Part shown: piece after piece, positions 1-64,000 of the stretch | How positions within the stretch are numbered: the first letter of the stretch is position 1 | Layout: each line of letters starts with the position of its first letter | Source: Eledone cirrhosa | Lineage: Eukaryota | DNA: 64,000 bases | Assembly (NCBI GenBank): GCA_964016885.1 | Contig: OZ024740.1 | Location: 379,254,001 to 379,318,000 of the forward strand | Reading direction: 5' to 3' | Notes under the pieces: model-generated | Told to the model about the DNA's origin: nothing | What the model saw: only the letters and a program-made list of their open reading frames with translations | Databases searched by the model: none | Position numbers and translations under genes: made by a program

Positions 1-58
1 CAGTTCGAAAACGTGTTCCTTCGGTTTTCACCGAAGGGTCGTTGGAGATGACCTCCAT
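1..58 (-). CDS. Possible start of ORF2 of the same element (MEVISNDPSVKTEGTRFRT..., runs off window)
   Basis: ATG at 58-56, about 57 nt after the ORF1 stop; open to the window edge. Too short to identify. Confidence 0.25.
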   Translation of the reverse strand, partial: MEVISNDPSVKTEGTRFRT

Positions 59-114
59 TAAAGTTTTGTTTTTACTGTTTATGTATGTGTAATGTTCTTG
101 TTGTGTTGCGGTGG

Positions 115-1516
115 TTATTGTCTGTTGCTCTTGTGGGAGATTTCGTTTTGTTGTAGGTGTTTGTGTTTGGAGTGATGTGGTTTTGTTTTCGGGACGGGGG
201 TTTTTGTTTGTAATGTTTGTATTGTTTGTGTTGGTGGTTGTATGTTTGTAGTGATGTTTGTTGTTTTTTTGTTCTTGTGGTGTCTTTTCTTCTTTCTTTT
301 CGAACGGAGAGGCTCTCCCTCATCATCACTTGTTGATGATGTGGGGGCCTCGTCCGATGTGGTGTCTGTGTTATTTGGAAGGGGTATGTTTTGGGGAGCT
401 GTTGTGTTTGTGGGTGTTTTAGCAGTGGTTTTAGGTGGAGTGGGGTTGGTGGGACTGTGCTTGCAGGTTTGTTTGTTGTTCTTGTTTTGGTTTTGTTTGT
501 GTGTTGTTGTTTTTGTTGTGGTGGTGGTGGTGGTGGTGGTTGTGTTGTTGTTTTGGGTGTTGGCAGTAGTGCCTCTTTTTTTTTTAGTTAACTGAGGACA
601 GTAAGCCTTCAAGTGACCACTGCTTAAACAGTGGTAACATGAAGGCCGCCTACCCTCAACAGAAATGTTTATGTGTGAAATTCCATCCAGAGGCACACGT
701 TAGGGTATTTTAGCTATCCGTTCTGGCCTCATTTGGACCAGAACTTCCATGCTTGTACCATTGAATGTGCCTCTGGAGGACTTTCCCACCGAAATGATGG
801 TGTCTTCGTCGAAATCGATGAAGCCAGTTAGAATCCACCAGACGTTTACATTTGGTGCAAACTTCAAAATTTTTATTTTTTTAGTTCTTTTTCCCATATA
901 TGTGGGGAAAAAGGTGTAAAGAGGGGACACAATCGGCGATACAGAATATTTTTGTGCTGTCAATTGGTCTTTCAACAACACCGAAATACTTCAAAAAAGT
1001 TTCCCTTTTTGGATGAAGGCAATATCCTTCATGGAATTCTTCAGAACCAGTTCAATATCGTTTTGGGATAACTGAACTGGTTTTTTCGACACATTTGAAA
1101 CTGTCCTAAAAATTACTGTTTTTAGAACAGTTTCTCTGCGTAACTGTTGAGGAGAAGTGATGCTGAAAGCACCGCTCTCACCAAAATTTATGTACTGTTT
1201 TGCATCGCTTAACATTTCCCTAGCATTGGAAATGTCAAGGTATGTGAACAGTTCCGTCTTTTGGACGGTTTGAGCAAAAGAAATAGTTTTCCTTGTTCGT
1301 GGAGTTGTTCGTGTTGTTGTTGTTGTTGGTGGTGGTGGTGTTGTTGTTATCATTGTTGTTGTTGTTGGTGGTGGTGTTGTTGTTATCATTGTTGCTGTTG
1401 TTGTTCTTGTTGTCATTATTGTTGTTGTTGTTGTTGTTGTTCTGGTTGGTGTTGTTTATATTTTGCATGTTATTGGTGTTTGTGTTAGTGTTGATGTTCC
1501 AATCAACGTCCGACAT
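115..1516 (-). pseudogene. Degraded gag-like ORF1 with CCHC zinc knuckle (L1/Tx1-like ORF1 character)
   Basis: ORF-track pieces 991-1416, 700-981 and 115-696 share one frame, separated by single stops (TGA 991-993, TAA 700-702). ATG at 1516 is offset by a frameshift in an (AAC)n tract. Contains VEGRRPS-CYHCLSSGHLKAYC-P (Cx2Cx4Hx4C) and a basic/Thr-Asn-rich tail. Confidence 0.7.
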
Positions 1517-1571
1517 CGTGTTTTCAAAACTGACGACAGAGTACTCGATACTTGGGGTAGTAGAGTGGATA

Positions 1572-1685
1572 ATATGAAAAGATTCCGGACCCCGACGGCT
1601 GAGCTCCGGTTTTTTCGACAGCTAAATCCGATCTCGGATCTAGCTGTCGAAACGGCCGGAGCTCAGCCGTCGGGGTCCGAAATCT

Positions 1686-1693
<8 letters not shown>
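1572..1693. repeat. ~60-bp-arm fold-back of a hammerhead 3' half at the 5' end of the gag-like element
   Basis: ATATGAAAAGATTCCGGACCCCGACGGCTGAGCTCCGG... / ...CCGGAGCTCAGCCGTCGGGGTCCGAAATCTTTTCATAT. Contains GAAA-cggc-loop-gccg-TC-ggggtcc and abuts (TA)n. Confidence 0.85.
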
Positions 1694-1742
<49 letters not shown>

Positions 1743-1929
1743 AATGATATTAATAAATGGAAACTATAGTTATAAAACCATATTTATTCTATTATATATA
1801 TTTCAAAGGTACCAAAACTTTGGTACACTCTCATCAGATAAAATACAAACTTTGTATATATATATCGCTGAAATTGTATATATATATATGCGCTTACTCT
1901 TTTACTTGTTTCAGGTTTGTCATTAGACA

Positions 1930-2200
1930 GCGAGCCGGGCATGCTGGAGAACCAACTTGATTTAATTAATTATATCGACCCCAGTACTTATTTTTTTAGG
2001 CCGGGTGCATATTTTATTGGTCTCTTTTTTGACGAAATACAAATTTACGAGATATAAACACAGACACTGACACAAACATAAACATAGACATGGATCCGCA
2101 TACATGTAAATCACTGGCTTCTGTGTACGAAATTCCATGCTCCCACGTTATTGGTTAATCTGTAAAGCAAACTCCTGAACAACATAGCTATGCAGGTGCC
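1930..2200 (-). mobile_element. Degenerate Octopus-type SINE
   Basis: TATCGACCCCAGTACTTATTTT core of the kind shared with other SINE copies in the window; recognised from memory of cephalopod SINEs. Confidence 0.45.
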
Positions 2201-2206
2201 ATATAT

Positions 2207-2254
<48 letters not shown>

Positions 2255-2261
2255 TAAAGAA

Positions 2262-2500
2262 AAAAAGATGAAATCTAAAATGCAACTGGAGTCTTATTTT
2301 TAAAAAAAATATATATATTTATTTGGTTCCTTTACCGGTTTCGCAGTTCTTCTGCTTTTCAAAAGTAGAGTTGAGATGGAGGGTCCGTGAGAAAAAACCA
2401 CAGACCCTCCATCTCTGCGAAAACGGTAAAGGAACCAAATAAATATATATATTTTTATAAAAATAAGACTCCAGTTGCATTTTCGATTTCATCTTATTTT
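2262..2500. repeat. Inverted-duplicated PLE pseudo-LTR fragment with degenerate hammerhead
   Basis: Arms AAAATGCAACTGGAGTCTTATTTTT...GGTTCCTTTACCG and CGGTAAAGGAACC...AAAAATAAGACTCCAGTTGCATTTT. Minus strand 2330-2365 reads ctt-TTGAAAA-gcag/ctgc-GAAA-ccgg-TA-aag. (TA)n on both sides. Confidence 0.7.
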
Positions 2501-2654
2501 CTTTATACTTTCACTCGTGTAGGACACCTCGATTATTTTTCATTTTGTAAAAAAACCTCACTTTCTTATATATATATATATATAGTATTAATTAGTATTA
2601 ATTATACTATTTATGGTTATGTAAATACAAAAACCTTTTGCAGTTATATATATT

Positions 2655-5600
2655 TTTTTATTCAAAGATATCAAGAATAATAAGGACAAAAAATTTATTC
2701 AATTTGATATCAATTCATACTACACCTCTATTTCCCCTATCCTATTAAATAAGGCACTAATCATGGCCATGAACAATAGCGACCTGACTAGAGCCCAGAT
2801 TGATGTCATCCTTGCGGCCTGTAAAACCATAATCACCTTCGAGGACCAACTATGGACACGCAAGGATACGCACAACAACTTCGACATAACCATGGGATCT
2901 AGTGACCCGGCGCAGGTCACTGATTTGGTCGGCCTATACCTTCTTAATGAAATCCATAAGGACCTCCCTTACCTCAACGGTGGTTTGTACCGCGATGATG
3001 CACTTCTACTTATAGAATATAAAAAAATTTAATATAGAAAGAACTAGAAAACTATTGCACAAGACATTCAAAAACTTTAACCTTAGTATCACCATGGACA
3101 TAAACACTAAAAATGTTAACTTCCTAGACGCCACACTATACCTAGACTCAAAAATATATACACCTTTCCATAAGCCTAACGAAAAACTCATTTACGTAGA
3201 TACCAAGTCTAATCACCCTAGATCAATATTAAACTCTATCTCTAAGGGGGTATCCAATAGAATCTCTAATCTATCATATGACGCAAACATATTTAGCAAA
3301 AACTCACAATATTACAATCAAGCATTAGCTAGATCCGGCCATAATATAGAAATTGAGTTCCTACCTAAGAAAACACATAGCTACAACATCATCTCGCACA
3401 ACATGTCCATGAGGAAACCTAATGATAGGAATAGCAACCACAAGTACACCAAAGCGGAGGGTGCCACCGAAAGTAACCATTACCACGGAAACTACTGTAG
3501 TGCCTTAGGAAGAAACAACACACCAAACACTAAAAACAAAAATAGAAGAAGAAATAATACATTTTTCAACCCTCCTTTCAACCTAAATGTCTCTACCAAC
3601 ATACCTAGGGCTTTCTTCTCACTACTAGATAAAAATTTCCCTCTAGGACACAAGTACCACAGCCTTTTAAACAAAAACACTATTAAAATCTCATACTCTA
3701 CGACGCCTAACTTAGCATACCACATAGCTAGCAGCAATAAAAGTAAAATTAATTCTTACTTCCAACAAATGAAATCACAACAGGATGTAAACCTTCTAAA
3801 TACCGCTGTAGCAAGCAACCATAGTAACGGCAGTAACAATAGAAATAACACTAGTATAAGAAATAACACCGGGGTTGACAACCCGAATGTCCAAAATCCT
3901 ATAGCTACCACCCAGACTTCTGCACTGCATTATAACCAGCAGACTAACACACAGGATAATTGTAACTGTAGAGCTAATAGAACCTGCCCTTTAGATAAAA
4001 AATGCCTAACCAAGGATATCATATACTCATGCACCGTCATAACTAGCAACTCTTCAGAAACCTATGTAGGCTCCACTTCTAACTGCTTCAAAATCAAATA
4101 TAATTCGCACATCCACTCGTTCAAAAAGCACAGCCTAGCCAACTCCACCTCACTATCTAGCTACATACACTATCTAAAAACTAAAAATAAACCTTACACA
4201 CTAAATGGGAAGTGATAGGCAGCGCGACTTCGTACAAACCACCTAATAAATTTTGTAACCTCTGTATACTAGAGACCCACAATATTATCTTCTCTAACCG
4301 TAACCTACTTAACAAAAAATCTGAAGTGTTTGCAACTTGCCAGCACCGCTTCAGACATTCCTTCCAAAACTTTAAGCCCAATATATAGCAATGTCGGACT
4401 TGAACCAAACACCACCTCTAGCATCAAACACCAGGGGCACACCTTATACCACATACCCAACACTAACTGATCTAATATAACACAAACAGCGACATCCCTC
4501 TAGAACCCTTCGCAGGGCGAATACCCATTTATACCTCTACGTTAGGTGTGACAACATCCACCCACTTGAACTGCACTACACCGCTCTATAGGTAATTTAA
4601 GCATGAATTGATTGGCTTGTTAGTGTTGTGCGGAGGAAGTGCCTTCCTTGGACAGATGAAAAACGTTTTAATCTAGTAACGCTGTTGAGCAGTAGGACCG
4701 GTACGCTGAGTGCAGAGAATGAATGTATTGCAACTGGCGTGCGGATTGTACATATATGGATGATTTGATGGTCAGAGTGGGGGTCATGAGGACTGCGGAT
4801 TGACCCCTGGTCGGCCCTGGTGATGATTATCTTTCGACATCCAATGTAGCAAGCGATGACCCAGAACTTACCAGAGATCATTGTGTGGTGAAGTGATTCT
4901 GCAATCACCGCGCCTGGTCCTATGAGTAGACTACAACCACAGAGATCATTAATTTAGAATCCTCGCTCGTCGTCTATAATATTCATTTGTGGCACCCTAC
5001 GATGGGGGTTAATTCACCATAATAATACGAACACCTTCAGCACAACTTAATAGACTACTCTATAGTTAAAACACTTTATGCTTTAGAAATTTTTTAGAAG
5101 TTGCGCATAACCATAGAAATTAGGATCTATTTTGAGACACATTTCAATAGTTAGTAATTGAAACCTTGGAGTTACCTCCCCTCATGCATTAACTCCCCTT
5201 AGCCACACACACACTTCCGGGTAGTATTCAATGTCGATTCTCGAAACGTAACAGCCTCCTGTATTGAACTAAAGAACATCAGACTACGATTCTCTAACTG
5301 GATTGTCAAACGCTCAATATCGAATTGTCGTGGATTATGTGAGGGGCATATAATCTGAAAAATACACTCCCCTGACTATGAAAATGTCGAAGTACATGAA
5401 GTCCATAACATCCCCTCGCTGTGCATTTCCAATACTTTTAATATTTTTAATGCTTATATCATTTCTCCACACACAGACTATAACAATCATATAAAGAATT
5501 TGCCACCAGATCAACCAACCTAACACTCTTGTTTACCTACCTAAGTGCTTCTACCACACGTAACTCTCTGCCACACTATATAAACAAGACGCACGTGCTT

Positions 5601-5898
5601 GCCACACATATAACATTTGCACTATATAACCGCTTATTTTCATGTATTTTAACCTGTATTTTTGATTGTACCTTTGAATATGAATGTAATCTCTAAGTGT
5701 GTACTGCCACTCTAAATGCTGTAATGAATGTTGACCCACAATATTTGCATATGTATCTGTATGTCTCTTGGGTGAAAAGGAGGTCATATAACTGTTCATT
5801 CATTAATAAATTGCTCCGAAGAATCCAAACCTCGGTTTGGAGGAAACAGTTGTAAGCACAAACATGTTTTGAACAGTTCTTTGATTCTTATATTTCAT

Positions 5899-5905
<7 letters not shown>
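2655..5905 (+). mobile_element. Penelope-like element, Naiad-type, 5'-truncated and frameshifted (RT + GIY-YIG, long 3' UTR, pLTR)
   Basis: RT motifs FIQFDINSYYTSI, FDITMGS, GGLYRDDA, VNFLD, YHKPN-like FHKPN. Linker CNCRANRTCPLDKKC (CxCx5Cx5C). EN IIY...YVGSTS..FKIKY..H. After a frameshift at ~4205: FCNLCILE...LLNKKSE..CQH, stop 4388. Hammerhead at 5812-5858; ends in (TA)n. Confidence 0.9.
5812..5858 (+). ncRNA. Minimal type I hammerhead ribozyme (core variant CCGAAGA) in PLE pLTR
   Basis: tgct-CCGAAGA-a-tccaaacc(tc)ggtttgga-g-GAAA-cagttg-TA-agca. Confidence 0.7.
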
Positions 5906-5994
<89 letters not shown>

Positions 5995-5995
<1 letters not shown>

Positions 5996-6122
5996 ACTGT
6001 ATTTTATTGATCCCGAAAGGTTAAACGGCAAAGTTGACCTCAGTGGGGGTTTAAACTCAGAAATAAAAACGTCAGAATAAATACTGCGAAGACTTTAACG
6101 AGTATGCCAATCCACCACCCTA
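5995..6122 (-). mobile_element. Octopus-type tRNA-derived SINE fragment
   Basis: TTTATTGATCCCGAAAGG..GGCAAAGTTGACCTC..AACTCAGAA is the reverse complement of the SINE at 29258-29446. Confidence 0.65.
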
Positions 6123-8009
6123 GCATCTGTTACTAATACAATTAAAAATAAGCTGCCTATTTTCTTATCCTTTATATCTTCCTTTGTTAAGACTTTCTTG
6201 GGACTCCTCCTTTGTATAATTAAGGTTTCATCTTATATTCTATACATCCTTGTTGGCAATAACATGTTTCTAGTTAATTTTGTTAGAACTTGAAGAATGG
6301 TACTAAAGCTATAACTCGATATACTATTCGCACATATATGTAGTTATGTGATCGTTTCTTTGATCATCATATCTAGTCAATGCCAACTCAATGTATGATT
6401 TAATTTTGAATTATCTCAGTGTAGCATTACCTCTCCGTTTATTTATATAATTTGTATGTTCTATTTCACTTTAAAATGCTGTTTCTTTCCTAATTTCCCC
6501 CCATATGACCTTCGCTATTCTTCTTACTTAAACTTTCTTATAAGTCGATGGTAAAAAAAGATTATTCGGGAAAATTGGAGAGTGTTTTTATATTTATAAC
6601 TTACTTAGTAATATCTACGGTTATAGAATATTGCAGCAATTAAGATTCAAAACTCGATAGTAGATATTTTTTACTCGGTAGTGCTCACTAAAACAGTAAA
6701 AACATTGATTTCTTCATTAAAAACATTGTTGCTTAGAATAAGGAAAAGCACAATTACTACTCTTGTCATGAATATATTACATCTGAAAAGACGGGATTGT
6801 CAGGGCTGGAATGCCTTATAGGATTGAATTATCATCGGTTTTCTCGATTTAGGATGCCTAGCGGCAAAAAAAGAAAAGACCACCAACAACCAATTGCGTT
6901 CAACTAGATACAAATCTATTTTTGTAGTTAATGACATATGGCTCATTAAATCGAGTTTAGTATATTACTGGTACTTACGTTTTCAAATCCAAAACAATAC
7001 AGCGTAGTTAATTCTGAATTTGAAAGTAGAATTAAGAGAAACGAAAAGAATAATATAAAATCCCCTATCTAATCGGTATTCGCTTGTCTGCACAGGCTTA
7101 CCATGTTAAATATAAATTCATCTTAACGAATGACGAGAACACAGAAAAGGTAATTGTGATGTTCATTGATTTCTTGAAGAATATCAGCAGTATAAATGAA
7201 GGAAGTACCATCATCAGCAATCGAGACTAGGCTGCACACTTAACTAACAAGACCATCGCCTCCACACTATTAAAATTATATCATAAAAATAAACGCCAAG
7301 AAAAAATTCCCTGCTGCGATTACATGTGTGATATTACATGTAAGTAGTAAAGAATTTTAAAAAATAAGAAGAATAATAAATATATATATGTTAAGCTAGA
7401 ACTGAATGTAAATAAACATATGATATATATAAAGTTCCTATATCGTCAGCCAACTGCGGTTCGTAGAGCAAAAACAGCGCAGCTTCAACGCCTGACTTTT
7501 TATATTTGTTCGTGGGAAGTATGTAAGGCTATTAAAAGAGATACGTCAGTTGGGTAACTTCAACAAGTTTGCTGACTTGAGTAAAGAATGAAGGTCGGTG
7601 AACTATTTCGGCTTTATTTTGGCTTGATTCTGAAGGCAACATAAATATGTAGCAATATGTGTTTTGTTCTATTGTTTCTCTTAAATTACATATCCATTTT
7701 TGTTGTTATAAGACTTGAACATTGCACGACCAACCTTTACCGAGGTCAACTTTGCTTTTTATCCTTCCGGGGTGGATAAAATAAAGACTTGTGCCTGAAT
7801 TAGAAATGAATATTATCTTCCTATTATTAAATCTAATTGGTTTTCGAAAATTATAATTTCTATATTGTTGGTACTATTTAAAAAAATTGTTTTATTTACA
7901 GTGGGTGGTTTGCTCCACTCGATGAGTTAATAAGAAAAACAACAAAAAAAGCAATCTAAACAATTTTGACCATAAAAAACTAATATATAATATATATATA
8001 TATATGTAT

Positions 8010-8156
8010 ATAACGAAGGAAGTGTGGTAAGGAACCAGATAGACCATAACGCACCAGAGTACTCAATACTTAGGGTAGTAGAGTTGGAAATAGGAAAAAG
8101 TTCAAGACCCCGACGACAGAGCTCAAGCCGTTTCGACGGGGTCTTGAACTTTTTCC

Positions 8157-8160
<4 letters not shown>
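8010..8160 (-). mobile_element. PLE-like terminal fragment (hammerhead 3' half + GTATTGAGTACTCTG motif) with short fold-back
   Basis: Minus strand GAAA-cggc-ttgagctct-gtcg-TC-ggggtc...actctactaccctaagtattgagtactctg|gtgcgt. Homologous to 1537-1693 and 11905-12117; between (TA)n tracts. Confidence 0.7.
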
Positions 8161-8243
<83 letters not shown>

Positions 8244-8288
8244 TTCTGTGTCTGTATGTGTTTGTGTGTGTGTCTGTTCCTGTGTGTA

Positions 8289-8598
8289 TACGATAGTAAT
8301 AATTGCAAAGGCCAGATGAAGAAATTCGTAACTCATTTTATTCAGAATCGGTTGTAATACCTATCTATTTCTGTGGCGTTCATGATTACACAGTACAGTC
8401 ATCATACGTCCCTTTATCTATAGCCCACATTGGAATGGAAATATTACATAACAACCTTATTACGCTGTCTGATGAAGTCGTATTTGGTGGTAGCGTGATG
8501 GTTGCATTGCGTAAACCACAGAAATATGAATTACAGTAGATTCTGAATAAATTGAGTTATGAATTTGTCTATCTTGCCTTTGCAATTATCCTATTGTA
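8289..8598. repeat. ~310-bp imperfect rod-like fold-back (MITE-like or structured RNA)
   Basis: AATTGCAAAGGC..AAATTCGTAACTCA.TTTATTCAGAATC..TATTTCTGTGG pairs with CCACAGAAATA..GATTCTGAATAAA.TGAGTTATGAATTT..GCCTTTGCAATT. Confidence 0.7.
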
Positions 8599-8734
8599 AT
8601 TTTACCCTGTCATTGACATCCAAATCGTATCTAGATCGATATACATGACATTGAGTTCTTCAATTGAATTGCATCATCGTTTACTGGTTGGATTATTGCA
8701 TACACAGCTCGGTTGGTCAACATCTTATGCAAAA

Positions 8735-8800
<66 letters not shown>

Positions 8801-8836
8801 ATGTATGTATGTATGTGTGTGTGTGTGTGTGTGTGT

Positions 8837-9897
8837 GTTTTCATCCTCAGTATATACTGATTAATGTTCACAGCCATCCCCAGCATTCTCGTGTACCACC
8901 CATCCACCATCTGAGTGATTTTCTTGGTCAGTGTCCAAGTCTCAGACCCGTACAGCAGCACAGACTCCACTACAGCAATGAAGAGGCGGATTTTCATGTC
9001 TTTACGAAGGTCCGACTTCCACACCGATCTCAAGCTGTGGCACGCCGCCCAGGCTTTGCTCTTCCTCTCAACCACATCATCTTCCGTATTCCCAATCTTT
9101 GCTCCCAAATACAGGAAGCCCGCAACCAATTCTAGCGGCTTCCCGCCTACATTAGTGATCCCCTCTGCCTTCTCAACATTCTCTACCAGATATTTTGTCT
9201 CATTCATTCTCAGCCCCACACTCATCGACACAATCTCAACCTCCCGCATCAAATCCTATGTCTCCTTCACTGTATTTGTCACCAAAACTATGTCGTCGGC
9301 AAATTCAGCATCTGATACCCTTTTTGACTTAACTCTCTTGCTCTGAGCCGGTGCTACAGTAAAGCCAGAGTCCTGGTGTTTCTCCAGTGCAAGGCGCATA
9401 CAATAGTCCACTACGATGATAAAAAGGTAGGGAGCCAATGTATCTCCCTAGAGCACTCCAGCCAGTATCTCAAAGAACTCTGTCATCCCATCAGGTGTAA
9501 TGACTTGGGCTTTGGTGTTGGTGTAGAGCAGTGATATCAGGTCCACTATCTTCTTGGGGATTCCATAAGCCTGTAAGATCATCAGTATACAGTGAGGATG
9601 AAAAACTCAGAGCTGTATGGAAGCCTCCCAAAAGTCAGCTCAAAAGTGACACAGAGGAGACTGAGGTTAACTGGACATGCTCACCGACATCCAGAGCTGA
9701 CATTGCACTCAGTGCTCTTGTGGGAGCCCCTACTTGGACACACTGGAAAAGGAAGACCAAGGTTAACGTATGTTGATGCCCTAAGGACAGACACTGGTCT
9801 GTTGGAGACGCAGGACATGGCAGCGATAATGAGGGACAGAGACCGCTGGAGAGAACTCGTCCATGGATCTCGGGAATTTTACCCGCCCTAGATAGAT
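8837..9897. mobile_element. RTE-clade LINE, 5'-truncated with 5' inversion (8837-~9578 minus, ~9579-9897 plus)
   Basis: Minus part: GVL*GDTLAPYLF, EFADD, FLYLG, ESVLLYGSETW. Plus part continues RRLRLTGHAHR...GRPRLTYVD...DRDRWR and ends in a (TAGA) tail. Confidence 0.85.
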
Positions 9898-11654
9898 ATG
9901 TGTGTGTGTATGTATATTTATATACGACGGACTTCTGCAGTTTGCGTCTATGATCTTTCCCTCATACGGAAATGATTGATGCGAGATTATAGTAGAAATG
10001 ATATGCCCAAGGTGTCATGTATTAGAGACGAATCCGAAATCATTAGTTTACATGGCCAATTCCTTAACGACACAGTCAGACCACAGTCAGACCTGCGACT
10101 ATTAAATATAAATTTCACTTAACTAGTGGAATTGTATATTATCGGTTTTCTGAATGACTGTTTATCTTTTATTGTAATCCGATCACAATTTTGGTGATGT
10201 CAGGATCATAAAGATACTGAATGAATCATTGTAATATAAAGCAATACTTTAGTCTTCTCTATAGCTACAACTACTGCACACTGAAATAACTATTAATACT
10301 TGCAAGTGGCTTCAGGCTGACGCAGTTGACTGCATAGAATTATATTAAGATTATCACATCATTAACCACTGAAGCTATACCTCCAACTAACATTGATATA
10401 AATTAATCTCTTGGTAAATGAAGATGATTATTTTGGTATAACTATAAAGCCACATCTTTTTATAACTCAGTGACATGAGCTCAATTTGATGAAAATATGG
10501 GCAGATGACCAAAAAGTACATTACTAGAAATCCCAAATGTTATCAAATAAATAAGATGGGTTGGGGGTCTCAATATGTAAACTAAATGATTGATTCTGGT
10601 TTTCTTTTAAATCAACGGAGAGAACCTAGAAAAATTACCGATCCCCTCCTCACCCCGCTTATCCAAACCCTCCACTTATTCCAACCCCCCGTTTATTCTA
10701 ATCCAATATTATTTGGGACCTGAGAGTACGTAACGAAATGAGCTCTCACCGCACACGTTGTGCACTGTTCTATTCCCCGGAGTTACCTGTTTTCCTCATG
10801 TATTTGAACTACATACACTCACGAAGTCACGCCTTCAGTTTATGTTTTCTAAACACCCATCTAATTTCGTGACTCGTGTTACTTTCCTCTGGGAGTATCA
10901 AGAAGGTTCACATTTATCAAGTCCTACTGCATATCAGACCGAAATTCAGAATTTGCTTGGCGCTATCCAAATTTTTCAAAATATTTTTACCTATATATAT
11001 GTTTTCCTTCGTTGGGATATCATGAAGTTCAGCGTATCATTTACATCATGGTCTGGAAACTTTTATGGGCGAATATATTTTGTCAGTGCACCCCACTGAA
11101 ATATCTATGAAATTACATTCACTTAGTATTATGTCTGGTTTAGAAATTGAGCCCGATCTAGTCATCGTGAGACACAATGATGCGCCGCTATAGCATGTAT
11201 TGGATATAAAAAGTAAAATTCTGTGTATTCTCTTTTAAAATGCACGTTCCATATTTGTGAGTGAGCTTCTGCAAAGTGTTCATTTTCCCAATTTCATTTG
11301 CAAGCCTTAAGTCGATCAGGAATTCTGATATGTATGCATGTATGCATGTATGTATATAATTCATAGCATCAAGCCTAGGCAGAAATGTATCGCTGTCAAA
11401 CACGCATAAACCTGCCTTGGTCGCGCCTAATAACCCACAGGGCATAACATTATCGACTGTGTGAGCATATGGAGTCTGTCCACCATTGTGATTGCATCGC
11501 TAGCCGGGATGCCTCCGTATAAATCTTTGTTTATATTTTGTTGTAATCCAGTGGAGATTACTGAACCAAATCGTTTATGTTCATTACACAGATGACGTCA
11601 TGGTCAGATGACGTAGCCAGCCACAAAAATACCTATTATATAATTGTGCAGCAT

Positions 11655-11730
11655 CCTTACGCGGTCGATAAAATAAAGTACCAGTAATGCACTGGGTATT
11701 TGCTGGCCTTGTGCCTAACGTAGAAACAAT
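11655..11730 (+). mobile_element. Octopus-type SINE 3' fragment
   Basis: GGTCGATAAAATAAAGTACCAGTAATGCACTGG..TTGCTGGCCTTGTGCC..GTAGAAACAA matches 29380-29446. Confidence 0.7.
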
Positions 11731-11885
11731 TATATAATTGTGCAGCATCAAAGGAAAATACTAGAATCCAACCTTCTTGAATTTTCATTGGTAGCCATAT
11801 TTATAGGAGTAGCAATCTCTGATCTTTCCACTTGTCTCTCTATATTGAATTTCTCGAGATGTGGAGGCGTATGGCCTAGTGGTAA

Positions 11886-11917
<32 letters not shown>

Positions 11918-11923
<6 letters not shown>

Positions 11924-12118
11924 CAAAATGGATGTAGTAAAAAACAGTTGGACCATTACTCACCAGAGTACTCAATACTTGAGGCAGTGGAATGGGTAAT
12001 ATGAAGGAATCGGAACCCCGACGTCTGAGCTCCTGCCGTTTCCACAGCTAGATCCGAACGCTCGTATCTAGTTGTTGAAACGGCAGAACTCAGCTGTTGG
12101 GGTCGCGACTCCTTCATA
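11918..12118 (-). mobile_element. PLE-like terminal fragment (hammerhead 3' half, splice donor) with fold-back
   Basis: Arms ATATGAAGGA..ACCCCGAC..GCCGTTTCCACAGCTAGAT / ATCTAGTTGTTGAAACGGC..GGGGTC..TCCTTCATAT. Minus strand gtattgagtactctg|GTGAGT. Flanked by (TA)n. Confidence 0.75.
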
Positions 12119-12198
12119 TATATATATATATATACATATTAATAAAACTCCGTTATATATTTCACTGAGGACTATTGCTGTTCTGTTAACCCCATACA

Positions 12199-12250
<52 letters not shown>

Positions 12251-12423
12251 GGATGTATTTAATTATGTCTCATATAAAATAATACAACTGGCTATCCGCA
12301 AAATACGTATAGTTAGCACCCCAAACGTATAATTGGGATTATACTAAGGTATATCCTAATGTTTGTTGAGTGAGAGACGGAAGTCGGTAGGAGTATTGCT
12401 TAAAGCTTTCTCTGTTAATGTAT

Positions 12424-12508
<85 letters not shown>

Positions 12509-12532
12509 TGTGAGAGAGAGAGAGAGAGAGAG

Positions 12533-12680
12533 AAAAGCTTCTACAGGACATGATGACTTCTCACGAATGAAACAGTTCTAGTCCTGTAGAAGCTTTTCTA
12601 TATTAAATATTTATACTCTGCTTTGTATTGAGTACCTTACTTACTGTGGCTACCCCCGATTGTACCCGGGATAAACTTAT
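12533..12680 (+). mobile_element. PLE pLTR fragment with hammerhead (same family as 46329-46399, 50815-50950, 32066-32115)
   Basis: aTGATGA-cttctcacgaat-GAAA-cag/ctg-TA-gaagc...GTATTGAGTAC..., with a 17-nt 5' fold-back. Confidence 0.7.
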
Positions 12681-12712
12681 ATATATATATATATACATAT
12701 ATTCTTGTGACG

Positions 12713-12950
12713 CTAAAGTCCGCCAGTTGCAGATTGCACATCAACATGGGATATTTTTCTCCACAAAGTTCGATCACCAGCAGCAGAGTTTAAAATGCAA
12801 AGATTAAGTCCAGTCCATAAGTTAACATTATCAAGCCATCGTTTTGGCTGTCGGCTTCTGCTTCTCTTACCAGCCAACCTTTCTTCCAGGCATAACCTAC
12901 TCACACCACGAGTTGATCATTTTATATGACCATATAGTTTGAGTACTCTT
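12713..12950 (-). mobile_element. RTE LINE 3'-end remnant
   Basis: LEERLAGKRSRSRQPKRWLDNV..W....AAGDRTLWR resembles RTE/BovB C-termini. Confidence 0.55.
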
Positions 12951-13077
12951 GACATGATAATTGATGTATATAATTGATTTATATATATAAACGAATATGC
13001 GTTTCAAAAGGGTGAGCGGAATTTTAAATATATATGAAAAACTTAGAAGCGTCATGGAATATTTATGGTTATAGAAA

Positions 13078-13255
13078 AATAGTCTAAATAATAGGGCATA
13101 TAAGTCCCTTTAACGGTAAAAAGTGCCGACAGGTACTTTGGTGTAATGGTAGCATTTCTGCCCAGCAACCATGGAGGTGTGGGTTTGAGTATTGCAGGTG
13201 CTAATATTTATTTATTCCATTAAGGGGGCTTATATGCCCTATTGTTTAAGCTTTC
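13078..13255 (+). mobile_element. tRNA-like (SINE head) sequence enclosed by ~30-bp inverted repeats
   Basis: TGGTGTAATGGTAGCA A-box at ~13138 and a decayed B-box. Flanks AATAGGGCATATAAGTCCCTTTA / TAAGGGGGCTTATATGCCCTATT. Confidence 0.45.
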
Positions 13256-13376
13256 TCCCATGAAGATTCTAAATTTTTGATAATATATATATACAGAGTG
13301 TCCCAAAAAATGTATACACACTTTGATTACCTGTACAGGCAATATTTATTAGAATGCACAGCCTGACACACTGTGC

Positions 13377-13508
<132 letters not shown>

Positions 13509-14040
13509 CAACAGGTCATCAAGAACACTAGCAATGTAACATATCAGAATAATTATGATATCTTCAAGTGGATATAATCACAGTGTCATAAACGAGTATA
13601 TATGAATAATCCGAATAACTCAATTAAGTTAGCACTAAAACAGGCAATTCAATTGAATTTTAACAACTCATGTCGGAAAAGTCATATTATGTACTCAGTA
13701 TTGCTAGAACAACGTATTCTGAATGTATCCATAACAGTAAAACTTCATTATAGCCATCGAATTGATTGTTTAGCACCACCAGCTCTATATAGTCACAATA
13801 TATTTGAGAATATGTACTTAAATATAGTTAACACAGAATATAGCCTTCTATGCAGACTCGAAATAACCGAGAGCAGTTAAAACGGTTAGTGTTTGGTTTG
13901 AATTAGTTCTGGTTAGTAGAAACACAGTGTTTGGAGATATTAGTGAATGTAGTTATACCTGTAAGGTGGGCGTATATTTGTTTTCCGGATGCAGTTTACG
14001 ATATGTATGTATGCGAATGAGAACGCTGGTACACATGCAC

Positions 14041-14095
<55 letters not shown>

Positions 14096-14499
14096 TCTGC
14101 ATCATGTATGAACTGCATTCTAAGGTTTGGCGTATTATAGTTTACAAAGCTTCAGTCACAGCCAGGGCTGGCGAATACTTCTATTCTAAAGGAAAGATCC
14201 AGACACTGAGATGTAATGTTGGTTATCTGAAGAATATGGTTTGTTGTTGGAATATTCTAGTATATTGTTAAGGCTTGTCTTTCTATGGAGTAGGACATTT
14301 TCAACTTTATTTTGTTCATGAGTAAAATTAATAGTGGTGAGTTCATGTATTGTCTTTATTTTGACATTGAAAACGTTCTCATTGCAAAATTCACAGAGAG
14401 CTAATTGAAAGGAATGAGGTAACGCAGAAATGATGGTTTCTGATTTAGGTACATGGCCAAACATTTTAGGGGAGGGAAAAGTCGATTAAATCGCATAAA

Positions 14500-14600
14500 T
14501 AATTGTTTCTACTTTTGGCACAAGGCCAGAAATTACCCCAGTGCATTACTGGTGCTTTATTTTATCAACCTCGTTAGGATGAAAGGCAAAGTTAACCTCA
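14500..14600 (-). mobile_element. Octopus-type SINE fragment
   Basis: TTGTTTCTACTTTTGGCACAAGGCCAG..CAGTGCATTACTGGTGCTTTATTTTATC..GGATGAAAGGCAAAGTTAACCTC. Confidence 0.7.
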
Positions 14601-16754
14601 CCCTGTAGGTATGCTAAGGATAGGTATGCAGTGCTTTCATCGGAATACATTTATGAGTGGGTTATGGGAACATAGACATCAGCATATACAAGGTGGGAAA
14701 ATCACAAAGATATTATAATAACTGAGCCTTTATAGTTTTAACATCAGATATACAAGACAAGAATTTGGGTTTTAGAGAGAGCTCTGTCAATATATAGTCT
14801 CATTGGGGGATCTCTCAGAACTCAAAAAGCTTAATTTACTATGTACACTCCACTTTTAGGGATAAGTCTCCAGCCAGACAAGATTATGAGGTAGCAAGAG
14901 ACAATTTTTACCTTTATGTAAGATTACATGCTCAATAGGCTACAAGTGATTTTATGAACTCATAATGCTGGTATCTGGAAAGAGGAGAAATGAAAAGTAA
15001 AATAGAGTGGCAAATATTACTAGGAAATTCAACCAGAAAATATATCTGCAAAATATACCTGATTTAAAAAAAAAAAAACATTTCTTTTATTGGTTATGTA
15101 GTTCCAACAAAAAATATACATGAAACACCATATGGCATGTTTTCTTTTTCCAAAATCATGTAAGAAAGGAAAGGAATTAGTCTAATCGACAGCATTTAGT
15201 ACCGGTTCAATTATTATTACTATAGAATTTTTTTGTGCGGTAATTGCGATCAATTTGTGCACATACTACTAACCGGTTAGATATTTGTTAGTTCAATGCT
15301 TCATATATTTGAAAACCAATTGTACCCTAATAATATGAATTATTATTGTGGTAGATTAAATACGCACAAATAATATGCTGGAAACAATTCTATCGACTAT
15401 TTTTCCTTCGGTTACAAAAACAAACAAAAATCAATATTTTTCATTAAATACATTGAAACTAACCGGAAATGTGCTCTGATAGGGAAATGTTTACGAGTCA
15501 GATCAGATACGCTTAATGTAGAACAATTTTACACAGCGAAGGTAGCAAGTGATTTATTTTGAGTTGAGAAGTTTGATGAGATAACGTTTTGTTAGACATT
15601 ATTGAAACAAAGCGAAAATAAATCAATATAAATGAGTAAATAAAAACAAAAAAACCAATGCAGATACTTCTCGACAGTTTTATTTGTTTTTAATTTTTTT
15701 TTTTTTTGCAAAATCATCTTAATCTGTATAAAACCTTAACGACTTATGAACTTTAAATCTTCAGTTTTTTAGATGAACAATTGTTCTTGTTAATACTGTA
15801 CATCTTCCAAGAAAAATCTTGCGAGACACTCAGTCCCAATACAAGTGTAGTGGCGAGATTCCAAACAATATAACAACAGTACTTAATAGAACACAGAAAA
15901 GTAAAGAAAACAGTCAACTCTGGAATATAAACAAAGCTTGGAAAATAAACCCACAAGCAGCATTGTCCTCAATCGACAATCTAGCCAAAGATCAACAGTT
16001 GACATATATACCACTGTTATCTTTGGAATCGTGTAATGCCAACACATTCAATGTAACATTTAAAAACTCTTGGAGGAGTGATAAGTGCGTGTCAGTAGAT
16101 ATATATAATACATTTCATTCAATGAAAATTGAATATTTTTTTTACTTTCATACTGAGTTATTTTCTGTTTCTCGATCCCTCTCACATATATACAATGGAT
16201 CTAGCTGTAGATATAATTTTGTGAATAAATATGTGTGTACACATCTAAAGCTGCAGGTGGGAATAATAGTTATAAGGTTAAATTCAATTTATTCTCCCAG
16301 CAGTTTAGTAACTTAAATTTATTAAGGATTCTGTATTAGGCTACAAACCAATTCATTTGGGCAGTTCTTATCAGCTCATATAAATGAGTGAACGAATTAG
16401 AGGAGATAGTTGGAGTTAAATCCCATTATTCAATAAACTGCTTAGACAAAGTGATATCTTTAAACTGTGCATCTAAGTGTCCTTTTCAGAAAGTATATTG
16501 TTAAGGAGACAGTTGGTCGACCGTAGTATTGTTGGAAGCTGTTTAAACTCCCACGAGAAGATTTCTAGATATATAAAAATGTTTTGAAATCGATTGCCTC
16601 GTATAAAATGATTTATGCGTGATTGGAAACTTATATGTAGGTGTATGTATTAATTCAAATACGAAGAAGCCAATATTTAAGTACACTCACATATGCACTT
16701 ACGCACACACGCAGAGATGCACACATACTCATAAACACATGTACAAATACATGT

Positions 16755-16812
<58 letters not shown>

Positions 16813-17412
16813 TTGTATATAAGACTCATGTATACAACCTCAGCATTATTAGCTCCATTATATATTTTAAGTATGCAATATTGAATTATAGATGCTAGCA
16901 TATTTATACTTATATATCTATATATCCCCATGTGGTTGACGGCTAAGAGAATAGAGTACTTGATACCGAAGTAGAGTTTTAATATTCATTTATTAAGGCT
17001 TGTTACTCTGGAGTTTCACCCCAAATTCCAGAGTAACAAGACTCACTATTTAGAATTAATAAACGAACGCACACACACACACACACTCAGATATATATAT
17101 ATATATGTGCGTGTGTGTGTGAGTGCGTTAAATATATAAATATATATATATATAAATATATATATGAGTGTGTGTATATATGTATGTATTCATGTATTCA
17201 TGGAAACGCACGTAAAAACAACTTCTCTGCACAATCTTTTACCTCGAGCATTGTGTTTTGTATACAAAAAATATAATATTAGAAATAGGTGAATCTGACA
17301 TTTGACAGATATTTCAAGAATGACTACACAACGGCAGACCTTCAACTCGTGTTTCAAGTAATCTTTGATAAAAACCATGAATTGTGCAGTCTTCGTAAAC
17401 ACGCATATATAT

Positions 17413-17504
<92 letters not shown>

Positions 17505-17699
17505 CACAATGCTATAGCATCTTACTTGGCATACATAGACAAAATCGTATGAGTAGTTATCTTACGACGAGGAGAAAATAATCTCTAAAAGTACATAAAG
17601 TTACATATATATGTGTGTTTGTGTGTATGTAAGTATGTATATATGTATATATGTATGTGTGTGTGTATGTATGTATGTATAGCTTAGCACTACATTTTA

Positions 17700-19130
17700 A
17701 ACTCGGTTTGGGTAACGTTTTGTTTTTTATCTTGTATTCAATATCTTAAACGCTACATTAAAACAGCCTGCAACTCGAATTGCTAAAATTTCATCAAAGG
17801 TGCAAAACAAGTGCATCCCCCTGGGTATAAAAAAAACAAGTGGTTGGGGCTATTTGATTTAAAAAAAAACGCTAAATGTATGCAAGCACTTAAAATTGGC
17901 CACATGAACGATCACAAAAATACGAACATAATAACTGCGGCATCAATGACGACCACGTTTGTTATCGCAAAGAAGTAGACTCGTTCATAATTTTGGTTGT
18001 AAAAGATGGAAGGTATGCTTGCTATATGGATGAAAAAAGACACACAACGCAACATTCTCGTAAGCCAACTTATAGAACATATTCGAAGGATATCTTCCAA
18101 CATCTACAGGAAGAAGGAGATAATTCAGAAACATTCATAACAAGCATAGACTGGTTTTAAATCTTTAAATGATCAGATAACCCACACAACACAACCTCTA
18201 TTACAACTGCAAGTGCAGACACCCTAGGTTCCTAAGTGTATCACCGAACGTGGAAATTACCCTCCCCAACGTGTACCCAATGTTTGTGTGGCAATAGAAA
18301 TTTTGACACCGATTTTTACAAAATTTTTACAAAAATGAAAACATTGCAAACAACATAATCTGAGGTGTTGTTGTTGATCGATGATACCTCAAGCCATACA
18401 TATAATATTAACAACATTCAAGCCTGTATTTCTCTCAAATTCATTTACGAAACATCAAACACTGCTTCTTTTTCCAAATCAAGGATCAACGTGTAGTTTC
18501 TAATGTCAAGGCCTACTAACTTCATCTGTCTTACAAGAAACTTGTTGGAAAAGCAAATTTTTATGTTAAATAATCTAGAAACCTTTGTTAAAACTACTAT
18601 AGCATGAAGGCTGTAGATAATATCAAAGTACCCGAGGATAAAGTAATTGAGAACTACATAAAAAGAGCTTGGCAGCTGTTATAGCCAGAAGCAAGTAATA
18701 GCTTCCTAGAATGTGACAAAGAATTTGACACAGAAATAACACTGTTGAGCTAGCCAATGAAGAATCTCATATTAAAAGTTTATAAGCTGCAGGATTTAGC
18801 TCAGCACTGCATCCACAATAAGTATGTAGACACTAGTGTAGAACCAGTTATACCAGAAAAAAGATCTTACTATTATATTCTTCAGTAATTGCATCATTAA
18901 GATAACAAATTTAAAACAGTATACTGAGAATTACCCTGACTGGTAGGGAAGCAGCTAGGTAAATATTTCTTTAGACAACATAACCTGGAGGAATTGCTTC
19001 ATGAGGTCAAACTTAATACACAATACCATTAGAAGCATATTTGGATAGCAATTAATGTTCAAGGAAAATGATCAGCCTGATACCTTTTTTAAGATACGTT
19101 TTCGGTCTCATTTCTTTCTGATGCTTTTCA
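17700..19130 (+). mobile_element. Heavily decayed pogo/Tigger-like (DDE_1) transposase remnant
   Basis: Fragmented motifs by eye: FWL..W (~17992), LLLIDD.SSH (~18368), SNTAS...DQ.V (~18453), AW (~18666). Boundaries approximate. Confidence 0.4.
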
Positions 19131-19167
19131 ATGGAATTAATGGCAAATAAGCTTGTTATGCTATTAA

Positions 19168-19221
<54 letters not shown>

Positions 19222-19225
<4 letters not shown>

Positions 19226-19826
19226 TGGCTGCCAACTCGTTTTCGAATACGGCCACTACTTTATATCCATGTAGGAGAACCCCTACCGATGCGCTGAACG
19301 AGTGTGACTTTTTAGTCCAGCCAGCGACTTGAAAACTCTGGTACAAACACTACACTTGTGACAATTATTAACACACAGTGCTGGGCCCATGGTACCATGT
19401 GACGACAAGTGCAGAGAGATCTCCAGATATAAAGCAATGCCTGTGCCGTGAAGCTTTTATAGTGAGCAAAGGCACTGCACAAAGCCAGTCCCACTCTCTT
19501 AACCAAGATGATATTTACCAAAAAGAAGAACAAGTCAACATCATTGGATACCATCAGAGTTGCAGGTGTTATATCAGAGTTTTCCTTCTCCTAGAATTCT
19601 GCCTTGACAAGGCTAAGGGGTCATCTCTCCCGGTGATTTTGGATGGTCATTTACTCTTAAGAGCTCCTTTGCCCTTTGACAGGTTTTGTTTTTAGTCCTG
19701 CAGGATGTCCAAGTCACCCACCTCACCAAGAAACCTTGGTGGGGTTGCCAGTTTAGTCGCCAACGACCCGACCATGGGACAGGTTGTACTGGAATACATG
19801 TTACCAGTAGCACCAACTGGTGACCT

Positions 19827-19830
<4 letters not shown>
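19222..19830 (-). mobile_element. ~610-bp non-coding interspersed element (RTE-related SINE-like), copy 1
   Basis: Highly similar to 31080-31551 with identical ends. Carries AAGGCAG..CTAGGAGAAGGAAAACTCTGA, recalled from RTE 5' UTRs. Inserted in (TA)n. Confidence 0.75.
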
Positions 19831-19891
<61 letters not shown>

Positions 19892-20124
19892 GACCAAAGA
19901 TTAGTGTGGTTCGTTGATTACTCAATGAATAACATTTTACAATAAATTAGAAGCACTCAACAGAAAGTTTTCCTGGAGTTTTTAATATTATTCAAAATAT
20001 TAACAAATGAAAAAACAACACAGCACCTTTGAAATATATATAATAAAGTATATATTTTGATTATGAGAATATTTTTCATTTGTTAATATTTTGAATAATA
20101 TATATATATATATATACATATATG

Positions 20125-20502
<378 letters not shown>

Positions 20503-20562
20503 ATAATAATAAATTTGATAATATATAGAGTGGGAAATTAAATTTCGTTTCATTTTTCCGCT

Positions 20563-20593
<31 letters not shown>

Positions 20594-20606
20594 CTATATA
20601 TCTATA

Positions 20607-20644
<38 letters not shown>

Positions 20645-21088
20645 TGCGTATGTGTTGAACAATGCAGACAAAAGGTGAAGATCGGTGCGTAATCAGTTCG
20701 TTGTTTTGCGATTGTTTCAGATTCTGAAGGCAAATTGGTCATGATTAATCGATATAGTGACTAATTGATAGTAGTTATCCAAACCCATGTTATTAGTCTC
20801 GATACTCTAGATCCATCTCACTAGCAAGTGCCCGGCAATTAAACTTATCTGAGATTTCCCCAAATCTGATTTAAGCAAATTCATATCTTGTTTAGGCGTG
20901 CTAAGCTACTCTTCTTCGTGGCTCTAATGAAGCTCCTGCTGATTATATTATACTTAATCAGCTTGCAGTCTTAGATAAGCAATTCAATCCGATTGTGTGT
21001 ATTTAAAGAATTGTTTCTCATATTATTAGAATTCTCTCTTTGGATTCTCAGCCAATTTCTGTCTCATTGTAACACTCCACCTCTAAAC

Positions 21089-21179
<91 letters not shown>

Positions 21180-22229
21180 TGTCTGTGTGTTTTTATGTGT
21201 GTATAACCAGTATTCTTATATTTATGGCGATATGTTACATGCACTACTTTTACAATATTGCATATAATTTTAATAAAAGCCCTTTTATCTAAAGAATTTG
21301 GGGTTATCAATGTGGATCTATTTATACCATACATTTGGAATCATACGAATCTTTTTACTATTTTTGTATTTACGATGTGGATCATTTTATATCGATTTTG
21401 TGTGCTATGTATTCTGATTTTCTAGAAGAAAAGACATAAGAAAAAGTAATTCCTAATATCTCTACTATATCACCACAGAGAGCAAAAGGAATTATTACAT
21501 GAAATATGAGTAGAACAAATGATAGAATTATGCAGAGTATATATGTGTTAAGGAAAAGGCACTTCGCATTTGAAACACAACTTGAATAAAAAATATTATA
21601 TAATTATGATGTCAATTGTTTGTAAGTTAACATCAAAGTTGCATAAATCAATGTCGACTTCCGTTGTATATCTCATGAGCTATACTGTCTAGTTGTAAGA
21701 AACAAATTCGTTTTATAATGATATGTTTGAAAACATAGTTTGGCAGGTGATATCTTTCTATCAAGTTTATTTCTTCGTCTGTCAAGAATTCATAATACCA
21801 TATATACAGAATTATGAATATAAATGTGAAATGTTGTTAAAAGCATGACCATATTCTGTCATGTAATTTTATTGCACTCGTCGACACAGGTATATTGGAA
21901 ATTTGCCAGGACATTTTATTGGCATTTATTGTACAAAAAAATGTTATAAACCTAGAAAGAATTTTCAGAAGTAGTAAATATTAATTTTAAAAGTATTCTG
22001 TTCAATAAATCAAAGTCTATTGATATTGTAGAACACTAAGATGCCGATATTGTAGTTACTCGACGTTATTTAGACTAACAATTTTATATCCAACGTAAAA
22101 TCAATATTAATGAAAATGGTGTGGGCAGACGGTTGTTTTAGAACAACTGGCTGTTGGTTGCATTAGTGCAATGTCACTAAACAGTAATATTTACAACGTG
22201 GACGCAGCATGGGCGAATCTTAACAAGTT

Positions 22230-23040
<811 letters not shown>

Positions 23041-25275
23041 ACGAAAATTGAACTGAAGGAAGGGATTGTACCCATGATCTTTTAAGACCCGGTGATTAAT
23101 GTTTCAGATTCATGCGATTATTGTTCTTGGAGTGTTTTAATGTTCTTGTATGGTTTCAGTTAAGGGCAAATAATTTATTACTGATATATTCACCATAGAT
23201 AGTTATAACCTTTTTTATTACATTACGTTTAGAAATCTCTGGAATTATTTTTTTTTTCTGTTGAAACTATTATCTTAGATTATAAATTCCTAATATAAAT
23301 ATTGTCTTAAACTGCTACAAGGCCAAATATTTTGGGAAATATTTCAGTCAATTAAATCAAACCCTGTACTGGACTAGTAATTATTTATCAATCACAAAAG
23401 ATGAAAAGAAATGGCGACTCTAGTAAATGTACATAAATATATGCTGCACAACATTTTGTCCGCCATTCTACAGATTCTTTATTCTAACGCCTTTTCAAAC
23501 TTAAAAAGATCGTCTATTTAATCCTCGTTTGACCTGCTAGAGATAGCAACCGAATCTCCTCTCCCACCTCGCCTTATTATCTTCAAATGAAACGAAATGT
23601 TGGGGAATATTGCCCAGGATACATTATGAAAAAATAAAATGGGATGGCTTATTGTCTAGAAAGCTTTGGTCGCACGTCTGCCTGAACGCAACAGACCCGA
23701 GGCTTCACATCAATAATAAGATAAATATTAGTACATTTTTATGATTAGGTTTGAAAGTTTAGAATTCTAACTGAAGAACATGAAAATTGAATAGAAAAGC
23801 TAAATCATAGATCTTTGGTAAATATTTAAACATCTCGCTGCATCGGAATCAATATTTGTTTTAATGAATGAGTGCTTATTATACCCAGAGGAGTCTGGAT
23901 ACTGTTATAGCATAACTTTTTCATTTATAGAAATGTTTCCTCGACCAATAAACCAACCCATGCATAACATTAGAATGTAGCCATATACATAAAGACAATC
24001 ATTCGTAGATAAAGACATAGAGCAATGGGTGATATCCTAGTGAGCTGTGTCTGTAAATTCGTTTCGATTCTCATCTCACCCATTTCTCCATTACTTAAAT
24101 CACTAACGGCTTTGGATAGGACACGAATAAAGCACAAACAATTCTCACTTTCGTAGGAAGATGAAATATTCTTGTTTCGCACAAGTATATAAAAATCCCA
24201 AGAATAGACATCGAACAAGATTGTTGGATAACATTCATGAAATCACCTGGTCTCAACTGGAACCTAGTCGGATCAATTAGAAACGGTTATTTCTGACAGG
24301 ACCTGCTGGAAGGTATGCTTGACCACTCTTCTCCCACAATCCTCTTAGGAATAAGTGGGTGAAGAAGTGTTCGTGGCTAAAGCCATAGAGTAAGAAACTG
24401 AGTCTACAATCTAGTTTGGGTTCTCAGCTGAAGTCACTTAAACCACTAATGTTCTTGGAAGAAAACAAGAATGTCATTCTATCTGTTTCTAAGGAAGTTT
24501 GTTTTTAAAATATTGTCTTAAACGCATAGGAATAAAAATACTCCTTTATATGCATACACAATGTAGGTCCATGCTCTTTTTGAAAACATTAAAGCGCTTC
24601 ATTAAGAATCGAACTGCGACGTCGTCTCATTTCGTTGGAATTTTGACTATTCGAAGTTCGTTTGATGTAATACTGGTTTTGTTTTGTCAGGAATGTATTC
24701 TTTAATTTTAGAAAACAGTGAAATTTTAATAGTTTCCATTTCACTGAGTTCAAAATCTAAATAAAGGACATGGTGTAAATTTAATTAAAATTGACTACCG
24801 AGAGAGTCTTTAGACAGGCTAGAAATAGCATGGAAACGTGTTTAAGACTATACTTGAATAAAGAAGATTACATTGGACAATGTAGTTCCTGATATACAAA
24901 ATTACGTCATGGTTACGTTTGGAACACCTTTAATTACATATCCGCTTGTTTATATTGGACTAAGGAACAACATTATAACAGACATGTAGGGAGGTTGCTT
25001 TTATACCACTACACTTACAATGTTTGATGTAAATCGAGTTTCTCATTTAATAGACACAAACGCCTTATATAATTATGGAAAAAGTGAATAGAATATCAGG
25101 TTGACTATGTCTTACCCAACTGTAAATGAAGAAAGTGACAATTGAAACGGTGTCGTCTTTCTAGAAGTATGTTCTTACTGTACGGCACTCCAACACCACT
25201 TTTTATTTTATTTTGAGTTATAGTTGATTCGTTGTTCCTCTATTAAAACAATGTTTACTTTCTTTCTTATTTTAG

Positions 25276-25424
25276 GACGTCTTTCACGGAGAAGTTCGCC
25301 TCGTACTATGGCAATATACGTGGACTTCTGCTGGGAAGTAACTTGATTGGACGTCGTTCAGCCTGCAATGAGAATTTATTCTCAGACGAAGCTCAGCTAA
25401 CAGCTTTCAAGAAGGAGAAGGAAG
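25276..25424 (+). CDS. Putative internal coding exon of an unidentified host gene (TSFTEKFASYYGNIRGLLLGSNLIGRRSACNENLFSDEAQLTAFKKEKE)
   Basis: Polypyrimidine tract + TTTTAG acceptor (25274-75), AAG|GTAACT donor (25425), 149 nt, open frame, raised GC in AT-rich context. Protein not recognised. Confidence 0.6.
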
Positions 25425-25474
25425 GTAACTATTATATTCGCATTTAATAATATGGGCATGATAACAGTGCACTG

Positions 25475-25670
25475 CGTTGGCAGTATCTTTTGAGCGTCGG
25501 ATAAAATGCTTTGTTACGACTGTCTACGTTCTGAGATCCAATGCTGCTGAGGTAAATTTTGCTTTTCGTCCTTCCAGAGTCGATAAAATAAATTATAAGT
25601 TAAGTACTGAGGTGAATACAATCGACTTTCCGTTTCCTCAAATTACAGGCCTTGTACGAATGTTAGAGAA
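25475..25670 (+). mobile_element. Octopus-type SINE
   Basis: TTGGCAGTATC..GTTCTGAGATC..GCTGAGGTAAATTTTGCTTTTCGTCCTT..GTCGATAAAATAAA; collinear with 29258-29446. Confidence 0.65.
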
Positions 25671-26665
25671 AATAAATATGAGCACGATGAACAGTGTTTA
25701 TGCGTCTTTTAAACTATTTCGAATATTAACTCACAGAAAGCAATCTGGTGTCATTCGTAAAGATATTTTTATTTTTGAAATATTTCAACTAGAAGCTGAC
25801 AGGAAAAGATTCCAGGTGGATAAAATTGTAGAAAAGATGCATAAGTGGGTTTTTAGTTCGAGATCTAAACGAGTAACGTTGATTCAGCAGATAGATTAGT
25901 TGAAAGATGAAAAGATAAATAGTTTAATACATGCCAACTTACATAATAGCACATACCTGCCCAGCGGATATTAATCGTATTTGCGAAAAGTTGATCATTT
26001 ATGAAGTACTAATGAGGAACCTGCAGATACTTCACCCTGACTATACCTTTGATCTGTACCTGTGATCAGTGTGGCTCTGAGGTAAGTTACTAACTTCCTC
26101 AGTACAAATCTTGAGAAACAAAACAAGAAATGACAGCTAATTAAGATGCAACTGCAGTCCATTAATGAAACTGTAAATATATGTAAAACATTTCATAAAT
26201 TCAGCATGTAATAACTGTATATGCACATGAATAGGCACATAAACATATGAGCCTTTACACTTACAACTCAAATCATACAGATCCACTCATGCAATAACAA
26301 CCATACCTGCACGTACATACATATATACGTATTTACCTAGTTGATGTCTAATTTCTAATAAAAGAATCTTGTATATTTGCAAGAAACCAGTTCTGTCTCT
26401 TTCTCTATATCTCCAATATATATATTGGTGAAAATTTATAAAATGATAAACCCAGAAGGACACACATACATATGTTTACAAACGAATGATGAAAACAGTA
26501 CATAATAATAAAGACAATTTTTCTAGTGACTCGAAATTCATTCTACGGTGATCATTCATGAGTGCAATTAAAAGGATAGATAGATAAATAGATATAGCTG
26601 TAGATCGATTCAATGGTTGATAGGTTAACAGATAGATGGATACATAGAGATATATATGTATATAT

Positions 26666-26786
<121 letters not shown>

Positions 26787-27151
26787 TCGTTATTTTCAAT
26801 TTCCAAATAATTGCTGATGATAACTTGATTACTCTAGAACAATGGTTTATTTGTGGGGAAATTTTGTTCTGAAGTGAATACAAAATAATAATTGTTCCAT
26901 GAGAATAATTCTTAATTTACAGTTGTCGTTAAGTCTTCGTAAAATATTGCTCATTAACCGATATGGTTTGTTCATTATAAAATTGATTGCATGCATACAA
27001 TATAGGAATTTTATCTATTTAAATATTTAGATGTTAAGGCATGCGTATCAGTAGTTATGCTTTGATTGGTATATGTGGACGATGTGTGTCTAAATGCAGT
27101 AAATTTTCATACATTGTTACTAAAATCAATTATAATTCTTACAATACTAAC

Positions 27152-27350
27152 TGTCAAACCATCGAATAACAATCATCATGTCAACCATCGAATAACAATC
27201 ATGTCAACCACCCAATAACAATCATCATATCAACCATCGAATAACAATCATCATGTCAACCATCGAATAACAATCATCATGTCAACCATCGAATAACAAT
27301 CATGTCAATCATCGAATAACAATCATGTCAACCATCGAATAACAATCATC
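27152..27350. repeat. Minisatellite, 8 units of 23/26 bp (AACCATCGAATAACAATCAT[CAT]GTC)
   Basis: Directly visible tandem units differing by one CAT. Confidence 0.9.
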
Positions 27351-27910
27351 TAGTAAAAGGACACTTTGAATTTTATTCAATTCCCATTTCAATTGGTTAA
27401 AGTGTGTTTTACTCTATATTTTTGGCAATATAACATGATCCTCGCCAAATATAACAATATTTGTTTCAACACAGGATATAATATCAAAAACCTTGCAAAA
27501 CAAATACATCGCCGTCATGGTTAAAGATTATTTTTGGCTAAATACACTAAGTATATTAGACTAGACTTAATGTCCTCTATGAAGAAGGGACCTTTGGAGA
27601 TTTTGCACTGACGTTTAAAATAACCCTGACAAAACAACTTTATAGGGCATTATACGGTAAGTATATGTTAGAATAAATTTCACTCAAGAGACCAAATAAG
27701 GCCGAAACATGCGTCAAGATTTCTCAGAACTTACTAAGACTACCCTCCATTCACACATAAATACTGGATCTGCCTTATTAATCTCTAGTATGGTATTGAA
27801 TACTCATCTACAATACCAATGGATATATATGTATATTTACATATTACTATATATATATGAATATACATTTTGTTAGCACTCTGGGACACGTTTGCTCGTG
27901 AGCAATCGAG

Positions 27911-29502
<1,592 letters not shown>

Positions 29503-29684
29503 TATTTATATATATATGTATGTATAAAGAGAGAGAGGGGGGGGGGATGCCACAAAGCATATTGTCCGACGTTCTACCGATACTGCCAATCCAATAGAAG
29601 AACATACATGCATACATCCATACATATATGCATACATACATAAATACATACCTACACATACATACATACATACATACGCACACG

Positions 29685-29783
<99 letters not shown>

Positions 29784-31044
29784 TCTCTTATACTATTATA
29801 TCATCTGCTATTTCCATTCCCCTGCGTATCCTCTGTCTTTCATTATTTCGTTTCCTTTCTTTATTGCTTTTTATCTCTTTCATTAAACTCGAATTAGAGA
29901 CTCGGTGTTCACATTTGCAATTGTATTTGTATTTAAAATATCACTTCTTCAATTTCTCTTTAACTTAAAATTGCATTTTTATTAACGATGTATTCATCAA
30001 TAGTGATTTCATATATGCCAGAGAGTTTGGAGGAGGGAAGGAACAGCCGATTATATCGACCACTACAAGACTGGTAATTAATTTATCAATCCTGAAAGGA
30101 TGAGAGGCATCAATGTAGCCACGGAAATGACTTGCTACAATTACAACGTCTTCTCTACAATTGTCAATTCCGCTGAACTTCAGTATCTAATGTCAATCAT
30201 TTTAAATTCATAATATTAGTAACACCTATTTTCACTTTTCTACCTCTCCTTTTCTCTTTCAGGTATTGTCTTTTCTTTCCCTGTCGCTTTCTATCACTTA
30301 TTCTTTCTAATTTTCTTTTCCTACCACCCTGTATACTGTTTATTGTTGTTTGAAATATTCTGCAACTTGAATTAGGCAATCAGCGTTCATATTTACAATT
30401 CATTTTCGTCTTTTTGTTACTTTGCAATTGAATTTTGATTTAAAGCAACCTTTTCTGTAACAAATTTATGTTTTATTAATGGCATTTTCAATAGTAAACA
30501 TGTCCATAATTTACAATCTCTTTTACTTCCAAAAACACGCGTGATCGAAGGGAAGTTGCTACAGCAAAACTGCAAGCTTGTACTTTGGACAATGTCGCAC
30601 GCAGGTGTCATAAGAATAACAGTAAATAAAATATACATTTATTTATAACAACAGTGATCTATTTTTAATCCTGAGCAACGGCAAATATCCTGCTAGTACA
30701 TACATACATACATACATGATGGCTGCCCCATCGTTATAGAGTAGGGCCATTGTACGATATAACATTATTAATAATTATTAATTAATGCTACCGTGCAAAG
30801 TGAGGAAAGACTGTTCACTGAGCCAATCCCACTCTCTGAGCAACAGTAGCTATAACCCGAAAAGAAGAAAAGATCAACATCATCGGTAACTATTGAGCTA
30901 CAGGTTTTATGTCGGAGTTATTCCATTTCCTGAGTTACCTTCTAGAAGAATGCCCTGAAAGGCTAGGGGTCCTTCACTTCCTACATACATACATACATAC
31001 ATACATACATACATACATACATACATACATACAAACACTATATA

Positions 31045-31078
<34 letters not shown>

Positions 31079-31079
31079 C

Positions 31080-31551
31080 ATGGTGGCTGCCAACTCGTTT
31101 TCGAGTACGGCCACTACTTTATATCCATGTAGGAGAACCCCTACCGATGCGCTGAACGAGTGTGACTTTTTAGTCCAGCCAGCGACTTGAAAACTCTGGT
31201 ACAAACACTACACCTGTGACAATTATTGACACATAGTGCTGGGCCCATGGTACCATGTGACGACACGTGCAAAGAGATCTCCAGATATAAAGCAATGCCT
31301 GCGCCGTGAACCTTTTATAGTGAGCAAAGGCACTGCACAAAGCCAGTCCTACTCTCTTAACTAAGATGATATTTACCAAAAAGAAGAACAAGTCAACATC
31401 ATTCGATACCATCAGGGTTGCAGGTGTTATATCAGAGTTTTCCTTCTCCTAGAATTCTGCCTTGACAAAGGCTAAGGGTCGCCAACGACCCGACCATGAG
31501 ACAGGTTGTACTGGGATACATGTTACCAGTAGCACCAACTGGTGACCTGAC
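31080..31551 (-). mobile_element. Copy 2 of the 19222-19830 element, with ~135-bp internal deletion
   Basis: Same termini (TGGTGGCTGCC / GACCTGACA). Deletion between GGCTAAGGG and TCGCCAAC. Inserted in (TACA)n. Confidence 0.8.
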
Positions 31552-32126
31552 ATCACATACATACATACATACATACATACATACATACATACATACATAC
31601 ATACATACATACATACATACATACATACATGGCGACACCTAACTCAGGCTCAAGTATAGCCATCCCTTGAAATTTTCAAACACGCTTCTGTATGTGTGAG
31701 GCACACTTATGACCTTTTAGGCCAACAACTGTCCTACATTCTCTCGCATGATACAGATGTTACAGATCAAGAATCGATGGCTGGTTGTGATGTACTTTCA
31801 TGTGCAACCTCAGGCCTTCTACTGATCTGCACCAGCTCTTTTTGCTTAGTTCATTTTGTGACTCTTTAAACCATCTTTGCTAGGGCATGCTCTCCCACAC
31901 TCATTGCATGTCAGCTCTCCTTGGTCCTCCACGCTTCCTGGCAATTCCACTTTCAAACACTTTCTCTCATCCCTTTTTAACATTTCATAATTTCTTCGGA
32001 ACAGTTCAAAGTGTACTTTCCCTTTATATATAGCTTCTCTCCACCGAGTTCGAGCATTGGCAACTTGTTCCCTGATGATTTGTAAAGAATGAAACAGTTC
32101 TATTCCTGTAGAATCTCATCTATAGT

Positions 32127-32252
<126 letters not shown>

Positions 32253-32267
32253 CATATATATATATAC

Positions 32268-35200
32268 CACAAACCAAACTTTGAGTCTAACCTGCCGGTC
32301 AGACTGATAGCCCCCTCACAGTCAGACATGCGGGTTATTAGCAAAAGCATTTTAGATAGGATCCTGCCCACACTTAAGAGTAAAATAAGGTTACTCTGGT
32401 TTTGCACCAGCCAGGTGCTGGACTGGTTTACATTTTTACCTGACAAACATAGGACTAGCTTCATACAACAAGACATCAACAATTACTACTCCTCTGTCTC
32501 GCCCATAGTCCTGAACAAGGCACTCATATTCGCGATGAATAGGACAGACCTAACGCGCGATGAGGTCCGAATCATATACGCCGCCAGAAAGACCCGGATC
32601 CGATTCGGTGGGGACATATGAACCCGGAGTGACTGGCCAAATCATTTTGACATTACAATGGGCTTCAGTGACTCCGCACAGCTAACGAACCTGGTTGGGA
32701 TATACATACTCTACGAGATCAGGAGCGAATTACCCAAACTGGGTGGCGGACTGTACCGAGACGATGCACTCTTCACCGTCGTGGACCACAGCACCACAAT
32801 GGTCGAAAATATGAAGAGGAGAATTAGACACTTCTTTAGCAAGGTAGAGATGGAACCCAATAGAAAAGTAGTGAATTTTCTGGACACCACCCTCAACCTC
32901 AACACGAAGCTAAATCACCCATATCATAAACCCAATGAGAAGCTGGTGTATATCGACGCTGGGTACAATCACCCTAGATCTATAGTTAAGGCCGTAGTTA
33001 AGAGTGTCTCTGACAGGATCTCTAACTTGTCTGCCAATAAAGAGATCTTCAATAGTAATGCTGATTACTATAACTCGGCGTTAGCTAAGGCGTCCCACAG
33101 CCATATGATCAGCTATAACCATAAGGGACATGATCGAGATGACCCAAGGGTACCCCGGGCCAATACCCTCAGGGGCATGAGTCGTCCATCTAATACCTCG
33201 GTGACCAGTAGTAACACTCCCAGACCCCTATCCGTCATCATCCCCGGTAGAAGGTCTCGCATACCCCACCGGTCTAATACCTACAACGCTGAAGACCACT
33301 GCGGTGCGGAGAATAGGCACCCCTGCACCGGCCCCACCACTCGCCGAACCCCCATTGAGCAGGGAGGCCGCACCGCGCAGGTTTATAGCCCCAGAGTGGG
33401 CCCACCTAACCCTCATGATAGTGACCGCTCCACACACCTGAGTGACACCAACCGAGCTCGACCTGAGCTGTGCACAACCCCGCGATGGACCACGACGGAC
33501 ACCCAACAACCCCGCAAGAATAGGACCAGGAAGGTCACATGGTATAACCCCCCGTACTCGGTGGGTCTACGTACATGCTTGGCTAGAACATTCTTTAGAG
33601 TACTGGATAAATGTCTCCCTAGGACCCACAAGTACCATAAAATATTCAACAGGCACACGGTGAAAATTTCCTACTCAACCACACGTTCCGTATCCCAGCA
33701 CATAGCCGGCATAAATAGGAATAGGCTCACTGCCTCTAATACCACCGTAAACCCCGGCGACACCCAACGGAACCAGCACGCGGGACGCACCAGACCCCGG
33801 ACAGGCCCAACTAGCACAGCGGAACCCAATGACCCTGTGCTGATTGCAGCGGCTACCCAGCCAACCTCGAGTGATGGTAACACTCGAGATACTTCATGGA
33901 GGAACCAAGCTATTAAACAGAAGGGCCGACTTATTCGGCGCCTGCAGACACCTAAGGACGGGAACTTTCCTCAAACTATATGGATAAACCCCGGTTATGA
34001 CCTCCCACAACCCCTCACCCCCCGTAGGTCCCCTACACCCCGTACTAATGACCAATGGGCAACAACACCCACCCATAATTTGTAGTACCTACGGTGGATT
34101 GTCCACCGGATCCTCTACTGGTTAGGAGTCAGCAAAACCACGTTTATTGAACCTGAGGACCTCCCCCCCCCCCCCGGGAGTGGCCCACACAGGAAGAACA
34201 TTATCCTAAGGTACTAACCCTATACGCATGAATGAGCGCCCACAACCGTGTGTTGTGTGTGTATACTGGGATTCCGTGAATGTACACACTCATGTGATCG
34301 CAACGAAATACTAATATACCCCAGGTTGCATTTGAAAAATGTACGAGTATATTTGTATATGCTCTCTTGTATGAGTGCACATGTGTATATAGACATACAC
34401 ACGCATCCAGAGGTATAAAAGTGTGGGTGAGTATATATGTCTGTACTAAGGGATTCGCCTAAGCTCCAAAGCCCCCAAGCTATTGCTGTGAAGATATATA
34501 TCACACTCTACTTTTGTCTAGTCTAAACAATAACTTTTCCAAACACCCACTTTACTTTTCTTTAAAAATAACACCCACCTCGTTTTATGTCTGCCTTATA
34601 CTTGGATTCGGGGGCCTCTGCTGTATATATGTATGCACTTGTGCGTACATACATATATATACACACCTGTATGGATTTGTGTGTGTAGATGTGTGTGTGT
34701 GCGTCGGTGGGGGTAGGTGTGAGTGTATGTACAAGTCAACCAACATAAGTATTTTTATTTGTAAACTTTCTAAGTATTTGACTCTAACCATAAGTTGCAG
34801 TATTACAACCCCACATAAATTCCTCAATTTGTGTGGGTGGATGTGTGTGTCTGTGGGGGTGGGTGTGAGTGTATGTGCAAGTCAACCAACATAAGTCTTC
34901 TTATGTGTAAATTTTTTAGTATTCTACTCTAACCATAATTTTCAGTAGTACTACCCCACATAAATTCCTCAATTTAAGAATGACCTGTAGTTTCGAATTT
35001 CATACTATAAACCTCAATTGAACATATATCTGACCAGGAAAGCTTTTTGTGAAAAACAGTCATATGGAACTATTGTCATCTTGCATGACGGTTTGAACTT
35101 TACAACGCCACCTGCCTCTTTGAGGTCAAATACCAACCCTACTAGCATCTACAAACTGACCAATGAGAATTAAGATTATTCCTGCTGACATTAAATTATC

Positions 35201-35368
35201 CCTAACGAGCTCATATGTCCCAAGGCTCTGATACCATCAATACCATAAACACAGAGCTGGCATATCTAAGAACTGACTAACTGCCTGATGAGATCATAGC
35301 CATTCAATGGCTATCATCGAAATATATATAGCAGTAAGTAAAGGATTATGAGTTCATGTTTCGTCACT
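32268..35368 (+). mobile_element. Penelope-like element, Naiad-type, 5'-truncated, endonuclease core deleted
   Basis: [60 protein letters not shown]. 32328-32621 and 32658-34085 are in frame across one TGA. C-terminal LLNRRADLFGACRH survives in another frame (33883-33987). Hammerhead at 35280-35335. Confidence 0.9.
35280..35335 (+). ncRNA. Minimal type I hammerhead ribozyme in PLE pLTR
   Basis: actgc-CTGATGA-gat.atagccatt(c)aatggctat.atc-GAAA-tatata-TA-gcagt; palindromic stem III. Confidence 0.8.
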
Positions 35369-35461
35369 ATATATATTAAAATAACAGATTAAAGTTTAAG
35401 TAGAGAATCGCTGCTTTTACCCTTAACGGGATCTTCTGAAACTTATTATTATTATTATTGT

Positions 35462-37520
35462 TGTTATTCCTTGAATCTCAGTCATTGATGTTGGTTAACT
35501 GGAAAGTCCGTTGGATTGAATATCAAGCCACTACCTGCAGCCTCAGATATTCAGGACGTATCGGAGGGTTCTTGCTGTTCCAAGCAAGCATGCCTTTTGA
35601 AGCGTTCCAAAAAGCGTGAAGGGGCCGATTTTCTTTAACCATCCCTGGAAACTTTTGGAGATAGTCCCCAGTGCGCCTATGACAATCGGGATCACTTTGA
35701 CTTCATGGCAGTTCCAAATCCTTTTCACCTCCCACTTTAGGTCCTGGTATCGGTAAATTTTCTCCCTCTCCTTCTCTTGCACTCTCGTGTCGAACGGGCA
35801 GGCCACATCCACAATCAGACACGATCTTTTTTCTTTGTCCACAACCACCAGGTCAGGTCTATTGTGTTCCAGTTTTTTGTCCGTCTGTATCCTAAAATCC
35901 CACAGCACCTTCACCTGATTGTTCTCCATCACCGCCTCTGGCCTATGCTCATACCATTTCTCAGAATGTGGTAAATTGTTTACTTTGCACAGGTGCCAGT
36001 GGATCACCCTGCCCATCACATCGTGTCTCCAGCCCTTATAGTGGGTCTGGGCTAGGTGTTTACACTCGGACACAATGTGAGCCACAGTCTCCTCTCTCTC
36101 TCCACAGATACTGCACAGTGGGCTAGCCTCCTCCTTGTAAATATGGTGCTTCAACCACTTCGTTTTGAGGGCCTGCTCCTTCGCAGCCATTAGCATTCCT
36201 TCTGTAGCCTTTTTGAGGTCTCCTCTTCTCAACCAGTTCCATGTCTGTGGATCTCTAAATTCAGTTTTCTCAAAGAAGGTACTATGAAGGGATTTTCCCT
36301 TAAGGCTGCTCTTCCTCCTTGATGTTATTTCCTCCTTGGACATCCCCTGGCCTACTGTCCCCGCCTTCAGTACAGCTCTGAGCATTGGCTCCTTACTATA
36401 GGTCACGTATTTGTATAGGTTGTTTTTCTCCATCTGAACACAGTCCTCTATGCTGATAAGACCTCTTCCACCCTCAGATCTCCTTAGGTAGAGTCTATCG
36501 ACATCACTCCTCTTGTGGAACATGTTGTAGATAGTCAATAGCTTCCTAGTCTTCCTATCCATTTCTTTTTGTTCAGCAACATTCCATCTCAGAATTCCCG
36601 CACTGTACCTAATAATAGACACAGCTCGGGAATTTACTGCGCTTATGGCATTTCTGCTGTTCAGATGTGACTTCAATACGCTCCTTACTCTCCGAATGTA
36701 TTCAGTTTTTAACAATTCCTTCATTTTTTTGTTCTTTATGCCATCAGCCTCCAGAACGCCCAAATACTTGTATCCTTCCTCAGAGTCAATTTCCTTTATC
36801 ATCTCACCTGTTGGTATCTGGATCCCGTTACTTCTGCTCAACCTACCCCTCCTCATCACAATGACTCCACATTTACCAATACCAAACTGCATACATATAT
36901 CACTGCTGAAAATACGGACAGTGTCAACAAGCACATCCAACTCCTTCTCACTTTTCCCGAAGAGCTTAAGATCGTCCATGAAGAGGAGGTGATTGATGGT
37001 AAGCTCTCCCTTTCCCAACTTGTATCCTGCTCTCACTTTTCGCAGCATGATGGTCAAGGGCATCAGGGCAAGGACAAACAACAGAGGGGACAGGCTATCT
37101 CCCTGGAATATACCTCTCTTGATCCTCACGCTTCCCAAGGATACTCCAGTTGATGTCAACTCTGTCTCCCAGGACCCCATACTCCTGCCCAGCAACTCTC
37201 TGATGTTATCTGCCACCCTGAAGATCTCCAGGCTTTTGGTGATCCAAGAATGAGGCACCATGTCAAATGCCTTTCTGTAGTCTATCCATCCCATGGCAAG
37301 ATCAGTGTGTCTCCTCCTGCAATTCCCCATTACCATCTTATCAATAAGTAACTGGTCCTTTGTACCACGTGACTTCTTTCGGCATCCTTTCTGTTCGTCC
37401 GGTAACAAGTTGTTTGTGTGGAGGTGATGGTAGATTTCCTCAGACACAATGCTCGTCAACAGTTTCCACATTACGGACAGACATGTGATAGGTCTATAGT
37501 TGGTAACATCATTACCCTTG

Positions 37521-37521
<1 letters not shown>
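35462..37521 (-). mobile_element. R4/Dong-clade RLE non-LTR retrotransposon, 5'-truncated copy A with uninterrupted RT+CCHC+RLE frame
   Basis: [75 protein letters not shown]; stop 35543. 3' end runs into (AAT)n. Confidence 0.9.
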
Positions 37522-37598
<77 letters not shown>

Positions 37599-37604
37599 GT
37601 TATT
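37522..37604. repeat. (TTA/TAA)n target microsatellite between the two Dong copies
   Basis: Directly visible. Confidence 0.9.
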
Positions 37605-40600
37605 ACTCTTTGAGTCTCAGTCATTGATGTTAGTTAACTGGAAAGTTTGTTGAAATGAATATCAAGCCACTACCTGCAGCCTCAGATATTCAGGACGTAT
37701 CGGAGGGTTCTTGCTGTTCCCAGCAAGCATGCCTTTTGAAGCGTTCCAAAAAGTGTGAAAGGGCCAATTTTCTTTAACCATCCCTGGAAACTTTTTAAGA
37801 TAGTCCCTAGTGCGCCTATGACAATCGGGATCACTTTGACTTCATGGCAGTTCCAAATCCTTTTTACCGCCCACTTTAAGTCCTGGTATCGGTTAATTTT
37901 TCTCCTTCTCCTTCTCTTGCACTCTCGTGTCGAATGGGCAGGCCACATCCACAATCAGGCGCGATCTTTTTTCTTTGTCCAAAACCACCAGGTCAGGTCT
38001 ATTGTGTTCCAGTTTCCTGTCCGTCTGTATCCTAAAATCCCACAGCACCTTCACCTGATCGTTTTCCATCACCGCCTCTGGCTTATGCTCATACCACTTC
38101 TCAGAATGTGGTAAATTGCTTACTTTGCATAGGTGCCAGTGGATCACCCTGCCCATCACATCATGTCTCCAGCCCTTATAGTGAGTCTTGGCTAGGTGTT
38201 TACACTCGGATACAATGTGAGCCACAGTCTCCTCTCTCTCTCCACAGATCCTGCACAGTGGGCTAGCCTCCTCCTTGTAAATGTGGTGTTTCAACCACTT
38301 CGTTTTGAGGGCCTGCTCCTGCGCAGCCATTGACACTCCTTCTGTAGCCTTTTTAAGGTCTCCTCTTTTCAACCAGTTCCATGTCTGTGGATCTCTAAAT
38401 TCAGTTTTCTCAAAGAAGGTACTATGAAGGGATTTTTCCTGAAGGTTGCTCTTTCTCCTTGATGTTATTTCCTCCTTGGACATCCCCTGGCCTATTGTCC
38501 CCTCCTTCAGTACAGTTCTGAGCATTGGCTCCTTACTATAGGTCACGTATTTGTGTAGGTTGTTTTTCTCCATCTGAACACAGTCCTCTATGCTGATAAG
38601 ACCTCTTCCACCCTCAGATCTCCTTAAGTAGAGTCCATCGACATCACTCCTCTTGTGGAACATGTTGTAGATAGTCAATAGCTTCCTAGTCTTCTTATCC
38701 ATTTCTTTTTGTTCAGCAACATTCCATCTCAGAATTCCCGCACTGTACCTAATAATAGACACAGCTCGGGAATTGACTGCACTTATGGCATTCCTACTGT
38801 TCAGATGTGACTTTAATACGCTCCTTACTCTCCGAAGGTATTCAGTTCTTATCAATTCCTTCATTTTTTTTGTTCTTGATGTCATCAGCCTCCAGAACGC
38901 CCAAATACTTGTATCCTTCCTCAGAGTCAATTTCTTTTATCATTTCACCTGTTGGTATCTGGAATCCGTTACTTCTGCTCACTTACCCCTCCTCATCACA
39001 ATGACTCCACACTTACTAATACCAAATTGCATACATATATCATTGGTGAAAATACGGACAGTGTCAACAAGCACATCCAACTCCTTCTCACCCTTCCCGA
39101 AGAGCTTAAGATCGTCCATGAAGAGGAGGTGATTGATGGTAAGCCCTCCCTTTCCCAACCTGTATCCTGCTCTCACTTTTCGCAGTACACTGGTCAGGGG
39201 CATCAGGGCAAGGACAAACAACAGAGGGGACATACTATCTCCCTGGAAGATACCTCTCTTGATCTTCACGCTTCCCAAGGATTCTCCAGTTGATGTTAAC
39301 TCTGTTTCCCAGGAGTTCATACTTTTTCCCAACAACTGCCTGATGTTATCTGCCACCTTGAAGATCTCCAGGCTTTTGGTGATCCAAGAATGAGGCACCA
39401 TGCCAAATACCTTTTTGTAGTCTATCCATCCCATGGCAAGACCAGTGTGTCTCCTCTTGCAATTCCTCATTACCATCTTATCAATAAGTAACTGGTCCTT
39501 TGTACCACGTGACTTCTTTCGGCATCCTTTCTGTTCGTCCGGTAACAAGTTGTTTGTGTGGAGGTGATGGTAGATTTCCTCAGACATAATGCTTGTCAAC
39601 ATTTTCCACATTACGGACAGACATGTGATAGGTCTATAGTTGGTAACATCATTACCCTTGATTCGGTCTTTCATTATCAGAACTGTGGTACCTTTTGTCA
39701 ACCACTCTGGTACCTCACCTGACATCAAGCAGTCATTGAACATGGTTGTCAGTTTCGGGTGGAGGGGTGTTATGTTTTTAATCCAATATCCCTGCACACC
39801 ATCTGGGCCAGGTGATTTCCAGTTGGTTAGTTTTTTTGGCCTGCCCCTTAAGAGTTTCAACTGTGATACTCAAATCAGTTTGTTGGCGTGCCTGTTCACT
39901 GATCTCCTTCTGTACTGTCTCAATCCACACTGCCTGGTCATTATGTTTAACATCCTGCTCCCATATTCCTCTCCAGAATGTTTTAGTTTGTTCCGCCTCA
40001 GGGATCAAGTCGTTGCCTCTTTCTTTCCCTTCAAGCTGTCCAAACAGCATCTTCTGGTTGTTGTCGAACATGCGGTTCTGTCTATACTGGCTGACTCTGT
40101 TCTCGTATCGCCTGATTTTTGCACTCTTTGCTACAATGCGTTGCTTCAGTTCCTCTATGATAATATTTAGCTTTTTCCTCCTAGTTTTGTACTTTATTTC
40201 CAGTCTATGTTTAGTGTCTATGTTTTTTAGTGTCCCATTCAGTAGGGACTCAAGCTTTCCAATGTCATTTCTCATTTCCCTGATTTGACCACTCAGTCGT
40301 TTCTTCCACCAAGGCTCTGCTCTTTCTTGTCTGTTGTTTCCTCTCGCTTTTATACCAAGTAGTTTCCTCGCCGTATTTGCTGTTGCTTTGAGGATATAGT
40401 TGCACTGGTGAAGGCTCCTCGCCTCAAGGTATGGGATGACTTTGTTTACCTTAGCTGTTGTTTCTTTTAACTTTTTCCTGTCTACAAATCTTAGGTTCTC
40501 CCACTATCATTGTTCAATTCATCTACCACTAAGTTTAGGATATCTACCAAATCTTGTCCCAGCCCGTCAGCATTCATCTCCTCAGTGGCCGTATCTCTGT

Positions 40601-41225
40601 TCCAGGTATTATTTATCTCAGCATTCAGATCATTGTCTGTTTCGGGTGGTTCCTCCGTTCTCTCGACCTCTTCACCTTCATTTCCCACTGGCTCGTTTGC
40701 CTGGCATACTCCACCCCCCATCTCCAAGCTAATCTCTCTGCCCAGTTCCTCCAGTTCCAGCTCGCTTATCCACCCATTAGTTCTTATTACCCGAGCCTGC
40801 CCGGCCAGTTTTTGTTCATCTAATTTAAATGGACCAATCTCGTTCCAGATGTTATGCATCCTTTTCCTATAGCCTTTCTCCTTGGGGTTACTCTTCAGGT
40901 AACATTGCATAACAGTTCTATTCAATTCTTTCGTCCAGTTGGTTCTGGTCCCTTTCCATCTTCTTCTTCCTCCGACACCAGCAGTATTTGGTTGACAGCC
41001 AGGTCCCTGCTGCTGAGCCAGGGAGCACCTGTTGGGTGAGAGTCTGTCACATGACATTCTAGTCTCCATTTCACTGTTATTCGAACTGTTTAGGTTCGAC
41101 ATTTAAACATTCTTATCGAGGATTGGCGAATGTATGGTTACATAACCACCGGTGAATTACTTGTCTCCGGTGGTTTCGTCACTCCACGTGACTTTTGTGT
41201 GGCATTATCACGCTGTAGACGAACC
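37605..41225 (-). mobile_element. R4/Dong-clade element, apparently full-length copy B with several frameshifts
   Basis: ATG 41102; pieces 40491-41102, 39778-40275, 38979-39860, 37893-38930, 37682-37954. Motifs [30 protein letters not shown]. Clearly similar but not identical to copy A; 5' boundary approximate. Confidence 0.9.
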
Positions 41226-42267
41226 CAACCAAACAAACAAACAGGCAGAAAAACCCCCAAAAATGAATAAGCATAAGTTTCATTGTAATGTAGTGTTTGA
41301 ATGTCTGACTTAGTTTTTCCCTTCCCTTCTCTGTCCGTCCGTTTGTTTTTCTCTTCATTTTTATTTCCTTTACGTTTTTCGTTGTTGCTGTGCTGCTTTG
41401 ATTTTTATTTTTTTATTTTTTTTATTTTGACCGGGTCATCAATTCAGTTTATTTATATATTTTGATGTTTTTCTCTTTTAGTGGGAATTCTACAATGTAG
41501 CAGGGGATAGCGGGAGAGAATAGCGGCGGTAGTGATGTTGAGGCAGCGGCGGCGGTGGTGGTGGCGGTGCTGTGCTAGCAGCAACTAGCAGGAGGTAGTG
41601 GGAGAGAATAGCGGCGTTAGCGATAGTGAGGCAGCGGTGGTGGTGATGTGGTCGTATTACTGTAGTGATGGTGGTGAAGTTGGAGTAGAAATTTGAGTCG
41701 ACTTGACCAGAGTTTTCATCGTTGTAGTGGTGGTGGTATTGGTGGTGAAATTATCTTTAGTGAAATTATCGTTAGTCGCGTATATGTGTTGACATTTACC
41801 CATAATATTGGAATTAAACATTTTGTTAAAACTAAAACTTGAGGCAATAGTAATAGTAATTATTATTATTATGCTGAGATTGGTGGTGGTGGTGGTGAAA
41901 TTGCCGTTATCGGGCTGTTGTGCTTAGTGTACACAGAGGGGTGATGGGGTAGGTGGTATATCTAGTTTGTGATGTTGGTGAAATTGCTGTTATTTGGCTG
42001 TTCTATGTAGTGTAGACAGAGGGGCTTTCTTCCATTTATAACCATTTTCTTTTTGAATATAAAATGTATAATACAAAATTGAATATTTGAGCGATATAAC
42101 AATATATTGTGGATCCGAAATTTTTGGGACTCAAGCTGGATGTTTTATGCAACATTTGTACTAAGAATTGTTATTTCACAATTGATTTAAATATGTTAAA
42201 AAATCAAAACTTACGGGAGCGATTTCTCGACCTTCTATCCACCATGTGTGTCTTCTTCCCATTATTA

Positions 42268-42386
<119 letters not shown>

Positions 42387-42545
42387 CATAAATCTTTAGT
42401 ATATTTTGGTTGTTTACCGACACCTCACTATGCAGGTTGGAGCCCTCAACGAAGTAGGCAGGTTAGTTTGTTTACTCCGGAGTAATGTAAAATAATTAAG
42501 TCAAATATGCAAAATTTGGCTTCGTTTATTATAAATTATAAATTT

Positions 42546-42600
42546 ACTGCTATATATATTTCGGTGACAGCCATCATTGGCTGTGACGTCTTCAGGAAGT
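42546..42600 (-). ncRNA. Hammerhead ribozyme in a solo PLE pLTR (relative of 35280-35335)
   Basis: acttc-CTGAAGA-cgtc.acagcca(atga)tggctgt.cacc-GAAA-tatata-TA-gcagt; compensatory stem II changes relative to the 35280 copy. Confidence 0.7.
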
Positions 42601-42719
42601 CCGAATTTGTGTGGAAAAGACAGGTACACATGTTGTTGAAGTGTGTTTTACTCCGTCAATACATCAATATGTCCAGTTCCTGGGTGTGTTGTTAATCCTC
42701 TGAGGAACTGGAATCGTTC

Positions 42720-42804
<85 letters not shown>

Positions 42805-43019
42805 TATATATGTGTGTGAATGTATGTACATATATATGTATGTGTGTGTGTATATGTACATATATATCTATATCTATGTGTGTGTGCACACAGACGATCA
42901 TAAAACGGTCAAAATGAACTGAATGACTACTCAATACATATCAGTAGAGTATACGTCTTATTTTTTGAAGACAAAGGTGGCAGTAACTTCTATGTTTTAA
43001 TGATTTTTGCCTGTTCAGA

Positions 43020-44332
43020 CGATATATATATATATATATATATATGTGAGTATAGACATAGAATATTCGAAAATATTCTGTATGTTTATAATAAACATTT
43101 TGAAGACCTAATCGCTATAGAATAGAATACGTCACGTATTACAATTAGATTCTCGATAAAAGCAAGGGAAGTAATCTACGCGTTTCATTCTTGTTAGAAT
43201 TCATCAGGACTACATATCCAGTGCTTTTATCGAGAATGACACAGCTAGAGACTTATAGAATACTTAGCTGTGTACTGGAACTGGTTTGAAAGAGCGGTTG
43301 CCGGTCCGGCAGAAATTAGAAATTGGAATAAATGCTCTGAAATAGCGATATATATGTGAGTATAGACATAGAATATTCGAAAATATTCTGTATGTTTATA
43401 ATAAACATTTTGAAGACCTAATCGCTATAGAATAGAATACGTCACGTATTACAATTAGATTCTCGATAAAAGCAAGGGAAGTAATCTACGCGTTTCATTC
43501 TTGTTAGAATTCATCAGGACTACATATCCAGTGCTTTTATCGAGAATGACACAGCTAGAGACTTATAGAATACTTAGCTGTGTACTGGAACTGGTTTGAA
43601 AGAGCGGTTGCCGGTCCGGCAGAAATTAGAAATTGGAATAAATGCTCTGAAATAGCGATATATATGTGAGTATAGACATAGAATATTCGAAAATATTCTG
43701 TATGTTTATAATAAACATTTTGAAGACCTAATCGCTATAGAATAGAATACGTCACGTATTACAATTAGATTCTCGATAAAAGCAAGGGAAGTAATCTACG
43801 CGTTTCATTCTTGTTAGAATTCATCAGGACTACATATCCAGTGCTTTTATCGAGAATGACACAGCTAGAGACTTATAGAATACTTAGCTGTGTACTGGAA
43901 CTGGTTTGAAAGAGCGGTTGCCGGTCCGGCAGAAATTAGAAATTGGAATAAATGCTCTGAAATAGCGATATATATGTGAGTATAGACATAGAATATTCGA
44001 AAATATTCTGTATGTTTATAATAAACATTTTGAAGACCTAATCGCTATAGAATAGAATACGTCACGTATTACAATTAGATTCTCGATAAAAGCAAGGGAA
44101 GTAATCTACGCGTTTCATTCTTGTTAGAATTCATCAGGACTACATATCCAGTGCTTTTATCGAGAATGACACAGCTAGAGACTTATAGAATACTTAGCTG
44201 TGTACTGGAACTGGTTTGAAAGAGCGGTTGCCGGTCCGGCAGAAATTAGAAATTGGAATAAATGCTCTGAAATAGCGATATATATGTGAGTATAGACATA
44301 GAATATTCGAAAATATTCTGTATGTTTATAAT
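43020..44332 (-). repeat. Left arm of 310-bp hammerhead tandem array (4 full units + partial; ribozyme-sense on minus)
   Basis: GTGAGTATAGAC recurs at 43046, 43356, 43666, 43976, 44286. Hammerhead cores at 43171-43213, 43481-43523, 43791-43833, 44101-44143. Confidence 0.95.
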
Positions 44333-44339
44333 GTATGTT

Positions 44340-46242
44340 TATGTCTATACTCACATATATATCGCTATTTCAGAGCATTTATTCCAATTTCTAATTTCTG
44401 CCGGACCGGCAACCGCTCTTTCAAACCAGTTCCAGTACACAGCTAAGTATTCTATAAGTCTCTAGCTGTGTCATTCTCGATAAAAGCACTGGATATGTAG
44501 TCCTGATGAATTCTAACAAGAATGAAACGCGTAGATTACTTCCCTTGCTTTTATCGAGAATCTAATTGTAATACGTGACGTATTCTATTCTATAGCGATT
44601 AGGTCTTCAAAATGTTTATTATAAACATACAGAATATTTTCGAATATTCTATGTCTATACTCACATATATATCGCTATTTCAGAGCATTTATTCCAATTT
44701 CTAATTTCTGCCGGACCGGCAACCGCTCTTTCAAACCAGTTCCAGTACACAGCTAAGTATTCTATAAGTCTCTAGCTGTGTCATTCTCGATAAAAGCACT
44801 GGATATGTAGTCCTGATGAATTCTAACAAGAATGAAACGCGTAGATTACTTCCCTTGCTTTTATCGAGAATCTAATTGTAATACGTGACGTATTCTATTC
44901 TATAGCGATTAGGTCTTCAAAATGTTTATTATAAACATACAGAATATTTTCGAATATTCTATGTCTATACTCACATATATATCGCTATTTCAGAGCATTT
45001 ATTCCAATTTCTAATTTCTGCCGGACCGGCAACCGCTCTTTCAAACCAGTTCCAGTACACAGCTAAGTATTCTATAAGTCTCTAGCTGTGTCATTCTCGA
45101 TAAAAGCACTGGATATGTAGTCCTGATGAATTCTAACAAGAATGAAACGCGTAGATTACTTCCCTTGCTTTTATCGAGAATCTAATTGTAATACGTGACG
45201 TATTCTATTCTATAGCGATTAGGTCTTCAAAATGTTTATTATAAACATACAGAATATTTTCGAATATTCTATGTCTATACTCACATATATATCGCTATTT
45301 CAGAGCATTTATTCCAATTTCTAATTTCTGCCGGACCGGCAACCGCTCTTTCAAACCAGTTCCAGTACACAGCTAAGTATTCTATAAGTCTCTAGCTGTG
45401 TCATTCTCGATAAAAGCACTGGATATGTAGTCCTGATGAATTCTAACAAGAATGAAACGCGTAGATTACTTCCCTTGCTTTTATCGAGAATCTAATTGTA
45501 ATACGTGACGTATTCTATTCTATAGCGATTAGGTCTTCAAAATGTTTATTATAAACATACAGAATATTTTCGAATATTCTATGTCTATACTCACATATAT
45601 ATCGCTATTTCAGAGCATTTATTCCAATTTCTAATTTCTGCCGGACCGGCAACCGCTCTTTCAAACCAGTTCCAGTACACAGCTAAGTATTCTATAAGTC
45701 TCTAGCTGTGTCATTCTCGATAAAAGCACTGGATATGTAGTCCTGATGAATTCTAACAAGAATGAAACGCGTAGATTACTTCCCTTGCTTTTATCGAGAA
45801 TCTAATTGTAATACGTGACGTATTCTATTCTATAGCGATTAGGTCTTCAAAATGTTTATTATAAACATACAGAATATTTTCGAATATTCTATGTCTATAC
45901 TCACATATATATCGCTATTTCAGAGCATTTATTCCAATTTCTAATTTCTGCCGGACCGGCAACCGCTCTTTCAAACCAGTTCCAGTACACAGCTAAGTAT
46001 TCTATAAGTCTCTAGCTGTGTCATTCTCGATAAAAGCACTGGATATGTAGTCCTGATGAATTCTAACAAGAATGAAACGCGTAGATTACTTCCCTTGCTT
46101 TTATCGAGAATCTAATTGTAATACGTGACGTATTCTATTCTATAGCGATTAGGTCTTCAAAATGTTTATTATAAACATACAGAATATTTTCGAATATTCT
46201 ATGTCTATACTCACATATATATCGCTATTTCAGAGCATTTAT

Positions 46243-46243
<1 letters not shown>
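44340..46243 (+). repeat. Right arm of 310-bp hammerhead tandem array (6 full units + partial; ribozyme-sense on plus)
   Basis: ATGTCTATACTCAC recurs at 44341, 44651, 44961, 45271, 45581, 45891, 46201; reverse complement of the left arm. Confidence 0.95.
44473..44561 (+). ncRNA. Type I hammerhead ribozyme of the array unit (representative; repeats every 310 bp)
   Basis: gtagtc-CTGATGA-attc(taacaa)gaat-GAAA-cgcg-TA-gattac, core 44497-44539, predicted GUA cut after 44533. Stem I extends through an internal loop into a perfect 16-bp helix (44473-44488 / 44546-44561). Confidence 0.9.
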
Positions 46244-46314
<71 letters not shown>

Positions 46315-46328
46315 AGAGAGAGAGAAAT

Positions 46329-46379
46329 GGCTTCTACAGGACTAGAACTATTTCATTCGGGAGAAATCATCAGGAAGCC
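46329..46379 (-). ncRNA. Hammerhead ribozyme, PLE pLTR fragment with short fold-back (46379-46399)
   Basis: ggcttc-CTGATGA-t.ttc(tccc)gaa.t-GAAA-tag(ttctagtc)ctg-TA-gaagcc. Confidence 0.75.
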
Positions 46380-46420
46380 CTGATGATTTCTCCCGAATGG
46401 ATGTGTTTCACCTTGCATAT

Positions 46421-46501
<81 letters not shown>

Positions 46502-47302
46502 ATCTTATGTGCATATTATATCTATTTGTATTCATTGTGCAAAATTGCAAACAAATTCCTTCATTAAGACAATACTGGGAAAATACTTAATAGAATTAAT
46601 CAACGTTAATAATCGCATAACTTGGAATTCAACTGCTGCTAAGCTACATCATATTTCAACTTAATCATCTGGTTTGATTTAATTATATTTCCTGATCGCG
46701 AAAATATAATAGAAATATAACGGAAGGAAGAGTAAATGATCATCAACGGAAGAATTATTCAACCTGGAAACATCAAGGTTAATTAATCGTAAATCTTCAA
46801 GATATGATTGCCTTCATGCTTATGCATAATCTCTGGCATAAGTACGTGAATATATATATACATGTATTATTTTTCTTGTACGCTACTCATTTTAATGGGT
46901 TGGGCTTTTAGAGAGTGAGACAGAGGGAGAGAGAGAGAGAAATAGAGAGGGGTGCATGTGTAATGTAAGATAGGATGTGAGTGTGTGTGTGTTGTTTTGG
47001 CAGTGATATATGGTATTAAATGTAGGTAACATTGATGTGATGGTAATTTACTTGATCCAATGTTACTTCACCTGGTTTCAAAGGCACACGAAATACTATT
47101 AGAGCTTTGTTTCCCATATAGCATTTGTATGTTGCATGTGTGTACCCTTTACATGTATCAGATACTAAAGCAATAGCTAAAGCACTGTTTATTTACGCTA
47201 TGCAATCTTCCATTAAGCATATTGATATCTACTTCATGATATCTTGGGCTGCTTTTCGTAATGTAGTATTTATATTTACATATGTGTTATGTGTGTGAGA
47301 GC

Positions 47303-47469
<167 letters not shown>

Positions 47470-47803
47470 TGTGTATGTGTGTGCGTGTGTATATATACAT
47501 ACACATTCTGACCAAATAAAGGTTGAAATTAAAAAGGTGAAGGTGAAAATGCACTGATGTATATTTATTTTTGCTTTAATCCGACAGAATGAATGATCTT
47601 ATAATTGTTGTATTAAATATAACCAATTTCGATTGGGATAAAAATCTTATCAAGTATTAGATATTAAATATTGAACATTTAAAAAAATGTTTATAAAAAT
47701 ATCTTGATTTCATACCAACCCGAGCGCTACTTAGGTATATATATCCAATTAGGTATATATACCCATCAAATACATGTTTCTTGTGGTTGATTAGATCATA
47801 TAG

Positions 47804-47852
47804 GCGTCTTCTGGCGAGGTTCCAATAAGATCCGAATATCGATTAAAGATGT
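47804..47852 (+). ncRNA. Degenerate hammerhead
   Basis: gcgtctt-CTGGCGA-stem II-GAAT-atcgat-TA-aagatgt; two core mutations. Confidence 0.5.
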
Positions 47853-48058
47853 TTCTCATTTTTTTTCTTTAATTTGAATGGAAGATTTTTTATTTTTTGG
47901 CATGTTTACATGCCTACAAATTAGATATGTGTATTTATACACGTTGGTGCAGTCTCGGTTACACACTTTGGATTTATAGAGATATAATTTTATCATACAC
48001 TTCCGCTGCTAACGCACTTCTCACTATATATATATATATATTATATATATACATATAT

Positions 48059-48104
<46 letters not shown>

Positions 48105-48108
<4 letters not shown>

Positions 48109-50625
48109 TACACAAGTATCAAAGTTATGTTCAAATCATGTAATCGGTGACATTTGTTTCTTCCAAACTTTAGTTTGGGGTCATCGGAGCATTATCAATG
48201 TTTGTACATATAATTAACCTCCTATTCAACTGAAGAATAATACAGATACATATATATTGATGTTGTGAACAACAGTTTAGTATATATAGGGTGTAATGGA
48301 TGCGACATATATTATACGAGAATTGTACAATAATTCAAATTAAGATTAAAATTAAAATTAAAATTAAAAGCACAGAGTGGAATACATGCCACAGATAATA
48401 CAATAGAATATTTTAATAATTAAAGAGGCGTTGAGAAAGAAGTACATATTCAAGAGTGTAGAGATTGTACATGCGTTAGTCATATACATGGGAAGGAAAC
48501 AAGCAAATGTATTAGGCATATATGAGTACTGTATGGCAAGGTATTACATAAAATACAAGCACTTTAAGCGAATATGTTAGTGTATTATGGAGGATGTAAA
48601 GCGATGATATTTTCTGTATAGTTCAAATTTTTATGTGTGTAGAATATGAAAGTTACTGATTTCCCATCCATTACATATGTTAAGTTATATTTTAGTTAAT
48701 GTTTGTATTGAATGTTTTTAGTTAGTTATAGTAATGGATTGTAACTTGGTCCTATTGTATTCATATTCATGGATTAGAGTTGTTCTACAGCGAGATTTTT
48801 TAACGGTTTAATATCCGGAAGTGGATATGGAATTAAGGGGAGCTAATGCGTAAGGGGAGGTAACTAGCTCAATATAATATTTAAATTCTTTGCTCTGATA
48901 TACATTATATAGTGTCACAATTGAATCCCTTATACAAAATGTTATATATTTATATTTAATTATAAATACAGTCTACTCTCTCATAATATATTAAAGGTTT
49001 CATTAGATTGTTATCTACTCAATATTAGGCAAGATATGGAATAATGTATAGCTGTTTACATGTTAAATTAGATAAATCCCTTATGTTAATAAATTAATCC
49101 TTTATATACAATGTTATTAATTTATACATTTAATTATAAATGTATATATAATTCATTGTCACATATTACATTTAATGACTATACATATTATATTATATTT
49201 CAATTACTGTATATATTATAAGTACTCTAAAGTATTTATATTATAAGGTGGTGACTAGATGTTTATTTCTAGAGTATAATGTTAGAGATAAATAGGATTT
49301 GTGTAAAGGAAAGAGCAGATCAAAGAGTGTGATGCTGTGGGGAAGAAAAGTCTTAGAGGTAAATGAATTCAAATGGTGATGAATTCAAATCTGACATTGT
49401 TATATACTAGCGGCTAGGTTTAAAGCTATGGAATGAGTGTCGGTAGTGGTGGTGGCACGAGGAAAATATCTTTTTATTTTCTTTTTATTTAGGAGGTTTA
49501 GTTTCGAAAAGATTATAGTATGGGTCTCTAGAAGACAGAGGTTACAAAATTTATTCGGTGGTTTATACGATGTAGCCCTACCAACTACTTCCCATTGAAG
49601 TGTATATGTTCTATTCCTAGTTTTCAGAGAGTGTATGTAGCTAGATAGTGAAGTGGAGTTGGCTAGATTGTGTTTTTTGAAAGAGTGGAGGTGCGAGTTG
49701 TATCTCGTCTTGAAGCAGTTCGAAGTAGAGCCAATATATGTTTTAGAAGAGTTGTTTGTGTTGACCCTGCAGGAGTAAATGATGTCTTTGTTTAAGCAAT
49801 TATTACCTAATGGGCAAGTTCTATTTGATCTACAGTTACATTTATTCTGGATGTTATCTTGCCGGTTATTATGTTGTGTAGAAGTCTGGTTGCTATGGAG
49901 AGCATTAGGGTAATGTCGTTCCTATTGTTATCGATTTCATTAGTGTTATTACTATTATTACTATTGCTACTAGGGTTTGTAGTTATTATGTTGTTCTGTA
50001 ACTTTACCTCCTGCTGTGTTTTAATTAGTTGGAAATAATTATTAATCTTCCTTTTATTACTTCTAGCTATATGGTTTGCTATGTTAGGTGTGATAGAGTA
50101 AGATATTTTAATGGTGTTTTTATTTATAAGATTATGGTATTTGTGGCCAGATGGGAAGTTGTTTTTCTAGGATTGAGAAGAAAGCCTTAGGTAAATTGGT
50201 AGAGACGTTTAAATTGAAAGGGGGATTGAAGAATGTATTAGTTCTTCAATTTTTGTTTTTTTATAATATCTATTGATGTATTTCTGTTTATAATATTATT
50301 GTGGTGTTTACTTTGGTGCGAGTTAACTTTGATATTACCCTTCGTATTAGAGTAAGAGCGGCTAGTACTCTTATTATTTTTCCTCATGGCCATATTGTGA
50401 GAAATAATGCTGTAACTATGTGATTTTATAGGTAGAAATTCAATCCCATTTTTATGGCCTGATTTAGCTAATGCCTGATTATAGTATTGGGAATTATTGT
50501 TAAATATGGTTTCGTTATGTGAGAGATTCTATTAGATATTCCTTTAGTGATTGAGTTTAATATGGATTTAGGGTGGTTAGACTTGGTATCCACATAAATT
50601 AGTTTTTCGTTAGGTTTATGGAAGG
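48105..50625 (-). mobile_element. Naiad-type PLE, decayed paralog of 2655-5905, 5'-truncated
   Basis: Minus strand PFHKPNEKLIYVDTKSNHP (50625), FFNPPFNLNVSTN, CNCRSNRTCPLGNNCL (~49795-49840), YIGSTSNCFKTRY, FCNLCLLE. Hammerhead tgct-CCGATGA..ccaaact/agtttgg..GAAA at 48142-48193. (TA)n on both sides. Confidence 0.85.
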
Positions 50626-50950
<325 letters not shown>

Positions 50951-50987
50951 CTGCTTCCTATATATATTCATATCTATATATCTATAT

Positions 50988-51149
<162 letters not shown>

Positions 51150-51519
51150 CAGAGAGAGGGGGAGGGAGAGAAATTTTAGAAATGAAAATAACCAACGGTA
51201 CAATGAAATATATCTGAAAAATGATAAGAATTATTTGTTATTTTTTAATTATAAAATTGTAAAATCATTAAAAAAAAATAATTTTTATAATTTCGTATAT
51301 ATATATATATATATATATGTTTGTATGTATTTATCATTGTTGTTATTATATGTATGCTCACTGACTTCGGTCGTTTTTCTTGTCACCCTTTTTAACTGTT
51401 GTGTTTACTCTGGACGGTAATGTATTAACATATCGCTCTATTGAGTGCTTTGTGATTGCCTCAAGCAACTCGATTAGTACTTGCTATATGGCAGCTACAA
51501 CTTCAATTCATACCTAATA

Positions 51520-51584
<65 letters not shown>

Positions 51585-51617
51585 CGCGTGTTTGTGTGGC
51601 CGCACACGTATGAGTAA

Positions 51618-51800
51618 TTATTGTTTCTACTTTTGGCACAAGGCAAGCAATTACCCTAGTGCATTACTGGTGCTTTATTTTATCGACCCCGTAAGGATGA
51701 AAGGCAAGGGTAACCTCGGCAGAAGTTGAACTCAGAACGCAAATGGCCATAACTCTATGCAGCAAAGTATAGTGTCTGACGCTCTATCGATACTGCCAAT
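51618..51800 (-). mobile_element. Octopus-type SINE
   Basis: Reverse complement of 29258-29446 over most of its length. Confidence 0.75.
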
Positions 51801-52991
51801 CATGTTTTAATAATTGCTAGAATTTGTAGATCATTGTGGTAACGTTTTAAACGTGATAGTGATTGTCATGAAAAACTACTTCCGTTATTACATTGAATGT
51901 TTGTCTTAATTCGGTGACCATTACTACAGTTATTGTAGCTTCATAGTTATCGAAAATCTGTTGCAAACACACTGGAGTTACAAATCACTTTAAGGTTTTT
52001 TTCCTGAGAACTCTGAAGCATAGTTATACACATAAAGAATCTATCTCATCTTGGAGTTTTCTTGTTAGACTTCCCTACCGTAACATATATTGTCAGGGCA
52101 TTTTAGATTCAGATGCTATATACTCTGTTATGTCTTTTCTATTCCTCCATTCTCTTCCTTTTAAATATCAACAACCTACTCGCTGTTACTTCAAAATAAG
52201 AAAGAAAAAACACACATACACTGCTGTGAAGATGATACGTCCTTTCAGAAGTCTGTAACCTTTCACATGCAGACATCATCTCCATTCTATCGGGAAATTC
52301 ATGGTAGATATGTAATGTTTCAGTGAACAAAAAAAAAAGGCTTGAAAGCGTTCACCAGTAGGAATAATGCAGCCTAGACGCCTTCAACAGCGCCAAGTAG
52401 GAATATATACACATATGTAGAAAAATATTTGCAACACTACATCTTCTTTAATTATATACCACACCACTGAAAGCTTTACAAATGTTCTGCCACAAAATTT
52501 CTGATTATATTTTAGATCACAGCATATCTATAACTTAGCAAAAACTAAATCCTAAATGCTAGTGTTCCTCTTCATGGTTAGATATGTCTTCAGCTCAGAA
52601 TGTTATACACTCCATAATATAATCCTCTACAAGTCACAAATGGATGCTTCCATCAATTAGAGTACTGTCCCAGACGTGCCAACCTCTAAAAATCCAAACA
52701 GGGAGTACCATGAAAAAAGTGTCTCAAAACAGGGAGAAATGAGGCAAAATGTGAAAATTTTACATAATGGAGCTATACCAATTTTCACAAAAGAAAACAT
52801 CTCTCACCCAGCCCAAAGTGGGTGGGAGATCTCCCCATCGGACTGAGAGAATTGACAGGTCTATGACCACATATCTAAGACGGCACGACTGCAATCCAGA
52901 CAACACCATAAAATAGTTTACAGTCAGATTGTTATATTTTGTAACCATCTACAAGTTACAATTACCAGTCAACTAACATACTGTATTTTAC

Positions 52992-53229
52992 CTCCGTTGC
53001 TTCTACTACCATTACAGCGGTTCTTGCTATTCGAAACAGACTCATCTATTTTCTCCTCTAAAGTAAAAATACATGAACTTCTTTCCCAGTCCCTTCTGCA
53101 AACGTTAAACATGGGTATTAATTGCGTTGATCTCACCAATGTGAGGGAATGTGCAAAGACTATGTGCATTACTATTTCTTTTGCTTCAATAATAGATACG
53201 CCTACCGTGATTGTGATAAACACTTTTCA
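52992..53229 (-). other. Possible exon (TTTTTCAG acceptor, GAG|GTAAAA donor, open frame)
   Basis: Splice-like ends and ORF 52969-53223; no recognisable homology. Confidence 0.2.
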
Positions 53230-54617
53230 CTGAAAAACATTAATTTAATTTATAATGTTTCATCTTATTTCCAAATAATGTTACCAATATTTGCCTACGT
53301 GACGATAATGTTTTTGTTTGAGACACGAATCTGTAACAGGGGATGAATGTGTCAATTTCAATGTTTAAATAATACAAGGTATTTTAGTTTTCCGTATTAG
53401 AAAATATGGAATATTCAGGGTGACAAAGCATTACACACTTTACCATAATATCTTTCTATTATCGTCTCTCATATAAACGGTTTTTATTTTCTTGTAGAGA
53501 GTGGTGCGTTGCTTTTGCACCACTCTGTATATTATTCTGTCAATGTACGTTGACAGGACAAGAACTAACGAACTGGAGAGAACTGTGTAATATGCGAGAA
53601 TCTTAGTATGGAGGATGAATTGTCCCATCCAGTACAACCTGAAGCATTCTCGGCAAGGTGTTCTCTTTCAGCAAGGTGTCGCTCTAAGTGCTCAACTGTC
53701 GTCTCTATCTCGTTGTATCTGTCTAGGTGGGACGTGATGCATCTAAAACTGCTCCAGGGGTAATTACCTTTCCTACCAATGTTGCTAATGTCTTATAGCT
53801 AGCGAAATGTGTACACCTATGTATGTGCGTATATGTGTATGGGAGTATGTATGTATGTGTGTGTATGTGTGTATGTATGTATGTATAAAATGTATGTTTG
53901 TATGTATGTATAATATATATGTATATGTATATAATATGTATGTATGTATTATCCATGTATATATATATATATGAATGTTCTGGATACGATTCTGTTCATT
54001 CCAATTACGTATTGGTTTCATTAATTAATCATTCCTTCTATTAATGTTTGTATCCAGTAGCTTTTCTGTAAACTTAATTTAAATGTTAGAAATCAAAGAG
54101 CATATTGTAGCAGTGTGCTAATTATTGACTATGTCACTAACAGATCAAATAGATTGTTATTAAATGAAAGTGGGAACCTTTACGCTGTCACTCATCAAAG
54201 TAAAAATGGCAGCTAAATCTCGCTCAAATCACACCTATGAGAAAAAAAACATGGATGATGTACTCCTGAATATATTATGTTTCAAGAAAAATATGCCGGG
54301 TATGGTCCTAATTGCAATACCTTTTAATTAAGACTGCTGTATATATAAACAACAACAACAAATTGTTATCCCTATTTTGAATAAGTAAGGAATCTAATTT
54401 TAAGGGTGCATTGTTTGTTGGATATTAGAGTGAAATACAAATTACGAAAGAAAATATCAGATGTAGTAGAGCAGTGTTTTTAATCACCATCTTTCTATCA
54501 AAAAGTTTCTTATGTATTGTTTATGTATAGGACATTCCATGATTGCTTTGTGTTTGACGGTCCTACTGTAGCACTTTGTACTGCCTCTTCGCTTTGTTCT
54601 TTTTTTTTTCTGTTTTA

Positions 54618-54726
<109 letters not shown>

Positions 54727-54815
54727 TGTAATGTATGTGTATGTATATTTAGGGTAGTTATTGATAGCGAGTAGACTGATTGGAACAATAACGGTCTTAT
54801 ACATATGTATATATA

Positions 54816-55074
54816 TAAATGTAATCTGAGTTTTTCGAATATTAATAATATTCGATTCGTTTGCAATTATGCAAACAAGCCTCAATTTTATAGCCATGTC
54901 AGTAGAATAAACCCTTCATTCTTGCTCTTGTTCTGCAGTTCTGTTCACATGCCAACACAAGAGCAAGAATGAAGGGTTCATTCTACTGACATGGCTATAA
55001 AATTGAGGCTTGTTTGCATAATTGTAAACGAATCGAATGTTATTATTAATATTAAAAAAACTCAGATTACATTT
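54816..55074. repeat. ~115-bp-arm inverted duplication inside (TA)n context
   Basis: AATGTAATCTGAG...CATTCTTGCTCTTG [~27-nt spacer] CAAGAGCAAGAATG...CTCAGATTACATT. Confidence 0.85.
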
Positions 55075-55134
55075 ATTGTATTCAGCCATTTAGAGCGAAA
55101 TTTTCTTTTATATATATATATATATATATATATT

Positions 55135-57394
55135 TGATAACATGGATCTCTATAATGCCAACTGGGATGAAATTATGAACGAACTATCACATGTTGACTG
55201 GCCTTTTACACACGCACTCATTTCCACCAACATCAAAACATCTTGGCAGATCTTTGTAGACACTGTCACAAATATATGTGCAAAACACACCCCAGCAAAA
55301 CCTGTGAACAAAACTAAGTGACGTATCCCCCAAAACAGAAAAAAACTATTATCAGAAAGATAAAAAGAACAAACAAAAAAATGAACACACTAAAATACTG
55401 CCAACAGCAACACACATATTCGATGGCTATCACCCTGCTTGAATCAAATACATATAATCTTCAACAATGCATGAAGACCATCATTAATAACCAAAGAACA
55501 GTTGAAGAGAGGTGAGCCATTGAGATAATCAAACTCAACCCCAAAGTGTTCTTCTCATTTGCGAAAAAGCACAATGTCACTGTCTCCACTGTTGATGAAA
55601 ATGGCACGCTCCAAGATAATGCCAAAACCATGGGTGAGATACTGCAGAAACAATACGGCTCTGTTTACAGCAATCCTGATATGGCCGATCTGGGCTGTAT
55701 CAGTGATGTTAATCCCCAACACACTATATTTTGGTGCCCCTGATGCAATAAACGAGATTAAAAACAATTCAGCAGTAGGCCCCGACAGGTTCCCTGCTCG
55801 TCTCCTGAAGATATATCAACACCAACTTACATCTCTTGCTAATCTGTGGAGGAACTCACTGGATACTGGCTATATTCCTGAAAACTTTCTGTCCCAGTGC
55901 GTTGTCCCAGTCTTCAAAAAGGGAAATAAGTCTCTTGCAGTGAACTCCCATCCGATTTCACTTAGCTCTCATACGTATCATCAAGGTATTTGAGAAGGTG
56001 GTGTGATCACGAATAACCCACTTTCTCGAAAGCAAAAGCCTGCTGAACTCAAACCAACATGGGTTCCGTAATGGAAGGGACTGCCTAACGCAACTCCTGC
56101 ATCACTTTGACTATGTTTTGAGAGCCTTGGGAGAGGGCTCCAACACTAATGCCATTTACCTTGATTTCAGCAAGGTCTTTGACAGGGTTGATCATAAGAT
56201 TCTACTGAAAAAACATAACCAATATTGGTGTCTCTGGAAGGCTACTACGGTGGATCAAATGTTTCCTGAAAGACAGAACCCAACGTGTTGTAGTCGAAGG
56301 AGTAAAATCGAGCCCAGCCAAAGTCAGCAGTGGCGTCCCACAAGGCACTGTGTTGGTCCCACTTCTTTTCATCATCTATATTATTGAAATTACTGACATC
56401 ATCAAGCACAGCAACATAAGAATCTTCGCAGATGATTCCACGCTCTAAAGGGTCATCAATGAGGTGGGTGACCGGACTTGCCATCAGTGAGCCCTACTGG
56501 CTGTTATCCAATGGGCAGAAAAGAATAATATGCTGTTGAATGAGGATAAGTTTGAGTTAATCCACTTAGGAAAAAAGGATGCCCTGAAACTACCACAGTC
56601 TCTTCAGGTGAAACTCTCGTGGCATCCAACAACATCAGAGATCTGGGAGTAATTGTGTACAACAACATAAGCTGGGCCACTCATATGAACAGCAAAGTTG
56701 ACATGACCCGCATAATGTGTTCCTGGATTCTCAGAACCTTCCAGTCGAGAGATATCCACGCTGTTATCCTACTCTTCTCCACTTTTGCCCGACCCCACCT
56801 TGAAAACTGTTGTCCACTGTGGTCTCCCCACACGAAACAAAGTATTATAAAAGTTGAAGCACCCCAAAGATCAATTACAAAAAAGATAGATGGCATGACA
56901 GGCCTTGACTATTGGAGTCGATTAGAAAAGCTCAACCTTTATTCTCCCCAACGTCCCCGTGAGCGCTATATTATCTGCATGATGTGGAAAATATTCCATC
57001 AGCTTTGCCCAAATGATATTGGCATCACCATTAATGTACACCCAAGGCTTGGGCCCCGTGCTAGCCGCCCACGACAGAAATCTCACTCGCATCTCATAAC
57101 AACAATACGGCACAATTATTTCACCTCAATTGGCTATGCTCCCTTTAACATTACACCAAAACACATTAAAACAGAAACAGACCCCATCAAGTCCAAGAAA
57201 TCTTTGGACAAATTCCTTTAAGAAATCCTGGATAAGCCTCCTACACCCGGATATGCCTCCATAAACAATAACTCTCTACTTGAGTGGGCCATGGTGCTCA
57301 AATCTTGATTTGAAAGACTTCGCCAGGTGATGCTATTAAGTTAGACATGGCCTGGGCCAATACTGGCCGAAACCTATCAAAGTTATCAAAGTTA
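55135..57394 (+). mobile_element. CR1/L2-group LINE, 5'-truncated, degraded RT
   Basis: GPDRFPARLLK, PVFKKG, QHGFR, YLDFSKVFDRVDH, SGVPQGTVLGPLLF, FADD, RDLGV, RPHLE.C.PLWSP; 3' tail (TATCAAAGT)n. Confidence 0.85.
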
Positions 57395-57408
57395 TATATA
57401 TATATATA

Positions 57409-57446
<38 letters not shown>

Positions 57447-57668
57447 TGTGTGTATATATATATAAATATATATGTAGATAAATCTACCAAAATATACGGT
57501 AGTGTCCAATCCGTATGAAGAACTCAATGTAATCCAAATATAGAGATATCATGAAAAGAGAAGATGCATTCACAAATATACGATAAAAATCATAGGAAAA
57601 CAGAGTCAAGATAAATTAATAAAAACAATGAAATAAACACAAAGAACAGGTTCCTTATATTAAAAAAT

Positions 57669-57804
57669 TCATCATTTTACGATCGTTTCTGGGATGTATA
57701 TGTTTGTTGGTATGTATATCATATAGATCTATGTAAAAATATTACAAATTATCAGAGGAAATATACATACCTTCACATATACATGCCGTCCTCAGAAATG
57801 ATGA
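57669..57804 (-). ncRNA. Type I hammerhead with ~100-nt extended stem II
   Basis: tcatcattt-CTGAGGA-[ggcatgtatatgt..ggtatgtatat...atatacatacc..acatatacatcc]-GAAA-cgatcg-TA-aaatgatga. Confidence 0.7.
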
Positions 57805-57854
57805 GATGTGTTTATTGAAAAAAACAAAGAATTAATATAAACGGTCTGTTTGTG

Positions 57855-57909
<55 letters not shown>

Positions 57910-57934
57910 GTTCCCTCTCATATATATATATATA

Positions 57935-59718
57935 TTAATATTAATAAGAGGAATTCCAACTTTGTCTGATTTACTCGTTTTATTTACAATCCTTTAAAAT
58001 ATATATAATGGTATTATAATGAAATAGTATGATAGAATATTAAATTCTAAGAGTTAATTGAACAAGTACTTTCATGCTTTCGCAATTTTCAGGTTCATGA
58101 TATGTGGTGACAGTCGAGTTTGCAATTTTCAACTGTAATGAGATGGGTAAATTTCCTACCTTTTATACATTTTATACAGAGAAAAGTGGCTCCAGAATGC
58201 AAAGCCCTGTAAACTGTATTTCGACCAATCAGTGTGTAGTTTCACTGAATTACTACAGCTGATTGGTTTAAGCGTCACGGCTGGTTGAGCATGCTAACGA
58301 CCAATAGTCATGTCCAACGTATCAATTGTTTTGCTTTTTTGAAATGATGAAAATAGCATTTTCTATTAATCATCACCATCAACATCACTTTTATTATTAT
58401 TATTATTGTTGTTGTTGTTGTTGTTAGTGGTAGTGGTCATAGTGGTAGTAGAAGTAATACCCCTAGGCGTTATTATTGTTCATTTAGCTTGGGTTTGAAT
58501 TTATCAATAAAATTCTTTTCTTTGATTTTTCTCTTGATTTCACTTGGGCTGTGTAATTTGTAGAATGGGAATATTATAAATATTCCCTGACCACATGTTG
58601 CCAGGTGGCCGCTTAGGGGTATCTGACGGACATTTGGGTACGTGCACGTTCCGATAGTGCATTTCCAGTTTGACCGACATTTAGTTCTTCACAATTCGGG
58701 CATTTAATGCAGTAAATTAGATTTCTGCTTTTGCAGTTCATATTTGCATTTGGGAATATTTTTCCAGTTTTTGTTTTCATATATTGACCGGCGTGTATGG
58801 ATTGACATGTGCCGCATCGATTATCATTGCATTTAGATACAGTGAATGATTGGTCTTTGTTGTTAAGGTCAAACTTTGCTTTTGTTAGCAATTGCTTCAA
58901 ATTTTTTGGCTGTCTTTTACTAAGAGTCAAAGATCGATCTGTGATTAAGCCTTTTAATTCATTACTTTGAGCAATGATCGGTAGGTTTGCTTTGGCAGTG
59001 TTGAAGATATTCTGGTGACATGGGTTGTGTGTCGTTATAAATGGTATGACCAGTTCTTGGTTTCTTCTTCCTTGGGTTGTTCTAAGTTGTTGTATAGGTA
59101 TTTTTATAGCCCGCTGTATGCCATTTTCTATAAGTAGAGATGGGTATTTTTGTTTGAGCAAAAATTTTCTTAGTTCTGTTAGGCGTTGTACCTGGTATTC
59201 GTATCTTCTACAATGGTACAAATTCTTCTGGCTAGGCAGTATGGGATGTTGCGTTTTGTATGAGGTGGATGGCACGACTTAAAATTCAGATATTGATGGG
59301 TGTCTGTGTGTTTATAATATATATCCGTGGTAATGGTGGTGTCGTTTTTGATTATCATTATATCTAGGAATGGTAATTTGGTCCTACTCATCTCTTTTGT
59401 GAATTGGAGAGATGGGTGTAGGTTATTCAGGAGGATATTGAACTCATCCAGAGTATCTAGAGATTCTGTCCAGATGATGAAACAGTCGTCAAGGTATCTC
59501 TTCCAAGATTTTTCACTGTACTTTCTAAAGTCAGTACTATATTTTTCCTCTATTTCTTGGTAGAGTTGTTGTTCTAAGTATCCCATTACAGAGTTCGCGT
59601 AAATGGGAGCAAACTTCGTTCCCATCGCTGTGCCTCTAATTTGGATGTAATTTGGAAAACAACACTTTCTTCTTCTTCTTCAATGGAAAGAATTACATCC
59701 AAATTAGAGGCACAGCGA
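57935..59718 (-). mobile_element. Penelope-like element, Neptune-type, 5'-truncated with short 5' inverted duplication
   Basis: GTAMGTKFAPIYAN, RYLDD, LPFLDI, YYKHTD..QYL..SCHP; linker CNDNRCGTC; NLIYCIKCPNC...VGQTG. Inverted copy 59690-59718 of 59626-59652. pLTR hammerhead at 58059-58097. Confidence 0.88.
58059..58097 (-). ncRNA. Minimal hammerhead (core CTGAAAA, probably mutated) in Neptune pLTR
   Basis: tgaac-CTGAAAA-t.tgc(gaaa)gca.t-GAAA-gtac-TT-gttca. Confidence 0.6.
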
Positions 59719-59839
59719 ATAATAGTAATAATAATAAATTTGAAGACTAAAATCCAAAGAGGGCTCGATAAGGATAAATATATATCAAATATATAACAAC
59801 CGTAGAGCAAATATTTATTAAAATAACAGATTAAAGTTA

Positions 59840-59902
<63 letters not shown>

Positions 59903-60334
59903 AACAACCACTAAGTCTTGGTTTCCTTTACTTTCTTCCCATAGTACACTCAGTAAAATTGTAATGCGGACAAAAAAGTTACACATTATATCCAAGTATT
60001 CTGACTGCTAAAAGTTTCTTATTTTTAGAGTTAGATTCTTTCTTTTTCAAATCTTTTTTTTATTGTTCTTCTTTTTTATATATCTCTCATATATATGTTT
60101 AAAAATGTATCTCACGAAGTAGAACATTATAAGCTTTCTGTAAATAGACTGCAAAATGGTAATTTTATTGACCAACATGACAAAGATGCCATATCATTTT
60201 TAGCGGATATTATTGACAATATCATATATACACTGTTCTTTTTGTAATGACTATTATTTAGCTGCTAGGTTTAGTTGGCATTGGAAATATATATTTTTGT
60301 TTTATTACTTAGATTTTTGACACGACTAGTTCTT

Positions 60335-60417
<83 letters not shown>

Positions 60418-60422
<5 letters not shown>

Positions 60423-60620
60423 GTCATAATCCAGAAGGCTCATTTGACGGTGCTTATCCCGGTTTCATGGCGTGAAGCGACAGAGAATACAAGACCGTCC
60501 CCTGGACAGGACGCCAGTCCATCGCAGGGTTAAACCCCCTAGCTATTGCTGGTACTCGTTTTCAGCTGAGTATACTGGAGCAACATGAAATGAAGTGTTT
60601 AGCTGAAAAAGACAACACGC
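60418..60620 (+). mobile_element. SINE fragment (orientation uncertain)
   Basis: CCCCTGGACAGGACGCCAGTCCATCGCAGGGTTA..GCTGGTACTCGTTTTCAGCTGAGT..ACTGGAGCAAC.TGAAATGAAGTG; related to 22960-23025. Confidence 0.5.
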
Positions 60621-61177
60621 CAAAAAAAAACACACGCACCTGTTGGGTTTTCATTTCAATTTATTATAACTTTCCGGCTGGTTGGTTCAATCACCGGATG
60701 GTTGTTTATATATTGTCAAAGCTCTTTTTTTCACGCATTCTGTGACCTCCTCAGAGACTCATTTCTTATTTTGTGTCTCTCCTTTTTTCTCTCCTACACC
60801 ATGAGGACAACTTTGTACAGTTGCTTATGATATTGGTAACATTTTTAATGTTTAGTCCGAAGAGTCAGCACTTGTCACATCTATGTATTTTGCCTGCATT
60901 CCTATCTCTTTTATGAATCAAGTATTTTGTAGTTATTTCCTGTTCTTGAATTGCAAAATCATATCCTTCAAAGTGAGAGCCAATGAGTGTGTGTATACAT
61001 GCATTTATGTATGTTTGTATGTATGTTTGTATGTATGTTTGTGTGTATGCATGTATGTATATGTGTATGCATGTATTTGTGTATGTATGTTTGTATGTAT
61101 ATGTGTATGTATTTATGCGGGTATCCACGTATGTATACATATATATATATATATTTGTGTGTATATATGTTTTATAT

Positions 61178-61276
<99 letters not shown>

Positions 61277-61303
61277 CATATATATTATATATGTATATGT
61301 TCA

Positions 61304-61336
<33 letters not shown>

Positions 61337-62268
61337 ATATGCATGTGTTCCTGTATGTGTGTGTGTGCGTGTGTGTATGTTTGTGTAGTGTGTATACAGG
61401 GAGAGAAAGTCAGGCAGACGATACAACAGAAAGTCATCGAAAGAAGTTAATACATATGAAGAAATAAATATGAGGAAAATAATTAAAATAATCTTGTTAT
61501 ACCGAAATGGCTGTTGAGAGGCATCATGTCTTCTGTTTTACAGATTTTGTTATTCTTATATTTTATTTCTGTTTTGAACTATGTATTGCATCACGTTCAT
61601 TGCATATGCAAATTGAATTACCTATTTCATTTTAAATATAATTCCTTAGCTGCTAATAATTCATATACTAGATGTGATCTGATCTGATCAAAAAGCCTTA
61701 AAACATCCAATTATTGTATATAATTTAATATGCCAACATGATCTTTACAGCGTATTTTCGTTTGCAACTGTTTCTGTTTGTTTTCAATGTAAAATGAATA
61801 TTTCTATATATGTTTAGTTGGTGTTTAATATTTTAGGATATATCTGAAAGCGATTGCAAAATAGATTGAGGCCTTGAGGTGCTAATTAATATTATTCTGA
61901 AGATTTTCATTATTCAATAAATCATCCAAATCAGCCTTATATCTAATAAATCATTTTCCTAGATGTTGTCAATGAAGACTGGCCATCTAACAGAACTCCT
62001 ACAGACCCACTAAGGTTGAGGGACAGCAATGAATTCCTAATTTTTTTCATGCGATGTCTTGAAAGTTAGTAATGCTAAATATAGATACAAATTCAATGCT
62101 AAATCTGAGAACGTTACTTCTCAGTGAGGAATACGTAAGTGAATTTCCCTAGCATATGAGATAACCTGTTTAGTTTTATTTCAGTGTATTATTAATTACA
62201 TCTGATGTTCAGAGAGGGGTTACATTTCATAGAATATTCGGTTTCAACACACACACACAAACACACAC

Positions 62269-62344
<76 letters not shown>

Positions 62345-64000
62345 AAAAAATCAACAGAAATAACAAAGCAAACGATTGACCACCTGGCTGCAAGGTATTA
62401 GCTCCCCAGGAATATAAAACGAGGCATGATAGAATAGGTCAATACTTAAACTGATTAATGAGTAGGTTTTATGGTCTGAAAACGGAGGGAAAATGGTACA
62501 ACTATCACTCAGACATACTAAATGCATGGCAATAGATTGAATATTTGACGTGATAGTGTTACAGTTTGGTAAAATTGTTTTACCTAATAGTATAATCAAC
62601 CAGGCCGTGAGTGCACTGTGAAATATTTTGATATTGTAAAACAGACAAAAATCTACAATAATATTAATATGTAACACACTTTTAAGCTTTAATAACATAT
62701 GTTGGTGAAATAACACAGACATCATCTATTATCGCGTTAAAAGTTTTTCTCACAAGTATGTCTTCTACGTGATACTAATCAGTTTTTATGTTATGACAGC
62801 TTATATATAAAGGTGTCTCGAAGATAATGTCTAAAATGGCCTTCATATTAATTGTGTATACAATGAATTAAGGTAGTTTTTGATAGCTTTGAATTAAACG
62901 TCTAACATCTGTGCCTGAAGCTTGCTGCACTATAACATTTACATTTATTGTTTATTAGATGTCTCGCTTAGATTGCAATGAAATGCAATAACTCTGTATC
63001 TGACATCATTGTCTCGACTGGACGTTATCATAAAAATGTGTTAGATTTGTATATGAAATAAAACAATTCATGCAAGAGAATATCATTGCATTAGCACCTT
63101 GCCTGTATCTAGTTATTCAATTAGGTATGTTAATAACATAATGTATATTCAGAAAATAAACGTTTTGTAATTTGTCTTAAGCAGCAGGATATTATATACA
63201 ATGCAATTACTTTAACCCCTTTGATACCCAGCTGCCTGAAACCACCTTTGTTTCAAAATGTTTATAACTATGTGAAATCTGTCCATCAAACTTTTATGTA
63301 TGAACCTTTGTTGAGTTATATTCCAATCACTAAATGAAAAATGAGAAGGTTATAATTATATTACAATATCCCACCAATATGTTAATTATTTTCGAAATTA
63401 TTTGAAAATCATAAGCAGCGCCTTTCATAAGAATTATGATAAAGAAAGGGTTATACTTTTAAACAAATTCAATGACTAATGATTGTTGTCAAACAGGACA
63501 ATATTTAACAATAGTTTTTCGGTGGTAGATGAGATTTTCTCTTATATGCCTCTTTTGCTTTGTCAGAGATTTTGTTTGATATTCATACAGAAAATAAAAT
63601 GTGTCTTGTCAAATAATTCAACACAATGCCTGCAACATAACATTAGAAATTAAAGCTCTTCCACCCAAATATTTCACGCCTATGTATGTGTTACTACCGT
63701 CTATTTTTCTTTAACCTTCTAATACAGAAGCATCCTCCATACGCAACATATACATGACAAGCCGAAATTGTACTTCTAATTTCTCGAATAGCGTTCCAAA
63801 AAACATTCTCCAATGAGAATCTAATCTCCTTCAGCGACATAAAATTGTAGTTATTTTAACCGAATGAAACTGTCTTATAGTCTCCGTTGGTACTCAATTA
63901 AATCCTTCAGAATTACTACGAATTCTAGGTTTCACAGTATTTAATGATAATTTACAGTAACGTGGCTTATAAAATTGCTAACACAACATTCCAAAGTTTA

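What the first reader, a model, noticed from the sequence alone, without database searches (positions are those of the whole stretch)
43020..46243. Ten-copy 310-bp non-coding array with a hammerhead ribozyme in every unit: candidate cephalopod retrozyme / circRNA source
Seen: exact 310-bp period, no differences between units by eye, no ORF of 60 aa or more, and one canonical type I hammerhead per unit (CUGAUGA/GAAA, GUA site, palindromic CGCG stem III, 16-bp distal stem I). Known: tandem 150-400-nt units with minimal type I hammerheads define metazoan non-LTR retrozymes (newt satellite 2, schistosome SM-alpha, coral/mussel/axolotl repeats). These self-cleave to monomers, circularise, and are thought to be copied by PLE reverse transcriptases. 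Inference: this is a very young insertion from rolling reverse transcription of a 310-nt circular RNA. I do not know of a described family with this sequence, but cannot search.
Basis: partly seen in the sequence, partly recalled or inferred. Interest (0 to 1): 0.9.

Follow-up and report, generated by a model that had tools for sequence, protein, structure and literature searches.

The report
Ribozyme repeat with Penelope-type mirrored insertions
This is one of more than a thousand young insertions of a 310-base non-coding repeat with a hammerhead-ribozyme motif, nearly all built as two mirror-facing stacks of copies, and the way they end suggests that a Penelope-type jumping-gene enzyme likely copies one small RNA circle round and round from both sides of a DNA break.

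Summary
The array is real, but it is not one tandem. It is two perfect arms joined head to head: 4.18 units on the minus strand and 6.14 on the plus strand, with a 7-bp filler between them and (TA)n outside. Each unit carries one type I hammerhead motif.

The family has at least 1,006 loci. In 111 sampled loci, all 95 clearly two-armed ones are head to head. Almost always one outer end falls at unit position ~130 and the other at ~165. A young, intact Neptune-type Penelope-like element (PLE) in the same genome shows the same one-short/one-long pattern in 14 of 14 two-ended loci.

Both arms share one haplotype in 33 of 36 loci (5% expected), although 29 haplotypes occur among 47 loci. Ten loci carry a variant seen nowhere else in the sample in every unit of both arms. 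No sampled locus runs into a PLE ORF.

Verdict: a new non-LTR retrozyme family. Its insertions point to PLE mobilisation by priming from both ends of a break, and to rolling copying of one RNA. Cleavage, expression, circularity, the exact partner and the cephalopod host are untested.

The parts
43022..43045 (.). Left (TA)n target. Its last 8 bases also match unit positions 132-139, so the boundary is ambiguous.
   Evidence: sequence
43038..44332 (-). Left arm: 4.18 perfect units. 3' end at unit position 131-139 (the 'short' end class), 5' end at unit position 85. Unit numbering: 1 = first base after the predicted cut (44534).
44333..44339 (.). 7-bp filler at the head-to-head joint; it repeats sequence lying just to its left (likely a templated end-joining insert)
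   Evidence: sequence
44340..46243 (+). Right arm: 6.14 perfect units. 5' end at unit position 117, 3' end at unit position 160 (the 'long', tail-bearing end class).
44473..44561 (+). First plus-strand type I hammerhead motif: distal stem 44473-44488/44546-44561, stem I 44497-44502/44534-44539, core 44503-44509, stem II 44510-44523, palindromic stem III, predicted cut after 44533. Repeats every 310 bp (6 plus-strand copies).
43149..44167 (-). Four minus-strand hammerhead motifs; predicted cuts between 44107 and 44106, then every 310 bp leftwards
44591..44679 (+). Four-way-junction RNA domain (unit 58-146), conserved with compensatory changes in families A-D that have different hammerheads. Inferred binding and start site of the reverse transcriptase; the short end lies in its last hairpin.
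44659..44703 (+). The two inferred reverse-transcription start zones (unit ~126-139 and ~160-170). The stretch between them is the PLE-like 'tail'.
46244..46277 (.). Right (TA)n target, followed by (AG)n

Best explanation
This is a young insertion of a dispersed non-coding hammerhead repeat (a non-LTR retrozyme), built as two head-to-head arms in a (TA)n run, and it was likely made by a Neptune-type Penelope-like reverse transcriptase-endonuclease that primed from both ends of the cut DNA on one small, probably circular, RNA. Steps: (1) Inferred, untested: arrays are transcribed, the hammerheads cut (likely as dimers, since stem III is only 2 bp with a palindromic loop) and 310-nt monomers are ligated into circles. 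(2) Inferred: the PLE protein binds the conserved four-way junction and cuts both strands of a (TA)n target. (3) Ends shown, cause inferred: one DNA end starts copying at unit ~130 and the other at ~165, so each insertion gets one short end and one long ('tail') end. (4) Haplotype pattern shown, circle inferred: both arms copy the same RNA haplotype for an unfixed number of rounds, through the ribozyme site. (5) Junction pattern shown, pathway inferred: the two growing ends meet at unrelated phases and are joined through 1-8 nt of microhomology or a short filler. My odds: PLE-mobilised 0.9; two separate primings 0.8; unit-length circle as the usual template 0.7; the 4,734-bp Neptune family as the specific partner 0.4.
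For: ARCHITECTURE. 52 of 60 similarity-ranked loci are two-armed and all 52 are head to head; 47 of 48 classable ones have one short and one long end, p = 1.7e-13; an exact-end recount gives 43 of 45. Position-ordered sets: 9 of 11 are two-armed, all head to head, 8 short/long and the ninth 130/154. Of 40 loci picked by their long end alone, 34 show a short end on the opposite arm and none shows long/long; 1 has a tiny unscored arm, 2 are single-armed, 1 hits an N gap, 2 run off the fetched stretch. (TA)n follows 100 of 112 3' ends by a strict rule. SAME SIGNATURE IN AN AUTONOMOUS PLE of this genome: a 784-aa RT + GIY-YIG ORF with a CX4CxxC linker and 46 hits scoring 613-617 bits, most identical; head to head, (TA)n, two end classes about 40 nt apart, opposite in 14 of 14 two-ended loci among 24 stretches, two of which are duplicates. 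Its ends lie at +124 and +165 from a putative ribozyme cut; the repeat's modal ends are +130 and +165/166. ONE TEMPLATE: 29 haplotypes among 47 loci, arms identical at all segregating sites in 33 of 36 loci against 78 of 1,446 cross-locus pairs; 169 variant events fixed in every unit, 66 single-unit, 13 partial; 10 loci have a sample-private variant in all units of both arms. In subfamily B, 28 of 28 and 26 of 27 arm pairs are concordant at two segregating sites. NOT FOLD-BACK: the 5' phases of the two arms are unlinked (KS p 0.24) and either arm can be the longer (24 of 47). JOINING: microhomology of 2 nt or more in 20 of 33 filler-free joints against 18% expected, p = 7e-8; fillers in 18 of 51. 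RNA-LEVEL CONSTRAINT: 97.5% of cells paired and 4 pairs changed on both sides in the junction domain; 0 of 33 fixed variants hit the 12 core hammerhead positions, and 6 break a pair against 10.5 expected, p 0.027. LITERATURE: a purified PLE cuts and extends both strands and starts at two internal sites that define the tail (PMC11167929); PLE insertions have an inverted copy and a tail often at one end only (PMC8557442).
Against: There is no RNA evidence either way, and cleavage is untested. The commonest haplotype has a U-U mismatch at the base of stem II, and in one preprint 8 of 9 predicted Xenopus retrozyme dimers did not cleave (10.64898/2026.07.22.740005). The PLE PAc used uncleaved RNA as its dominant substrate in vitro (PMC11167929), so a linear multimer could also serve. 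The repeat shows no sequence similarity to the post-ribozyme region of three Neptune families (shuffle p 0.27-0.88); the partner rests on geometry alone, and the Neptune-D ribozyme core is non-canonical. Some arms mix haplotypes (L166, L168, L182, L187, L193; L264), and very long arms carry repeated single-unit variants (L255, L256, L274), so template switches, multi-unit templates or later local duplication also occur. 'Private' means private among 51 of 1,000 or more loci. The covariation rests on about four lineages and its control ignores relatedness. The in vitro study saw no difference in start site between strands, whereas the genome shows strict one-short/one-long pairing; that difference is unexplained.
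Confidence: 0.7

Rival explanations
1. Same PLE machinery and twin priming, but the template is a linear, uncleaved read-through multimer (or linear monomers joined by template jumps); no circle is needed.
For: The hammerhead was dispensable for PAc insertion in vitro (PMC11167929). Source arrays of 20 or more units exist. Some arms mix haplotypes.
Against: 29 haplotypes among 47 loci, nearly each uniform across all units and both arms, require repeated passage through a unit-length bottleneck. 5' ends do not pile up at the cut site (4 of 104; 7 of 100; about 3.6 expected). Insertions next to the cut site are mostly fixed in all units of a locus rather than varying unit by unit.
Confidence: 0.18
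2. The second arm arises by self-priming or fold-back (the model proposed for inverted PLE ends in PMC3846280), not by a second priming from target DNA.
For: It would explain why both arms share a haplotype. A few joints sit at internal hairpins of the unit.
Against: The joint phases are unlinked (3 of 50 within 15 nt, 5 expected). Arm lengths are independent and either arm can be longer. Both outer ends are precise and of opposite class.
Confidence: 0.05
3. The unit is only the truncated end (pLTR) of an autonomous PLE, or an ordinary satellite expanded in place by unequal crossing over.
For: Several earlier scan findings of hammerhead inserts proved to be truncated PLE ends (AI notes, unchecked). 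Very long arms show signs of local duplication. Only a small share of the PLE loci was examined (10,597 GIY-YIG candidates).
Against: Units follow each other at an exact 310-bp period with no ORF. None of 37 resolved long-end loci leads into a PLE ORF. A profile of the conserved domain hit only 4 of the PLE-bearing stretches L051-L100 and L199-L232; the three I read are separate (TA)n-bounded insertions. In-place expansion cannot make both inverted arms share private variants with fixed outer ends.
Confidence: 0.05
4. Assembly artefact (collapsed or chimeric palindromic reads).
For: The window's own central joint was not bridged by any listed contig of the one deep run laid on it (that run may be another individual, and no raw reads of this genome were available).
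Against: The same end rule holds at about 95 loci and in an unrelated PLE family. Joints differ locus by locus. One locus has a 9-11 bp target duplication in a non-microsatellite site (L237). Independent runs show (TA)n after the same unit positions 139 and 165.
Confidence: 0.02

Closest known systems
Metazoan non-LTR retrozymes (coral, mussel, axolotl; Cervera and de la Pena 2020, PMC7229834; review PMC7761336; preprint 10.64898/2026.07.22.740005)
   Same: Tandem non-coding units in the 150-450 bp range, GC under 50%, a type I hammerhead in every unit, no LTR, a self-paired predicted fold, and co-occurrence with PLEs.
   Different: In the text I read these are described as tandem repeats and the PLE link is a candidate inferred from shared ribozymes, co-occurrence or pLTR phylogeny; the review says no conserved motif points to the partner. 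Here each insertion is a head-to-head pair of arrays with PLE-type tail ends and a conserved structured domain at the start sites. RNA, circles and cleavage were shown there and are untested here. Their supplements were not seen.
Endonuclease-bearing Penelope-like elements, Neptune/Nematis type (PMC8557442, PMC3846280; PAc biochemistry PMC11167929)
   Same: Inverted 5'-truncated second arm, 30-40 nt tail at one end, (TA)n targets, two internal start sites downstream of a hammerhead. The same pattern is seen in this genome's own intact PLE family.
   Different: No ORF, and a 310-nt unit repeated up to 20 or more times per arm. No sequence similarity to the PLE ends tested. The tail is described as optional; here it is paired almost strictly with a short end on the other arm.
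L1 twin priming (recalled from memory; no call)
   Same: Head-to-head inversion from priming at both target ends, joined by microhomology.
   Different: L1 primes at the poly(A) end and once internally on a linear RNA and makes one non-repeated copy. Here both primings are internal, at fixed sites, and each yields a multimer.

Membership tests
non-LTR retrozyme | Tandem units of about 150-450 bp, GC under 50%, non-coding, no LTR | tested here: met
   310 bp, about 34-35% GC, longest stop-free stretch 59 aa
non-LTR retrozyme | Type I hammerhead motif in every unit (at least two consecutive) | tested here: met
   10 of 10 complete motifs; Rfam HH9 E 0.003 but below gathering; pair 10.1-11.1 is A-U here and U-U in the commonest haplotype
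non-LTR retrozyme | Dispersed, mobile, non-autonomous (not just a pLTR) | tested here: met
   1,006 loci with the exact long end; none of 37 resolved loci joins a PLE ORF; a sample, not the whole genome
non-LTR retrozyme | Self-cleavage of the transcript | not testable with these tools
   Only structure and variant pattern are available
non-LTR retrozyme | Expressed as linear and circular monomer RNA | not testable with these tools
   No RNA holder listed; a circular unitig also arises from tandem DNA
non-LTR retrozyme | Target-site duplication longer than 4 bp, when present | tested here: inconclusive
   Hidden by (TA)n in this window and most loci; one locus shows 9-11 bp (L237)
autonomous EN+ Penelope-like element | RT plus GIY-YIG ORF between pLTRs | tested here: not met
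   No ORF in the arms
PLE-type insertion signature | Inverted 5'-truncated arm, 30-40 nt tail at one end, microsatellite target | tested here: met
   same pattern in the genome's own PLE
derivative of a specific PLE family | Sequence homology to a PLE pLTR | tested here: not met
   No significant match to three Neptune families or to the PLE-bearing stretches fetched; most PLE families were not sampled

The most novel reading that the evidence does not exclude
A PLE reverse transcriptase dimer engages one 310-nt ribozyme circle at two staggered start sites and rolls round it from both ends of a double-strand cut. This would explain both retrozyme spread and the long-unexplained inverted-plus-tail structure of Penelope insertions. 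In addition, the circle may move between species like a viroid: units 99-99.7% identical to this one turn up in runs filed under up to 17 organism labels. Contamination, prey DNA or close relatives explain that last part as easily, so the cross-species part alone is about 0.1.
Probability: 0.35. Interest if true: 0.85.

Novelty: new variant of a known kind. Interest (0 to 1): 0.68.

Why it matters
What mobilises animal retrozymes, whether circles are the real templates, and how Penelope elements come by their inverted arm and one-sided tail are all stated as open in the papers read (PMC7229834, PMC7761336, PMC8557442, 10.64898/2026.07.22.740005). This family gives more than a thousand young natural products whose haplotype and end patterns discriminate between the models. 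It also gives a 310-nt template with mapped start sites and an intact candidate enzyme in the same genome, so the question can be put in a test tube. A small RNA domain that directs multimeric, site-biased insertion in trans would also interest genome-writing work.

Tried and rejected
Rfam at gathering threshold: nothing in the window.

RNA evidence: no RNA holder listed. The one raw-read run laid (X21) gave 0 reads and is no test. The window's central joint was not bridged by listed contigs of X1 (a hole proves nothing).

Partner search by sequence: blastn against 50 PLE-bearing stretches, local alignment with shuffles against three Neptune families and an nhmmer profile found no pLTR homology. 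The blastn part was swamped by (TA)n matches and is not used. L221's profile hit was not read.

Pfam found nothing in four PLE-like fragments of the window; their naming rests on motifs seen by eye. No Pol III A or B box matched my recalled patterns in the unit, so the promoter is unknown.

BLAST-based joint phases over-extended at hairpins and were redone with exact ends. In that redo L188 (duplicate of L163) and L174 (complex) were dropped; L174 also failed. Adjacent separate insertions in L039, L189, L273 and L276 were set aside before counts, and L050 was split into two loci.

The 21 family-A loci were ranked by identity to the window's unit, so their 0.07% divergence is biased; some searches were run to remove that bias.

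The host taxon was not determined. Dfam and Repbase could not be searched. Earlier-finding look-ups by place and by sequence were empty.

Full report
OBSERVATION. The region holds two perfect arrays of one 310-bp unit, not one. 43038-44332 is 4.18 units on the minus strand and 44340-46243 is 6.14 units on the plus strand; they have 0 mismatches and are joined 5' end to 5' end by a 7-bp filler, with (TA)n outside both. I number the unit from the first base after the predicted cut (44534 = 1). Each of the 10 complete motifs reads as a type I hammerhead with a 6-bp stem I, a 5-bp stem II and a 2-bp palindromic stem III (core numbering recalled). A 16-bp distal stem closes it (z = -6.6), and the whole unit folds better than shuffles (z = -4.4). 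Rfam HH9 matches weakly, E 0.003 and below gathering. The longest stop-free stretch is 59 aa. Stem III closes a 2-nt loop and self-pairs as a duplex, the layout said to need dimers (PMC4209133, passages).

FAMILY. In the 3.0-Gb own genome the exact 40-nt hammerhead stretch occurs 2,729 times, a sister version with a 312-bp unit 587 times, and the exact long end followed by (AT)n at 1,006 places; reversed controls gave 0. More distant families C and D share unit ~59-210 at about 77-82% identity but carry different hammerheads.

ARCHITECTURE. I mapped 111 loci. In the first set, 60 similarity-ranked loci including the window, 52 are two-armed, all 52 head to head, and 8 single-armed; 47 of 48 classable loci have one end at unit 110-148 and the other at 158-172, p = 1.7e-13. 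An exact recount gave 43 of 45, with modal ends at 130/139 and 165/166; L163 and L188 are duplicates. To remove ranking bias I took loci in chromosome order. Of 11, 9 are two-armed and head to head, 8 short/long and one 130/154 with a 9-11 bp target duplication. Of 40 chosen only for a long end, 34 show a short end on the other arm, none is long/long, 1 has a tiny unscored arm, 2 are single-armed and 3 are unresolved. No resolved locus leads into a PLE ORF.

THE SIGNATURE IS THAT OF PENELOPE-LIKE ELEMENTS. PLE insertions often carry an inverted 5'-truncated copy and a 30-40 bp tail at one end, with microsatellite bias (PMC8557442: passages and section 15). A purified PLE cut and extended both strands and started at two internal sites that define the tail (PMC11167929: parts 1-2 of 4). 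This genome is rich in PLEs (10,597 GIY-YIG candidates). One family is young and intact: a 784-aa RT-EN with the CX4CxxC linker of the Neptune/Nematis type, in a 4,734-bp unit. It inserts head to head in (TA)n with ends about 40 nt apart, opposite in 14 of 14 two-ended loci among 24 stretches. Its ends lie at +124 and +165 from a putative cut, the closest of three families to the repeat's (others +76/+139 and +117/+171), but no sequence similarity was found (p 0.27-0.88). The partner class is well supported; the partner family is a guess.

ONE TEMPLATE, MANY ROUNDS. In the 51 position-ordered loci (445 units) there are 29 haplotypes among the 47 loci with full coverage. 169 variant events are fixed in every unit of their locus, 66 are single-unit and 13 partial. 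Arms match at all 21 segregating sites in 33 of 36 loci, against 78 of 1,446 cross-locus pairs. Ten loci carry a variant found nowhere else in the sample in all units of both arms. Subfamily B agrees (28 of 28 and 26 of 27). A new mutation can reach every unit of both arms only by passing through a unit-length template, which is what rolling copying of a circle predicts. Against a pure version: mixed arms in several loci, and repeated single-unit variants in arms of 19-24 units. 5' ends do not cluster at the cut (4 of 104; 7 of 100), which argues against linear monomers as the usual template.

TWO PRIMINGS, NOT FOLD-BACK. Self-priming was proposed for head-to-head PLE ends (PMC3846280, passages). 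Here the joint phases are unlinked (KS p 0.24), arm lengths are independent, both outer ends are precise, and joints show excess microhomology (2 nt or more in 20 of 33, null 18%) or fillers (18 of 51). That resembles L1 twin priming (recalled).

RNA-LEVEL CONSTRAINT. Unit 58-146 folds as a four-way junction that is kept across families A-D: 97.5% of cells paired, 4 pairs changed on both sides, and G-U-compatible changes on the hammerhead strand (8 sequences, about four lineages). The short end lies in its last hairpin. None of 33 fixed variants hits the hammerhead core; 6 break a predicted pair against 10.5 expected. The commonest haplotype does break the base of stem II.

OTHER RUNS. 20 runs under 17 organism labels and 16 studies hold half or more of the unit's words; none is on record as RNA. 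I laid 6 of these 20 and one further run. Five gave a single circular unitig 99-99.7% identical to the unit, with variants that also segregate in this genome; one of those also shows (TA)n after unit 165, and the deep run X1 shows it after unit 139. I cannot tell close relatives, contamination, prey DNA and horizontal spread apart.

COMPARISON AND NOVELTY. By sequence criteria it is a non-LTR retrozyme (PMC7229834: abstract and parts 2-4 of 6); the RNA criteria are untested. That paper and the review (PMC7761336, passages) name PLEs only as candidates. A 2026 preprint adds co-occurrence and pLTR phylogeny in vertebrates and leaves the mechanism open (10.64898/2026.07.22.740005: parts 1-3 of 5). 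Seven literature searches showed no description of head-to-head retrozyme arrays, of strict short/long end pairing, or of this family. The library omits most subscription journals, I read no supplements, and Repbase and Dfam were not searchable, so the family may already be catalogued there. An earlier AI note reports a similar PLE-type array with a tRNA-like unit in another genome (unchecked).

VERDICT. Real, young and mobile: a new retrozyme family of a known kind, with an insertion structure not found in my searches. It turns the PLE-mobilisation and rolling-circle hypotheses into direct experiments. Interest 0.68.

Noticed in passing
window 46328-46420 (partial second copy near 50830-50940; relatives at L090 ~8740-8900 and L203 650-720): A short palindromic insert next to the array whose arms carry a hammerhead-like core resembling this family's stem II; probably a stub of another head-to-head PLE-type family.
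   Followed up: partly
window 2625-4215 (+), 32112-34085 (+), 49400-50166 (-), 58613-59679 (-): Broken PLE-like ORF fragments, named from motifs by eye (no Pfam hit in the four pieces scanned); the last resembles the L084 Neptune family. Other hammerhead-like motifs lie at 35285 (+) and 1837 (-).
   Followed up: partly
window 35543-41102 (-): Two adjacent copies of a non-LTR retrotransposon (RVT_1 plus zf-RVT in the piece scanned), broken into several frames.
   Followed up: no
L213-L232: A young intact Neptune-type PLE family with a 4,734-bp unit, an extra upstream ORF in a different frame from the RT-EN ORF, and a non-canonical hammerhead-like core that it shares with a second Neptune family and, loosely, with retrozyme family D.
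   Followed up: partly
L222 7917-8560; L254 and L283 left flanks: Retrozyme insertions sit directly beside PLE 3' ends across a (TA)n run, suggesting shared, re-used target hot spots.
   Followed up: no
L166 2254-2877: An arm of almost exactly two units that begins and ends next to the ribozyme cut and differs in haplotype from its partner arm; possibly copied from a cleaved linear dimer.
   Followed up: no
L255, L256, L274, L243: Arms of 19 to more than 24 units. L256 has variants repeating at a 7-unit interval, suggesting later local duplication or a multi-unit template.
   Followed up: partly
L192 ~2700-2774: A single-armed copy whose 5' end is fused inside the hammerhead core of an unrelated element (also present in L087).
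   Followed up: partly
runs X1-X20: The unit is held at 52-96% of sampled words by runs under 17 organism labels; unexplained.
   Followed up: partly
L052, L131-L160, L039, L203, L222: Older retrozyme families C (2,738 candidates) and D share the start-site domain, and many copies show the head-to-head layout, but they carry different hammerheads; the ribozyme looks like a swappable module.
   Followed up: partly
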